NCBI RefSeq assembly: GCF_035084215.1
Contig: NC_090360.1
Coordinates: forward strand, 15,190,001 to 15,254,000
DNA length: 64,000 bases
Source of the DNA: Heptranchias perlo
Lineage: Eukaryota
Direction of reading: 5' to 3'
Under the pieces are notes generated by a model. The model was given only the letters and a program-made list of their open reading frames with translations. It had not been told where the DNA came from and searched no databases. The position numbers were made by a program, and so were the translations under genes. Shown one piece after another: positions 1 to 64,000 of the stretch. Positions within the stretch are counted from its first letter, which is position 1, and the number at the start of each line of letters is the position of its first letter.

Positions 1-224
1 ACCTCCCCGGGCTGCCTGTACTTCACATCATTATGCTCTTCACTTGCCGGCCTGGTCTAGTCCACTCCATCACCATCTGTTGCCCATATTGCTCACTCCT
101 CACTGCGATTTCTGCTGTTCACTCTGCATCCACAGCCTTAGTTGTCGCCATCGCTGCCACCTCCCTGTCCACCATTGCCTCCGTATCCACCGAATCGTCT
201 ATATATATATATCGCTGCATCCCC

Positions 225-992
225 TATACATCACCTCCTGTCCATCACCACCTCCGCGTACCCTCACCGCCTCCAGGTACCTCACCACCTTCTCACCACC
301 TCCGGGTACCCTCAATGCTTCCTCACCACCTCCGCGTACCCTCAACGCCTCCTCACCACCTCTGCATACCCGCAATGCCTCCTCACCACCTCCACGTACC
401 CTCATCTCCTCCGGGTACCTCACCACCTCTGTGTACCCTCACTGTCTCAGGGTACTCTCACTGCCTCCTCACTGTCTCCGTGTACCCTCACTGCTTCCAC
501 GTACCTCACCTCCTCCTCATTGCCTCCATGTACCTCATTGCCTCATGTACCTCACTGCCTCCATGTACCTCACTGCCTCCGTGTACCTCACTGCCTCCGT
601 GTACCTCACTGCCTCCGTGTACCTCACTGCCTCCTTACCTCCTCCGTCTACCTCACTGCTTACGCGTACCCTCACTGCCTCTGGATACATCACCACCTCT
701 GTGTACCTCACTGCCTCTGTGTACCTCACTGCCTCCTCACTGCCTCTGTGTACCTCACTGCCTCCTCACTGCCCCATGTACCTCACTGCTTACGAGTACC
801 CTCACCGCCTCCGGGTACCGCACCACCTCTGCGTACCCTCACTGCCTCCACGTACCTCACCACCTCCTCACTGCCTCCGTGTACTTCACTGTTTCCACGT
901 ACCCTCACCGCCTCCAGGTACCTCTCCATGTACCTCACTGCCTCTGTGTACCTCACCGTCTCCATGTATCCTCACCACCTCCAGGTACCTCA
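225..992. repeat. C-rich minisatellite, core 18-bp unit TGTACCTCACTGCCTCCG with longer variants
   Basis: Directly visible; generates the CTSLPP / YLTASV / VPHCLR periodic ORFs in all three plus frames. Confidence 0.92.
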
Positions 993-2626
993 ATGCTGCT
1001 CAAAGTTTCATCACTTGGAAGCTTCAGGTTCAGCTCTTCCCAGGCCTGGAGGACTGTTTGGTTCACAAAGGCTACACGCTCATTGGTCTAAATCCACTAA
1101 TCAGGGAGCAGCCTTTTCCGATCCTCTAGGCCTGAGTTGTTTGAAGAGTTGAGGCTGAGGAGAACTCACGGTTCCTTTCCTCTATGTGCACAAGCGTACA
1201 AAGAAGAAAGGAACCAACAAGGCCGGGTAAGAGGTGCTCATGGGCCAGATTCGGCCTGCAGGATACATCTTCGATACCCCCTCAATGAGACACACTGCTT
1301 CCTGTGCTGTGGGGACTGGGGTGAGAAGAGGGATGATCATTTGTGAAAGAGCAGCGGCCAGAAAACGGATGGACATTCTGGAGTTTTGTTTGATTACCTC
1401 TGGGGCTCACTGCGTATTTGCTCAAAACTTTCTCTCAGGGGGATTAATGAATGGGTTGATGTTCACGATAAGGTAGATTATACACAGTCTAAGGAAGGAA
1501 TGTCTAACGGTGCTTTCCCACAGAGATGGAAAACCACTTCAAAGTGACTTAGGGCAGATGTAGACCAGCTGTGTTCGCTCCTAGTCAAGGATTGGTAAAT
1601 GGAGCAGGCAAAAGAAAAAAAATAAATAAAACTTTATAGTCAAACATACATAGCACATGTGGCAAGGGATTGTAGAAATATTTCAGTAACTAATTAAATC
1701 CTGTGATGATTCCACTGAATATTTTTATCACACTTTGTCTTTGGCTGTAGTCCCTGCTCATATTATGAAAATGCCGGAGATTATTAACACTTGTCATCAC
1801 ATAAACATGTCTGGTTCTCAACATTCATGTGTGCACTGATGGAGTCTGCGTGGAACCAATTCTGTTGAGTGATCCAGGTGTGGGTAAGACTGTCACCATC
1901 TGAGGCTGGTTACCATGTGCCTCTAAATCCTGTTGTATTCAATGGGTTCTTGTGGCAGCTTCTGTAGTGCTGCACTGTACAATATACATGATAGACCATG
2001 GTCTGATAAGCATCCTTTCACCATGCACTGGGCTCCAGCATTTACAGCAGAGACTTAATCAGACCATGTGGCTTCTTAGATTTTCAAGCTTCTTTTCTTG
2101 TGACACATGTCATCACTCAACAATTCCAATAACACTTGTTCTGACGGAAACTGTCGACTGGTTAAACAATTCAATTCAGTTTACTGCCAGCAAAAGGTGA
2201 AAGAGCAATTTTAGCAACAACATGATTTAATTACAAAAATGCAAAGAGATGATACTATGACTTGTGCGCAGGATTGCTGCAGAGCAATACTCCAGTCTCT
2301 TCTGTCAATTATAAAATAAACTCTTCACTGCACTTTAGAGGGGATGTTTACTTCAAAGTACATGTTCATCGTAGGCCTGTTGTACTAGACAGCTTGAATT
2401 GATGCTAAGTGCTTTTTGACTTTGTACAACGCATGTGTAATTCAGATGTGAAACCACTTAACGTCCAGGGAAAAGGTGAGAGATTAGCTCCAGTACATTC
2501 AGCTCCACCCGCTGCAGTATACCTGCAGCTCAAAGTAAATCAAACATTAAAAAAAAAATTCAGTCAGCCTGTTGGAAAATCTTTGGGGGTGAAATTAATC
2601 TCGGGCGGTAGCGCAAAACAATCGGC

Positions 2627-2780
2627 CGCCCGACTTACACTCCGCCCGACTTACACTCCGCCCGACTTACACTCCGCCCGACTTACACTCCGCCCGACTT
2701 ACACTCCGCCCGACTTACACTCCGCCCGACTTACACTCCGCCCGATTTACACTCCGCCCGATTTACACTCCGCCCGACTT
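2627..2780. repeat. 16-bp tandem repeat CCGCCCGACTTACACT (~9 copies)
   Basis: Directly visible and nearly perfect; CpG-rich. Confidence 0.95.
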
Positions 2781-2954
2781 TCTTTTTCATTGACTTCAAG
2801 ACCAGCCCCTTTCAATTCCATTGTGAATCTTTTTCATGTAAGGTGATGGCTGACTGTCCTGTACTTTCAAGCATACGTGTATAGTGCTCCCTGATCAGAA
2901 AACAGAGCAGAGCTGGCAGTATAATTCAGATCTGCCAACTCTGCATCACCCTTA

Positions 2955-3527
2955 ACAAGTATTGCTGGTTAGGACACATCTGGAGTACTGTGTAAAGTTC
3001 TGGGCACCGCCCCTTGGAAAGGATATATTGGCCTTGGAAGGAGTGTAGTGCAGATTCACCAGAATGTTACCAGGGCTCCAAGGGTTAGATAATGAGGAGA
3101 GATTACACAAACTAGGCTTGTATTTCCTGGAATATAGAAGGTTAAGGGGTGACTTGATTGAGGCTTTTAGGATTTTGAAAGGAATTGATAAGGTAGATAG
3201 AGAGAAACTTTTTCCGCTGGTGGGAGAGCCTAGGACAAGGGGGCATAACGTTAAAATCAGAGCCAGGCCATTCAGGAGAGAAGTTAGAAAACACTTCTTC
3301 ATGCAAAGGGTGGTAGAAGTGTGGAATTCTCTCCCACAAAAAGCAGTAGATGCTAGCTCAATTAATAATATTAAATCTGAAATCGTTAGATTTATGCTAG
3401 CCAAGAGTATTAAGGGATATGGAACCAAGGCGGGTGGATGGAGTTAAGATGCAGATCAACCATGATCTCAATGAATGGTAGAACAGGCTCAAGGGGTTGA
3501 ATGGCCTCCTCCTGTTCCTATGTTCCC
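2955..3527 (+). mobile_element. CR1 LINE 3' fragment
   Basis: ORF2 C-terminus RRLRGDLIE..RTRGH..FF..RVV..WNSLP and GAATGGCCTCCTCCTGTTCCTATGTTCC tail. Confidence 0.92.
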
Positions 3528-5427
3528 ATTGGCCTCAAATCAGTACTTACAGTAACAAGAACACCCATGCATATGTATAGGAGCTAATTATTGCAACATG
3601 TTTTAATTGCTCATATAATCAGCTCCATAAGTGTTGTAGGAATTCCTATTGCATTTCCAACTAATGTTCTCCAACTGATGTCCCCTGTTGCCAAACAGCC
3701 TGCCGACACGGTTCAGAAATAAATAACGGCCATTTGGGAAAAGTAGTGGAGAGCAGTCGGCACTATGGAACCGCACGCCACAGTCTTTGGGCCAGAAGAG
3801 GAGGAGAGGGAAGAAAAAGGGGAAAGAGATTTAAAAAAACATAGTTAACTGTTACCCAAATTCATCCGTACATAGAACTACATAGAATTTTACAGCACAG
3901 AAATAGGCCATTCAGCCCAACTGGTCTATGCCTATGTTTATGCTCCACACAAGCCTCCTCCTACCCTACTACATTGAACCCTATCATCATATAGCAAGTA
4001 CCACATTCAAATAAAGAATTATCAGGATTGTTAAGTATTTTTTCCGCAATGCTATCTTTGCTTTAGCATAACGATTATTTTTTTGCTTTTATACTGCTAT
4101 TTAAATCAGGAAACCCACAGAATAACAAGAGATACTGGGATTTATTTTACTTAGCAACACGGCTGACAAAATACTAAAACCCAAGGCACAAGGAACAGTA
4201 AACATACTCAGTCATACCATTGCTAATTAATGCCTTAGTATAAATTCACAGACACAGTTCATCGTACTGGCTAAAGGCCACTACTATGTATCTTTATAAA
4301 AAATTGCAAGACGGCTTTTTTAAAGGTAAGATTGCTTTGTAATTAGTTTTACAGCAGATGATAATTAGGTTAGTTCAGTAAATGGCGCTGCCTAGGTGCT
4401 ATAAATTTCTCCATTAAATTATTTTCAGAGTTCCTGTCAGTCTGACATTTGCGATTCCAGAGTCATAGACTTATTGAATTAGGACAAGTGCCACTGTCAT
4501 TTTGAAGGTCATTTACTTCCTCATTTAGATATATGGTGATTATTTTCCAGTCCAGTGAACTGTGTTACTTGCCAGTCAATTTAGTATTTTCTAATATGAG
4601 TAGAATATTGGTGTGTTGTATGTAACTGAGGCCCATTATCAGAATCCTCACAAGATCCAAAATGGTCTTTACTCTTATAATAATCATCTCCAACAATAAA
4701 ATATCTAGGCATTGCTCAAAGCATGAAATGATAGGAGATGTATCTCTCTGTAACCACTCTTAATTCTGATAAATGCTTCTTTGAAATCTCTACTCCAGAG
4801 TACAGAGAATAGATGTGTGTGGAAGTATCAGAGCCTTGTATTTATGCAGTTGCAATTTCCTGGCCCACCACAGGGACATTGTCACTTGATTTAATGTTAC
4901 ACATTTGTCACCAGTCATCTGGCTTATTCTGAAAAAAAAAGCTTTGCAATTTTAAGCTTGAAGATGGTTACACCCCTATTGTTTATCCAACACAACTGTA
5001 TCCATACAGACTGGTTCACTGTGACGATAATGCAAATTAATGAAGACAGGCTGAAACGTGTGTTTATTTTTACGTGTCAATGGGGAGTGTAGTCATTTAG
5101 CTCAAGGCTTTGGAAGACAATTGAGATGTAATGTTTCACTGGTGAGTGTCAGTGAAGAACAGTCACATCACATCACATCACTCTTATATTGCATCACACA
5201 CATGAACTGGGCTCCGTTTGGTTCGAGTGTTTACAATTCGGATTCACATAATTTAGATGGAAAGGTGGCGATGAAAAATTAAAATAATTTTTCTATTGGT
5301 GTGGAGTCGCAATGCATTTGACAATTACATAGCAAAGTGAATTCAGCTCTCCTGGGCTCCTAGCTCGCTTAATGAGGGTGTGGGTTAGAAAATCAGTGTT
5401 GTAGCCCTATCTTCAACAGCGCTCCCA

Positions 5428-5660
5428 TCCAAAGATGTGAAGGCCTTAGAGAGGGTGCAGAAGAGATTTACCAGAATGATTCCAGGGATGAGGGACTTTA
5501 GTTATGTGGATAGACTGGAGAAGCTGGGGTTGTTCTCCTTGGAACAGCGAAGGTTTTGCGAGGAGATTTGATAGAGGTATTCAAAATCATGAAGGGTCCA
5601 TTCAGAGCAGATAGAGAGAAACTGTTCCCATTGGCGGAAGGGTCAAGAACCAGAGGAAAT
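5428..5660 (+). mobile_element. CR1 ORF2 internal fragment
   Basis: ALERVQKRFTRMIPG..LEKLGLFSLE..GDLIEVFKIMKG motifs. Confidence 0.85.
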
Positions 5661-5661
5661 A

Positions 5662-5736
5662 GTAAACAATTTTACAACACCAAGTTATAGTCCAGCAATT
5701 TTATTTTAAATTCACAAGCTTTCGGAGGCTTCCTCC
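5662..5736 (-). mobile_element. Truncated Penelope-like fragment abutting a CR1 fragment
   Basis: 74/75 identical to 47042-47116; lacks the CUGANGA core. Confidence 0.8.
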
Positions 5737-5924
5737 CAGCCCAATCACATATTTATCTAGGTCATTTGCCCTATTCCCTATTGTTTCATCAAAAAATGCC
5801 TTCACTTTGTGCTTTTGATGTTTTAACTGGGGTATTGTTGTAACAACAACCAGCATTTGCTATACTAAGAACAATTGTTTATGGGAAAGTAAAAAGCCTT
5901 TGGTTTAAACTTGCCTTTTTGCAG

Positions 5925-6160
5925 ATTTCAGATATTTTCTAGCTGTGACAATGACAATTGTCATCCTTCTGTTCTTCGTGTCAGGCAGTCGCCTTTGTTA
6001 CCCGGCCAAGGAGAGGCAAATTAATGAGACTTCCTGTCCCCAAGCCAAGCAAAATGTGCTGTGGATACAGTACGGCATATACAATGGAGCACGTATCGAT
6101 GAAATTGTTCCCACAAGTGCCCAAACTGAATGTACATTCAACAAAATGAGATACAAGTGA
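5925..6160 (+). CDS. Candidate terminal exon of an unidentified single-pass membrane protein: (D)FRYFLAVTMTIVILLFFVSGSRLCY...KMRYK*
   Basis: Strong acceptor ttgcctttttgcAG, open frame in phase 1, hydrophobic segment; no secure homology. Confidence 0.35.
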
Positions 6161-7679
6161 TAGTCCATGAGGAAATGATTCTCACATTTTACATGTGATG
6201 ATTCATTCTGTGCTGTGTGTTTAGTTGCCCCTTGATTGTGTGTGTATATATATATATAAAAAAACTCAAATCTCATGAATATTTCTTGTGTGTCAGTATA
6301 TTAATGTAATGAATTAATCATCTACAGAGGGGTGGATAGAATGGTTCTGAGCTGCACTTAAAGCTATCTGAGTGGAACGTTTAGCCCCATTTAAATTCGT
6401 GCCACAGTCCCCAAGCTTCATTCGTGCCTTGCTGAATGAAAACTTCAGCCAACAACAGTCACTCGTACAAAACAAGACTCAGATCTCCGACTGTCCCAAA
6501 CTTAACCAATTCAGATTTCATTGTCATTCAAAACTCTTCTGATTTCTCCACTCATCTCTAACCACATAACAAAACACAACGCTTCTTATAGTGTCAATTT
6601 GGCAGCTTTTAAGGTTAACAAATTTGTCCCACTTTTCCAACTCGTCACACAGGGACTACTGAATTTGGCCTCCCATAAACTTTATCCGTGTAATCTCAGT
6701 TTAACAGTGTGGGAGGCAGCCTTAACAAGATACAGTCAAAAGACTGGTACAGTAAATAATAAACTGACAAAGGACGACTCCAAAGAATAGATCTAGCTTA
6801 AACCTTCTGTAATCCACACACTAGGGGTTAAAGTGCGAACCAGTTTGGACATGCACTAATTCATCAATCTTAGCAGATCAAACTTGCAGACTGATTAGAA
6901 TCACTAAAATAATTCTTTCCTCTAGAAACCAATAGTGAAGTGAAAATCAAACTCCAAATTCTCAATTGAAAAAAAAACATATTAATTCAAGCATTTAAAA
7001 GCCATCTTGTTGGATATCTGTCTAAATTCACAGTCATAACCAATCACCCTTATAAGCTTACCAGCCTTTGCCTGCTGCCATTTAAAAAAAAAATTCCACT
7101 CCCTTCATCTCTTGATGGTGCTAACTCCTTGCTGAGGCATGAATCAGCCTCCGGTATTTCACCCAAATTGTCCATTATTTACCTATGTGCCTGGACAGTG
7201 ATGTTGATTGGCCATGGGGGGCATCACTCATTATCCAATTACACACACTCTGAGCAGCGGTTGATGGAAAGCAATCTGGAGCAGGAACCCTGGCAGTTTT
7301 TGGTAGAGGGTAATTTGCTGGTCACTGTACTTTGTTAAGGGACTAATGTCACACCGCACCCTAACCCAGGGATAGTGAGGCTCATTTATAGTGCCCCTTA
7401 CTGCAGCCCCAGCTGAAATCACATACCTGAGATTGAACCTAAGGCCTCCTGGTCTGTACAGCTCAGCTACTCACTAAATAAGCTTGTTGAGGTGTCAAGG
7501 GAGCATGCCTGTCTACTTCGCAGTACATTTCAGGCTGTGAGATAAAATGTTCATGAGAACACTCATCTTGTTATAAACCTCCAAAAGATTGTGTTATGAT
7601 GAAGTTGTGACATCTGTATTGCAAATAATACATAACAAAGCACTAATTCTTCATAAAACATTTCACTTCATATCCCTGT

Positions 7680-8292
7680 AAGCTTGATTCTGTGGGTAGC
7701 ATTCTCGCCTCTGGGTCAAAAGGTTGTGTGTTTGTGCCTCACACCAAGGCTTCAGCTCATTAACTAGGCTAACGCTCCAGTGGATTACTGAGGGGAGTTC
7801 TGCATTGCTGGAGGTGCTGTCCTTTGGATGAGATGCCACACTAAGATTTTTTCTGCTTCTTCAGGTGGACATTAAGCTGCTTTGTCGGGCTTGCTGCCTT
7901 GATGTGAAACTAAGGCCCCATCTGCATGTTCGTTACCCAAAACTGATTACCTGGTCATTTACATAGAATTACATAGAATTTACAGCACAGAAACAGGCCA
8001 TTCAGCCCATGCCGGTGTTTATGCTCCACACAAACCTCCTCCCACCCTATTTCATCTCACCCTATCAACATATCCTTCTATTCCTTTCTCCCTCATGTAC
8101 TTATCTAGCTTCACCTTAAATACATTTATGAGATGCATTTATCTCATCGCTGTTTGTGGGACCTCGCAAATTGGTGGCTGCGTTTGCCTCCAAAACAACA
8201 CATTCCAAGTAATTCATGAGCTGTGAAGCACTTTGGGACACCCCGAGAAAGTGAAAGGCGCCATATAAATGCAAATTCGTTCTTTCTTTGTT
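7680..8292 (+). mobile_element. SacSINE1-like Deu-domain SINE with nested CR1 tail (7962-8135, minus)
   Basis: tRNA-like head, body and L2-like tail collinear with other copies; CATTTA duplicated around the insert. Confidence 0.75.
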
Positions 8293-8559
8293 TTACATTG
8301 GTCTCCAGCCACCAGCTCCTGCAGCATGAATCTCACACAGCCAGTGTTCATGTCAAAATAAAGCAAGCAGATTGTTTATAAAAATGGCAGCCATGGTCTT
8401 CCTTCCTCTCGGTGGTTTCCTGGAACCAGTAAAGGTGTCGCTGCAGCATTGGTGGTGAGATCATCGGACATACTGCTGTTCTTTCTACGGCGACACCGTG
8501 ACTAAATGTTATGATGTCATGGCGCCGCACACGTGACATTGACCAACGTGATCCATGTG

Positions 8560-8828
8560 ATCTCCTGGACTGGTGTCGATCGCCAGAGGGGATCAGAGAG
8601 GAATTTTCCAGAGTATTTTTTCCCTAATTGGCCCCTGGGGTTTTTTTCTTTGTTATTTTACCTCTCCCAGGAGATCACACGGCTGCGAGAGTTGGGGGGA
8701 GGGGAGGTCGGGGGGGGGTTGTGGGAAGAAGTATTTAGCCCATGACGGCCCGGCCACCATGGTGTGTGGGGTAGGCTTGATGGACCAGCTGGTCTTTTCC
8801 TGCCCGTCAATTTTATATGTACGTTCGT
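8560..8828 (+). mobile_element. Probable LINE 3' UTR of another family
   Basis: GGCTTGATGGACCAGCTGGTCTTTTCCTGCCCG followed by a TATGT-like tail; architecture resembles CR1 3' ends. Confidence 0.45.
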
Positions 8829-8913
8829 CTGTGTCACAGCTGGGTCAGGGCAAGCCCAGAATGGCAGTCCACCGTAGTTTATAGGGAGACCAGTCACACA
8901 TTGAAAGAGTTAG

Positions 8914-8944
<31 letters not shown>

Positions 8945-10394
8945 AAGGTCTGGATTGCAATATAAAAGCAGCTTCTAAGGCCACTTGGCACCATTAGAAG
9001 AACTGCAGCGAGTTCTCCCGGGTTCTGACCAGCATTCCAAAATCACTTAAAAACAACACAGATTAGCTGCCATCCAGCCCATGATATTTGTGGAATGTCA
9101 TTGGTGGAAAATGGCTCCTGCATTTGCTTAGACAGTAACAGTAATTAATTGTGTGAAGTGCTTTGAGGTAATTTGCTGTGAGATGTACAATATAAACACA
9201 CATATGATTATTGAGCTACCAAATAAGGATCATGTTAACTAGTACTGATCAAGAAACTGGAGGATATCATAGAATCCAAGCCATGGGTTGCCAGCATATG
9301 TGTTAATGCCTATGAGAGCTTGCTTTAAGGATAAGTCCTTGATTAAACATTTAACTGCTTAGTACTTAAAAATTAATTAAAGTAATTACTGTCTTTTCAA
9401 AACTTTGATTTACTATGTGTACCAGATGAGCATGGTTTACATAAGTTGTCTGTGATGGTGTACTTCAGAAGTATCCAAGTTATTTGTCTTCTTGGGCCAC
9501 ATGGGTGCTTGCTGTGGAGTCTCAGTGACCATTTATTAGGGTTGCTATGGTGAGTCAGAAGGTTGAGGGTTCAAGTCCCACTCCAGAGACTTGAGCACAT
9601 AATACAGGTTGATACTCCCAATGCAGTACTGAGGGAATGCTCCACTGTTGGAGTTGCTAGGGTAGAAATTGGTCTTGGTAATGCAAAAAGGCCACGTGTT
9701 ATTCAGTTCTATTGCAGTCAATGAATATCAGATGGGGATAAACCAGCCAGACTTCCTGTGCAGTGACCCCTGCTGGAAGGTGCAGACTAGATATTGGGTT
9801 TGCCCTTGATGCTTCCACAGTCAAATAACTTACTGATGCTCACTGTCTTAGGCTCAGATATGATAAGTGAACAGATGAGTGAGATACCAGAGACTGACTG
9901 GTACCTGTGGAACTGCACCCGAGCAACAGTTAGTGCCTCTGACAGAAGGGCAGAAAATTTGAGAAGTGTTTTGCTATTGGTCGACAGTGATATTTATCTG
10001 CACACTGTCACAGACATCAGACGTTTTCTAAGAAAACGTATTAAATAGAAAATAAAAATCTTATTTGTTGTTAAAAGTCCTCTAACTAAAAGCACAAATA
10101 TGCAGAATTCTAGGCACCACTCACAGTACTGAACTCATGTCTTTTTTATTTGTACAACCACTCCATATGGTGACGGAAACACATGCTGTGATTGACACTT
10201 TAAAGGTTAAGGCAGTTTCCTTGAACTCAGTTGTACCCTCACTGGGAGCACTACCGGACATAGTCTGAATTTTACAGTTGAATCTGGCTTTATGCTACAG
10301 ATCTGACACTTTCATTTCCGCCGCTGAAGATTTCATTTTAAACCGAAAATTAGAATGTTGCAGCCGCTGATCAAAAATGGTTTCAGTGAGAGAG

Positions 10395-10838
10395 AAATTA
10401 CATTCATATAGCGCCTTTCATGACCCCAGGACGCCCCAAAGGGCTTTACAGTCAATGAAGCACTTATGAAATGTAGTCACCATTGTAATGTAGGAAACGC
10501 AACAGCCAATTTACACACAGCAAGCTCCCACAAACAGCAGTGAGATAATGACCAGATAATCTGTTTTTTTTTAAAAAGTGATGTTGGTTGAGGGATAAAT
10601 ATTGGCCAGGATACTAGGGAGAACTCCCCTGCTCTTCTTCAAACAGTGCCATGGGATCTTTTACATCCACCTAAGACGGCAAACAGGTCCTTGGGTTAAC
10701 ATCTCATCCAAAAGACAGCACCTCCAACAGTGCAGCACTCAACTGGTGTACCAAAGCCTGAATTATGTGTTCAAGACTGGGACTTGAACCCACAACCTTC
10801 ATAAACTCAAAGGCAAGAGTGCTACCAACATGGGTAAC
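10395..10838 (-). mobile_element. SacSINE1-like SINE
   Basis: Near full length; GGTTCAAGTCCC B-box head and GAAAGGCGCTATAT tail. Confidence 0.85.
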
Positions 10839-11569
10839 AGTGTGGCAATTTATTCCACAGGCAGGCAGCCCAGCACTTGGGATTTGATTTGCTTTTACCT
10901 TGCTGGTACCAAACTGCAATGTTCTCAGATGTCTATCTGTGGCTAACATTGGTTCAGTTGCATTGAAATCAAGCAGGATTGCTTTGATGCTTCTTACATC
11001 CAGTTACTGGGAACAAGTTTCAATTTATTCACGTCAACTGAGCAAACACTAAAAAGGGTTGATAGTTTATAAAAATATATTTCAGCCTCTCGTCGTTGGA
11101 GCCGCAGCAGTTTTAACAGAAGTCATATGGCAGCAAATAGCATTAAAAATTCAGCACCTCTGAAGTAACATCTGGCAAAGGAAAGTCCACTCCCTACAGG
11201 GGGAAATTGGTGCCATGGCAACAGGAAAAAAAAAAGCTCCAACAAAGAGTCAGAGTGCACCCAGCAGGCACGGAGCAAGAGAGATTCCTGAATGTTCTTA
11301 ACTTCCTGTGTAAAGAGATGTGGATGTAACACAAAAAAAAGTTGTTTCACCCTTGCTACGACTATAAAGGCAAAGGTTAGGCAGGTCAGTACCCTCCGTG
11401 TGTCCACCTTGTCTGTGTGACAGTATTTACACTGTCAGAATGGACACAGTTAATGCTTGAAAGAGTTTTTTTTGTCTGGTCCAAACTGCCGGTTTTAAGG
11501 TCCCAAAGACGTGTGAACATATGCTGCCCGGTCATTTCTATATCCCAGTTGTGTCACGTGCTGCGTTAA

Positions 11570-12005
11570 GAAAGAACTTACCTTTATATAGAGCCTTTCA
11601 TCACCTCAGGATGTCCCAAAGAGCTTCACAGCCAATGAGGTACTTTTGGAGTGCAGTCACTGTTCTAATGTAGTCAAACATGGCAGCCATTTTGCGCACA
11701 GCAAGCTCCCACAAACAGCACTAAGGTAAATGGCCAGATCATGTGTTTTAGTGGTGTTATCTTTTTTGACCAGGACACTGGGAGAACTCCCCCTGCTCTT
11801 CTTCAAATGGAATCTTTTACGCCCATTTAAGAGGGCAGACGGTGCCAGTTAAATCCAAAAGACCACCCTTCTGAAAGTACAGCACTCCTCCTGTACTTTG
11901 CTGAAGTGTCAGCCTAGATTATCTCATCAAGTCTCTGGAATGGGACTTAAACCCACAACTCGTTGACTCAGAAGCGAGAGTGTTACCACTGAGCCGAGGC
12001 TGACA
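11570..12005 (-). mobile_element. SacSINE1-like SINE
   Basis: Collinear with 12209-12658. Confidence 0.85.
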
Positions 12006-12027
12006 CTTTAAAATGTAGCTGCACTAA

Positions 12028-12180
12028 AGGGCTGACTTTACTAATGCCCGCTTCTGCCAGGGAGCACGCCCGCCACTGATCCGTACCTGGAGGTCGCAAG
12101 CGTTCCCCATGATTTCCCGATATGCGCTTACCAGAAAGCGAGGCTCTGCTCTGGGGATGCACATTCATAAAATCGGCCCT
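12028..12180. mobile_element. 153-bp Harbinger-like MITE
   Basis: TIR AGGGCTGACTTTA / TAAAATCGGCCCT (11/13 match); TAA on both sides (12025-27, 12181-83). Confidence 0.65.
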
Positions 12181-12208
12181 TAAATGTAACGATGCAGATA
12201 TTGGAATT

Positions 12209-12658
12209 AGAAGAAAGAAGAAAGACTTGCATTTATATAGCGCCTTTCACAACCTCAGGATATCCCAAAGCGCTTTACAGCCAATGAAGTACTTTTGAAG
12301 TGTAGTCACTGTTGCGCACAGCAAGCTCCCACAAAGACCAACGTGATAATGACCAGATAATCTGTTTTAGTGATGTTGGCTGAGGGATAAATATTGGCCA
12401 GGACACCAGGGAGAACTCCCCTGCTCTTCTTTGAAATAGTGCTATGGAATCTCTTACGTCCACCTGAGAGGGCAGACAGGGCCTCGGTCTCAGTTTAACG
12501 TCTCATCCGAAAGACGGCACCTCCGACAATGCAGCACTCCCTCAGTACTGGTACTGGAGTATCAGCCTAGATATTGCGCTCAAGTCTCTGGATTGGGGGC
12601 TTGAAGCTACAACCTTCTGACTCATAGGCTAGAGTGCTACCATGGGCCACGGCTGACA
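12209..12658 (-). mobile_element. SacSINE1-like SINE
   Basis: tRNA-derived head, central GAAGAGCAGGGGAGTTCTCCC..GGCCAATATTTATCCCTCA domain, (TTCT)n tail. Confidence 0.88.
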
Positions 12659-13033
12659 TTTATGCAATGGAGATACACTTACACTAAAACCAAAGAGCCT
12701 GTTGAAGTAGGTGAGGTAAACAGTACAGCGCTACTTACACCATCGATACTTATCCCGGACAGCTGCCTATATCTGGCGCAAAGCATTTGCCATCACCATA
12801 GTCGTCAAACACAAAGGCACCGTTTAAATGTATTAAGCGCGCCGACTATTTTGGCCAGTTTCAAGCAACTGTTTGCACCTCGTTAAAGTGCGATTACCTC
12901 AGAGATGCATTAAGTCCTTTCATGAGTTCTGTGACGTGGATCAGACAGCTCCTCTGCCTCCTGTCCCTCTGGCACCTCCTCCGGCTGCCGTGGGCCCCTC
13001 TTGCCGTCTGACTTGCCCGCTCCGGTCACCAGG

Positions 13034-13210
13034 TTAAAGCACGGATTTCTTGGGCAGGAGCAGGGCTTGGATGTCGGGCAGCACCCCCACCCCCCTCCCC
13101 ACCAGTTGATGGCGACACTCCCCCGAAGTTTGCCGAGCTCCTCCTCAATGCGGATGGCGAGCTGCCGGTGACGGGGATTTAAAAATTTCGTGGTCACGCT
13201 GTCCACCACG
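13034..13210 (-). pseudogene. Decayed histone H2A C-terminal fragment
   Basis: PRHRQLAIRIEEELGKLRGSVAIN, then a frameshift in a G-run, then GVLPDIQALLLPKKSVL*; canonical H2A is [40 protein letters not shown]. GC-rich island in AT-rich context. Confidence 0.85.
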
Positions 13211-13949
13211 TATATAGCGGGCAAATCACGTTGACACCAACGTGCCTGCTATAAGCAGTGGGGACTGTATTTGTGGCATCTTATTTATGTCAAGTTTTGG
13301 TTCCCTGCATTCTTGCTCGTGAGGTATTCTTGAAAGAGGAAAGAAATGGGATTAGAGTAAATAGTTCCAGCTGAAGAAGAATTCCACCGATGTTACAGTG
13401 GATGATCGGGAGAAGCCCTCGGGGAAATTTTACCCCTAATGGACTACATGAGCTTTAAAACCTTATGTACCACTAATTGAAGGACGAAGAGTCTGATCAC
13501 AAAACAGCGAGGAACAACTGGTACAAAAACTAGCACTTAGATCTTAAAACAATTAGTTAATGGGCAACTCCTCTTCCCCAGGCTGCTAGACTCCCATCCA
13601 GATGTTTGTGGTTACAAGCCACAGAGCAGCCCACGACTCGAACACATTAACTAATGCAAGGAGCAAGTCTAAGTGCCCCTCCTCATGATGCTGGCACACT
13701 AGAGGGCAAATTTACTGAGTCCCACACTCCCCGATTGGAGCTGCACTTTGAAGGGATTGTGGGTTTGCAGAATCAGCTCTGCAGTGTTGTGGTCCAAGTG
13801 GTGGGGAAAGGCCAGTCATGTTGGTTCTTTGAACCATGCTCCCTTTGATCAGGACTCCTGCTGGTAGAACAGGATGAGTGGATTTACCCTAGTATCTGTG
13901 TGGGGCAGGTGGAGGGTAAAACTGCCGGTCGACCCACTCCACTGTAAAC

Positions 13950-14600
13950 TGTTTAAGATGATCAAAGGGAGTTGATAGGGTAGATAGAGAGAAACTATTT
14001 CCTGTGGTGAGGGAATCCAGAACAAGGGGGCATAACCTTAAAATTAGAGCTAGGGTGATGTCAGGAAGCACTTCTTCACACAAAGGATAGCGGAAATTTT
14101 TGTTAGGCAAGTGCATTAAGGGTTACAGAATCAAGGCAGGTAGATGGAGTTAAGATACAAATTAGCCATGATCTGTTTGAATGGCGGAACAGGCTCGAGG
14201 GGCCAAATGGCCTACTTCTCTTCCAATGTAACCGATCTCCTGCAGAGTGACACTGAGGGCAGCCACAAGGGGCCCCCTGTGGGGACAGAATACAGACTAG
14301 GTACAGCTATTGGATCTTAGGGGTCCACTCACAAGAAAAATTGAAAACGAAGAGGGCTCAAAAAGATCTGAGACTGTACGCCGTGAGTTGCTGTGATCTG
14401 GAATGCACTGCCCGAGAGGGTGGTGGAAGCAGATTCAATAGTAACTTTCAAAAGGGAATTGGATAAATAATTGAAGGGAAAACATCTGCAGGGCTAAGGA
14501 GAAAGAGCGGGGGAGTGGGACCAATTGGATAGCTCTTTCAAAGAGGCGGCGCAGGCACGATGGGCCGAATAGCCTCTTTCTGTTCCATATGATTCTATAT
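13950..14600 (+). mobile_element. Two CR1 3' fragments (~13950-14230, ~14380-14600)
   Basis: DREKLF..RTRGH and WNALPERVVEA motifs with CR1-type 3' tails. Confidence 0.8.
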
Positions 14601-14624
14601 ACCATTCAGCATCAAACTCTCTTT

Positions 14625-14762
14625 CCAAAGTTCTGATGAGGGGTCTAATGCTGAAATCATAACTCCTCTGTTCTCCTCACAGATGCTGACTGACCTGCTG
14701 AGCGTATCCTGCACTTTCTGATTTGTTTTCGTTTACGATTTCCAGCACCTGCAGTTTTTTTG
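14625..14762 (+). mobile_element. Degenerate repeat of a second Penelope-derived family with decayed hammerhead-like motif
   Basis: AGTT-CTGATGA-gggg..ct-GAAA-tcat-AACT followed by CAGATGCTGACTGACCTGCTGAG..TTTCCAGCACCTGCAG, resembling a recalled shark repeat. Confidence 0.5.
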
Positions 14763-14978
14763 CGTTTCTCTTTTCCTTGCCTTTCTCTTTTTCTGTCTCC
14801 CTTTTTCACTTCGCGTCCTGGCTGGGGCTTTTGGATTTTGCAAGCCTTTCTTCTTGCTTTATCTCCCAGATGGTACAACACAGCCAGATACATTGAAGGA
14901 GCTTTGCTCTGCATCTAACTGTGCCATACCTGGCCTGGGAACTTGATGGTGGGAGTTGTAATGTTGTGATTGTTTAGA

Positions 14979-15107
14979 TGTGGAGATGCTGGTGATGGAC
15001 TGGGGTGGACAAATGTAAGGAATCTTACAACACCAGGTTATAGTCCAACAATTTTATTTTAAAATCACAAGCTTTCGGAGATTATCCCCTTCGTCAGGTG
15101 AATGAGT
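14979..15107 (-). mobile_element. Penelope-like fragment with hammerhead motif (15063-15103)
   Basis: Homologous to 47006-47132; minus strand reads AUUCAC-CUGACGA-a-GGGG(auaau)CUCC-GAAA-GC-UU-GUGAU. Confidence 0.75.
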
Positions 15108-17194
15108 CCACTTCACATGTCTATGTTGATTGTGTATGGAACCAGGGTCTGGGAACAAACCAGATCTTTTGTATCAAAGGAATAGTGACAATTAACACAG
15201 GAAAATGAACCACGTTAAATAAATGAAACCACCAATTGCTGCATTGTCCTATACAATATTTATCAAAAATAAATGTAGGGGGGAAATATAATGGGGCCTA
15301 AAGGCAACATTACTGTGCGCATTTTTCAGGTGTAAAACGGGCGTAACGATAACCAATTCAGCAGGGCAAAGGCCAGCGCCTTATCTGCGTGAGCATTCGA
15401 GTCACTGATAAATTGGTCGGGCCTTTTTGTTAGGTGGTCCTGAAGGCCGCCTGAAATGAACTCAGGCCTCATTTCAAGATTGAAATAATGTCTAAAACAA
15501 TTCAAATCTTCCACTAGTACTTTTTATGGGGACTGGCCTGTGTTAAATTCACTGTATAGACCTGGGCCTGGTGTTTCCTCCACATTGGTACCCAGAGACA
15601 CGTGCAATTGAGGCAAAAATCAAATGCGCGGCCTAAAATTTGGTGGAATTTTGGATGTGACTTACGCCCGGATGTGACTACCCCCAAATTGCCTCAGCCT
15701 TTTACGATTGTCTATCGATCCCGCCAGCCGAACACAGCTCCGCCCATAAAACTGTCCCCACCCCCAAATTACACAGCCTTATATGCGAGTTTCCTGCAAA
15801 GGCGCTTGTTCGGAGGCTCTCTTCAAATTACCACCAGATCTTCAGGCGCAGCAGGAAATAAAGTCATTTCTCTGGTGTTTTATTGTGATTTTTTTAAGCA
15901 TTTAAAAGAAGAAATTATCCTCACTGAGACCTGTTCTGTATTTTCTGTTTCTTTCAATGGATTTTTATGATATCAGTATACGTCACATTCAAATTTGAAA
16001 AGCTTCCCCGAGTGCAGGTTCGTAAACATGTACATGAATGATGGTTAAATGAGTTGAAACTTTAATTTTCATACTTAAAGAAGAAATATAAGGTGTGGAT
16101 TCAGCACTTCTCTTGGGCTCCGATTGTTTACACCGATTTTACGTTCGGGCGTATTCTAATGACAACTGCAGGAAATTTGAGCGTAACTTGACATCAGCAG
16201 AATGGGCACGGGAATGGGCCCATTTTTGGGTCTAACTTTCAGGTTGGTCCCCTCCCCTCACCCCCCCCCCCCCAATTTGTAATAATACTGTAACACATTT
16301 TGTGTAGGTTGATGAACACTGTTGACTTTCATTTTAAAATTCCTTTTCGATGGGATAATGCGCCAAAGAAACTGCAAACTCTGCAGTTTGTCAACATGGG
16401 CTGCTTTTAGAAGAAAAACGAAAGCCAGCTTTCTCATAAACTTCAAAGAATCCAAAATGATTTTTGTGAACACATGTTATTAATTATGACTTACAGCCTT
16501 CGAAACCTTGACGTTTTCGAACCTCCAGTAATATTCTTTTTGAAAACAGCATTTCTCCGCAAAGCTTTTCGAGAAAAAAAAAAATTGTTGAGTTGTGGTG
16601 AGAAGAAACATGTACTGACCAGGTCTCAAAATGGAACCAGCTGAAGCAGTTTAATGGAAACAAGTTTTGCTCCATTCAAGCTCAGATCCTGCAAGCTGCT
16701 AGAGTTTTTTTTTTCAATAGCTTAATGGAAACTCAAAGAAGCTCAGCCAAGTTTTTAACTTTACTATTGAGCTGAACAGTTTAGTGGTCTGGATTTGACA
16801 GGACCATTGCAGGCATTAATAGGCATTTTTCATAGATACATGATTTTTTTCATCGCTGTTGAGCTGATATCTTTTAAATCTTTTAGGTCTGTTTAATGGG
16901 GAAGTGTGAATTATGTAGACTAACGATTGGGCTGGGGGTAGTTAATGCAAAGAAAAACAGATTAGCCGGGAGCGAGTTCTTGCCCTCTGACACATGCGAG
17001 TGCTTTAAATGATGCCATACGTTCACACACAAGCCTTGTGTTACAGCCGACATGCTCCCAATCTTCTATTTTTAACAGTATGCACACTTCGCACTTTTCC
17101 CCTGAATGCTGGAGCTTACCGTCTGAATTTTACTGATCTTCCAACATACCCTCATTTTAATAGAGAACCCCCTCATTTCTGGACAATCAGATGC

Positions 17195-17570
17195 ATATAA
17201 CCTAAGCTCACACTCCAGTGGAGTTCTGAGGGAGCGCTGCATGGTCAGAGGTGCCGTCTTTCGGATGAGAATTAAACTGAGGCCCTGTGTGCCCTCTCAG
17301 GTGGATCCCATGACGCTATCTGAAAAAGAGCAGAGGAGTTCTCCCCGGTGTCCTGGCCAATATTTATCCCTCAACCAACATCAATAAAATAGATTATCCG
17401 ATCATGATCACATTGCTGTTTGTGGGAGCTTGCTGTGCGCAAATTGGCTGCCGCGTTTCCTACATTACAACAGTGTCTACACTTCAAAAGTACTTCATTG
17501 GTTGTAAAGTGCTTTGGGACGTCCAATGGTCTTGAAAGGCCCTTTAGAAATGCAATTTCCTTCTTTCTTT
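17195..17570 (+). mobile_element. SacSINE1-like SINE (5' truncated)
   Basis: Body and tail match other copies. Confidence 0.85.
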
Positions 17571-18552
17571 TAATTTATGTAAACTTAGCTCGTTACTTAG
17601 TTTGCTGGTTTATTTTATTTTGATTGGAACAAATTAACAGTTTGTAACAGCCCAAAATTTCCCAGGACCTAAAACCACCCTACAAATCCAGCCAGTGCAG
17701 CTACAACTCACACCTTTGGTCCAGGGCTGAGTCTTCCATCTTGTTAATCTTACCTCAGGTTTGAAGACATTTCAGTGCTTTTTCAATACCACTGTCAATC
17801 TCCTCTTCCTGACAACTGCATCATTACCATTGTTCTTGCCAAGTTTTGCCATGCGGGTTTGTACCACATGGCTAGAAATAGATTTAACATTTTTAACCGG
17901 GTTTTGATGTTAAAACTGGGTTTTACTGGAAATTAAAATTGATGGTTTCCTGGAATAAAAAATGCAATCCCACTCATAGATGCATTTAAAGGGAAGCTGT
18001 ATAAGTACTCGAGGGAGAAAGGAATAGAAGGATATGTTGATAGGGTGAGATGAAGCAGGGTGGGAGGGGACTCGAGTGGATGGCCTGTTTCTGTGCTGTA
18101 AATTTTGTGTGATTTGATTACAATAGACATGCAAGTACGGCACAAACTGGACTTTAAATTACACCACAAACCACACAAGCAAAATTTGAGCTATTTGTGA
18201 ACTCCAGATTGCATCACGCCTCACCACTCCCTCCAACTCAACTCTTACATTACATAATATGGAACAGTTTGGTTATGCCCAGATTTAACACGATGGAAAA
18301 GTCCACCAGTGGACAAATTACCCAATAGCAAGTTACTGAGGGCCCCTGGTCATTAAGTAGATTGACAGGATAGACAGCTTACCATGGTGGCCATGATGGT
18401 GAGAGTTCTCGTGTACAAACATTGTGCCTTTAACAAAAAGGGACTGCGATACGAGAATGTGTTTGACAGCGGAAACCACACAGCCACTGGATGTGATCTA
18501 TATTCATTATAAACACTTCAAAAGCTGGGTTTAGATCATTTTCTTTCTAATA

Positions 18553-19078
18553 ATAGGAACATAGGAACATAGGAACAGGAGTAGGCCATTCAGCCCCTCG
18601 TGCTTGCTCCGTCATTTGATAAGATCATGGCTGATCTATGATCTAACTCCATATACCCACCTTTGGCCCATATCCCTTAATACCTTTGGTTGCCAAAAAG
18701 CTATCAATCTCAGATTTAAATTTAGCAATTGAGCTAGTATCAATTGCCGTTTGCGGAAGAGAGTTCCAAACTTCTACCACCCTTTGTGTGTAGAAATGTT
18801 TTCTAATCTCGCTCCTGAAAGATCTGGCTCTAATTTTTAGACTGTGCCCCCTACTCCTAGAATCCCCAACCAGCGGAAATAGTTACTCTCTATCCACCCT
18901 ATCTGTTCCCCTTAATATCTTATAAACTTCGATCAGATCACCCCTTAACCTTCGAAACTCCAGAGAATGCAACCTCAAGTTGTGTAATCTCGCCTCGTAA
19001 CTTAACGCTTGAAGTCCGGGTATCATTCTAGTAAACCTACGCTGCACTCCCTCCAAGGCCAATATGTCCTTCCGAAGG
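18553..19078 (-). mobile_element. CR1 LINE 3' fragment
   Basis: (ATAGGAAC)n tail on the plus strand; reverse-complement similarity to 2955-3527. Confidence 0.88.
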
Positions 19079-19789
19079 CTCTCTGATCTTAAGCTCAGTG
19101 CCAGTTAGGCCAGAGGGCTGATCGAGGAATGTTAATTTAGCACTAACGTGGGATAGTACGGTATGGTTTATTATATTTTTCTCTCATTCATAAGGACGGA
19201 TTTGAAGTTAAGTGAGTTTTGGTTGTAATTGTTACTCTGTATGCTCACTTTCTGACTGTAGAATACAGCAGCTTAATGTTCTCTCATCTCACCAAAGATT
19301 TCACATGAGGGCACATGTGAAAGACATAACAGTCAGTTCAGATCGCAAAGGGGTGCTATTGTTATGCTTACCCTTGGGTTATGCTATCATATAATTAGAT
19401 ATTGGACAGTGTAGGCACACTCCTGAACATATGATGCAGAGACTGCTTATGGGAGTGACCAACACCGCTGGACCCAAGAGAACATCTAAGGCAGACACAA
19501 ACTTCATAAAACACACACTATTCTCGGACTACAAGGACAGGCAGGAAACCTGTTTTAAGGAGAGCTCTGCCAATGCCACTTTTGATCTTGACCCAGGAGG
19601 TGTACAAAAGACTCCAATTATCACAACTCCCCAGTACTGCTCACCTCAAATCAGCAACTGATGGTGTGGAGGATTGTGGGATCACCGATATCCTGAACCG
19701 TTATTGTTCATCCGTTAGTACAACAATAAACTGCACGAAAATGCTTTTTCATTTACAGAGTGAGAGTTACAAAGGGTCTTTTTGAAAAT

Positions 19790-20570
19790 GAAGATAGAAT
19801 TGGACAGATTCTTTCTAAAACAGAGTGAGAATAAGACAAATCCTTTATAAAATTGAGTGAGGGTTTGGTAGGGCCTTTATAAGACAGAATGAGAGTTGGA
19901 CAGACCCTTTATAAAACAGGAGTGAGAGTTGGATAGGCTCTTTATAAAACAGGAGTGAGAGTTGGATAGGCTCTTTATAAAACAGGAGTGAGAGTTGGAT
20001 AGGCTCTTTATAAAACAGGAGTGAGAGTTGGATAGGCTCTTTATAAAACAGGAGTGAGAGTTGGATAGGCTCTTTATAAAACAGGAGTGAGAGTTGGACA
20101 GGCTCTTTATAAGACAGAATGAGAGTTGGACAGACCCTTTATAAAACAGGAGTGAGAGTTGGATAGGCTCTTTATAAAACAGGAGTGAGAGTTGGATAGG
20201 CTCTTTATAAAACAGGAGTGAGAGTTGGATAGGCTCTTTATAAAACAGGAGTGAGAGTTGGATAGGCTCTTTATAAAACAGGAGTGAGATTTGGATAGGC
20301 TCTTTATAAAACAGGAGTGAGATTTGGATAGGCCCTTTATAAATAGAGGGAGCATTTGATAGGCACTATACAAAACAGAATGAGAGTTTCACACACCCTT
20401 TATAAACCAATGAGAGTTGGACAGGCCCTTTATAAAGCAGAATGAATCAGCAAAACCCTTTGTTACACAAACTAAATCAGATAGAGCAGAATAAGAGTTG
20501 CACAGGCCCCTTATAAAATCTAATGAACCAGATAGACCATTTATAAAACAGTGAGTGGGACAGGCCTTTC
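19790..20570. repeat. 33-bp minisatellite TTATAAAACAGGAGTGAGAGTTGGATAGGCTCT
   Basis: Homogeneous core 19910-20340 with degenerate flanks. Confidence 0.95.
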
Positions 20571-20789
20571 CACTGAAAACATCTGCTAATAATTTTCATT
20601 CTATTCTTAAACGATTAGGAATGATACACTTGGCCATGTTTTGTAATGTTAAATTACTAAGGGTTAATGTACAACCTTAATTGAAAACACATTAGAGTAA
20701 TGCCATACCATCTGAAACCACAAACCCCAACATCAGCAAAAAAGAACAAAGCTAACTTTTGTCCGCATTCTCTTCCTGTTTATCCAAAC

Positions 20790-20795
20790 TTTATT
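20790..20795 (-). promoter_or_regulatory. Candidate poly(A) signal (AATAAA) for WDFY4, implying a ~1.5 kb 3' UTR
   Basis: First minus-strand AATAAA noticed downstream of the stop; an ATTAAA near 21622-21627 is an alternative. Confidence 0.45.
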
Positions 20796-22280
20796 TGATC
20801 ATCTGCATGTACATGATTGTAGAAAACAAAATTCTATTGAGGTACAATCGCTGGATGTGATCCCCGGTCAAAATAAAAGCAGTCCATAGCTGCCTAGCAG
20901 AACCAAATCAAATATCAGCTATATATATATTTTAAAAATGGGCTCTTTTCTACCCATTTACAATGTGTATGAAGGATAGGTTAAATCCATGGTGACAATA
21001 TGATGGTACATTCAATAGTATCAAATTCTCACTGCCCTTTTATGCTAATTGAAGTGACAAAAAAATACAAGTCTGACAATTTACACAATGAAGATTATTG
21101 TCAAATTGCAATCCGAATTTTAAACCCTACATATATTGTTATTTCCAAACTGTGAGCAAAAGCTTTACTGTAAATATTTGCACTTCATGTCCCCACATCC
21201 GAAACTACCATTTGAACATCTGTTGCTGTTGTAAATCAGGAACTTTGTTGTATAATTTGTGGCCGTTTCCTTGGCTAAGCGCCTTTTGGAATGAGCCCCT
21301 GAAGGACACGTCCAACCCTAGTGATTTTCAGATCCCAGCAGGCTGCCTCTCGTGAACCTAGCTTGCTGCAGGACATATTCCAAAACAGCTCAAAGAAAAA
21401 ATTAGAATTGGTTCCGACACCTCATGTACTGTGGAACTTCACCGTCCTAAAGACGTAGGAGAACTTTCTCCCTCTCCAAAAATGCTCAAAGAATCCCTAT
21501 AAATGCATCTGTTCGTCAACACAACAAAGTGTGAAGCTTGAGTCAAAACAAGCAACTCTTGCTCTAACAGAGCTGAGTAAATAAACTGATCAAATGACTG
21601 GATTAGAACTTTTAACTTGTTTTTAATCTTTGTCCTTGATCGCTGTATACTTATCATGCAAGACATTGAGTATCGATGTATCAACCTCTTGAAGTAGGTA
21701 ATGTGAGTCTCAATGAAGCTGGTTTCTCTTAAGCTTCAAGATCCAATTGTTTTGCATGTACTGCCATTCAGAAGGAGTTCCACTTACATGCATCGTATTA
21801 TTCTGAGAGCAGGTACCGCCAACTGCTTGTTCACTGGGCAGGACTATTGTTGGTGAGTTTAGGTAATGAGGCCATCAGTGTCACACCATCCACAGTCAAG
21901 TCAGAAATTCTCAACACCTACTCCCCCGTAAACCCTGTAAAAATACATTTCCCAGAACGGCCAGCTCCAGTATGTGTGAATTAATGTGAATAGAAAATGT
22001 TCCATTGCATAAAGTCATAATTTCCAATAAAATTCCAATAATGCTTAAAAATTAGAATTTCATTCAACTTTTTCCATTGTACAATTGCCAAGATTTTGCA
22101 TCTGGACCAGTTCAAATGAACGCACGTTACTACAGAAATGGTGGAGAAATGAATGTAAATGTAATAGTGCAGCAGGAAACTTTCTGAGCAGGTATTTCTT
22201 CAGCCAATATATCCTTCACTGGAGGCCGTTTTGTCTTTATGGAATCCATCATCATCGATCTCCCACTCGCAGTTATTATT

Positions 22281-22347
22281 TCAACCTTCAACAGACCAAC
22301 TGTAGACTCTGCCCCATGAATCACCAACAAACAGTTTAGCATGATTC
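22281..22347 (-). CDS. WDFY4: WDFY4-like terminal coding exon: (R)NHAKLFVGDSWGRVYSWSVEG*
   Basis: tttttcctcacAG acceptor, phase 2, TGA at 22283-22281. Ends like recalled WDFY4 (NH.KL.VGD..GR...WS..G*) without the WDFY3 FYVE domain. Confidence 0.9.
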
Positions 22348-23003
22348 CTGTGAGGAAAAAGCCAGAGACTTTTAACAATTTCTTAACTCATCAAGGTGAA
22401 GGATGGCAGTATAGCACAAAGTATCTCTTTTATTTTCACTTCAAGCACCAACGTGTAGGCCGGGATTTGTGTGCCCTTTATTCCAACAGTAACCCCAGAG
22501 AAACACCCTTTACTGCATCTTGGATCTCAGTTATTTTTTCATTTAGACCTTCCATTCTATACTGCCTCCACTGCGGAGCTGTTCAAAATAAGAAGCTTAT
22601 TCAGGGCAGGACCATTCATTGAGAAACTGTATTGAGACAAGCAGGACTAATTCACTGAAAAAAAAATGTGACCAAGCCCTGCCAAAAACGCTGCATTTTT
22701 GAATTGCTGTAAATAACTGGCTGTACCTTCAATTCTAAACTTCAATATGCTTTGATAAGTCAAACAAATTCAAGAAACACCAATTACAGCGTTGTGAACA
22801 ATCAAAGTTATACTTCACTTGGAAAAATTTAGACTCTTCCCAGCAGATTTCTAAATGGCGATAAACCTTCTCCACTAATTGTATACAGGACATGGGATGC
22901 AGAACTGACAGGAACAATGCGCAGTCCCTGAGTTGCTGTGTAATTGTGATCTCCCGTTCGGATGTGTGCCCTCTGCTGAGCATTAAAAGAACAAGCACGT
23001 TAC

Positions 23004-23115
23004 CTGGAGATGGCCAGCGCTGTGACTGCAGGATTCCGTTTGTTTTGTTTTCCTGAAAGCGCATCGTTTCTGCTCAGCTCTCGACAAAGGACAGCGTTTC
23101 GTTCCCATCTGTAAC
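23004..23115 (-). CDS. WDFY4: WDFY4-like penultimate exon: (G)YRWERNAVLCRELSRNDALSGKQNKRNPAVTALAIS(R)
   Basis: cacagcAG acceptor (NAGNAG), AG|gtaacg donor, 112 nt, phase 1-2; PAVTALA.SR motif. Confidence 0.9.
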
Positions 23116-24039
23116 CTGCTGTGGAGGATTATTAAAAGCCGTGGTCATTACTTCAGGGAGACGTGCCAGTCAAGTAGATGTCTTTTTAATGGCAAACAGG
23201 TAGTGCTCGCAGTAAACATCCAGGGTTAATTTCTGCCTGTCCGGTAATGTGAGGGGATGTCCCAATTTAATTAAATTTTAATCGTGATGTTCAGCGAAGC
23301 TGAGCTCTAATCAGGAATTCAGATTTGTGCATTATTAAATGCCTTCTAACTTGCAAGGTTAGGTCAGCAGTGACTCATCCTTGGTTGAATGTGCCCAACA
23401 TCTCTGTGCTATCGATCTCCATGGCTAAACAAACAAAAGTAGTCAGTGAAATAATAACAGCCAGAGCAGCTATTTTCCTGTTTTGAGCTACTGGAAGGTA
23501 TGCAATTATAATTTAAGCCATTATTACCCACAACAATGGGGAAATTACTACTTAATTCCCAGCCACATAACATTGCGTAAGGTATTTAAAGCCTATAATT
23601 GCCACTTATTTTCTGTTTGTTAAAGGAAATACAGGGTTTACAGACATGGTGACGCAATGAAATTGTCAGCACTCACAAAGCTATCGTGTTTGGCACCGAG
23701 TTTTCATCGGTGGATACAGATTTTAAATTTCATATTATTTATTTAGACCCATTTTTCAAGTTCTTCCCTCTGCAACATGCACCATTCACCAACCAACAGG
23801 ATGACTGGACAACCCACTTCACCAGGCCTCTGCCAATGTTGCTCCTGAGGAGACTCTGTCTGGTATTCCTCCCTCCTCTGTGGAGAAGTGTCCAGTACCC
23901 CACTTGATGCCCTGAGCTGAGGGGGATGCCTGAGAGCAGGTGCTATCTGGGACATCTGGGAACTCCGCAACAATGCACTGTACCATGATCTGGTCTGCTG
24001 ATAACAGATTTAAGGGAATGGGAACCGTTTAGTGCAGTG

Positions 24040-24360
24040 AGCACATGGTTCACGGTTTGATCCCTGGCTGATGTTGAGTTTGCTGATCTCAGCTGGGACA
24101 GCAGCGGACGATAGGCCTGTGGGCTACCGAAAGGGGGAATAAAATCAGTCAGGATTGCCACTCCTGGGACCCACTCTTCGTATTTCGACATTGAATGAGG
24201 ACAAGGTCGGCTTTGACTGTGATGCCCTTTGTAGTTGAACAGTCTGCTGAAAGTCCCTATCTAAAATGGTCTCGGAGGTGAAGTATTGGAGGGCTGTTGC
24301 GGCATGTGGAAGGATACCTGAACATATATTGCTACCTTCCAGAAAGGAGGGGAGAGAGAG
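24040..24360 (+). mobile_element. AmnSINE2-like SINE (diverged)
   Basis: GAGTTTGCTGATCTCAGCTGGG..AAAATCAGTCAGG..GAGGACAAGGTCGGC..GTGATGCCC; further copies at ~7110-7500(-), 9735-9950(+), 26300-26600(-), 30030-30320(-), 46680-47005(-), 53340-53480(+). Confidence 0.6.
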
Positions 24361-24809
24361 AAAATATTGGGGGTTAGATGTGTGTCAAACACTTCTCAAT
24401 GTAGTGCTCTGTAAGTACCGGTCACTTTTGATACAACGATACTGGATGAGTGCTGGACATCATGTAGAAACATGCGAGGCAAGTCCAAGCCTTCCTAAAG
24501 CTGGTTCCAACATCGTAAATGGATGCCATTTGAGTCAGGCAGAAACAGGAATACCAAAGCAGTTCCTAGAGGTTTAATGTAGTTCTGCTGGGGCGCACAG
24601 TGTGACTATTTTCCTTATGTATCAAGAGGGCAAGGTGCAGTCATCAGGAAGGAAACTCAAGCGTAAACATTGGTAAACAAACGCAAAGAATTCAGGTCAC
24701 ACTTCTCCATCTGCTACGTGAATGGAGGTATAACCCACTTAAAATAGAAAGGGTTACCATCTCCATTAAAAAGGGGTCAGAGAAATATTATACGAGTGGG
24801 TCAAGTGTT

Positions 24810-25900
24810 CGGATCATAGGAATTGGCGAAAAAAGACCAAGGTCCATCTGGTTCGCCTCCTACCATCCTGGTCATCACATGATACAACAATAATGGAGCT
24901 GTTGACTAATCATGGCAATCAACCTCTATCAATTAGTCTACAACAGACCCAGACATGACTCGAGGAAAACCCCAGTGGTGGAGAACTTTGGGAACCACAG
25001 GTCCAGAGTCATCTGTTCCTCCCAAGCATGTTACACTTACCACATGGCATATCGCAAATTACTAATATATTGTATCCCAAAATGTTATTTTCTGAACGCA
25101 ATCTATCTAATTTGCTTTTGAATGAATTAATACTAACTGCTTCCACTGTCTCCCTAGGGAGTCTGTTCCATAGATTGACCACTCGCTCACTGAAATAATG
25201 GCCCCGATATTTATCGGGAGGGAGGCCCAAAACGGCCGAAGAACCTGGCAATGCCGAGGTCCTGCCGCACTTAACGGTAGGACCTCGTTAGAATTTTTTG
25301 GATCCGTTTCCCACCTGGCAGCCGGACAAATTGACAGCCTGGCTGGCGGCTGGGAGGGAAAACCAGAAGCAGAAGGCCACAACCGCGGACCCTTGGGGAC
25401 AGTCCCCGGCAATAGGTCGGACATCGCGGCCAGGATAGGGGGGTGGCGTGGTGGGGTGGAGAAGAGAGGACATCATGGCAGGGGGGAGAGAGAGGACGTC
25501 GGGGCTGGAGGGGGGAGCTCGGCGATCGGAGGGGGGGAAAAGAAAGGCCGCGATCGACAGAGGGGAGACTGACGGCTTCCTTGAGGGGCTGTGGGAATCA
25601 CTCCTGATCCTCCTGGCCCTTAAGGAGCGTTGAAAAAGACACTCACCCTATGGAGCCAGCAGCCCCCGTCTCCCTTTCACTGCCCCGTTTCCCAATCCAT
25701 GGGTACCATTTCGTGCATTTGACGGTTTAACCCCCCTCTCCCCCTGACCCTCTCCCGCCCATTGTGGGGGGCAGGGGTAATATCGAGGCCAATGTTTCTG
25801 CAGATTAGTTTTAAATTTACCCCCCTTCAAGCACAGGCCGTGTCCTTTGGTTCTACTGTGCTGGGGAAGGTGAGATAGCTTTTCATGATCTACATTACCA
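24810..25900 (-). mobile_element. CR1-clade LINE 3' fragment split by a MITE
   Basis: RTKGHGLCLKGGKFKTNLQKH|YFSERVVNLWNRLPRETVEAVSINSFKSKLD plus 3' UTR. Confidence 0.85.
25200..25790. mobile_element. 591-bp non-autonomous DNA transposon (PIF/Harbinger-superfamily-like MITE)
   Basis: TIRs GGCCCCGATATT / AATATCGAGGCC and 3-bp TSD AAT; removing it restores the interrupted CR1 frame. Confidence 0.85.
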
Positions 25901-27405
25901 AGTTAGACCCACCATCACCAGTAACAATACCTACTCCTATATAATTGTTGTTTGCTTTGTCTCCATCAAAAGATGATTTTAGAATCGTTCTATTTACAGA
26001 TGTGCTCCCAATAATCTGACAGATGCAATATGTTTTAGCTATTTGCCAGTGGGGCTCTGTGCTGTTTGTTCAATTTCCCAGCATGCTTCCGTTCAGTCAC
26101 TTCTGATTTATAATTGATGGATTTTCCCACTGTGCTCTTTCAATAGACCAACTAGTGTTGCAACCTAAAATGAATATATAAATTTTTATGCTGTAATTCG
26201 CCATTTATTTTTGAAACACAATGAACTTCCTCTGTGCTGGTTGATGGGATTTAACCTCAGAGGTTAGGCTGAGGGTCAGTAAGATTTTGTTTTTTCCCGA
26301 CAGCTCCTCTCTTAAAAGTGCTCATCCCTGTTGGGTTATGGTTCCATGGCATCAGCAGCCACCTGGTACCTCACTTGAGTGTGTGTGAGCCTAGATTGAG
26401 TCTAGCAGCAGGCTATTCTACTGTGGAGGACAACCCCCTCCCACCCACCACTTTCCGAGGTGGCGGGGGGGAGGGGGGGTGGCATTTAATTGTGATCAGA
26501 ACTGGCTGATTTTGTTCTCCCTAACCTGGAGACAGGGAGGCCATTGTAGCTCCCAACTGAGATCAGCATAGACCAGGAATTGAACCTGGCATCTTCTGGT
26601 CCAAATGTGTTCTTTGTCCCCAATTACAAAATGGAAAGTTGGAGCTGATTGAGGTTCCTACTGATGATCTGCAGGAATAGTGACGGCTAAACTGAAATTC
26701 ACAGGTTCAATGACAAGCCCTTTATTCATTCCACTTTATTTAATTGTTATTTAGATTTTCCCTTTGATAGGTCCTCACTCCTGATTCCCATCTCGCTACA
26801 TGTCCTTGTTCATCTGGAAAGCTGGGATGGCCTGATCAGGAGAACTGCTTTAGTGAGGACTGCGGGTCCCAGACAGACTGCACTGCTCCCTCTGATTCAT
26901 TCAATGCTCTTTCCCATTAATCAGTCATGGATGAGACTCAAACTTGACACTTACTTCTGAATCCCACTGCTACTATTAACAAGGTTTCTTCAATCCACAT
27001 AAGCAATTGGACATATTACATGTCGTCTCCATAAATACATTTTACAGTTTACTTAAAGAACAACCTCCAAAGGAGGAAATGCTGGCTGCAATATTTCTCT
27101 TTGTAGCATACATTTCCCAGGTGCTGCCAAGCGGAAATGGGGCGGGGACCTGATCTGCCAAGTGTCTTCCCCCTTTACGCTATCCCAGGATTTTCAGGGC
27201 TTCTCTAGATGGCGAGAGGAGGACCTGCCCCTGTGGTAGGTGTAGGCCCAGCACTGAAATGTTAATGAGGCTGGTGGGGAGGTTCTTGGCCCTCCTGCCT
27301 CATTTTCCTTCCAGTGCCACCTATGGGTGCCCACTTCCCGTGGCAGCCCAGGAAGTTGGTGCTGCGCCTTGCCCTAGGACACCCCTCAGAATGGAGGGTT
27401 CGGCA

Positions 27406-27695
27406 AAAACAGCAACAATAACTAGCATTTCTGCAGCGCTTTTAACGTAGGAAAACCTCCTGAGGCGCTTCACAGGAGTGCAATCAGACATAAATTGGCA
27501 CAGAGCCAAAGGAGACATTAGGACTGGTGCTCAAATGCTTGGTCAAAGAGGTAGGTTTTAAGCAGCATCTTAAAGGAGGAGAGAGAGGTGGTGAGGCGAA
27601 GAAGTTTCGGGAGGGAATTCCAGAGCTTAGGGTCTAGACGGCTGAAGGCACGGTCGCCAATGGTGGGGCGAAGGAAGTGGGAAAGGGCAAGAAGA
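27406..27695 (-). mobile_element. L2 LINE 3' fragment
   Basis: TIGDRAFSRLDPKLWNSLP..FKMLLKTYLFDQAF. Confidence 0.85.
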
Positions 27696-28344
27696 ACCCT
27701 ATAGGTAAGATTGCGGTTACCATTTTCGGGAACCCAGAAGATCTTTGGGCCTTGGGGCTTCGGACTTTGCTCTCCAACAGGAGACCCTAAGGCCAGCAGC
27801 TCGGCCTGCAACTGTGCTCGTGGTTCCGCCCGCAATTCCTGGCATTAGGCACTGCAGAGGCCGAGCCTGTGTCAGAGGTCAACCAGGCCTCGCTAATGGC
27901 TCTGTCCACCATATTTAGACACAAAGCAGGCAAAGGGGGAGGGGCAATATCAGGGCAAGAAACAATTTCCATCAGAATTTAATTTTATATCTATATATGG
28001 TATGACAAAAAAAAATCCTACTTGAAGCTTTGATTATTGCATCAGAAAAGTTTAAATCAACATTTTTCAAATTCAACTACGTGATAGACAGCATTAAACA
28101 GTTAGAAAAAGCAGCTTTCAACATCTTTATTCAGAAAGCTGCAGAGAACACTCAGTACTTGAAGGACAAAAGCAGTCTGTGATATGGAAGTGTTGCCATG
28201 CAAACCATTGAGTTGTCTGCAAGCATTCCACTCCTGAGCACTTGCGTTAACTAGGGAGACGCTCTGTGGAGGAAGAGCTACTTGATACGTTCTGGTTATT
28301 ATGCCTCTGTGGGGCTAATAAAGCATGCACTACTTAAATATTAC

Positions 28345-28438
28345 CATTCTTTTCTGAAGCAGGCACCATGTGCTGAGGTGAGGCTGGTCGTCCATCATTC
28401 TTGGTGACTTGCACTTTTGTATACTCTGTCTTCCATAG
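28345..28438 (-). CDS. WDFY4: WDFY4-like exon: LWKTEYTKVQVTKNDGRPASPQHMVPASEKN(G)
   Basis: Not in ORF track. ttctacttacAG / G|gtaata, 94 nt, phase 0-1; WKTE start as in recalled WDFY4; short linker unlike the long WDFY3 linker. Confidence 0.85.
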
Positions 28439-28616
28439 CTGTAAGTAGAAAATAGACCAGAGTTTTATAAAATTTCACCTCATGATTTGCAAGAAAAAAC
28501 AAACAACTCCGCACTAGATAAACACAAAAGAAACAAGCGAACTGCTTGGCCTGAATGGCACTTTTGAGCTGTTATGCAGCATACCTTTCTTGCAGAGAAA
28601 TCTAATTTGGATGAGC

Positions 28617-29129
28617 TCTGTAAACTTGAGCTCATCCAAAACTCTGCTGCCCCTATCCTAACTCGCACCAAGTCCCGATCACCCATCACCGCTGTGCTCA
28701 CTGACCAGCATTGGCTCCCAGTCCGGCAACGCCTCGATTTTAAAATTCTCATCCTTGTTTTCAAATTCCTCCATGGTCTTGCCCCACCCTATCGCTGTAA
28801 TCTCCTCCAGCCCTACAACCCTCCGAGATCTCTGCACTCCTCCAATCCTGGCCTCTTGCGCTTCCCCATCTGTCATCACTCCACCATTGGCGGCCGTGTC
28901 TTCAGCTGCCTAGGCCCTAAGCTCTGGAATTCCCTCCCTAAACCTCTCCGACTCTCTATCTCTCTCTTCTCTTGTAAGACGCTTCTTAAAATCTTCCTCT
29001 TTGACCAAGCTTTTGGTCACCTGTCCTAATATTTCCTTATGTGGCTCGGTGTCAAATTTTGTTTGATAACATCCCTGGGACATTTTACGACATTAAAGGC
29101 GCTATATAAATGCAAGTTGTTGTTGTTGG
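28617..29129 (+). mobile_element. L2 LINE 3' fragment
   Basis: LELIQNSAA.IL..HWLPVRQRLDFKIL..GLAP.Y..PKLWNSLP..KTLLK.FLF plus AAAGGCGCTATATAAATGCAAG(TTG)n tail. Confidence 0.92.
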
Positions 29130-30419
29130 CCCATGAATGAACCAAGGTCGAAGAGAAGAGAGGAGATGAGCTGAATTATAAAGCAGGGACACCATTCTTG
29201 GGTTTTAAAAGCCTGAGGATTTTGGAAGAAAAGACTGAGGGAGGGAAGCAGTTCCATGGTTCTTGAGATCTACAGAAAGACATGGGGACAATGCAATAAA
29301 TCATCATTTTAAGACAGAGAGGATGAAGAGGAGAGGAAAAATGTATATCATAAGTCTCGTCTTCAACACCTGCGACTGAAGGAATGTGCCTGTCAACTTA
29401 ATCTCTGTCACCCGTTCAATGAGGAGCTCGACACTGGGGTAAAATTCCAGATGGGCACAATCAGAATGGAAAATTCAGAGATGTTACACAAAGAAATGTA
29501 AACTGTCCAAGTCAGCTGTTTAACTCTTCAATGCGTGGACATTTTTAAATACTTAGTGCTTACATAAACTGGAATAAAGCAATTGCAAGGAAGTCTAATA
29601 AAACATGTACTTCGGGTTATGCTGTGTTCTCAGGGAAAGGTAAAACAATTCCAAATATTGCTCATTAAGGGATCATAAGAAATGAAATCCATTACCTATT
29701 TGTCAAACATACCAGCAACATAAAAGGTTTCAAGTATTGTTCTTATCATTTAAATTTTACAAATGAGGAAGATAAATGCAATATAGAAAGATAGCTATGG
29801 GCTGTATATGGTTCCCACAGTGTCTCTCCGATGTAAACGATCCTGTTTTAGAAAAAGGGAATATGTTGTAAATGGATATAGAAAGCCGCAGGGGGAAAGG
29901 TAACTAATGCAGCAGTTGTTTGCATTGTGCAGCTGGACTGCAAAACATAGTGCCGAGGGTGAAATAAGCCAAAGGCCTGCACACTGATTATAATCTCATT
30001 TTCTCCTGTGATGTTCTTTGCTAAAAGTAATAGCTTCCCTCCTGCCCTAAAGGCACTGGCTCATACTGGTTCCATGGGTGCTGGCATGGACCTCTGCTTC
30101 CTTGCGTCCAGGTGTCGCTGAATGTCAGTCAGGAGTGAGAACCTTGGCTGATTTTCCATCCCCCCATTTCCCCAACCCCGTCCCCATCCCATCCCCCGTC
30201 CCGTCCCGCCCATGTCCAACTGCTGCCCTGGTTCGGCACAGACTAGGGATGGACCCTGGGGCCTTGCTGGTCCGTATGGATCAGTACCACACTAAGGGCT
30301 GCATTAACCCGATGCTGAGTTTTGTGTGACGGGGCACAGATCGGGAATTTAGGACTGGGGGTCAGGCACCCGATTTGCGACCTGCATGATTTTCATCCAC
30401 TTTTGTGAAATCAGCAGTT

Positions 30420-30762
30420 TCTGGACAATTAGTGTTGCAATGTAGGGAATTGCAGCAGCCAATTTCCACAAACAGAAGTGAGATAAAAATCTGTACAATC
30501 TGTTTTAGTGGTTTTGGTTGAGGTATAGATATTGGCCAGAACACCAGGAGAACTCCAAGGCTACCATGGGATCTTTTACATCCACCCGAGAGGGCAGTTT
30601 AACATCTCATCCAAAAGACAGCACCTCCGACAGTGCAGCACTCCCTCAATACAGCGCTGGAGGGTCAGTCTGGATTATATACTCAAGTCTCCATAGTGGG
30701 ACTTGAACCCACAACCTTCTGACTAAAAAGCAAACGTGCTACCAACTGAGCCACAGCTGACA
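30420..30762 (-). mobile_element. SacSINE1-like SINE
   Basis: Head TGTCAGCTGTGGCTCAGTTGGTA..GGTTCAAGTCCC and body. Confidence 0.8.
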
Positions 30763-31214
30763 TTGGTGCAAATAGCAAATGATTAGCACCCTTGAGTTAA
30801 TCTGAACATTATGCACTTCAATCCAACAATTACAATTGGTGATTAGTGAAGCAACACTCAACATTGTTGTACGACATTCCTTTGTTCATTATTTTAGTCG
30901 AGGCATTAACAAAATAAACAGTGCAATTGCATTAAAATAGCAGAGGAATATCATAAAAAGACATTAATAAGAACGACAGCCCTCAGGCTATCACCTTTTT
31001 CCTTCCATTTGCTGATGTTTAAGGCTCGTTCCAAAGGCTGTTCAGCACAGGCCGGATCTCTCAGAAGCTTTCATCCTGTCCCAGACCATTAGGGTAGGAT
31101 TCTGCACTTCAGCATTCCTGACTAACATTACGAGTGCTTATTTTGAAATTCTGCACACCCGGGCCTTGATTTTCCGACCACGGCAATTGTAATAGTCACC
31201 AATAAATCCAATCA

Positions 31215-31475
31215 GTCACTAGTAAATCCAATAAGGAATTCAGGAGAAACTTCTTTACCAGAGAGTGGTGATAATGTGGAACACGCTGTCACATGGAGTG
31301 GTTGAGGCGAATAGCACAGATGCATTTAAGGGGAAGCTACATAAACACATGAGGGAGAAAGGAAGAGGAGGTTATGCTGATAGGGTGAGATGAAGAAGAG
31401 TGAGAGGAGGCTCATGTAAACACTGGCGTGGACCAAATGGTTTCTGTGCTGTAAATTCCATGTAATTCTATGTAA
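31215..31475 (+). mobile_element. CR1 3' fragment
   Basis: REFRRNFF..AFKGKL motif and ATTCTATGT tail; same subfamily as 32635-32905, 39655-40122, 17975-18110. Confidence 0.82.
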
Positions 31476-31554
31476 ATTAAACAGGTCATTTCTTTTGAAA
31501 AGCAGTTCACAAACTGCCAGCCTTTACCTGCTGCTGGCTATTGGTGACACTTAC

Positions 31555-31737
31555 TCGTAAAACGCCGTCAGCACATCCTGTTACAACAACATTACGAGAG
31601 TCCCATTCATGCACTTCTGTGAAACAGCAACACAGAATCTCATCCGTCGGCTCTGAGGATGTGTTAATACTTGTGATGGCTTGCCCGTTGATAGTCCACA
31701 GGTACAGGTGTGTTCCTGCACAGGAGACGATGTCGCC
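31555..31737 (-). CDS. WDFY4: WDFY4-like exon (WD40): GDIVSCAGTHLYLWTINGQ...VVVTGCADGVLR
   Basis: tttcAG / CGA|gtaagt, 183 nt, phase 0-0. Confidence 0.93.
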
Positions 31738-31949
31738 CTGAAATAATAAAGCAGTGAATGGTGAGCTCACTAAATACCACTGGACTGTACGTCCAGATCT
31801 ACAGTGTGTTAGGGTGCAGGAGCAATCTTGGCTTCCAGTTTCCTGCCCTTCCCTCCTGAAGGTGTGACTCTTGTTGCAGTACAGCTCCATGGGTTTGGTA
31901 CTCCTCCCAGACTCCAGCGTTCTGCCAATATCTCGGCCAAGTGGTACTT

Positions 31950-32250
31950 GCAGTTTTGAAATTTGCAATTGACCCCCAGCCTCAACAGCTTTTTGGGGGG
32001 AGAGAGTTCCAGATTTCCACCACCCTTTGTGTGAAGAAGTGCTTCCTGACATCATCCCTGAACGGCCTAGCTCTAATTTTAAGGTTATGCCCCCTTGTTC
32101 TGGACTCCCCCACCAGAGGAAATAGTTTCTCTCTCTCTCTCTACCCTATCAAATCCTTTAATTGTCTTAAACACCTCAATTAAAATCACCCCTAAATCTT
32201 CTATACTCAAGGGAGTACAAGCCCAGTCTATGCAACCTCATAATTTAACC
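31950..32250 (-). mobile_element. CR1 fragment
   Basis: Reverse complement of RTRGHNLKIRARPFR..RKHFFTQRVV. Confidence 0.82.
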
Positions 32251-32634
32251 CGGGCAGCCCTTAAAAATGCTGCCCACTGATTTAAACTGCATTTGAACTG
32301 GCGGAACGACCAAGCTGTTTGCTTATTCATGACAAAGATCTTATAACTCACGTGCACTGATACTGCTAGTGAAGGTGGGTCTTTGATGTGAATTAAATAA
32401 TATTCCTGCTGCTGTAATATGGCTAAAAGTACAGCATAATCACACATCAGATGGGATCAGTTCAGATCATTCCAACTACATTTTCCACCACAATGCAGGG
32501 GGGCTGGGGGATCTTCAGAGTCCCCAAAGTGTTGATCTTATGCATGCGATAAACCGAAGCTTTGGGCACAACACTGAAGATGAGTACAATCCAAAGAGCA
32601 AAAGAAAGAATAACTTTCTTCTAAATATAAGATA

Positions 32635-32905
32635 GTCACTAATTAATCCAATAGGGAATTCAGGAGAAACTTCCTTACCCAGAGAGTGGTAAAAATTTGA
32701 GACTTGCTATCACAAGGAGTAGTTGAGCTGAATATCATAGATGCATTTAAGGGGAAGCTAGAAATGCAGATGAAGGAGAAAGGAATAGATGAAGAGGAGT
32801 GGGAGAAGGCTCGTGTGGAGCATAAACGCCGGCATAGACCAATTGGGCCGAATGGCCTGTTTCTGTGCTGTAGACTCGATGTAACTCTTTGTAATCCTAT
32901 GTAAT
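32635..32905 (+). mobile_element. CR1 3' fragment
   Basis: SQGVVE..IDAFKGKL and GGCCGAATGGCCTGTTTCTGTGCTG 3' motif. Confidence 0.8.
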
Positions 32906-33554
32906 AAGGTGTGCAATGAGAAAAGTCTGACACAAGATTTTATCCTGCAAAAATTCTGATGGATAATAAAGGTTTCAATATGCCTATTGCAGTTTCATCA
33001 CGTAAAACTGTATCTGAAACCGACTGCAAGTGGAGTGATGCCAATCCCAGATTTGATGGGAGAGTTTGGCAGCCATGCCATTTGTCCTCATTTTTGCATG
33101 AATGGTGTTTTTGATAGAATCGAAAAACTGTAAAAGAATGGCAGACTGCTGTAGTCTAAGCCCCTTCCCTTTTCCTTTTTATTGAGACTTTTGAAATGTT
33201 TTCTGTTTCTATGCTAAACAACTTTCTTGCTTGTTAACTGTAAATTCTTGACAAAGACAGTGTCCTGGCACTAACAGGGTCTCTGTGGTCATTGGCCCCC
33301 GGATTAGAAATCTTAGATTTTGGTCTTTGTTTCGGTCCTCTCGAAACTCATAAGCAGCCAATGTGGGACTAGGGCAGATAAGCCCATAATGTGAGACAAA
33401 TAGCTGGAGTGTCTACTCAATAACCACAAGATGGAATAACTGCCCACAATACCAGATACAATTACAATGAGGTAACTATGATGAGGGACAGATGCTGTCC
33501 ATGACGTGGATGGTTTGTACTGTTGACTCTAATTTTAAAGATACATGACCCCGG

Positions 33555-34000
33555 TGTCAGCTGTGGTTCAGTTGGTATCACGCTCGCTTCTGAAGGTTGT
33601 GGGTTCAAGTCCCACTCCAAAGACTTGAGCTCATCACCCAGGTTGACCCTCCAGCGCTATACTGAATGAGTGCTGCACTGTCGGAGGTGCTGTCTTTTGG
33701 ATGAGATGTTAAATCAAGGCCCCGTTTGCCCTCTCAGGTGGACGTAAAAGATCCCATGGCACTATTCGAAGAAGAGCAGGGGAGTTTATCCACGGTGTCC
33801 TGACTAATATTTATCCCTCAACCAACATCACTAAACAACAGATGATCTGGTCATTCAATTCATTGCTGTTTCTGGGATCTTACTGTGCACAAATTGGCTG
33901 CTGTGTTTCCTACATTACAACAGTGACTATACTTCAAAAAGTACTTCATTAGCTGTAAAGTGCTTTGGGACGTCCTGAGGTCATGAAAGCAAGTCTTTGT
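33555..34000 (+). mobile_element. SacSINE1-like SINE
   Basis: Full length with A/B-box-like head. Confidence 0.88.
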
Positions 34001-34494
34001 TTTTTTAGTATCCTTTGTAATAATGAACAACCAACTAACGTATTGAATCAGCATCTGCAGAGACCCTGTCTGTCTTACCCCATTATACCCCAAAGGACAG
34101 CCACCACTATCAGGACTCCTTGGAGACAGAGGTGGCATCACTGACAGGAAATTGCTGTCTGCAACCAGGAGCAACTCCATTGATTGCAACAGGTGCCATC
34201 CACTTTGGACCTCTTTGCGAGACTGATCCTGACTGTCTGACACCAGGAAAGCAAACAACCGTTTGTATATGCACAGCATATGTTTATGAATATACATTAG
34301 TAAATCTCTCACAATGTAGGACTCCCTCAGTACTGCACTGAAGTGTCAGCCTAAATTCTATGCTTCAATCCGAGAGCTACGACCTTACTAAGTCAGAGGC
34401 AAGACTACTACCATTAAGCCAAGCTGTTTTCCAGTCTATTTTACATAGATGGGACCTAATGCAAACTTATTAGTAACTATAATAATGTCTTCCT

Positions 34495-34660
34495 ATATCG
34501 TTGCTGGGTCAATATCCTAAAATTCCCTACCCAACACCATTGTGCGAGCACCATCACCACAAGGACTGCATTAGTTCAAGGAGAAGACCCCTCACATGGG
34601 GCAGCTAGGGATGGGCAATAAAGCAGAAAGTGTCACCCACATCTCATCAACAAATGTATA
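34495..34660 (+). mobile_element. 3' end of a distinct CR1-group LINE
   Basis: GGGTCAA..CCT..AATTCCCTACCCAAC..GGACTGCA..GTTCAAG..TAGGGATGGGCAATAAA tail recalled from shark repeats. Confidence 0.55.
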
Positions 34661-37274
34661 TTAAAAAAGACCTAGTCTGACTCTGACTGGTGTGAGTTTG
34701 AAAAGCAACACTATCATTTATTAACTGTATTGCAAAGTCTCAACACCTCCAGAGCAACGTAACAACTACACTTTTTAAGATACAGAATTTCATTTGTACA
34801 GGATTAGTACTTTCAGCTTTATTTCTGTTGATTTTGATAACATTTTACAATACTCACAGACAAAATCTATTTTTTAAGTAACAACATTAAATGGTGGAAT
34901 ATATAGAGGCTGTGTTCTGAGACATTCAAGGTTTGAGGGACACTCCAAGTTGACTAACCTGCCGTTCAGTCAAATACCAACGATTTCCTACCCATGAGCA
35001 CACTCAAAGACAAAATGGCTGACAGAGGACAGGGACTGAAAAGATTGTCTTGCTTTAATTTTTTTTTAAAAGGGCGACAGCTCACTCTGACATGTGGGGG
35101 ATGGGGCAATGAGATCGTGCATGGCTGAAAATATTGGGATCAAAGGCCCAGTTGGAGGTTCTGAGGTTTGGGAATGGAGGAGCAGCCAAACCCGAAGTCC
35201 TTGGGAGAAGAAAGGCCCATCTGAGGGAAAGTTGCTTTGGATATCGGGAGACAGGATGGCCGAGATTATTGATAAGTTTTGTGATTTTTTTTGTTCTTCT
35301 TACCAGTTGAATTTTTAACACTATAATTTAGGGAGATATAATGGAGTAAGAAGGCAACTAGATTAGCCAGGTGGAGCTGTAATGATGAACACTGGCTGGA
35401 ATATAAAAGCCCTCCGTTGTCATTTACTTTCTCATGGCTAGAGACAGCTGGCCACCTTGTTGGATGTTTTGAACTGAAATACATTAGCTCATTGAAAGTG
35501 ATGAGATTGATAGGTTTTTGTTAGGCAAAGGGTATTAAGAGTTACGGAACCATGGCAGCTAGATGGAGTTAAGATACAGATCAGCCATGATCTAATTGAA
35601 TGGCGGAACAGGCTCGAGGGGCTGAATGGTCTACTTCCATTTCTGTGTTCTTATGTTTGTGCCAGCTGTCGGAGGCTGGGGCAAGGTAACAGGTGCGTGC
35701 CTCTTGGTCTGCGCATGTAACGCTCTGCCTTCCCCATGTCCATGGTGGCAAGAGTAGGCACTGAGAACGTGTCCCTGCCATCGTGAAGAGAGATATGGGG
35801 GGGGGGGGCGGGGAGGGTGAATTCCCTCAGTTCTCCCACTTCGCCACCGTAACTTGTGCGTAAGTTTGACGGGAGCCTGTTTACGTGTAAGGTTTCCGTA
35901 GGAGAAGTGGCACTGAAATTCATCCCATGACGTTGCACCTCCCTCCCCCACCTCCTCATCCAGTAAAAGATTCAGGTCGTTAAAGTTAATCAGCCATCTT
36001 ACAACTGATCGGCTGACAGAATTAAAATCACTGGTATCACAACCATGATTTTAATGTTTTACATTTTGAATTTGCTGATTTTAGATCACCCAATTTTTAT
36101 GACACTTGAACGAATCAAACACAGAACCAATTTCCGTTGGCTGACTTATGAATCCGCCAATCCTGGGTGAAACGCAACTAAAATAAGATCATCCCATTAA
36201 TCCTTAGTGAAATAACAAAAGCAAGGCCATTCCCATCTCTGACACTACAAACAGGGTAATAAACTTTAGGCAGCTCTAAATATTTTTAAATTGCAAAAGA
36301 TTATACTCTCCACAATATCATAAATTTTTATTACAGTATAATTTGCAGTCGAGGATATTACTCAGCTTTAAATGGCTCCTGTGGCAATAAAACATCATAA
36401 GAACAAGACAACCACACTCTGCTCACAACAGGAGAGGAAAAAAATCTCTAAACAGTTTAACGTTATCACAAGTAGTACTTGCAGCAATATTATTCCGTGT
36501 AATAACATATATCACGCAAACAGCCAGCCCCGCTACTTCCCCCATTGTGTAGCTCTTCAGGTGTTGCCAAACATCATCGTTAGCTCTCAACCTCAATGCC
36601 CTCTCTACTGCACTCCCAATCTGCTACATCCTTCTACCGGCCGTTAGACCTCTCATCCCCAGCCTCGACTCCCATAAATTCCCAACACTCCACCTCCACT
36701 GCATCACGGTTCCAACCACGTCACTGCACTCAGTGGACAAGTCCGCTTGTTTCCTTGGTGGCAGATTAGGCCACTTTAATGTCCTTCACGGCAGTGAATG
36801 CTTCAGATCGTAGCCTGTGTATATTCATACGTGTAGCCACCATTTGATTCTGTGCAACTTTCGGAACTCTTAACATTGTAATCGCCTAAAGTCTTGATTC
36901 TTTTAGGAACAACCTCATTGTCTATTCAAATAAAGTCTATCTAAATAATTCAAAATTATGCGTAGGGCACGGATCTGGCTCCCAGTGAGCCAACATGTAT
37001 CGGCCCATTTTATACGCCACTGCTGGTGTCAGTTTGATGCCTAAGAAGATGCCTCAACCAGGAGTGGAGCGTTAAAAGCCGCAGTGGGTATAACAGAAGA
37101 TTTTGGTCAGCGTTACACAGCTTAGTTTTGAGCCTTGTCTATCTCGCAATCGGGTAATGGTGTAAAAGTTAACAGCGTTCTGTTTTGAGGATGCCAGGAT
37201 GAAACACAAAGGGCAAATTCACCGACCTCACCATCCCCTGTGGGGAAGCCACGCTCAAAGGGAGCTCCAGTAGG

Positions 37275-37930
37275 AAACATAGAAAATAGGAGCAAGAGTA
37301 GGCCATTCGGCCCTTCGAGCCTGCTCCACCATTCAAAATGATCATGGCTGATCGTCTAACTCAGTACCCTGTTCTCGCTTTTTCCCCATATCCCTTGAGA
37401 ATTAAGAAATATATCTATCTCCTTCTTGAATACATCTAATGGCTTGGCCTCCACTGCCTTCTGTAGTAGAGAATTCCACAGGTTCACCACCCTCTGAGTG
37501 AAGAAATTTCTCCTCATCTCGGTTCTAAATGGCATACCCCGTATCCTGAGACTGTGACCCCTGGTTCTGGACTCCCCAGCCATCTAGAACATCCTCCCTG
37601 CATCTAGTCTGTCTAGTCCTGTTAGAATTTTATATGTTTCGATGAGATCATCTCTCATTCTTCTAAACTCTAGTGAATATAGGCCTAGTTGACCCAATCT
37701 CTCCTCATACGTCAGTCCTGCCATCCCAGGAATCAGTATGGTAAACCTTTGTTGCACTCCCTCCAATGGCAAGGACATCCTTCCTCAGATAAGGAGACCA
37801 AAACTGCTCACAATACTCCAGATGTGGTCTCACCAAGGCCCTGTAAGACACCCCTGTTCCTGTACTCAAATCGTCTTGCAATGAACGCCAACATACCATT
37901 CCCCTTCCTAACTGCTTACTGCACCTGAAT
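37275..37930 (-). mobile_element. CR1 LINE 3' fragment
   Basis: LVRPHLEYC.QFWSPYLRKD, RRMRDDLIE and RTRGHSL..FFTQRVVNLWNSL across frameshifted ORFs. Confidence 0.92.
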
Positions 37931-39164
37931 GGAGATAGGATAGGGTGAAGACACCCTATAAATACACTGAAGGAGAACCATCATCAGACAAGGGAAGTGA
38001 TGGGATCCATTCTCATCTTCCTGAAAAGGAATAATTCCTCAAAACTGGTCGTATGTGCATGTAAAAAAACAAATCACGCACATTGTGCATACCCACACGT
38101 GTGCACACCCACACGCGTGCACATCCGCACACATGATGAGCATATGAAAACAAAGAAATATCAACATTATAACAAACAGCATTGAGTTAATTTTGTGAGA
38201 CTGAAGGGTAATATTTGTTCTTACTCTTGATTTAGACTGAGGCTGCCAAGTTGCAGGCCACTTGCACAGTGCTACTTGGCAACTTTGTTCCAATTCGAGA
38301 GATAAAAACAGTCATCAAGCAAAACCCCAGGGCGAAAGCAGTGACCTCCCAGTGATCGCAGATACTTGTCATTTCTGTTGCTATTTGTTTGGTGTGGGCA
38401 GTGGTGTACGTTGGACTAAGCTCTGGTAAAGGTGATTTACAATAGCGACAAGTGATTTATAACAATATTTGCATTTATTGTCCCACCTTACCAAAGCATC
38501 TTTGAAATGCAGTAACTTGTGTTATTCTAAGGCAGCACTGTTCCACCAACAGCAATAAAATCAACCTGTTTTTTTTTGTTGGTTTAGGGTGAAGGAGGAA
38601 TATTGGCCAAGAAACTGGGAGAATTGCACCACGGGAACCTTCACATCTGAAGAGGCAGACGGCTGTTCAGTCTAACATCTCATTCCAGGGACAGCATCTC
38701 CAACAATGTAGCACATTGTCCTGGACTGCAGTTTCAACGGAGATTGTGACCGTTAAACGCCCAGTATGGAGCTAGCAACCTCCTGGCCTAGAAGGACAGT
38801 GCTAACCCACTGCGCTGACCAATTCATTCCCTCTCTCCCCTCATCTTTGAAAGGTTGTGAATTACACTGATATAGCCTCCAATATCAAGTGGTAATTTCT
38901 CATGTGAGAGTCTAGGCTGAGTGTAGGAAACGTTCGGAGAAATTAACACCAAACCCGATTCTCTCCTCACTTGTGCGCTTTCCACTAGGAGCAACTGGAT
39001 ATTTATCAAGTGTGAGAACCCTGGTTGATTAACCCCCTTTTCTGGCCGAGTGGCGCTGAGGCCAATTCCAGTTTCCCACAACAACCTGAGCTGAGATCAG
39101 CTAACTCTGCATCGATCAAACCTGGCAGCTTCCTGGTATACAAGACTCAGCATCGCAGTTCTTC

Positions 39165-39620
39165 CAAATGGCTCTGCACGTTTACCCAGTCGATAAGCAC
39201 TTCATACAGACCAGGAAAATCCCAGGTTCAATCCCCAATCTTTCCCTGAGTGAGCCAATCGCAGCTGGGTCTGAGTAGGGACATTAGAACTGATCTCAGA
39301 AAGCCCTGGGGTCCAGATGGGAGAAATCAGCAGGGTTCTTGCTCCTGATGGCTACCCACTGACCCCTGCTGCAAGCAGACATATGTGGAGCTTAAGTGAG
39401 GCCAGGATCAGGCTCGGCTCTGATGCGCTGTGGTCAATACAGCCTGCCGACACTAAACGCTAAGGATTAGGTCAGAATACCGGCCACTTCTGCGAGGTTC
39501 CGTAAGGTGCCTGTGGACATGTACTCCAACAGGCGGTCAGTGCCTTCTGCAGAGATGGAGAAGGACTTTGGAGCATTTCCTTACCATAAAGACGCTATAT
39601 TAATGCAAGTTATTGTTGTT
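39165..39620 (+). mobile_element. AmnSINE2-like SINE (head-to-head with a minus copy at ~38900-39150)
   Basis: CATACAGACCAGGAAAATCCCAGGTTCAATCCCC..AAATCAGCAGGGTTC..GACCCCTGCTG..CAGCCTGCCGACACT resembles the recalled AmnSINE2 consensus. Confidence 0.65.
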
Positions 39621-39654
39621 GAGAGAAACGTTGGTGAGAAGGTGTTAAAAAAGA

Positions 39655-40122
39655 CTTACAAGGATGATACCAGAACTGAGAGGATATACTTATCGGGAAA
39701 GGCTAGGGCTCTTTTTTCTAGAAAAGAGAAGGCTGAGAGGTGACCTAATAAACATCTTTAAAATCATGAAGGGGTTTGATAGGGTAGACCTAGAGAAGAT
39801 GTTTCCACTTGTGGGAGAGACCAAAACTAGGGGTCATAAATACAAGGTAGTCACCAATAAATCCAATAGGGAATTCAGGAGAATCTTCTTTACTCTAAGA
39901 GTGGTTAGAATGTGGAACTTGCTACCACAAGGAGTCGTTGAGGCAAATAGCATAGATGCATTTAAGGGGAAGCTAGATAAGCACATGAGGGAGAAAAGAA
40001 AAGAAAGATATGCTGATAGGGCTAGATGAAGTGAAGTAGGGTGGCGGAGGCTCGCGTGGAGCATAGGTGCTGGCACAGATCAGTCGGGCCGAATGACCTG
40101 TTTCTGTGCTGTAATTCTATGT
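39655..40122 (+). mobile_element. CR1 LINE 3' fragment
   Basis: ORF 39664-40029 is the CR1 ORF2 C-terminus; ATTCTATG tail. Confidence 0.92.
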
Positions 40123-40402
40123 AAAGAAAGACTCAGCATCACACCTCATGGTGTATTCACCCAATGAAAACCATGAGGCCTCTTTCTTCATTCATTGTTG
40201 AAGAAGTGTTCCGTTGTTTGCAATTAAATGTAAAAGGACTAAAATAATAGACTTTTATAAAAACATTGTTAGTTGGTTACATTCATTTAGTTGATATTCA
40301 AGCATTTGATTCTCCTTCATTCTGTGTAGTTTCACCTTTGACCTGTTGGAAGTATTTTAACAGATTTCTCCTTTGAGCAAACAGACAAGGGATGGGACTT
40401 AC

Positions 40403-40582
40403 AGTTAAGTCATTGATGGAGACAGCGGAAACTGTCGCTTTATGATCCTGAAGTTGACTGACGTAAGTCAGTGTGTTGAAGTCCCAGACAATGCACGTCC
40501 TGTCACGTGATCCACTCACAATTACATTATAAGATAAAGACACCACCAGGCAAGTGACAGCTTCTGTATGTCCATGAAGTAC
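40403..40582 (-). CDS. WDFY4: WDFY4-like exon (WD40): VLHGHTEAVTCLVVSLSYNVIVSGSRDRTCIVWDFNTLTYVSQLQDHKATVSAVSINDLT
   Basis: ttccAG / ACT|gtaagt, 180 nt, phase 0-0; canonical GH...SGSxD...WD repeat. Confidence 0.94.
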
Positions 40583-40797
40583 CTGGAATAAAGGATAACA
40601 GCAGCTGTGAGGCTTGATCATGTTAACAAGCCATTAAATGATTTCAATCTTTGATTTTTTTTTTCTGGATAGGATGGAGACACATGGGAATGAAACCTTA
40701 CCATGCTGCTCTCAGAAAAGAGAGGATTGGCTCGTGGGAGGGGAGATACCAAAGACACCCTAGCTCTCCTGCTGAAGCTCATCGCTCCAGTGAAGAA

Positions 40798-41195
40798 AAG
40801 AAATGCATTAATATAGTGACCTCAGGACATTCTGAAAACCTTCCCAGCCAACGAATTACTTTTGAATTGCAGTCATTGTTATGTAGGCAAGATCCCACAA
40901 ATATTATTGAGATAAATAACTGGTTAATCTGTTTTTAGAGGCATCAGTTGATGGATAATTGTTGGCCAGGATACTGGGAGAACTCCCCTGTTCTTTGAAT
41001 CGTGCCATGGGATCTTTCGTGTTCACCGGAGCAGGTAGATGGGGGCATCAGTTTAATGTCCCATCTGGAAGACAGCACTCCCTCAGTATTGGACTGAAGT
41101 GTCAGCCTAGATTAGGCACTCAAGTATCTGGGTTGGTGTTTGAACCCATATCTTCTGACTCAGAGGGGAAAGTGCTACCACTGAGCCAAGCTGAT
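40798..41195 (-). mobile_element. SacSINE1-like SINE (diverged)
   Basis: Collinear with other copies, with deletions. Confidence 0.75.
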
Positions 41196-41932
41196 ACTCT
41201 CAGTACTCTAACTTTCCCATTACAACATCCAACTGCATTGCAAAAATTCCAAAAATGGATCACTCTTCATAACCTCTGTTTTAAATGTACTTTTTCATGA
41301 ATTGAAGTTTATCTGCTCCTGCCCCACTTTCTGAGCTTAATTTGAAGTGACAGTCTGGGTTTATCTCAGCTATACCATTTAATATTCTATATACCTCAAA
41401 AAGATCTTCCCTTAACTGACTTCTTTCATGACTAAATTTAGTACAAATAAGTTTGCTTAATTACTCTGATGTAAATCAACTGCAAAATCATGAGAGATTA
41501 CACAGCTCACCAACAGAAATCTGAAGTGCAGTGCTTAACATACTTAGAATTCCAGCATCAGAAGATTTGCATCTTTCCAATAAAGTTATATTTGTCAGAT
41601 AGCATCAGAGAAAGTGCAACATTCCCAGACTTTCATCTTCTGGACTGATTTGTGGGGAGAAGATGACAAATAAAAACAACTGGAGCAATTTTTGTGTGAA
41701 ATAACGGTGGCAGCCACTGTACCGCATGGGTTACAGACAGGACCCCAAAAACACTTGGTGATATTGGTTGTATTGTTCACAAGTCTGAAGGCCAAATGAG
41801 TTCTGTGAGCTTGACTCACTGATGGTTTATTTTTCAGGAAAGTGTTGAGTTCCATTGTTTATACCACACATATTATGGGATATTGAAGTGTACTTGAGAA
41901 TTGTTTTTGTTTTTGATGTGTCTGCGTGTGTT

Positions 41933-42040
41933 AGAAAGAGAGAGAGAGAAAGAGATAGAAAGAGAGAAAGAAAGAGATAGATAGAGCGATAGAGAGCGAC
42001 TGAACGAGAGCACGAGAGAGGGAGACAGACGGACAGAGAT
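41933..42040. repeat. Degenerate (GA)n microsatellite
   Basis: Directly visible. Confidence 0.85.
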
Positions 42041-42805
42041 GGTTTGGGTGCACAAGAGCATACTGTGAAACCGTCTGAAACAGAGATACACAGGAAGGCC
42101 AAGCAGGAAACAAAGATCACACAAACTATTTCAGACAGGAGGGAGAAATGTGGGCTGACTGTCTTGTTTGCGCAGCTGAATGAGAAAGTAGATTATGTAA
42201 AGAGTGATGAAATGATGGGAGGAAATGGCAACCAGTTAACGGTTCTGCTTCAATTATTCGTAGCCCTTGCAAAAAATTGGGAAAAAGCCCATTTGAACTT
42301 GTTAACAGAAGTTCAGACTAGACATAAGCAAGGGTTATAGACACGAAGGTCTCTGAAGCAGGGGAGCAGTGATTAGTGCTGGAGTTTACTGATTATGACC
42401 ACTTTGCGTCTGTCGTGTTTAGACAATAGGGTTAATATATCCAAACTACCATAGTTGCCAACTGTCTGCTTTTAATTCAGGCATCAGCTTCTCCAGCCCC
42501 CACATGTGTCGAAGAGGTAAGCCATGCTGCATTATGGGGTGGCTTCAGCCAGCCCTCAATCAACTGTTGTCCCGACACCTGCACAGACAGAGGCTGGAAA
42601 TGGTTGTTTATGTATGAACTATCCACTCACAGTTGATAGCCAATACATTAAAGTGACCTTGTACGCTCCAGACAGCCAATTGTGAACATACATGATTAAA
42701 GTCTCAGGCGGGATCATTTGCAACAAACACTGGAACTTCACGTGACGCTGTGCGAGCTAGATAAAGGTAACAGGGACGGGCAAATACAAAAAGGCAGTAA
42801 CATAC

Positions 42806-42964
42806 CTCTTTCAATATCATGCTTTTCACTTTTTCTTTGTTGGATGGGATTTCCCATACGCATACCACACTGCTCATCCCTCCAGTGATAACAGTTGTAG
42901 GTGTTGGGCACGCAGCACACAGACACTGCCCCCAGTCCGACAGGCATTCGAATACACTTAGAAT
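42806..42964 (-). CDS. WDFY4: WDFY4-like exon (WD40): ILSVFECLSDWGQCLCAACPTPTTVITGGMSSVVCVWEIPSNKEKVKSMILKE
   Basis: tacAG / GAG|gtatgt, 159 nt, phase 0-0; WD-repeat VVCVWE. Confidence 0.92.
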
Positions 42965-43629
42965 CTGTATCATAAAGAATATGCCATTTTTACAAATATA
43001 ATTACAATTCAATTAGTGTTCAGTTCTTCACTCATCCTGCGTTAACCTGTTTTTGGGGTGTACGAATGATTGAAGCAGGACTATTAACTGGTTGTCACCT
43101 CCTCCTGTCATTTCACCACTCTTTACATAATCTACTTTCACGTTCAGCTTTACAAATGGAAGACAGTCGGCCCACATTTCGCCCTCCTGCCATCAATTGT
43201 TTTGTGCTCTTTGTTTCCTACTTGGCATTCCTGCCTTTCTGTGTCTCTGTTCTGTGCAGTTCCATCTAACGTTTCTCAATGTGTGCTCTTGTGCCTCTCT
43301 TTCTCACACACATTTTCTCCCCTCCTTCCCAACCCACGTTTTTCTCTCACTGTTCGTTCACCAGCAGAAGTTCCTTTCCTCTGGCCAGCAGAGGCCTTCT
43401 CTGTCCCCGCTACCAATAATGCTCTAACAAGGGATTTTAGACTCCAGGCGGCCAGCCGGGCAATCCCTGGGGTCACCACCTTCCTGACAGCCACATCACA
43501 GTGTCTCGAGAATTCTGTATTGTCTCTTGTTTCTGTATTTTTCACCAATTCGGACGTTATTGTATATGTTAATAAGATTACTTCTGCAATGTTAGCTCGA
43601 CTTTCCTTTCAGAGATTAAGACTAGTTGT

Positions 43630-44362
43630 CCCAGGGAATGTATCAATACTTGCTGGGAGTCTCAGGAGTGGGCCAAAATTTGCAATGGTCCACGAGAGTA
43701 TGTCAGTATTTGGGGAGGGGGGGAGGGGAGGGGAGGGGAGGGGGAGAAAAGGAGGTCCCAAGGAGAGTTTCGATATCTGCAGTGGGTCTACAGGAATTTC
43801 AGTATTTGGAGGGGAATCCCCAAAAGTGTGTAAATATTTGTAGGGGGTCCCGACGAGTGTGTCAATATTTATAGGGGGTCACCAGGAGTGTGTCAATATT
43901 TATAGGGGGTCACCAGGAATGTGTCAATATTTGTAGGGGGTCACCAGGAGTGTGTCAATATTTATAGGGGGTCACCAGGAATGTGTCAATATTTGTAGGG
44001 GGTCACCAGGAGTGTGTCAATATTTATAGGGGGTCACCAGGAATGTGTCAATATTTGTAGGGGGTCAACAGGAGTGTGTCAATATTTGTAGGGGGGGGTC
44101 ACTGGGAATGTGTCAATATTTGTAGAGGGGCCACCAGGAATGTGTCAATATTTGTAAGGGGGGGGTCACTGGGAATGTGTCAATATTTGTAGAGGGGCCA
44201 CCAGGAATGTGTCAATATTTGTAGGGGGGGGGTCACTGGGAATGTGTCAATATTTGTAGGGGGGACACCAGGAGTGTGTCAATATTTGGAGGGGGGGTCA
44301 CCAGGAATGTGTCAATATTTGGAGGGGGGACACCAGGAGTGTGTCAATATTTGTTGGGGGTC
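43630..44362. repeat. ~31-bp minisatellite GTGTCAATATTT(A/G)TAGGGGGTCACCAGGA(A/G)T
   Basis: Period 31 at 43861/43892; G-run length variants; degenerate left flank. Confidence 0.93.
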
Positions 44363-45227
44363 CCCACACAGAGCAGTGGTTTTCACACTTTTCTATTATG
44401 GATCAATAGGATGCATTATTCCAACAGGTTGAATTGTACACAATTAAACTGCCCGGGATGGTATTCTTGCTTCAACGGTTTGGAGTGGAATCTTTCGACT
44501 GTCCGCTGGACATCTCCAAATTCAGGCTCAACTTTAACATTTTCCAGTTAAAAAATGGCATCCATGTTTATTGGAACATTTTCTCATTTAAGAACTCTCA
44601 GTATCCCAGGTTACTGTTTCTCCTTTGGTCCTTTCACCTTTTGCAATCCCCTCTTGCACGAAGAATTACACACCCGATCTCAGACTGTTAGAGTGAACAA
44701 ACTTTTCCAAGTCCTCACACCTCCTGTGGGGCCTTGCACAAAGTGGATAGCTTAGCACAAAATCACGAGCAGTGTACCACCGATATTCGAACAAACTGTC
44801 GGCTATGCACATGTGGCTGAGGACACGGGGTGGGGTTTTGGAAAGTGTCGTCCTCTTAATCTGAGTTTGGAACATGGGAACATCAGGAACAGGCGGAGGC
44901 CATTCAGCCCCTCGGGCCTGATCCGCCATTTAATTAGATCATGGCTGATTTGCGGCTTCAAATTTTGAAATGTTCTTTTGGCTAAACAGTTTTCTGTTTG
45001 TTTCTCATTCCCTCAATTGGTCCAATAATAAAGTGAATGCATGATAAAGCAACAAACCATTAATAATATTCATTATTAATAGTATATTTACTAGATGTAA
45101 AACTGCCAACTCAAGGCATCAGCATAGAATCACCTCTTTATGCTGTTGCTTTATGAATTTGATAACACGTCTTATTAATAAACCTCTTCGGAAATCAAAC
45201 CAAAATCTCTTTCTTTTTCTCTTAAGT

Positions 45228-45655
45228 ATCAGCCTTGGCTCAGTGGTAGAGCTTTTGCCTCAGAGGTAAAAGTTTGTGGGTTTGAGCCTCACTGTAGGAT
45301 GGGAGCATATCATCTAGGCCGACACACCAGTGCAGTACTGAGGGCGCGCTGCCCTGTCGAAGGTGCCGTCTTTGGGATGAGACGTTAAACCGAGGCCCTA
45401 TCTGCCCTCTCAGATATATGTAACTGATCATATAACACTATTCGAAGAAGAGCAGGGGAGTGGCCAACGGTTATCTCTCAACCAATATGGCTAAAACAGA
45501 TTCTCTCACTGTGGGATCTTGCTGTGCACAAATTGGCTGCTGCATTTGCCTACATCACAACAGTGATTACAGTTGAAAAGTACTGCATTGTCTGTGAAGC
45601 GCTTTGGGGCCTCATGAGGTCGTGAAAGGCGCTGTATAAATGCAAGATTGTTCTT
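45228..45655 (+). mobile_element. SacSINE1-like SINE
   Basis: Full length; a partial inverted copy lies at 45848-45990. Confidence 0.85.
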
Positions 45656-46035
45656 TATGCATAATTTACATCAGATAGATCAAAGCTCAAAAGGCAAAAT
45701 TGTTCAAACATCATTAGGCAGACATCTTCTGTGCCATCGTAAAGAGTTAATTTAAATCTACTGAATTTTTATGTGCACACTAATCTGCGAATCTGACTCA
45801 GTACTCATAAATGTAGGCTCTTTGGATTTGGTGCTTCTCCATCTATGAAAGAAAGACTTGCATTTATATAGCCCCTTTCACAACCTCAGGACGTCCCAAA
45901 GCTGTTCTTCTTCGAAATAGTGTCATGGGGTCTTTTACATCTACCTGAGGGGGCAGGTGGGACCTCGATTTAACGTCTCATCCGAAAGACGGATGAAACA
46001 TTCTTGGCCTTCAGCTGTTTATGCATTTTACACAC

Positions 46036-46193
46036 CTTGTCAGAGCCGTAGTTCCCCAGAGAGCAGCTGAAGTCATCATAACCCCAGGAGAAGGTTTTGT
46101 TCCAGTGAGGTGATATCAGTAATTTATTCTTCTCGACAGCAAGAACCCCCTTCTCAGTATGTACGATGTGTCCAACAGCTCCCTTCATTAATT
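46036..46193 (-). CDS. WDFY4: WDFY4-like exon: (E)LMKGAVGHIVHTEKGVLAVEKNKLLISPHWNKTFSWGYDDFSCSLGNYGSDK
   Basis: cacAG / AAG|gtgtgt, 158 nt, phase 1-0; TFSWGxDDFS..LG.YGSDK matches recalled WDFY4. Confidence 0.92.
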
Positions 46194-47005
46194 CTGTGTA
46201 AAACAAGGTAAGTAATGGACTATGAGAGGGAGATAGTGAACTGCTGTAGAGATCCAGAACATGGGACCACCAGCCAGCTGTGCTTTGGCAGTGGTGGGAC
46301 ATGGGCTTGATTCCCCCTGATCTCAGCTGCATTAATTACTGCAGGGAGGGGAGATCAGAGGAGCAATTTTCTTGCTTGCACACTTCCTGGAACTTGGTTC
46401 AGATTACCACTGCTGCCCCATGAGTGTGACTCTCACCTGCCTTCTTGGGTGGGGATGGTGCCAGCTTGGGCAGACCAGATCCTCAAGGAAATAGAATCAA
46501 TACAGATGCCCTCCAGCTTACATCCAGTGATTCCATATTCTCTTTCTGCATCTACACTATCCTCCTTCATTAGATGGCTGAAATGGTCCAGCCAACAAAC
46601 CGCACCATAGAGACCGTCAATGCCACTCTTTGGTTTCCCCATTTTCCCCTATCAGCTCCTGATGGCATTGACCCATGCTGGGTACAGTTCTGCGGGTATC
46701 TAATACCCTCTGATACCTCCTCAAGTGGTCATTCTCCATGTACGAGTATTGATAATGAGTGTAACATGCCCAGTGAAGGGTATCACTCCAAATCTGATCC
46801 TGTCCTCACCATTTGACCATCTAATTTCCAGCGGACATCACTGGATAATGATTACAACCGGGAACCTGGATAATTCCTCATCTCCCTCTGCCCCAACAAA
46901 CAACCAGATCAGGGACAGTGAAGACAATTGTGACACCCCCACTGCCACTCCAGCTGACTCAGCACTGATCGGGGAGTGAGCCTGGGACCTTCCCAGTTAT
47001 ACTGA

Positions 47006-47230
47006 TGTGGAGATGCCGGTGATGGACTGGGGTTGACAATTGTAAACAATTTTACAACACCAAGTTATAGTCCAGCAATTTTATTTTAAATTCACAAGCT
47101 TTCGGAGACTTCCTCCTTCCTCAGGTAAATGTCCTGAAACATTTACCTGAGGAAGGAGGAAGTCTCCGAAAGCTTGTGAATTTAAAATAAAATTGCTGGA
47201 CTATAACTTGGTGTTGTAAAATTGTTTACA
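47006..47230. mobile_element. Penelope-like mini-element with perfect 92-bp inverted repeat and 10-12 bp TSD
   Basis: Arms 47041-47132 and 47139-47230 are exact reverse complements with spacer CCTGAA; GTTATACTGA duplicated at 46996-47005 and 47231-47240; related copies at 14979-15107 and 5662-5736. Confidence 0.85.
47141..47181 (+). ncRNA. Minimal type I hammerhead ribozyme motif (mirrored on the minus strand at 47090-47130)
   Basis: AUUUAC-CUGAGGA-a-GGAG(gaagu)CUCC-GAAA-GC-UU-GUGAAU: stem I, CUGANGA core, stem II, GAAA, palindromic AGCU stem III. Confidence 0.75.
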
Positions 47231-47553
47231 GTTATACTGAGGCAGAGAGGGATTTGATGTCACTCAATGGTTGACCCATGAAGTACACCAGCAAGGCAGG
47301 AGGACTCCTGCTGAATCAGTTTTCTTCTCCGAGTTTAATCTGACACCAGTAAAACGGTCCATTGCGGGGGCGGGGGATGGTTATGAATGTTAGCTCAACA
47401 CTTCTCACCAAGAGTACCACCCTAATTGTGACGATTATTCGATCAGTCTGCACTTGAATGGTTTTTGTTGACTGGTTCACCCACATTCTGTTGACGCATC
47501 TGGCAATGTCAAAATAAGATGTAAAAAGTTTCCTCGGTCTCTGTTTTAAATAC

Positions 47554-47692
47554 CTTTTATTGGAACAGTCGAGGGCTTCAGATTCTGCAGGTGGTAGAAG
47601 AAAGGCTGAGTAGAGGCAGAAGAGGAAGCAGAGTCCTTCCCTGAAGAATGCTTTCCTTGGACAATCCGTGCAGGATGAGCTTTACTGAAAAG
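47554..47692 (-). CDS. WDFY4: WDFY4-like exon (BEACH end/linker): LFSKAHPARIVQGKHSSGKDSASSSASTQPFFYHLQNLKPSTVPIK
   Basis: Not in ORF track. ttcAG / G|gtattt, 139 nt, phase 0-1; BEACH-terminal LFxxxHPxR and PFFY..L..L.PS motifs. Confidence 0.9.
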
Positions 47693-48499
47693 CTGAACTC
47701 AAGTAAAAGAAATCCCTTGTGAGTCTATTTGTCTTATAAAACACTATCTATGTTCATTTACTTGTCTGTCTATTTAACAGACAGCCGTAATTGATGCCAG
47801 ATGACATGGAGATTATCTTTGAAAAATAACGCACATCCACTTACACAGACTGGTCTGGCAACGATTCATAAGCAATCTGGCAGAGCTTTGACTTTTTCTG
47901 TACATTTGCGATAACCTGAACAGATACAATCTGGCCAAGTACTCGAGTTCCTCTCCTTAAAACTCCCATATAAAGACCTAGCTCCTTACAGTTAAAGAAC
48001 AATTTTAATGAATCAGTTATGTTGCAGTTTCTGTACTGGTGCAACATTGGTTTCTCACTGCAACAACACAGGAGCTGCAGTATAATTGCAGACTGAAGCA
48101 CTTGATTTGAGAGCACTTTGAATTTTGGCAAAGCAGAATTAAACAGATTGGAATTTATTTTGCGTGAAAATACTTTAACGAGTCATTCGGTGAGGCCACC
48201 TGTGATGTTTCCGAACCCCTAATGTTACAGGTAAACCTCCAGACCAGTGCTGCAGAGAGGGCAATGTGTGCAGTATTGGGGGTCAGCATAGTTAGCATAG
48301 GTGACCATGGACCCTCCTTGATAGATAAGGAGACTTCCAAAATATATTAGTACGAACTTGGAAGAACACAAAGTAATTTTATTTGTATGAAGTATGGCCT
48401 TTACTGTGGTACTGCAGTCAACTGGAAGTGAGAAAGGTGGTTGTCCACCAGGAGTTAGGTGTAGCATCTCCCTACAACATGAGAACTGTATGACTCCCA

Positions 48500-49086
48500 T
48501 CTTCCACCCTCCATAAACTTGAGCACATCCAAAACTCTGTTGCCCGTATCCTAACTTGCACCAAGTCCTGTTCACTCATCACCCCTGTGCTCGCTGACCT
48601 ACATTGACTCCCGGTCCAGCAACGACTCGATTTTAAAATTCTCATCCTTGTTTTCAAATCCCTCCAGGGCCTCGCCCCCTCTCTATCTCCGAAACCTCCT
48701 CCAGCCCTACAACCCTCCGAGATCTCTGCGCTCCTCCAAATCCAGCCTCTTGCGCATCCCCGATTTTAATCACTCCACCATTGGCGGCCGTGCCTTCAGC
48801 TCTGGAAGTCCTAAGCTCTGGAAATCCCCCTCACTAAGCCTCTCCACCTTTCTCCCTCTCTCTCCTCCTTTAAGACTCTCCTTAAAACCTACCTCTTTGG
48901 CCAAGCTTTTGGTCACCTGTCCTAATATCGCCTTATGTGGCTTGGTGTCAAATTTTGTTTGATAGTGCTCCTGTAAAGCACCTTGGGAAGTTTTACTACG
49001 TTAAAGGCGCTATAGCGTCAATTTAGGTTTTGTATTTGTCGATTATAGATGCAAGTTGTTGCTGCTGCTGTTGTTGTTGTTGTTGT
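48500..49086 (+). mobile_element. L2 LINE 3' fragment
   Basis: Same family as 28617-29129; (GTT)n tail. Confidence 0.9.
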
Positions 49087-49849
49087 GATGAGTGGCTGGC
49101 AATACAAGGCACTTTTATATTGTATTAGAGGGTCCCAAAGCAGCAGAGCTCAAATGGAGACCCAGGGCCTCCATGGGTCATTCTCCTTTGCTCATCTAAC
49201 TTCCCACCATTACTCCAATCCAGGCTCGCTGGAGGTCGGAACATCCGATTCCCATTGGCTTAAAGGGAAGGTAGGAAGTCAGCTCAGGTGTTTCGTTGTC
49301 ACTGGAGACCTGATTGCAGCTCACACGACCTACGAAAATATGAGCCTCCAAGGTGGTCAGATCTGCAGAGGTAGAGTGGTTTATATTACCGAGTGCTGCT
49401 GACAGTGGGAGAACTGTCCATCTGCTGTCAACCGCACTCCTCCAGTGTAAAAGAGCAGTTACAAAGCCAATCGGTATTCTTGAATGCAATTTTAACTTTG
49501 GGCGAGGTGTAAAATGGGCGTTATCGGATTTGCTGTCCTTTATGCACCCTGCCTGACTTTCCTTTTGATTGTTTATGGGTGCCAGGTCCGTCATCGCCCA
49601 TTTTACACAATCACCCAAAATTACCCCCTTCTCTTTTCTATCCATTCTCTACAAGCGTTAGTTAAAGTCATCCCTGGGCATTCTTCTGGCTAAATTCCAA
49701 AAAGAAGGAAGAATCCCTTGAGAAGGAGGTTGTCTGATATCAAGGCTACACCAAAACAAACTGTAAAAATGGCAACAGGTTTGTATTTTCCACCACTTAC
49801 TGAGTAATCCAAGTTCGACACACACATGTTGTGGTACAACCACAGAGGT

Positions 49850-49998
49850 TGGGGATTCCCTCGGGGCTGCTCCCGTTTTGCCACCATAACTTTGCCAGAA
49901 GTGTGGCGGAAACCCAGTTGATGCGCGTAAATGGAGTTTACGTCTTAGTTTCGGCGAAGTTACGACAGCAGAGCGAGAGCAGCTCAGAGGAGATTCCT
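49850..49998. mobile_element. Imperfect palindromic MITE-like repeat
   Basis: About 48-bp imperfect inverted arms; related sequence near 35815-35927 and 13390-13437. Confidence 0.45.
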
Positions 49999-50371
49999 GG
50001 TCAAAGTCTACTCGTCTTCAGTCAAATAATCTGGTCGTTCAACATTTTTAGCACTGTTCCCACCTTGCTGTATTTTTTAAGTTGCCTAATTCAAAATATT
50101 GAACAATACAACTTTTCTTAGCACAGAAAATGATGTTGAATTATCAGGAGATGACTCTACACCCTTTTACATGGTTTTTGACCTCTCTGCTGTTACTGTA
50201 AAACCCCCCTCTGCCTCCTCCCTCATGTAAAAGCTTTACAATCAAACAAACCTTTTTTGAATTCCTGACCGAAAAGAACCACAAAAGTGTGTGAATGTCA
50301 ATCAAAGCGCATCCCGAAAATTTTAGTTTAAAAATAAAATTTAGAAATTGTGAGACTCTTCTAACTTGTAC

Positions 50372-50584
50372 CTGTTTAGGGATCTGCCCAAAGTTACTGA
50401 CAAAACCAACAATGGTACTCTTTCTCAAAGGGTCTTTGATGTTACTGAGATCAACCTGGTCATCGTAGAAGTAAGGATGGAAAACATTAACTGCTTCGAC
50501 TGCAGCTGACCCCTGCTGCTTGTAACCAAATATCAGGTCTATCCAGTGATGGAGATGAGCACAGGCATAGTCACTTTCCAAAGC
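50372..50584 (-). CDS. WDFY4: WDFY4-like exon (BEACH): ALESDYACAHLHHWIDLIFGYKQQG...SNFGQIPKQ
   Basis: catAG / CAG|gtacaa, 213 nt, phase 0-0; hallmark BEACH ALES..WIDLIFGYKQ..FGQxPxQ. Confidence 0.95.
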
Positions 50585-50756
50585 CTATGAGGAGAGAACA
50601 GAAAAAAGTGTCAGATACGAGTATTGTCCATTTATTTTGTAATGTCATTTATCTTAGACTTAATTTATTTATTTCATTTTTTTTATGGGTTAGCACTTCT
50701 GTTCAAACAGCAAAATAACTTGAAGATGCTTTAAGTGTTAATACACCAATGGAACT

Positions 50757-51218
50757 TAAAAAGACTTGCATTTATATAGCGCCTTTCACAACCTCAGGAT
50801 GTCCCAAAGTACTTTACAGCCAATGAGGTAGTTTTGAAATGTAGTCACTGTTGTAATGTAGGAAACGTGGCAGTCAATTTGCGCACAGCAAGGTCCCACA
50901 AACAGCAATGAGATAATGACCAGATAATCTGTTTTTAGTGATGTTGATTGAGGAATAAATATTGGCCAGGACACCAGGGAGAACTCCCCTGCTCGTCTTC
51001 AAAATAGTGCCATGGAATCTTTTGCATCCACCTGAGAGGACAGACGGGGCCTCAATTTTAACGTCTCATCCGAGAGACGGCACCTCTGACAGTGCAGCAC
51101 TCCTTCAGCACTGCACTGAATTGTCATCCTGGATTTTGTGCACAAGTCCCTCGAGTGGGACTTGAACCCACAACCTTCTGACTCAGAGGCATGAGTGCTA
51201 CCACTGAGTCACGGCTGA
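50757..51218 (-). mobile_element. SacSINE1-like SINE (well preserved)
   Basis: Head CAGCCGTGACTCAGTGGTAGCAC..GGTTCAAGTCCC, complete body and tail. Confidence 0.9.
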
Positions 51219-51480
51219 ATGTAAAGGCACCATTGTGCTAATCTTAAGGAGTCTCTATTTATTCTAAAAAGAGATGTTTATTGTATCACATGAGCAGTGC
51301 TTTAGTATAGTATGACTTTGGACGAGATTGCCATTATATGTTCACGGGTTCATGCTCTACCTCAGGACTTATGCATATATAGTACGCTGACATCCCAGTG
51401 CAGTACTGCGGGAGTGCTGTATTGGCAGAGGTGCTATCATTCAGATGAAATTTTAAACCTAGGCCCTGCCTGCCTGTTCA

Positions 51481-51826
51481 AAATTATGGGGGGTTTTAAC
51501 AGAGGAAAGAAGGAGAAACTGTTTTCACTGGCAGGAGGATCGGTAACCAGAGAACACACATTTAAGGTAATTGGCAAAAGAACCAGTGGGGAGCTGAGTA
51601 GAAATGTTTTTATGATCTGGAATGGGTGATGGAAGCCTGAAAGGGTGGTGGAAGCAGATTCAATAGTAACTTTCAAAAGGGAATTGGATAAATACTTGAA
51701 AATGAAAAAAAATGCAGGGCTATGGGGAAAGGGCAGGGGAGTGGGGCCAATTGGATAGCTCTCTCAAGGAGCTAGCACAGGTATGATGGGCCGAATGGCC
51801 TCCTTCTGTGCTATGAGATTCTATGA
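51481..51826 (+). mobile_element. CR1 3' fragment nested in a SINE
   Basis: CR1 motifs flanked by TTCA duplication, with SINE sequence continuing on both sides. Confidence 0.82.
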
Positions 51827-54421
51827 TTCAGATGGATGTAAAAGATCCATGACACTATTTGAAGAAGAGCAGGCGAGTTCTCCCAATATCCTGGCTAATA
51901 TTTATCGCTCAACCAGGATCACTGGAACAGATTATCTGGTCGTTATATCCTGAGCATGTGAGAGGTGCTATATAAATGCAAGTTCTTTCTTATATATTAT
52001 GTCCTGAGAGCTGACCTCATGCATAGATAGTACAATGTTAGTCTGACTAAATGTAAAGCTCAGGACACCACGTCTGATCAACAGTTTCAGTTGATTCTGG
52101 AATCTGAAGGTTAATAACCGACCATTATGTCCAGAAACTGTGGTTTATTTTTGATCAATTATACCTTTCAGCAGAGTCTTTAATAAAAAATAATGAGGGG
52201 ACGATGTGGGGACAACTGGGCTAGCCGACAGTGGGCTAGCACACTGCGCTTTTACCTGTACATGGGCCCAAATCCAACTCAAGACTGTTGGAATGAAAAC
52301 CCCCTCTCTCTGCTGGCTGTTAAGAGTCTTATTCAAAATTAGTACGGTCACACTAGTGCAGGAGGGCTGCAGCAGAGACGCATTATTGGGTTAGAATAGA
52401 GTTTTGCTTCACAACTGGGAGCTTTTGATGTTGACTCTAATGGGTGAGCATTCCATTCCCCAGCATTGAAATCCTTTGCATAAAAGAGCACAAATAAACT
52501 AGCTGAAGAAACTTAACGCTACTGCAGGAGCATTTTAGTTAACGCCAATAGTCAACCAGAATAAGTAAATTCAACTGAAGTATAGTTTGGCGTCCTAAGT
52601 TATAGACACAAAAATATATATCGAAACCTTTAATTTAATTTAATTTTTTAAATCTCAAGACATTTTATTATTGAGAAACCTCACTGAATACCCAATGCTG
52701 ACAGCGCAAGATTGAAAATAGGAAAGAAAACAAAGTAAATCATGTAATAGTGATTAGATGAAGCCAACCTTGGGTTTTGTAGCCTGTAGATTGTAACGGA
52801 AAGGGAAGACTGAGCGAAATAAAGAGTTCTATGGGTTTGTGATCCAGGGAAACAATGAATTAGAGTAAGAGACAGTGCGATGAGTCTTAATTTCAACAGA
52901 GTGAGGGAGAAAGAAATGTACAGGATGCATTTGGAGCTTAGGAGAAAAGGTCGTAAGAACAAGGCCCATAATAGTATTGATGAAAGAAAGACAAAAATGG
53001 TTTTGACAGATCTATTGATGTCAAATGTTATTTCTATATTTCTATTGTAATAAAGATTTAATATAATTCATAAAAGGTACTGTAAATGTCATTTTCACTG
53101 GTCTAAGCAATAATTTTTGAAAAAGCCTTGTTAACTAGAGCTAAGGGACTTCATATTGTGACATTCCAGAAATTCAGTCCTTTTAACAATGTAATTACTG
53201 CAACAGTAAATTCAGAGATGAACAAATATGCGTGTGTTGTTCCAAAAAGATTCAGCAGCCATTGTGCAGCTCGCCCAAACAGCCAGTCTTCATTTGTGAC
53301 TCTGGGAATGTGCACTTTACATTAAATGAACCATGTGTTGTGCTGCGGAGGTTGTACTGCAATATCCCGGGATCGATCCCTTGTCTGGAATAAGTCAATT
53401 GGAGAGGCAGTAGGGGCACTACAACTGTCTCCGAGCTGGAGAATTGAAAAATCAGCCCCAAGATTGCTGCTGTAGGTAAAAGTGCATTTGAAGAAAGAAA
53501 GACTCGCACTTATATAACGTATTTCATGACCTCAGGGCGTCTCAATGCGCCTTTCAGCCAATGGAGTAATTTTTTAAGTGTAGTCACTGTTGTAATGTAG
53601 AAAACAACTTGTGTTAACAAGATCGGGCTTTGCTGTGACACTCTTGTGGTTGAATATCCTGCTGTCACTGCTGTCCAGGCATAAGGAGTGGCCACATGAT
53701 CGAAACACTGGACAGCTGCCAGTACCCATGGAAACAGAACCCAGCGTGAGTGGCTGCTTTGCGAAGATGAAAGCAAGAAGGAGAAAGCAGAGGGAAAAAA
53801 AAGTAACATCCCAATCATACCATGGTTTTGGCACAGATGAGCTGGGTGTTTTGTATTGAACAAGTGCCAATCATAAAGTATAACTGGAAGCAGTAATGAA
53901 AACACCTGAAAAGGGTGATCATGCACAACTAACGTTGCACAATGATTGTAGTACTGTATAAATTTCAAAAGGGTGGGTTGCTGTCCTGCCTTTAATTTCT
54001 AATGATAGATGTCTCTGCCAATCTTACCATTAATAGAAATTCCACTAGCGGTCAGAGGAGCAGAGCTCTCTGCAACCAACTAATATCGCTTTTTCACGAC
54101 ATAAATCCGTCAGAAGTAGGCCTGTGTGTCTTTCTTCCTGCTGCCGCTCCTAACCAAGCCAGGAGACCCCCGATTCCCATAGCTAGTCGGGAGGGAATCC
54201 CCACTCTTGGTTTTAATTGAAAGCCTCACAGCAGCTCATGAGACCCTTGGAAATGTGGCCTCTCCGGTGCTGTCAGATTTTCGGAGGGCTGGTCCTTTAT
54301 ATTGCAGGAGACTGCTGACTCCAGGAAAACCAAGTGTCTGATAGAAACGGCACACCATCAATGTGAAACCTCATTTATTGGGGGTTTAAAAATTATTTTT
54401 AAAAATAAAAATTTTAAAATT

Positions 54422-54780
54422 AAAAATCATGAAGGGTTTTGATAGAGTAAATAAGGAGAACCTGTCTCCACTGGCAGGAGGCTCGGTAACCAGAGGACCA
54501 CAGATTTAAGGTAATTGGCAAAAGAACCAGAAGGGAGATGAGGAGAATTTTTTTTTACGACACAAGTTGTTATGATCTGGAATGCACTGCCTGAAAGGGT
54601 GGTGGAATCAGATTCAATAGAAACTTTCAAAAGGGAATCGGATAAATACTTGAAGGTGAAAAATTTGCAAGGCTATGGGGAACGGACGGGGCAGTGGGAC
54701 TAATTGGATAGTTCTTTCAACGAGCTGGCACAAGCACGATGGACTGAATGGCCTCCTTCTGTGCTGTATCATTCTGCATG
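54422..54780 (+). mobile_element. CR1 3' fragment
   Basis: KIMKGFDRV..IWNALPERVVE..FKR..DKYL and GAATGGCCTCCTTCTGTGCTG tail. Confidence 0.85.
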
Positions 54781-55389
54781 TGGAGCTGTTGTCTTCCCCC
54801 ACTCAACACATAAGCCACCCCTGATATTGTGCGATAAAACGTAGCATACAAATGTGTAGAAAATGAGCCAGAACACAAAAATAAATTCATCCTGAAAAAA
54901 AATCCTACCTCAGAACATTAAACTATATCAGATGTGTAAGTGGGTCAGCCAGCACAGACCAATTGGCTGGTGCTTCTGAGTGATTTATAATTACAATAAT
55001 AAGACAAATTAGGACTAGCTTATAGCACATAAGTATGACATTTCTACAGGCCAAGCTGGTAGTTAGTAAATAATGAGACATTAAATTGATCCATTTAGAC
55101 GAACAATTAACAGATTAGCATTTGCAAAGGTGAGAGTGGAGGTTATTAATCACCACTTAAATCTGCATTATGCTCATAGACAAGGCTAGGCCCATTTAAC
55201 CCTCCCGCTGCCAGCAACTCCAGGGAATTCTATGTTCCCTGGTCCAACCAACACTCCTTTCAGTTTTCACACTGTGACAATGAAAAATCCCTGGTTACCG
55301 TGATAATGTTGCTTAGTTGGCGGGAGAAGCTGTATTGCTGCATTATTATTGTGAAAATACACACTTTAAACATTTCTAAACAAATTTAT

Positions 55390-56900
55390 ATGGAATGTAC
55401 AGCACAGAAACAGGCCATTCGGCCCAAATGGTCCATGCTGGTGTTTGTGCTCCACACGAGTCTCCTTCTCCCCCTCTTCATCTAACCATATCAGCATACC
55501 TTTCTCTGCCTTTCTCTCTCATGTGTTTATCTAGCTTCCCCTTAAATGCATCTATGCTATTCACCTCAACTACTCCTGGTGGCAGTGAGTTCCACATCCC
55601 ACAATATATTTCTTTTTAAAAAATGTATTTCTACAACCTGTCCTTTTGCCCCATTTCTTCTTCTTTACCATTTCTCCTACTTTTTACAATTGCACCTTGA
55701 ATTTGACATTATTCCTAAACAAGATCCCATACGACAGTCTGATCTTTGTTTTGAGCTCTTCCCGTCTGCTCCTTGCAACAATCACACATCCGGCCTAGTT
55801 TATTTAATGAGCTCTGGGAGATGAAAGACCAAATGTAAACATCCAGGGAGCAAAAAATACGATTCAAATTTCTCCTGTTGATCTGAAAGTAATTATGAGA
55901 GTACAATTATCACATTCTCCATTGTTCATTTCACAGATGTCACCCCTATGCTCTCATCCAGACTGGTTCTGTTAATTCTATAGAATTTACAGCACAGAAA
56001 CAGGCCATTTGGCCCAACTGGTCTGTGCTGGTGTTTATGCTCCACACGAGGCTCCTCCCACCCTACTTCATCTCACCCTATCTGGTTTTGATGATCTGCG
56101 TCTCCTCATGCACTTATAACCTTCAATCCATTTTGATGATCTGCGTCTCCTCGTGCAGTTATAACCTTCAATCCATTTTGATGATCTGCGTCTCCTCGTG
56201 CAGTTATAACCTTCAATCCATTTTGATGATCTGCGTCTCCTTGTGCAGTTATAACCGTCAATCCATTTCATAGCTAGATGTGCATCCAGCCCCTTTTTAA
56301 AGCAGCTAATTGAGATAGCAGTATCTACTTTCTGATGAAGTCAGAATTGAGGGTCCACAATGGCACTAACTGCTAGACCAGTCCCGTTTAAATATAGGCC
56401 GGGTTTTCTCTTGCTGCGGTAGTCCAATGCACAGGTGAAACTTTCAGAAGAGTTACTCTCAATGTATGGAAAATCGTGAGCTGGGAGACCACAATCTTGG
56501 TACCTGCGCTCTCTGTACTCGCCAAGCTGCACCTTCAACTTTTAGCCATAAGTTACATGTGCCTCACCGAGAATCTTTTAATTTGGAACATTAACACACA
56601 GAGCTTCCTGACATCACTCCTGAACGGCTAAACTCTAATTTTAAGGTTATGCCCCCTTGTTCTAGACTCCCCCGCCAGAGGAAATAGTATCTCTTCATCT
56701 ATCCTATCAACTCCTTTGGTCATCTTAAACACCTCAATTAGATCACCCTTGAATCTTCTATACTCAAGGGAATAGAAGCCTAGTCTATGCTTCCTGTCTT
56801 CATAATTTAACCTTTTTAGCCCCGGTATCATTCTGGTGAATCTGTGCTGCACCCCCTCCGAGGCCAATATATCCAGACTGAGGTGCGGTGCCCAAAACTC
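55390..56900 (-). mobile_element. Three CR1 fragments (~55390-55600, 55975-56083, 56600-56900)
   Basis: Two 3' tails and one ORF2 piece (EFWAPHL..RFTRMIPG..GDLIEVFK..RTRGHNLKI). Confidence 0.8.
56086..56268. repeat. 45-bp tandem repeat x4 (TTTTGATGATCTGCGTCTCCTCGTGCAGTTATAACCTTCAATCCA)
   Basis: Directly visible; abuts a CR1 fragment. Confidence 0.93.
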
Positions 56901-57016
56901 TACCTTCTTAGTACCAGAACTGTCGAGGCCAGGCAAACTTGAGAAGAGTAACATTTAATAAAGGGAACAAAAAAGGCCCAGCGCTGAAGTCAGACAGCCG
57001 GCTAACAAGTACTTAC

Positions 57017-57108
57017 CATGCGATGCAGTCGGACAAATTCTCGAGCGTCTCCTTTAGCCCAAGGAGGAAGCACCACATCTCCTAAGGTGGTCCCATCCTG
57101 CATGGAAC
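57017..57108 (-). CDS. WDFY4: WDFY4-like exon (BEACH): (G)SMQDGTTLGDVVLPPWAKGDAREFVRLHRM
   Basis: Not in ORF track; read manually. tttgcAG / ATG|gtaagt, 92 nt, phase 1-0; canonical BEACH DVxLPPWA motif. Confidence 0.93.
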
Positions 57109-58444
57109 CTGCAAATACGTTGGGCACATAGTTGAAGGACTAAATCTTCACTTACTTCTGCTATCTTACTGTAACTATTCCTATATAGCAAGCAGCAACA
57201 GTTCTTGCCTGAATTCAAATGAGACACTTTTTATGTTAGAAGAGCATAGCTGACATCAAGCGGATAGTTGGTTATCTCACTGTGGGCTGTAAATATGAAC
57301 CATCCAACCTTCCTTGATACAACAGCAACCTTTTTGTGGGTCATCAGATGCACTAAGCTCCACTTCTGGTCCAGTAAAAGGCAAGAATACTATTTGGGTT
57401 TAATTTTACAATTTACTACGGAGCTGTTATAAGGTAAGTCCCTCAAGTTGGCGCTTCTGTAGCAGAGCTTTGCATGATGGGAGTTCGGCTGCAGAGGTCA
57501 GTGGGTCTGATTGGTGGCCCCTGTGATTTTCTGTCCACTAAAATTAACCGTTGGACCTCAAATTGGGCTCGCAAACCTTGGCACTCGAGTCCCCAGCGTG
57601 TGTCCCGTCACAGGCAGATCTACACTGGGAGTGCTAACTCGTAAAATGGGCCCATGATACAAAGCAGTGACATCAAAGAGTAGCTGAACACCATCAAAAA
57701 CTGGCTGAGATACGCCTGGTCAATATTTTAAAATCTCATATAACGTGAAAGTGACTGTGATAAATATATCGAAAATAATAAAATTCTGACCTTTGGCCCA
57801 ATTTTTTCTACTAAATTTTTCATAGCTGCTCTCTTGGAACAATTAATTATAATTGCTGGAACATCAGGCATGCTGGCCTCAGCATCGACCCTCCACATTA
57901 GGAGCCCAGCCCCACCAAACTTACCCTGCAATGTGTTAAGTGTCACGGGAGCTGAGCAAAGCTCCCAACTTGGACAATGACTTTCATTAAAAAGATATGC
58001 TTGGTGCCTGTCGATACTGAGGTGGCTTCATGCACCATATACAACTTTAATCTCCATTAGTCCTGTAACTAACAGCACTCTTCTCAATTCCATACACTGG
58101 GTTCATAACTGATTGCAGTTATTCACCTGGAACTTGAGCTCGGATCTTCAAAGGAGCTTTTAGTCCCATCTGCCACCTTCTGGTGATTCACTGCTCATTA
58201 AATACCACATGGCGTGATTTGAAGAGCTGGGAGTCTTGGCCAACATTCTTCCCTCAATCAATGCCACCAATAACAGATTAACTGGGCATTCGTCTCATGT
58301 TACTGGTGCAGAATAGTGGCCCTATTTTCCTCCATAGTCACTGCACTTTACTGAGTAATTCATTGTGCGAAGCACTTTGAGGTATTTCAATGTGATAAGG
58401 CGCTATTTGCAAGTTTCTTTTCCATTTAGGGGTGACATCTGTTT

Positions 58445-58940
58445 TAGATCAGCTGTAACACTCTTTGACTCTGAATCAGATCGTATGGGGCACAAGTCCC
58501 ACTCTTGTACTTGAATACACAGTTAACCTGAGAGAATAGTGCAGCAGTCGGGAGTGCTGCATTATCAGAGGTGCTGTTTTCAGATGAAATGCAGCGAGTT
58601 ATTATGATCTGGAATGCACATAATCTGGTGGAAGTAGATTCAATAATAACTTTTAAAAGGGAATTAGATAAATAATTGAAGGGGAGAAAATTGCAGGGCA
58701 ATGGAAAAGACCTGGGGAGTGGGACTAATTGGATAGCTCTTTCAAAGAGCCGGCACAGGCATGATGGGCTGAATGGCCTCCTTCTGTGCTATAAGATTCT
58801 ATGAAACGTTAAACCGTCTGTCTGCTCAGGAGGACAGAAAAGATCCCATTCTTGCATTACAACAGTGTCTACACTTAGAAAGTACTTCATTGCTTTGGAA
58901 CGTCCTGAGGTTGAGAAAGGCTCTATATAAATGCAAGCCT
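58445..58940 (+). mobile_element. SacSINE1-like SINE with nested CR1 tail (58590-58800)
   Basis: SINE sequence GATGAAA|CGTTAAACC is split by CR1 with ATGAAA duplicated. Confidence 0.75.
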
Positions 58941-59169
58941 TTCATCCTTTTATGGAACTCAGAGCAGGAAGCATTCACATTCATCACTCAACCAACACCA
59001 ACAAAAGCAGACCATCTGGTCATTCATCTCATTTGCTTTGTGTGCACAAGTTGGCTGCCACATTTACAATGATTGCACTCAAAATAATTCATTGGATGCG
59101 AAGCACTTTGGATTGTGCTGAGAAGGCGATACAATGCTCTCTAAATCCAGTCCTATCTTTCTTACATAC

Positions 59170-59323
59170 CAAATTCCAGACTGTTCCGATTGAGTAGGAA
59201 ATCAGGCTGGTAGAAGAAGTCAGGGATTAGCTCTCTGACATCACTCATGTTGTCTCTGGAGGACGACTCCCATTCTTTCTTGATGCTGAAAAACATCCTG
59301 TCCGCCACATCGAAACTTCCCCC
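59170..59323 (-). CDS. WDFY4: WDFY4-like exon (BEACH): GGSFDVADRMFFSIKKEWESSSRDNMSDVRELIPDFFYQPDFLLNRNSLEF(G)
   Basis: ttttcAG acceptor, G|gtatgt donor, 154 nt, phase 0-1. BEACH motifs FDxADR and DVRELIP; closer to recalled WDFY4 (GGSFDVADRMF..NMSDVREL) than WDFY3 (GGHFDLADRMF..NMADVKEL). No upstream exon found in the window. Confidence 0.93.
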
Positions 59324-59829
59324 CTGAAAACATTCAAAATTGCTTGTCATTTTTGTCTCTGTTCAATGTTCCCTTTCACCTGCACTGAAAAGTAACACTT
59401 AATTTGTCAATCTCAGCTTAAGCATTTCTGAGAATTCTTCTTCTCACTGGGAGACTGATTCTTCATCTAGGGTTTGCCAAACCTGGTTGGATGTATTCCT
59501 GAAGGTTTCATCACGTGACCTCCTGCCTCCAACTGCTCTGATCATATAGTAAAATATTTGCACTGTGATCATTCCTGACACTTTACTCCAGAGACCTAGC
59601 AGGCTTGAGATCTGACTCCATATCGACTACATCCCCTGTGTTTGTATCAGTGACCACAGAACTTTATGTGTTAATATACATTCTTACACAGATCTCAAAT
59701 CTAACTTGATCTCAGAGACTATAGACAGACTGCCAGGTAATCAGGCTCACGCTATTTGGACCTGCATCTGTTTAGTTCCTACAAGTTTAGGAGCTGGGCT
59801 TTATCTTGTGTGTTACGTACACAAGATAA

Positions 59830-60385
59830 CTGCGTACAGTTCTGGTCACCACATTACAGGAAAGATATGATTGTACTAGACAGGGTACAAAGGAGATTTA
59901 CGAGGACGTTGCCAGGCCTGGAGAATTTTAGCTATGAGAAAAGATTGGACAGGCTGGGGTTGTTTTCTTTGGAACAAAGGAGGCTGAGGGGAGATTTAAT
60001 TGAGGTATATAACATTATGAGGTATATGACATTATGAGGGGCCTAGATAGAGTGGATATGGAGGACCTATTTCCCTTAGCAGAGGGGTCAATGACTAGGG
60101 GACATAGATTTAAAGTAATTTAAATTCAGGATTAGAGGGGAGCTGAGGAGAATTTTTTTCACCCAGAGGTTGGTGGGGGTCTGGAATTCACTGCCTGAAA
60201 GGGTGATAGAGGCAGAAACCCTCAGCTCATTTAAAGAGTACTTGGATGTACACTTGAAGTGCACTACAGGGCTATGGACCATGTGCTGGAAAGTGGGATT
60301 AAGCTGGATAGCTCTTTATCAACTGGCACGGACATGGTGGGTTGAATGGCCTCCTTCTGTGCCGTAACTTTCTATGATTCTGTGA
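59830..60385 (+). mobile_element. CR1 LINE 3' fragment
   Basis: CVQFWSPHYRKD..RRLRGDLIEVY and WNSLPERVIEA; internal 17-bp duplication near 60002-60039. Confidence 0.9.
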
Positions 60386-62139
60386 TACATACATCACACC
60401 TTGGTGTGAAGGCCTGTCTTGGTCTTGGTCATCAGTGGAGTGAGTCATTACAGAGGTTTCAATTACATGATTTTTTTTTGGTCACATTGTTTTGGTTCCA
60501 CTCATTATAATTTCATACTGTTAAAAACATAGGCCCTGAAATTCCTGGGGACCAGCTCTGGCTGGGAACAGAACCTCTGCCCCCCTCCCCCAACCTCAGT
60601 CCAAAGACCGGGGAGGGGGTCATCTGCATAGCCAGGATGGACCGCTAGTGTCTGCAAGGGCGAATCAACAATGCCTGTCCCCATCTGACCTGAATCCGCC
60701 CCTCCCCATTGTACGACGAAACGCTGCCTTGCTCCTCAACCTGATTCCTCACCCCCCACACACAAGGCCCAACTCGGTCAAAAGACAATATTGTTTTATC
60801 AAACCAGTTTTTGCTGGAGCCATTCCCCTGTGGGAGAAGGTAATGAACCCCCCTCTAGGCCTGGTTACCTTATTCTAGAGATTTGAGGCCTCAAAGGGAC
60901 CAATGCCTAGATGTCAACTAGTGTGAGTTCAATGGACCATGCAAGGGGCAGAGCATTCAGGACAGGAGAGGACTCCAGCAAGGTTGGAGATTTCAGGACA
61001 GGACGGAGAAAACCGGGGGAAAAAAAACCCTGAAGATTATTTTCAAGGATCACAGAATACTGTAGCGGTGACACTCTGTTCACTGATTTCACAAGGGTGA
61101 ACAGACTGCAACTCATGGAGGGTGGAACTGTCAGTGGACTTTTACACTCAATAAATAAAATCAGTAAGGCACTATTGTACAGTTTAACAGCTATAAATCC
61201 GCAATCTGTTAAACAAAATAAAGTAATTAGACGGCAGTGCCTGTCTTGTGACCACGACTAGGTCAATATCACCAGAACTGATTACCCCTTTTCTCCTTCG
61301 TCATTAATCTTCCCAGTGCTACTAGTAAGATGTGAATATCAAATTCCCATTCTAATCTATTGCTAATACTCTACCAGGCCTTCCTTCTGTTCCTTCTTTG
61401 ACGGCTAATTGTAACTTCCCCATTCTCTTTTTATTATATTTGAGCCTCTCTCTAACACCTTCAGGCCATTTTTATTAAATTTTACTGGCTACATTCAGCT
61501 CCTCCTAAGAATATTTTTATTACATTTTATTGTCTTCTCGCAGCACCTTCAGGCGTTCTGTTTTTGGTTAATTTTTACGGTCTTCCTTTAACTCTCCGTC
61601 GCCACGGTTAAGAAATCAAACTGCAACTCAGAACTCTCACTGGTCGCGGATTTTGTCAGCTTCACAGACTTATAGCTGTCTCATTGGTAAGAACATATTG
61701 CAGCTTTAAATCCTTTATAGTACATTAGATAACAAGTCCCTGTCAAGATTATAATGCTCCCAGCTATTTATTGTATGTGGTTTAGCATCATTGATAGAAA
61801 ATAGACAGGTTAAATTAAGTTTCCTATAACTCTTTATAATCTAGTTCCTTTTGGTTTATACATTGCACTATAGTGAGAATAAATACTAAAAGAACACTTT
61901 GCATTTGATGCCACAAAGTTGCTGTATATTTTGGACAGTAATTTGCACACTGTAATACTTATTCTCTATTATAATTATTTGAAAGATACATTTCAGGTAT
62001 CATTTTTGAGGATGGTATGTTACAGAACTACAGATGTGACTTAAAAGAAATTTGGAACAGCTTGCAATTGGACCATTTTTACTTCATCTATGAATACTGG
62101 AGTTTGGCTAAATTTTACCGCTTTGGAGTCTGGTTGCCT

Positions 62140-62520
62140 TAAGAACATAAGAAATAGGAGCAGGAGTAGGCCATATGGCCCCTCGAGCCTGCTACGCCAT
62201 TCAATAAGATCATGGCTGATCTTCGACCTCAACTCCACTTTCGTGCCTGATCCCCATATTCCTTGATTCCCCTAGAGTCCAAAAATCTATCGATCTCAGT
62301 CTTGAATATACTCAACGACTCGGCATCCACAGCCCTCTGGGGTAGAGAATTCCAAAGATTCACAACCCTCTGAGTGAAGAAATTCCCCCTCATCTCAGTC
62401 TTAAATGGCCGACCCCTTATCCTACTAAGCCCCCTAGTTCTAGACTCCCCAGTCAGGGGAAACAACCTCTCAGCATCTACCCTGTCAAGCCCTCTCAGAA
62501 TCTTATATGTTTCAATGCGA
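62140..62520 (-). mobile_element. CR1 LINE 3' fragment
   Basis: IETYKILRGLDRVDAERLF..FFTQRVVNLWNSLP..FKTEIDRFL. Confidence 0.9.
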
Positions 62521-63344
62521 TGCCCTGTCTCTTTAAAACATATAACAGAATGCACAGAGGGTCAACATTTATCTTTGTGCCTATCAACGCTACTTGTTGC
62601 AATTGTCATGATGGAGGACCAACCAATGATTGGCATCTACAGCTTCCAATCGTGATGACTACGTTCAGAGCTTGTCCGGGGCCTGTTGATGCAACACACA
62701 GCACGGCAATGCCATTAAGAGCTGGCACAGGCACGATGGGCCGAATGGCCTCCTTCTGTGCTGTACCATACTATGAAATGTTCCCAGACCTTCCAACAGA
62801 CCGTTTGGGGACTTTTAAAAATTTGGTCTTGCATTAGCCTGCAGTTATACTGCAGCGGGTGTGAAACCCATGCAGTGGTGATTTCCTCCCGGAGGTACTT
62901 TCACATCTCTAGCCTCCATTGCGGTCAAACCACCAGCTGGACTTGTTAGTCATACTACCGGCTGCGCATTGATGCACAGCCCAAAAGTGGTGGTACAAGG
63001 ACCCATAAAACTGCATTATTCTAAAAAGAAAATTTGAAAAATGTTAAGGTGGAGAATCTTGTTCCTGTGCCTGGGTGTATTGGATGGCCTGGGCTCAGCA
63101 TATAAAGAAATATTGGCCAGGGAGGATTGCATGCTGGTAAGGGCACCTGCCTGAATTCCCTGTACCTGCTGTGTCCTAGCAGTTCAATATGCCTAGACAC
63201 AGGAAGAGGAATCTCAGTCCCAGTTAGAGCTGGGAGCTTCCAATCCGGTCAGAGAAGCTTTAAGTTCTCCACGGAAGTGTTAACAGGCTGGGGGGGTTCT
63301 TGGGGCAGACTCCAGGAAGAATAGAGCAACAGCAGGAGATCCAC

Positions 63345-63680
63345 TCTTCTCTCTCTCTATTGCCCTCCCTCTCTGATTTCTGTCCTAGTTCCCTCTTTCT
63401 CTAACTCCTATCTCAGTCCCTTCCTCTGATTCCTGCTGGTCTCCTCTCTGATCCCAGTTTAAGTTCTCCCTCTCTCTTTGTTTCCTGTCTCTCCCCTCTC
63501 TCACCCTAGTCTGTTTCTCTTTTTTCGTTATTGTGTGTCAACTTATTTTTTTTTCTCTGCATCTTTAAGTCTATCTGCGCATGTGTTCTTTTCTATGTCT
63601 CGTTCCCTCTTTTCTCTCACATTTCCCTTTTCTCTCACACTTCCCTTTTCTCTCACATTTCCCTTTTCTCTCTGTTTCTA
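63345..63680. repeat. Pyrimidine-rich low-complexity tract ending in a short tandem repeat (TTTCTCTCACA.TTCCC)
   Basis: Directly visible. Confidence 0.75.
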
Positions 63681-64000
63681 TTAATTTTCTTCACACATCA
63701 ACATGCACAGAAAGTGAACAGAATTCTCTGAACCACAGGCAATCTGTTGAACTGTAATGAACGGCAATGGCAGTTTCCCCATTCTCCTGTGATGGAAACA
63801 CTTAACTGCTGTACAATGCTCCACCTAGTGAATGAGCTGAGAACTGACAAAAAAAACATACCCAACTCAGGCAGGTGGATTCTATGGAAAGGAAACGGCA
63901 GACCTTAAGCCTCGACTCTGAGTCGAAGACAAGGGCTCTTTCATTTAAAGTATCATTATTGCTAAATGGTACCAAATTGAACATTTTAGCCTTCAATAAG

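What the first reader, a model, noticed from the sequence alone, without database searches (positions are those of the whole stretch)
46994..47240. Intronic, TSD-flanked Penelope mini-element: perfect 92-bp hairpin with a hammerhead ribozyme motif on both strands
Seen: 225-bp insertion with GTTATACTGA TSD; exact 92-bp inverted arms around a 6-nt loop; each strand reads stem I (AUUUAC/GUGAAU), CUGAGGA, stem II GGAG/CUCC, GAAA, GCUU. Known: Penelope-like retroelements carry minimal type I hammerheads with a palindromic stem III (here AGCU) thought to act as dimers, and often leave inverted terminal arrangements. Inference: a very young, ORF-less, ribozyme-bearing element in a WDFY4 intron, nested in an AmnSINE2-like head. 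The pre-mRNA would hold a hammerhead sequestered in a 92-bp duplex, a possible Dicer/ADAR substrate or a ribozyme active only before the hairpin closes or in trans.
Basis: partly seen in the sequence, partly recalled or inferred. Interest (0 to 1): 0.8.

Follow-up and report, generated by a model that had tools for sequence, protein, structure and literature searches.

The report
Fold-back stub of a Penelope retrotransposon
The hairpin is a very young, doubly truncated insertion of the end of an abundant Penelope-like jumping gene in an intron, its hammerhead motif is predicted to be locked and inactive, and sister copies show a symmetric target site with a 12-base stagger that likely explains how such inverted copies form.

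Summary
In detail: exact 92-bp arms, a 6-nt loop and a minimal hammerhead on each strand. The target-site duplication (TSD) is 12 bp, not 10. It is not a dedicated mini-element. Both arms match the terminal repeat of an intact Neptune-type Penelope-like element (902-aa RT + GIY-YIG ORF) in this genome. The 38-nt tail has 29,015 exact matches, and 49 of 90 sampled insertion ends are such hairpins. The inverted copy plus tail pattern is published, and this scan noted it before in other genomes. The ribozyme is predicted to be trapped: the antisense arm is transcribed first on either strand, and the host intron is spliced out. The sister copies add a mechanistic lead: modal TSD 12 bp; 57 of 57 head-to-head pairs have one tail end and one short end; the host site is dyad-symmetric (CNHTRYY-N12-RRYADNG, held-out test P about 4e-9 per half); 5' ends pile up about 30 nt below a TATA box. 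Likely mechanism: a dimer nicks both strands 12 bp apart, each 3' end primes reverse transcription at its own RNA start site, and the two cDNAs join head to head. Ordinary element, useful mechanistic lead.

The parts
46994..47005 (.). Left copy of the 12-bp target-site duplication CAGTTATACTGA; its last 3 nt also match the element tail
   Evidence: (row L001)
47006..47040 (-). One-sided 'tail': element sequence from about -37 up to the ORF start codon; marks the first inferred RT start site
   Evidence: identical to the pLTR-to-ATG region of intact copy L062
47041..47132 (-). Tail-bearing 5'-truncated copy of the pLTR end (left arm), 5' end at element position -129
47090..47130 (-). Minimal type I hammerhead motif, minus strand (same sense as the host pre-mRNA); predicted cut between 47096 and 47095
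47133..47138 (+). Loop CCTGAA: matches native element sequence -135 to -130 continuing the right arm; head-to-head junction
   Evidence: 98 of 98 nt of 47133-47230 match L062
47139..47230 (+). Tail-less 5'-truncated copy (right arm), ending at element position -38; second inferred RT start site
47141..47181 (+). Minimal type I hammerhead motif, plus strand; predicted cut after 47175
47229..47240 (.). Right copy of the 12-bp TSD; first 2 nt shared with the arm end
47241..47247 (-). Host half-site CTCTGCC (read on minus strand), full match to the family's target half-site
   Evidence: score 5.1 bits
46987..46993 (+). Opposite host half-site, weak match
   Evidence: score about 0; the two halves together lie at the 99.5th percentile of background
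46194..47553 (-). Host intron (1360 nt) of a BEACH/WD40 gene that holds the insertion
   Evidence: spliced join in contigs of 4 of 4 RNA-guessed runs of one sample; Pfam Beach and WD40 on other exons
46910..47001 (+). Old dispersed repeat fragment beside the insertion site; family not identified

Best explanation
This is a very recent insertion of two 5'-truncated, head-to-head copies of the terminal repeat of an autonomous Neptune-type Penelope-like retrotransposon, likely made by twin target-primed reverse transcription, and its hammerhead is predicted to be an inert passenger. Shown: identity to the intact element, one tail end plus one short end, 12-bp TSD, symmetric host site, intronic position. 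Inferred: a protein dimer nicks the two strands of a loosely palindromic site (CNHTRYY-N12-RRYADNG) 12 bp apart. One 3' end primes cDNA near the start codon (giving the tail) and the other about 37 nt upstream. Both cDNAs usually stop just past the hammerhead, probably at the capped 5' end of an mRNA started about 30 nt below the pLTR TATA box. Their 3' ends then join through short homology and repair fills in the hairpin. The stub lacks the promoter and the ORF, so it is likely dead, and in the host pre-mRNA it would form a 92-bp duplex that leaves with the intron.
For: Arms match the pLTR of intact copy L062 (98 of 98 nt; 130 of 130 nt). Its ORF has RT and GIY-YIG (39 of 73 alignment members hit PF01541; best fold match I-TevI catalytic domain, probability 1.0, E 0.012). 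L062 has the same tail + inverted copy + TSD layout with one long arm. 29,015 exact tail matches. 49 of 90 unselected ends are short hairpins. TSD 12 bp in 29 of 54 and 12-14 bp in 47 of 54; 31 of 57 and 54 of 57 in a second set. 57 of 57 analysable pairs have one tail end and one short end. A half-site matrix from 28 sites scores 31 held-out sites on both sides (P 3e-9 and 4e-9), and the signal is lost on shifting by 1-2 nt. 71 of 111 arms at risk end at -120 to -140 (3.05% per nt) against 0.13% per nt at -161 to -400. In 6 of 49 unselected hairpins the arms differ at subfamily-diagnostic sites (10 of 311 columns against 21 of 3050), pointing to two RNA templates. Loop-free junctions centred on AT (L175, L176, L184, L190) are hard to make by a single strand folding back. 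In vitro, an anole PLE protein cuts and extends both strands, starts RT at two internal sites bounding the tail, and is predicted to be a dimer (PMC11167929).
Against: No biochemistry on this family. In the pattern-selected second set only 2 of 57 pairs had diagnostic arm differences (3 of 513 against 12 of 4332 columns), not enriched, though that set was chosen for matching arms. Arm differences could also come from later gene conversion. 43 of 49 hairpins have concordant arms, which single-template fold-back also predicts. The transcription-start reading is indirect. Genome counts peak at -131/-132 in subfamily A2 (6930, 6351, 5250, at most 4485). In B1 the peak at -138/-139 is broader (12271, 6389, 4596, 3200) and confounded by variants. 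Junctions often sit on self-complementary words (AAA/TTT, AGATCT, AT) that could set the exact positions, and about a quarter of arms run past -140. The window's own right half-site is weak. Samples come from the start of one contig only.
Confidence: 0.8

Rival explanations
1. Same origin, but the inverted arm arises when a single cDNA folds back on itself at its 3' end and copies itself, with the endonuclease later resolving the end about 37 nt short of the tail.
For: Arms share subfamily alleles in 43 of 49 hairpins against 64% discordance for random pairs. Some junctions (AGATCT-centred, CC/GG) can be drawn as tiny snap-backs. Craig 2021 suggests the tail results from endonuclease-mediated resolution.
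Against: Six hairpins with diagnostic arm differences. AT-centred loop-free junctions. The short end is as fixed when arms are kilobases long and unequal. Both host half-sites carry the motif.
Confidence: 0.2
2. The 5' ends cluster because RT stalls or is released just after copying the folded or dimerised hammerhead, or because short self-complementary words there favour joining, not because the RNA starts there.
For: The cluster lies 0-20 nt 5' of the CUGA core. Junction microhomologies coincide with the peaks.
Against: The modal end moves from 10 nt to 17 nt upstream of the core between subfamilies whose TATA box moves by 6 nt. Such short words occur all along the element.
Confidence: 0.4
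3. A dedicated non-autonomous mini-element or retrozyme that multiplies as a hairpin unit, with an active ribozyme.
For: Short forms dominate the family. Retrozymes are argued to derive from pLTRs (bioRxiv 10.64898/2026.07.22.740005).
Against: No tandem direct units here. No shared loop or private sequence among copies. No excess of ends at the cut site (5 of 132, 0.54% per nt, against 0.55% per nt next to it). The stub lacks the TATA box. The hammerhead fold (-7.6 kcal/mol) is far weaker than the duplex (-76.8).
Confidence: 0.05
4. The hairpin has been co-opted as a source of small RNA or an editing site regulating the host gene.
For: A perfect 92-bp duplex is predicted in a transcribed intron.
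Against: Zero divergence from the parent element means very recent arrival. Thousands of equivalent hairpins are inferred. No selection signal can be seen.
Confidence: 0.05
5. Assembly artefact.
For: Perfect palindromes can be artefacts, and no contig spans the whole hairpin.
Against: 12-bp TSD, one-sided tail, both junctions present in DNA-run contigs, and dozens of independent loci built the same way.
Confidence: 0.01

Closest known systems
Insertion units of canonical EN+ Penelope-like elements (Penelope/Poseidon, Neptune): inverted 5'-truncated copy plus 30-40 bp tail (PMC8557442; PMC3846280; PMC2377424)
   Same: Inverted pLTR copy, one-sided 35-nt tail, TSD, hammerhead in the pLTR, single RT + GIY-YIG ORF, TATA/Inr-like sequence in the pLTR.
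   Different: Both copies are cut to about 130 and 98 nt. The TSD is narrowly 12 bp, where those papers give 8-10 bp examples or 'variable'. A dyad-symmetric host site was not seen in the text I read.
PAc, Poseidon element of the green anole (PMC11167929)
   Same: Two internal RT start sites bounding the tail; both strands cut and extended; predicted dimer; hammerhead cleavage not needed for insertion in vitro.
   Different: In PAc the ORF starts inside the hammerhead and RT starts within the ORF; here the ATG lies about 93 nt past the cut site, at the tail end. PAc prefers ATT; here a symmetric CNHTRYY half-site flanks an AT-rich 12-mer. This ORF has the CX4CxxC linker that Poseidon lacks. 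The main text does not address inverted copies or TSD geometry.
Minimal hammerheads of metazoan PLEs (PMC4209133)
   Same: CUGANGA and GAAA core, extra base between 9 and 10.1, G10.1-C11.1 pair, palindromic stem III remnant. That paper already notes pairs 100-700 bp apart on opposite strands, inactive monomers and low dimer activity.
   Different: Stem II is 4 bp and stem I 6 bp here. The two motifs are 10 nt apart and mutually complementary.
Non-LTR retrozymes (bioRxiv 10.64898/2026.07.22.740005)
   Same: ORF-less, pLTR-derived, type I hammerhead.
   Different: Retrozymes are direct tandem repeats with two or more same-strand ribozymes; this is an inverted pair.
LINE-1 twin priming (recalled; seen only in the search listing)
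   Same: Both nicked target strands prime cDNA, giving an inversion joined by microhomology within a TSD.
   Different: In L1 the second primer anneals at a variable internal site and sequence is inverted, not duplicated. Here the second start is fixed and both cDNAs copy the same stretch.

Membership tests
EN+ Penelope-like element (parent family) | Single ORF with reverse transcriptase | tested here: met
   902-aa ORFs in L061 and L062, PF00078 at E 3e-10; DKG motif in KPADKGG
EN+ Penelope-like element (parent family) | C-terminal GIY-YIG endonuclease | tested here: met
   No direct Pfam hit on the query. 39 of 73 alignment members hit PF01541; profile hits T4 EndoII at E 4e-4; model pLDDT 91, best match I-TevI, E 0.012, probability 1.0
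EN+ Penelope-like element (parent family) | CCHH motif with two cysteines between GIY and YIG | tested here: met
   VVYLIRCRKGCPRAWYIGET; C56, C60, H96, H102 nearly invariant in alignment A1
EN+ Penelope-like element (parent family) | pLTR direct repeats flanking the ORF | tested here: met
   Repeats 3.08 kb apart in L061 and L062
EN+ Penelope-like element (this insertion) | Inverted 5'-truncated copy and 30-40 bp one-sided tail, flanked by a TSD | tested here: met
   35-nt tail, inverted arm, 12-bp TSD
Neptune clade | CX2-5CxxC linker between RT and EN (shared with Nematis) | tested here: met
   CHGNLCKTC in the ORF; definition from PMC8557442
Neptune clade | Placement in an RT phylogeny | not tested
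   No named reference sequences were at hand; Neptune versus Nematis is not resolved
Minimal type I hammerhead ribozyme | Core CUGANGA and GAAA, NUH site, stems I and II | tested here: met
   87 of 89 arms keep each core; common variation only at N7, loop II and wobble-tolerant stem I positions; no double compensatory change seen; copies are not independent
Minimal type I hammerhead ribozyme | Match to an Rfam hammerhead model | tested here: not met
   No hammerhead family at E up to 10; the motif lacks a closed stem III
Minimal type I hammerhead ribozyme | Self-cleavage as a dimer | not testable with these tools
   No excess of 5' ends at the cut site among genomic copies
Non-LTR retrozyme | Two or more direct tandem units each with a hammerhead | tested here: not met
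   The two motifs are on opposite strands
Dedicated non-autonomous mini-element (SINE- or MITE-like) | Copies share a fixed internal structure and ends | tested here: not met
   Loops, arm lengths and junctions vary between loci; lengths grade up to full-length
microRNA precursor | Match to a curated family above its gathering score | tested here: not met
   Best 68 bits against a cut-off of 140
AmnSINE2-like host repeat | Sequence match to the SINE consensus across the empty site | tested here: inconclusive
   An old repeat abuts the site; 1 of 11 paralogs crosses it, by 5 nt; no library

The most novel reading that the evidence does not exclude
This family records the Penelope insertion reaction in thousands of copies. 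A dimeric RT/GIY-YIG protein reads a dyad-symmetric host site, makes a fixed 12-nt staggered break like a transposase, and primes two cDNAs from two different fixed RNA sites, one per DNA end. Both run off the mRNA cap as a 'strong-stop'-like product. This would explain the class's inverted repeats, one-sided tail and mass of short hammerhead-bearing copies with a single mechanism.
Probability: 0.5. Interest if true: 0.62.

Novelty: new member of a known kind. Interest (0 to 1): 0.38.

Why it matters
The locus itself matters little: it is one of an extrapolated 16,000 or so similar hairpins in this genome. The value lies in the family statistics. How Penelope-like elements make their inverted and tailed insertions is named as an open question in PMC8557442 and is only partly answered in vitro by PMC11167929. 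The fixed 12-bp stagger, the symmetric target site and the strict one-tail/one-short-end rule give exact substrates and predictions for that assay. The family also loads the transcriptome with perfect duplexes of about 90 bp, which could matter in bulk for RNA silencing and editing; this is untested.

Tried and rejected
1) A fixed 5' start at GGACATTTAC seen in the 30 best hits was an artefact of my query; unselected copies vary. 2) Templates cut by the hammerhead: no peak of ends at the cut site. 3) A cap-derived extra G at 5' junctions: not visible by eye in the few informative copies; not counted. 4) Rfam gave no hammerhead hit. 5) Pfam on the endonuclease alone gave nothing, a sequence search of solved structures with the whole ORF gave one weak RT hit at E 0.65, and the protein atlas gave no answer. 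6) Presence or absence in related organisms: contigs of three other organisms did not bridge the site, so no verdict. 7) No RNA holder is listed on record; the runs laid are guessed RNA and contigs only, so start sites, editing and small RNAs could not be read. 8) Positions -1 and +12 of the target motif are biased by how the TSD is defined; they were left out of the held-out test. 9) Searches of this scan's notes by sequence, by place and for the symmetric site returned nothing. 10) No complex prediction was run: the full dimer exceeds the size limit.

Full report
1. Observation. The window holds exact 92-bp inverted arms (47041-47132, 47139-47230) around CCTGAA; the fold is -174.6 kcal/mol, z -26.6. 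Each strand reads stem I AUUUAC/GUGAAU, CUGAGGA, an extra A, stem II GGAG/CUCC, GAAA, GCUU, with the predicted cut after 47175. The duplication is 12 nt (46994-47005, 47229-47240), and a 35-nt extension lies on the left only. Contigs of 4 of 4 runs guessed to be RNA, all from one sample, splice 46193 to 47554 with CT..AC ends, so the element lies in a 1360-nt intron of a minus-strand gene that is spliced out. Other exons hit Beach and WD40; the name WDFY4 and the guess that the host is a shark are recalled, not tested. Contigs of one DNA run carry both junctions without mismatch at flank depth; that run may be the assembly's source, and no contig spans the whole hairpin.

2. What it is. A 38-nt piece of the tail has 29,015 exact matches in the 3.25-Gb genome, and 0 for the reversed control. 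Two fetched loci hold intact 902-aa ORFs between direct repeats 3.08 kb apart. The ORF has RT (PF00078), DKG, a CX4CxxC linker and a CCHH-bearing GIY-YIG domain: 39 of 73 alignment members hit PF01541, and the predicted fold (pLDDT 91) best matches I-TevI (E 0.012, probability 1.0; no match reached E 0.001). By the definitions in PMC8557442 (passages) this is Neptune- or Nematis-type; no tree was made. The window's arms equal the terminal repeat of L062 at 98 of 98 and 130 of 130 nt, and L062 has the same outer layout with one arm full length. Positions below count from the A of the ORF's ATG.

3. The family. I took the first 100 tail matches on contig C1, and dropped 5 duplicates and 5 that continue into the ORF. 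Of the 90 left, 49 are short hairpins, 5 have a more distant inverted arm, 15 run on beyond the 420-nt reference, 10 are single copies with a TSD and 11 are unclassified. Scaling 49 of 90 to 29,015 gives about 16,000 hairpins, a rough extrapolation from 8.9 Mb of one contig. Among the first 100 matches to one subfamily's hammerhead, neighbours within 7 kb are head to head in 27 of 33 cases. So the hairpin is the ordinary product. This agrees with print: PMC8557442 (passages) and PMC3846280 (parts 1-3 of 5) describe the inverted 5'-truncated copy and 30-40 bp tail. PMC4209133 (parts 1-2 of 4) notes opposite-strand hammerhead pairs 100-700 bp apart, inactive monomers and low dimer activity. Five earlier notes of this scan reach the same verdict in other genomes; I had reached it before looking.

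4. The ribozyme. Among 89 arms that reach -128, CTGANGA and GAAA are each intact in 87. Common variation is confined to N7, loop II and stem I positions that stay paired through G-U; there are no double compensatory changes, and the copies are not independent. The motif is thus conserved in the parent lineages. In this copy it is predicted to be inert. On either strand the antisense arm is made first; computed pairing to it is 0.95-0.999 at all six transcript lengths tested; and the hammerhead fold is -7.6 against -76.8 kcal/mol for the duplex (equilibrium folding of growing prefixes, not kinetics). 5' ends are not enriched at the cut site (5 of 132, 0.54% per nt, against 0.55% per nt at -97 to -119). 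This fits PMC11167929 (parts 1-2 of 4), where cleavage was not needed for insertion.

5. Mechanism, from sister copies. (a) TSD: 12 bp in 29 of 54 and 12-14 bp in 47 of 54 copies with an inverted arm (one duplicated locus counted twice). A second set of 60 head-to-head pairs from two sister subfamilies, picked from hammerhead match lists, had 57 analysable: 31 at 12 bp, 54 at 12-14 bp. (b) Ends: all 57 have one end near the ATG and one short end, mostly -33 to -39; never two of a kind. (c) Host site: pooled half-sites read C N H T R Y Y on both sides in mirror image around an AT-rich 12-mer. A matrix trained on 28 sites scores 31 held-out sites above background on the left (P 3e-9) and right (P 4e-9), with the boundary-biased position excluded, and shifting by 1-2 nt removes the signal. 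The window's site has one full and one weak half. (d) Templates: arms share alleles in 43 of 49 hairpins (random pairs differ in 64%), but 6 differ at subfamily-diagnostic sites (10 of 311 columns against 21 of 3050; P about 8e-5). The pattern-selected set shows only 2 of 57 and no enrichment. (e) Several junctions are loop-free palindromes on AT or AGATCT. Together with the in vitro findings for the anole element (both strands cut and extended, two RT start sites bounding the tail, predicted dimer), these point to twin priming by a dimer at a 12-nt staggered break. That step is inferred. Single-strand fold-back remains possible for some copies.

6. Why so short. 71 of 111 arms at risk end between -120 and -140 (3.05% per nt), against 0.19% per nt at -50 to -89 and 0.13% per nt at -161 to -400. 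A TATAAAT lies at -161 in the window's subfamily and at -167 in B1, and the modal ends are -131 and -138, 29-30 nt downstream, the usual TATA-to-start distance (textbook knowledge). Genome-wide nested counts for sister subfamily A2 are 6930 (-128), 6351 (-131), 5250 (-133) and at most 4485 (-141; shorter pattern): a loss of about 3, 9 and at least 2% per nt. For B1 they are 12271 (-133), 6389 (-138), 4596 (-140) and 3200 (-146): about 12, 15 and 6% per nt, confounded by sequence variants. This fits RT running off the 5' end of the element's own mRNA. A stall after the hammerhead or junction microhomology could give similar peaks, so I put it near even odds. PMC3846280 notes TATA and Inr-like motifs in a rotifer pLTR; PMC2377424 (passages) reports a TATA-less internal promoter for Drosophila Penelope.

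7. Novelty. The element is a new member of a known kind. I found no description of a dyad-symmetric site, fixed 12-bp stagger or twin-priming account for these elements in searches, in the passages read (also PMC9977147, PMC8969392, PMC12910113), or in this scan's notes. The library lacks most subscription papers (for example Arkhipova 2006, Pyatkov 2004, and the dimer-cleavage paper I recall as Lunse 2017, none of them read). I did not see the supplements of PMC11167929, whose Figs S1-S2 may bear on cut geometry. The retrozyme preprint was read in parts 1-3 of 5.

8. Verdict. Interest 0.38, carried by the family-level insertion geometry, which is directly testable.

Noticed in passing
window 5658-5736: Second, shorter family copy on the minus strand (97% identical), tail-less and cut off inside stem II of the hammerhead
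   Followed up: partly
window 14977-15104: Older family copy on the minus strand (88% identical) with tail and a CTGACGA core, no inverted arm seen
   Followed up: partly
window 45236-45992: tRNA-like head (Rfam tRNA, 33 bits) followed by inverted repeat arms of 77 and 51 nt at about 82-84%, likely two oppositely oriented SINE pieces in the next intron
   Followed up: no
L061 (G000:C1:3124500-3130000): Intact partial-tandem element preceded by at least 1 kb of a further ORF end, with a different subfamily's inverted pair inserted about 300 nt downstream
   Followed up: partly
L144, L169, L174, L042, L123: Hairpin centres hold 40-170 nt of non-element sequence, some with short internal repeats, suggesting templated filler during joining
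   Followed up: no
L031, L040, L034, L057: Independent insertions hit the same positions of other repeats (L034 and L057 share the TSD GCAGTTATATAA), as expected from a sequence-preferring nuclease
   Followed up: partly
L062 positions about 1190-1220 (element -70 to -26): Predicted long stem-loop in the element RNA whose 3' side contains the short-end start site, a candidate protein-binding structure
   Followed up: no
L058-L060, L063, L064, L071, L123 (C1 about 3.93-4.01 Mb): Family copies lie inside a GA-rich tandem array and have been duplicated with it
   Followed up: no
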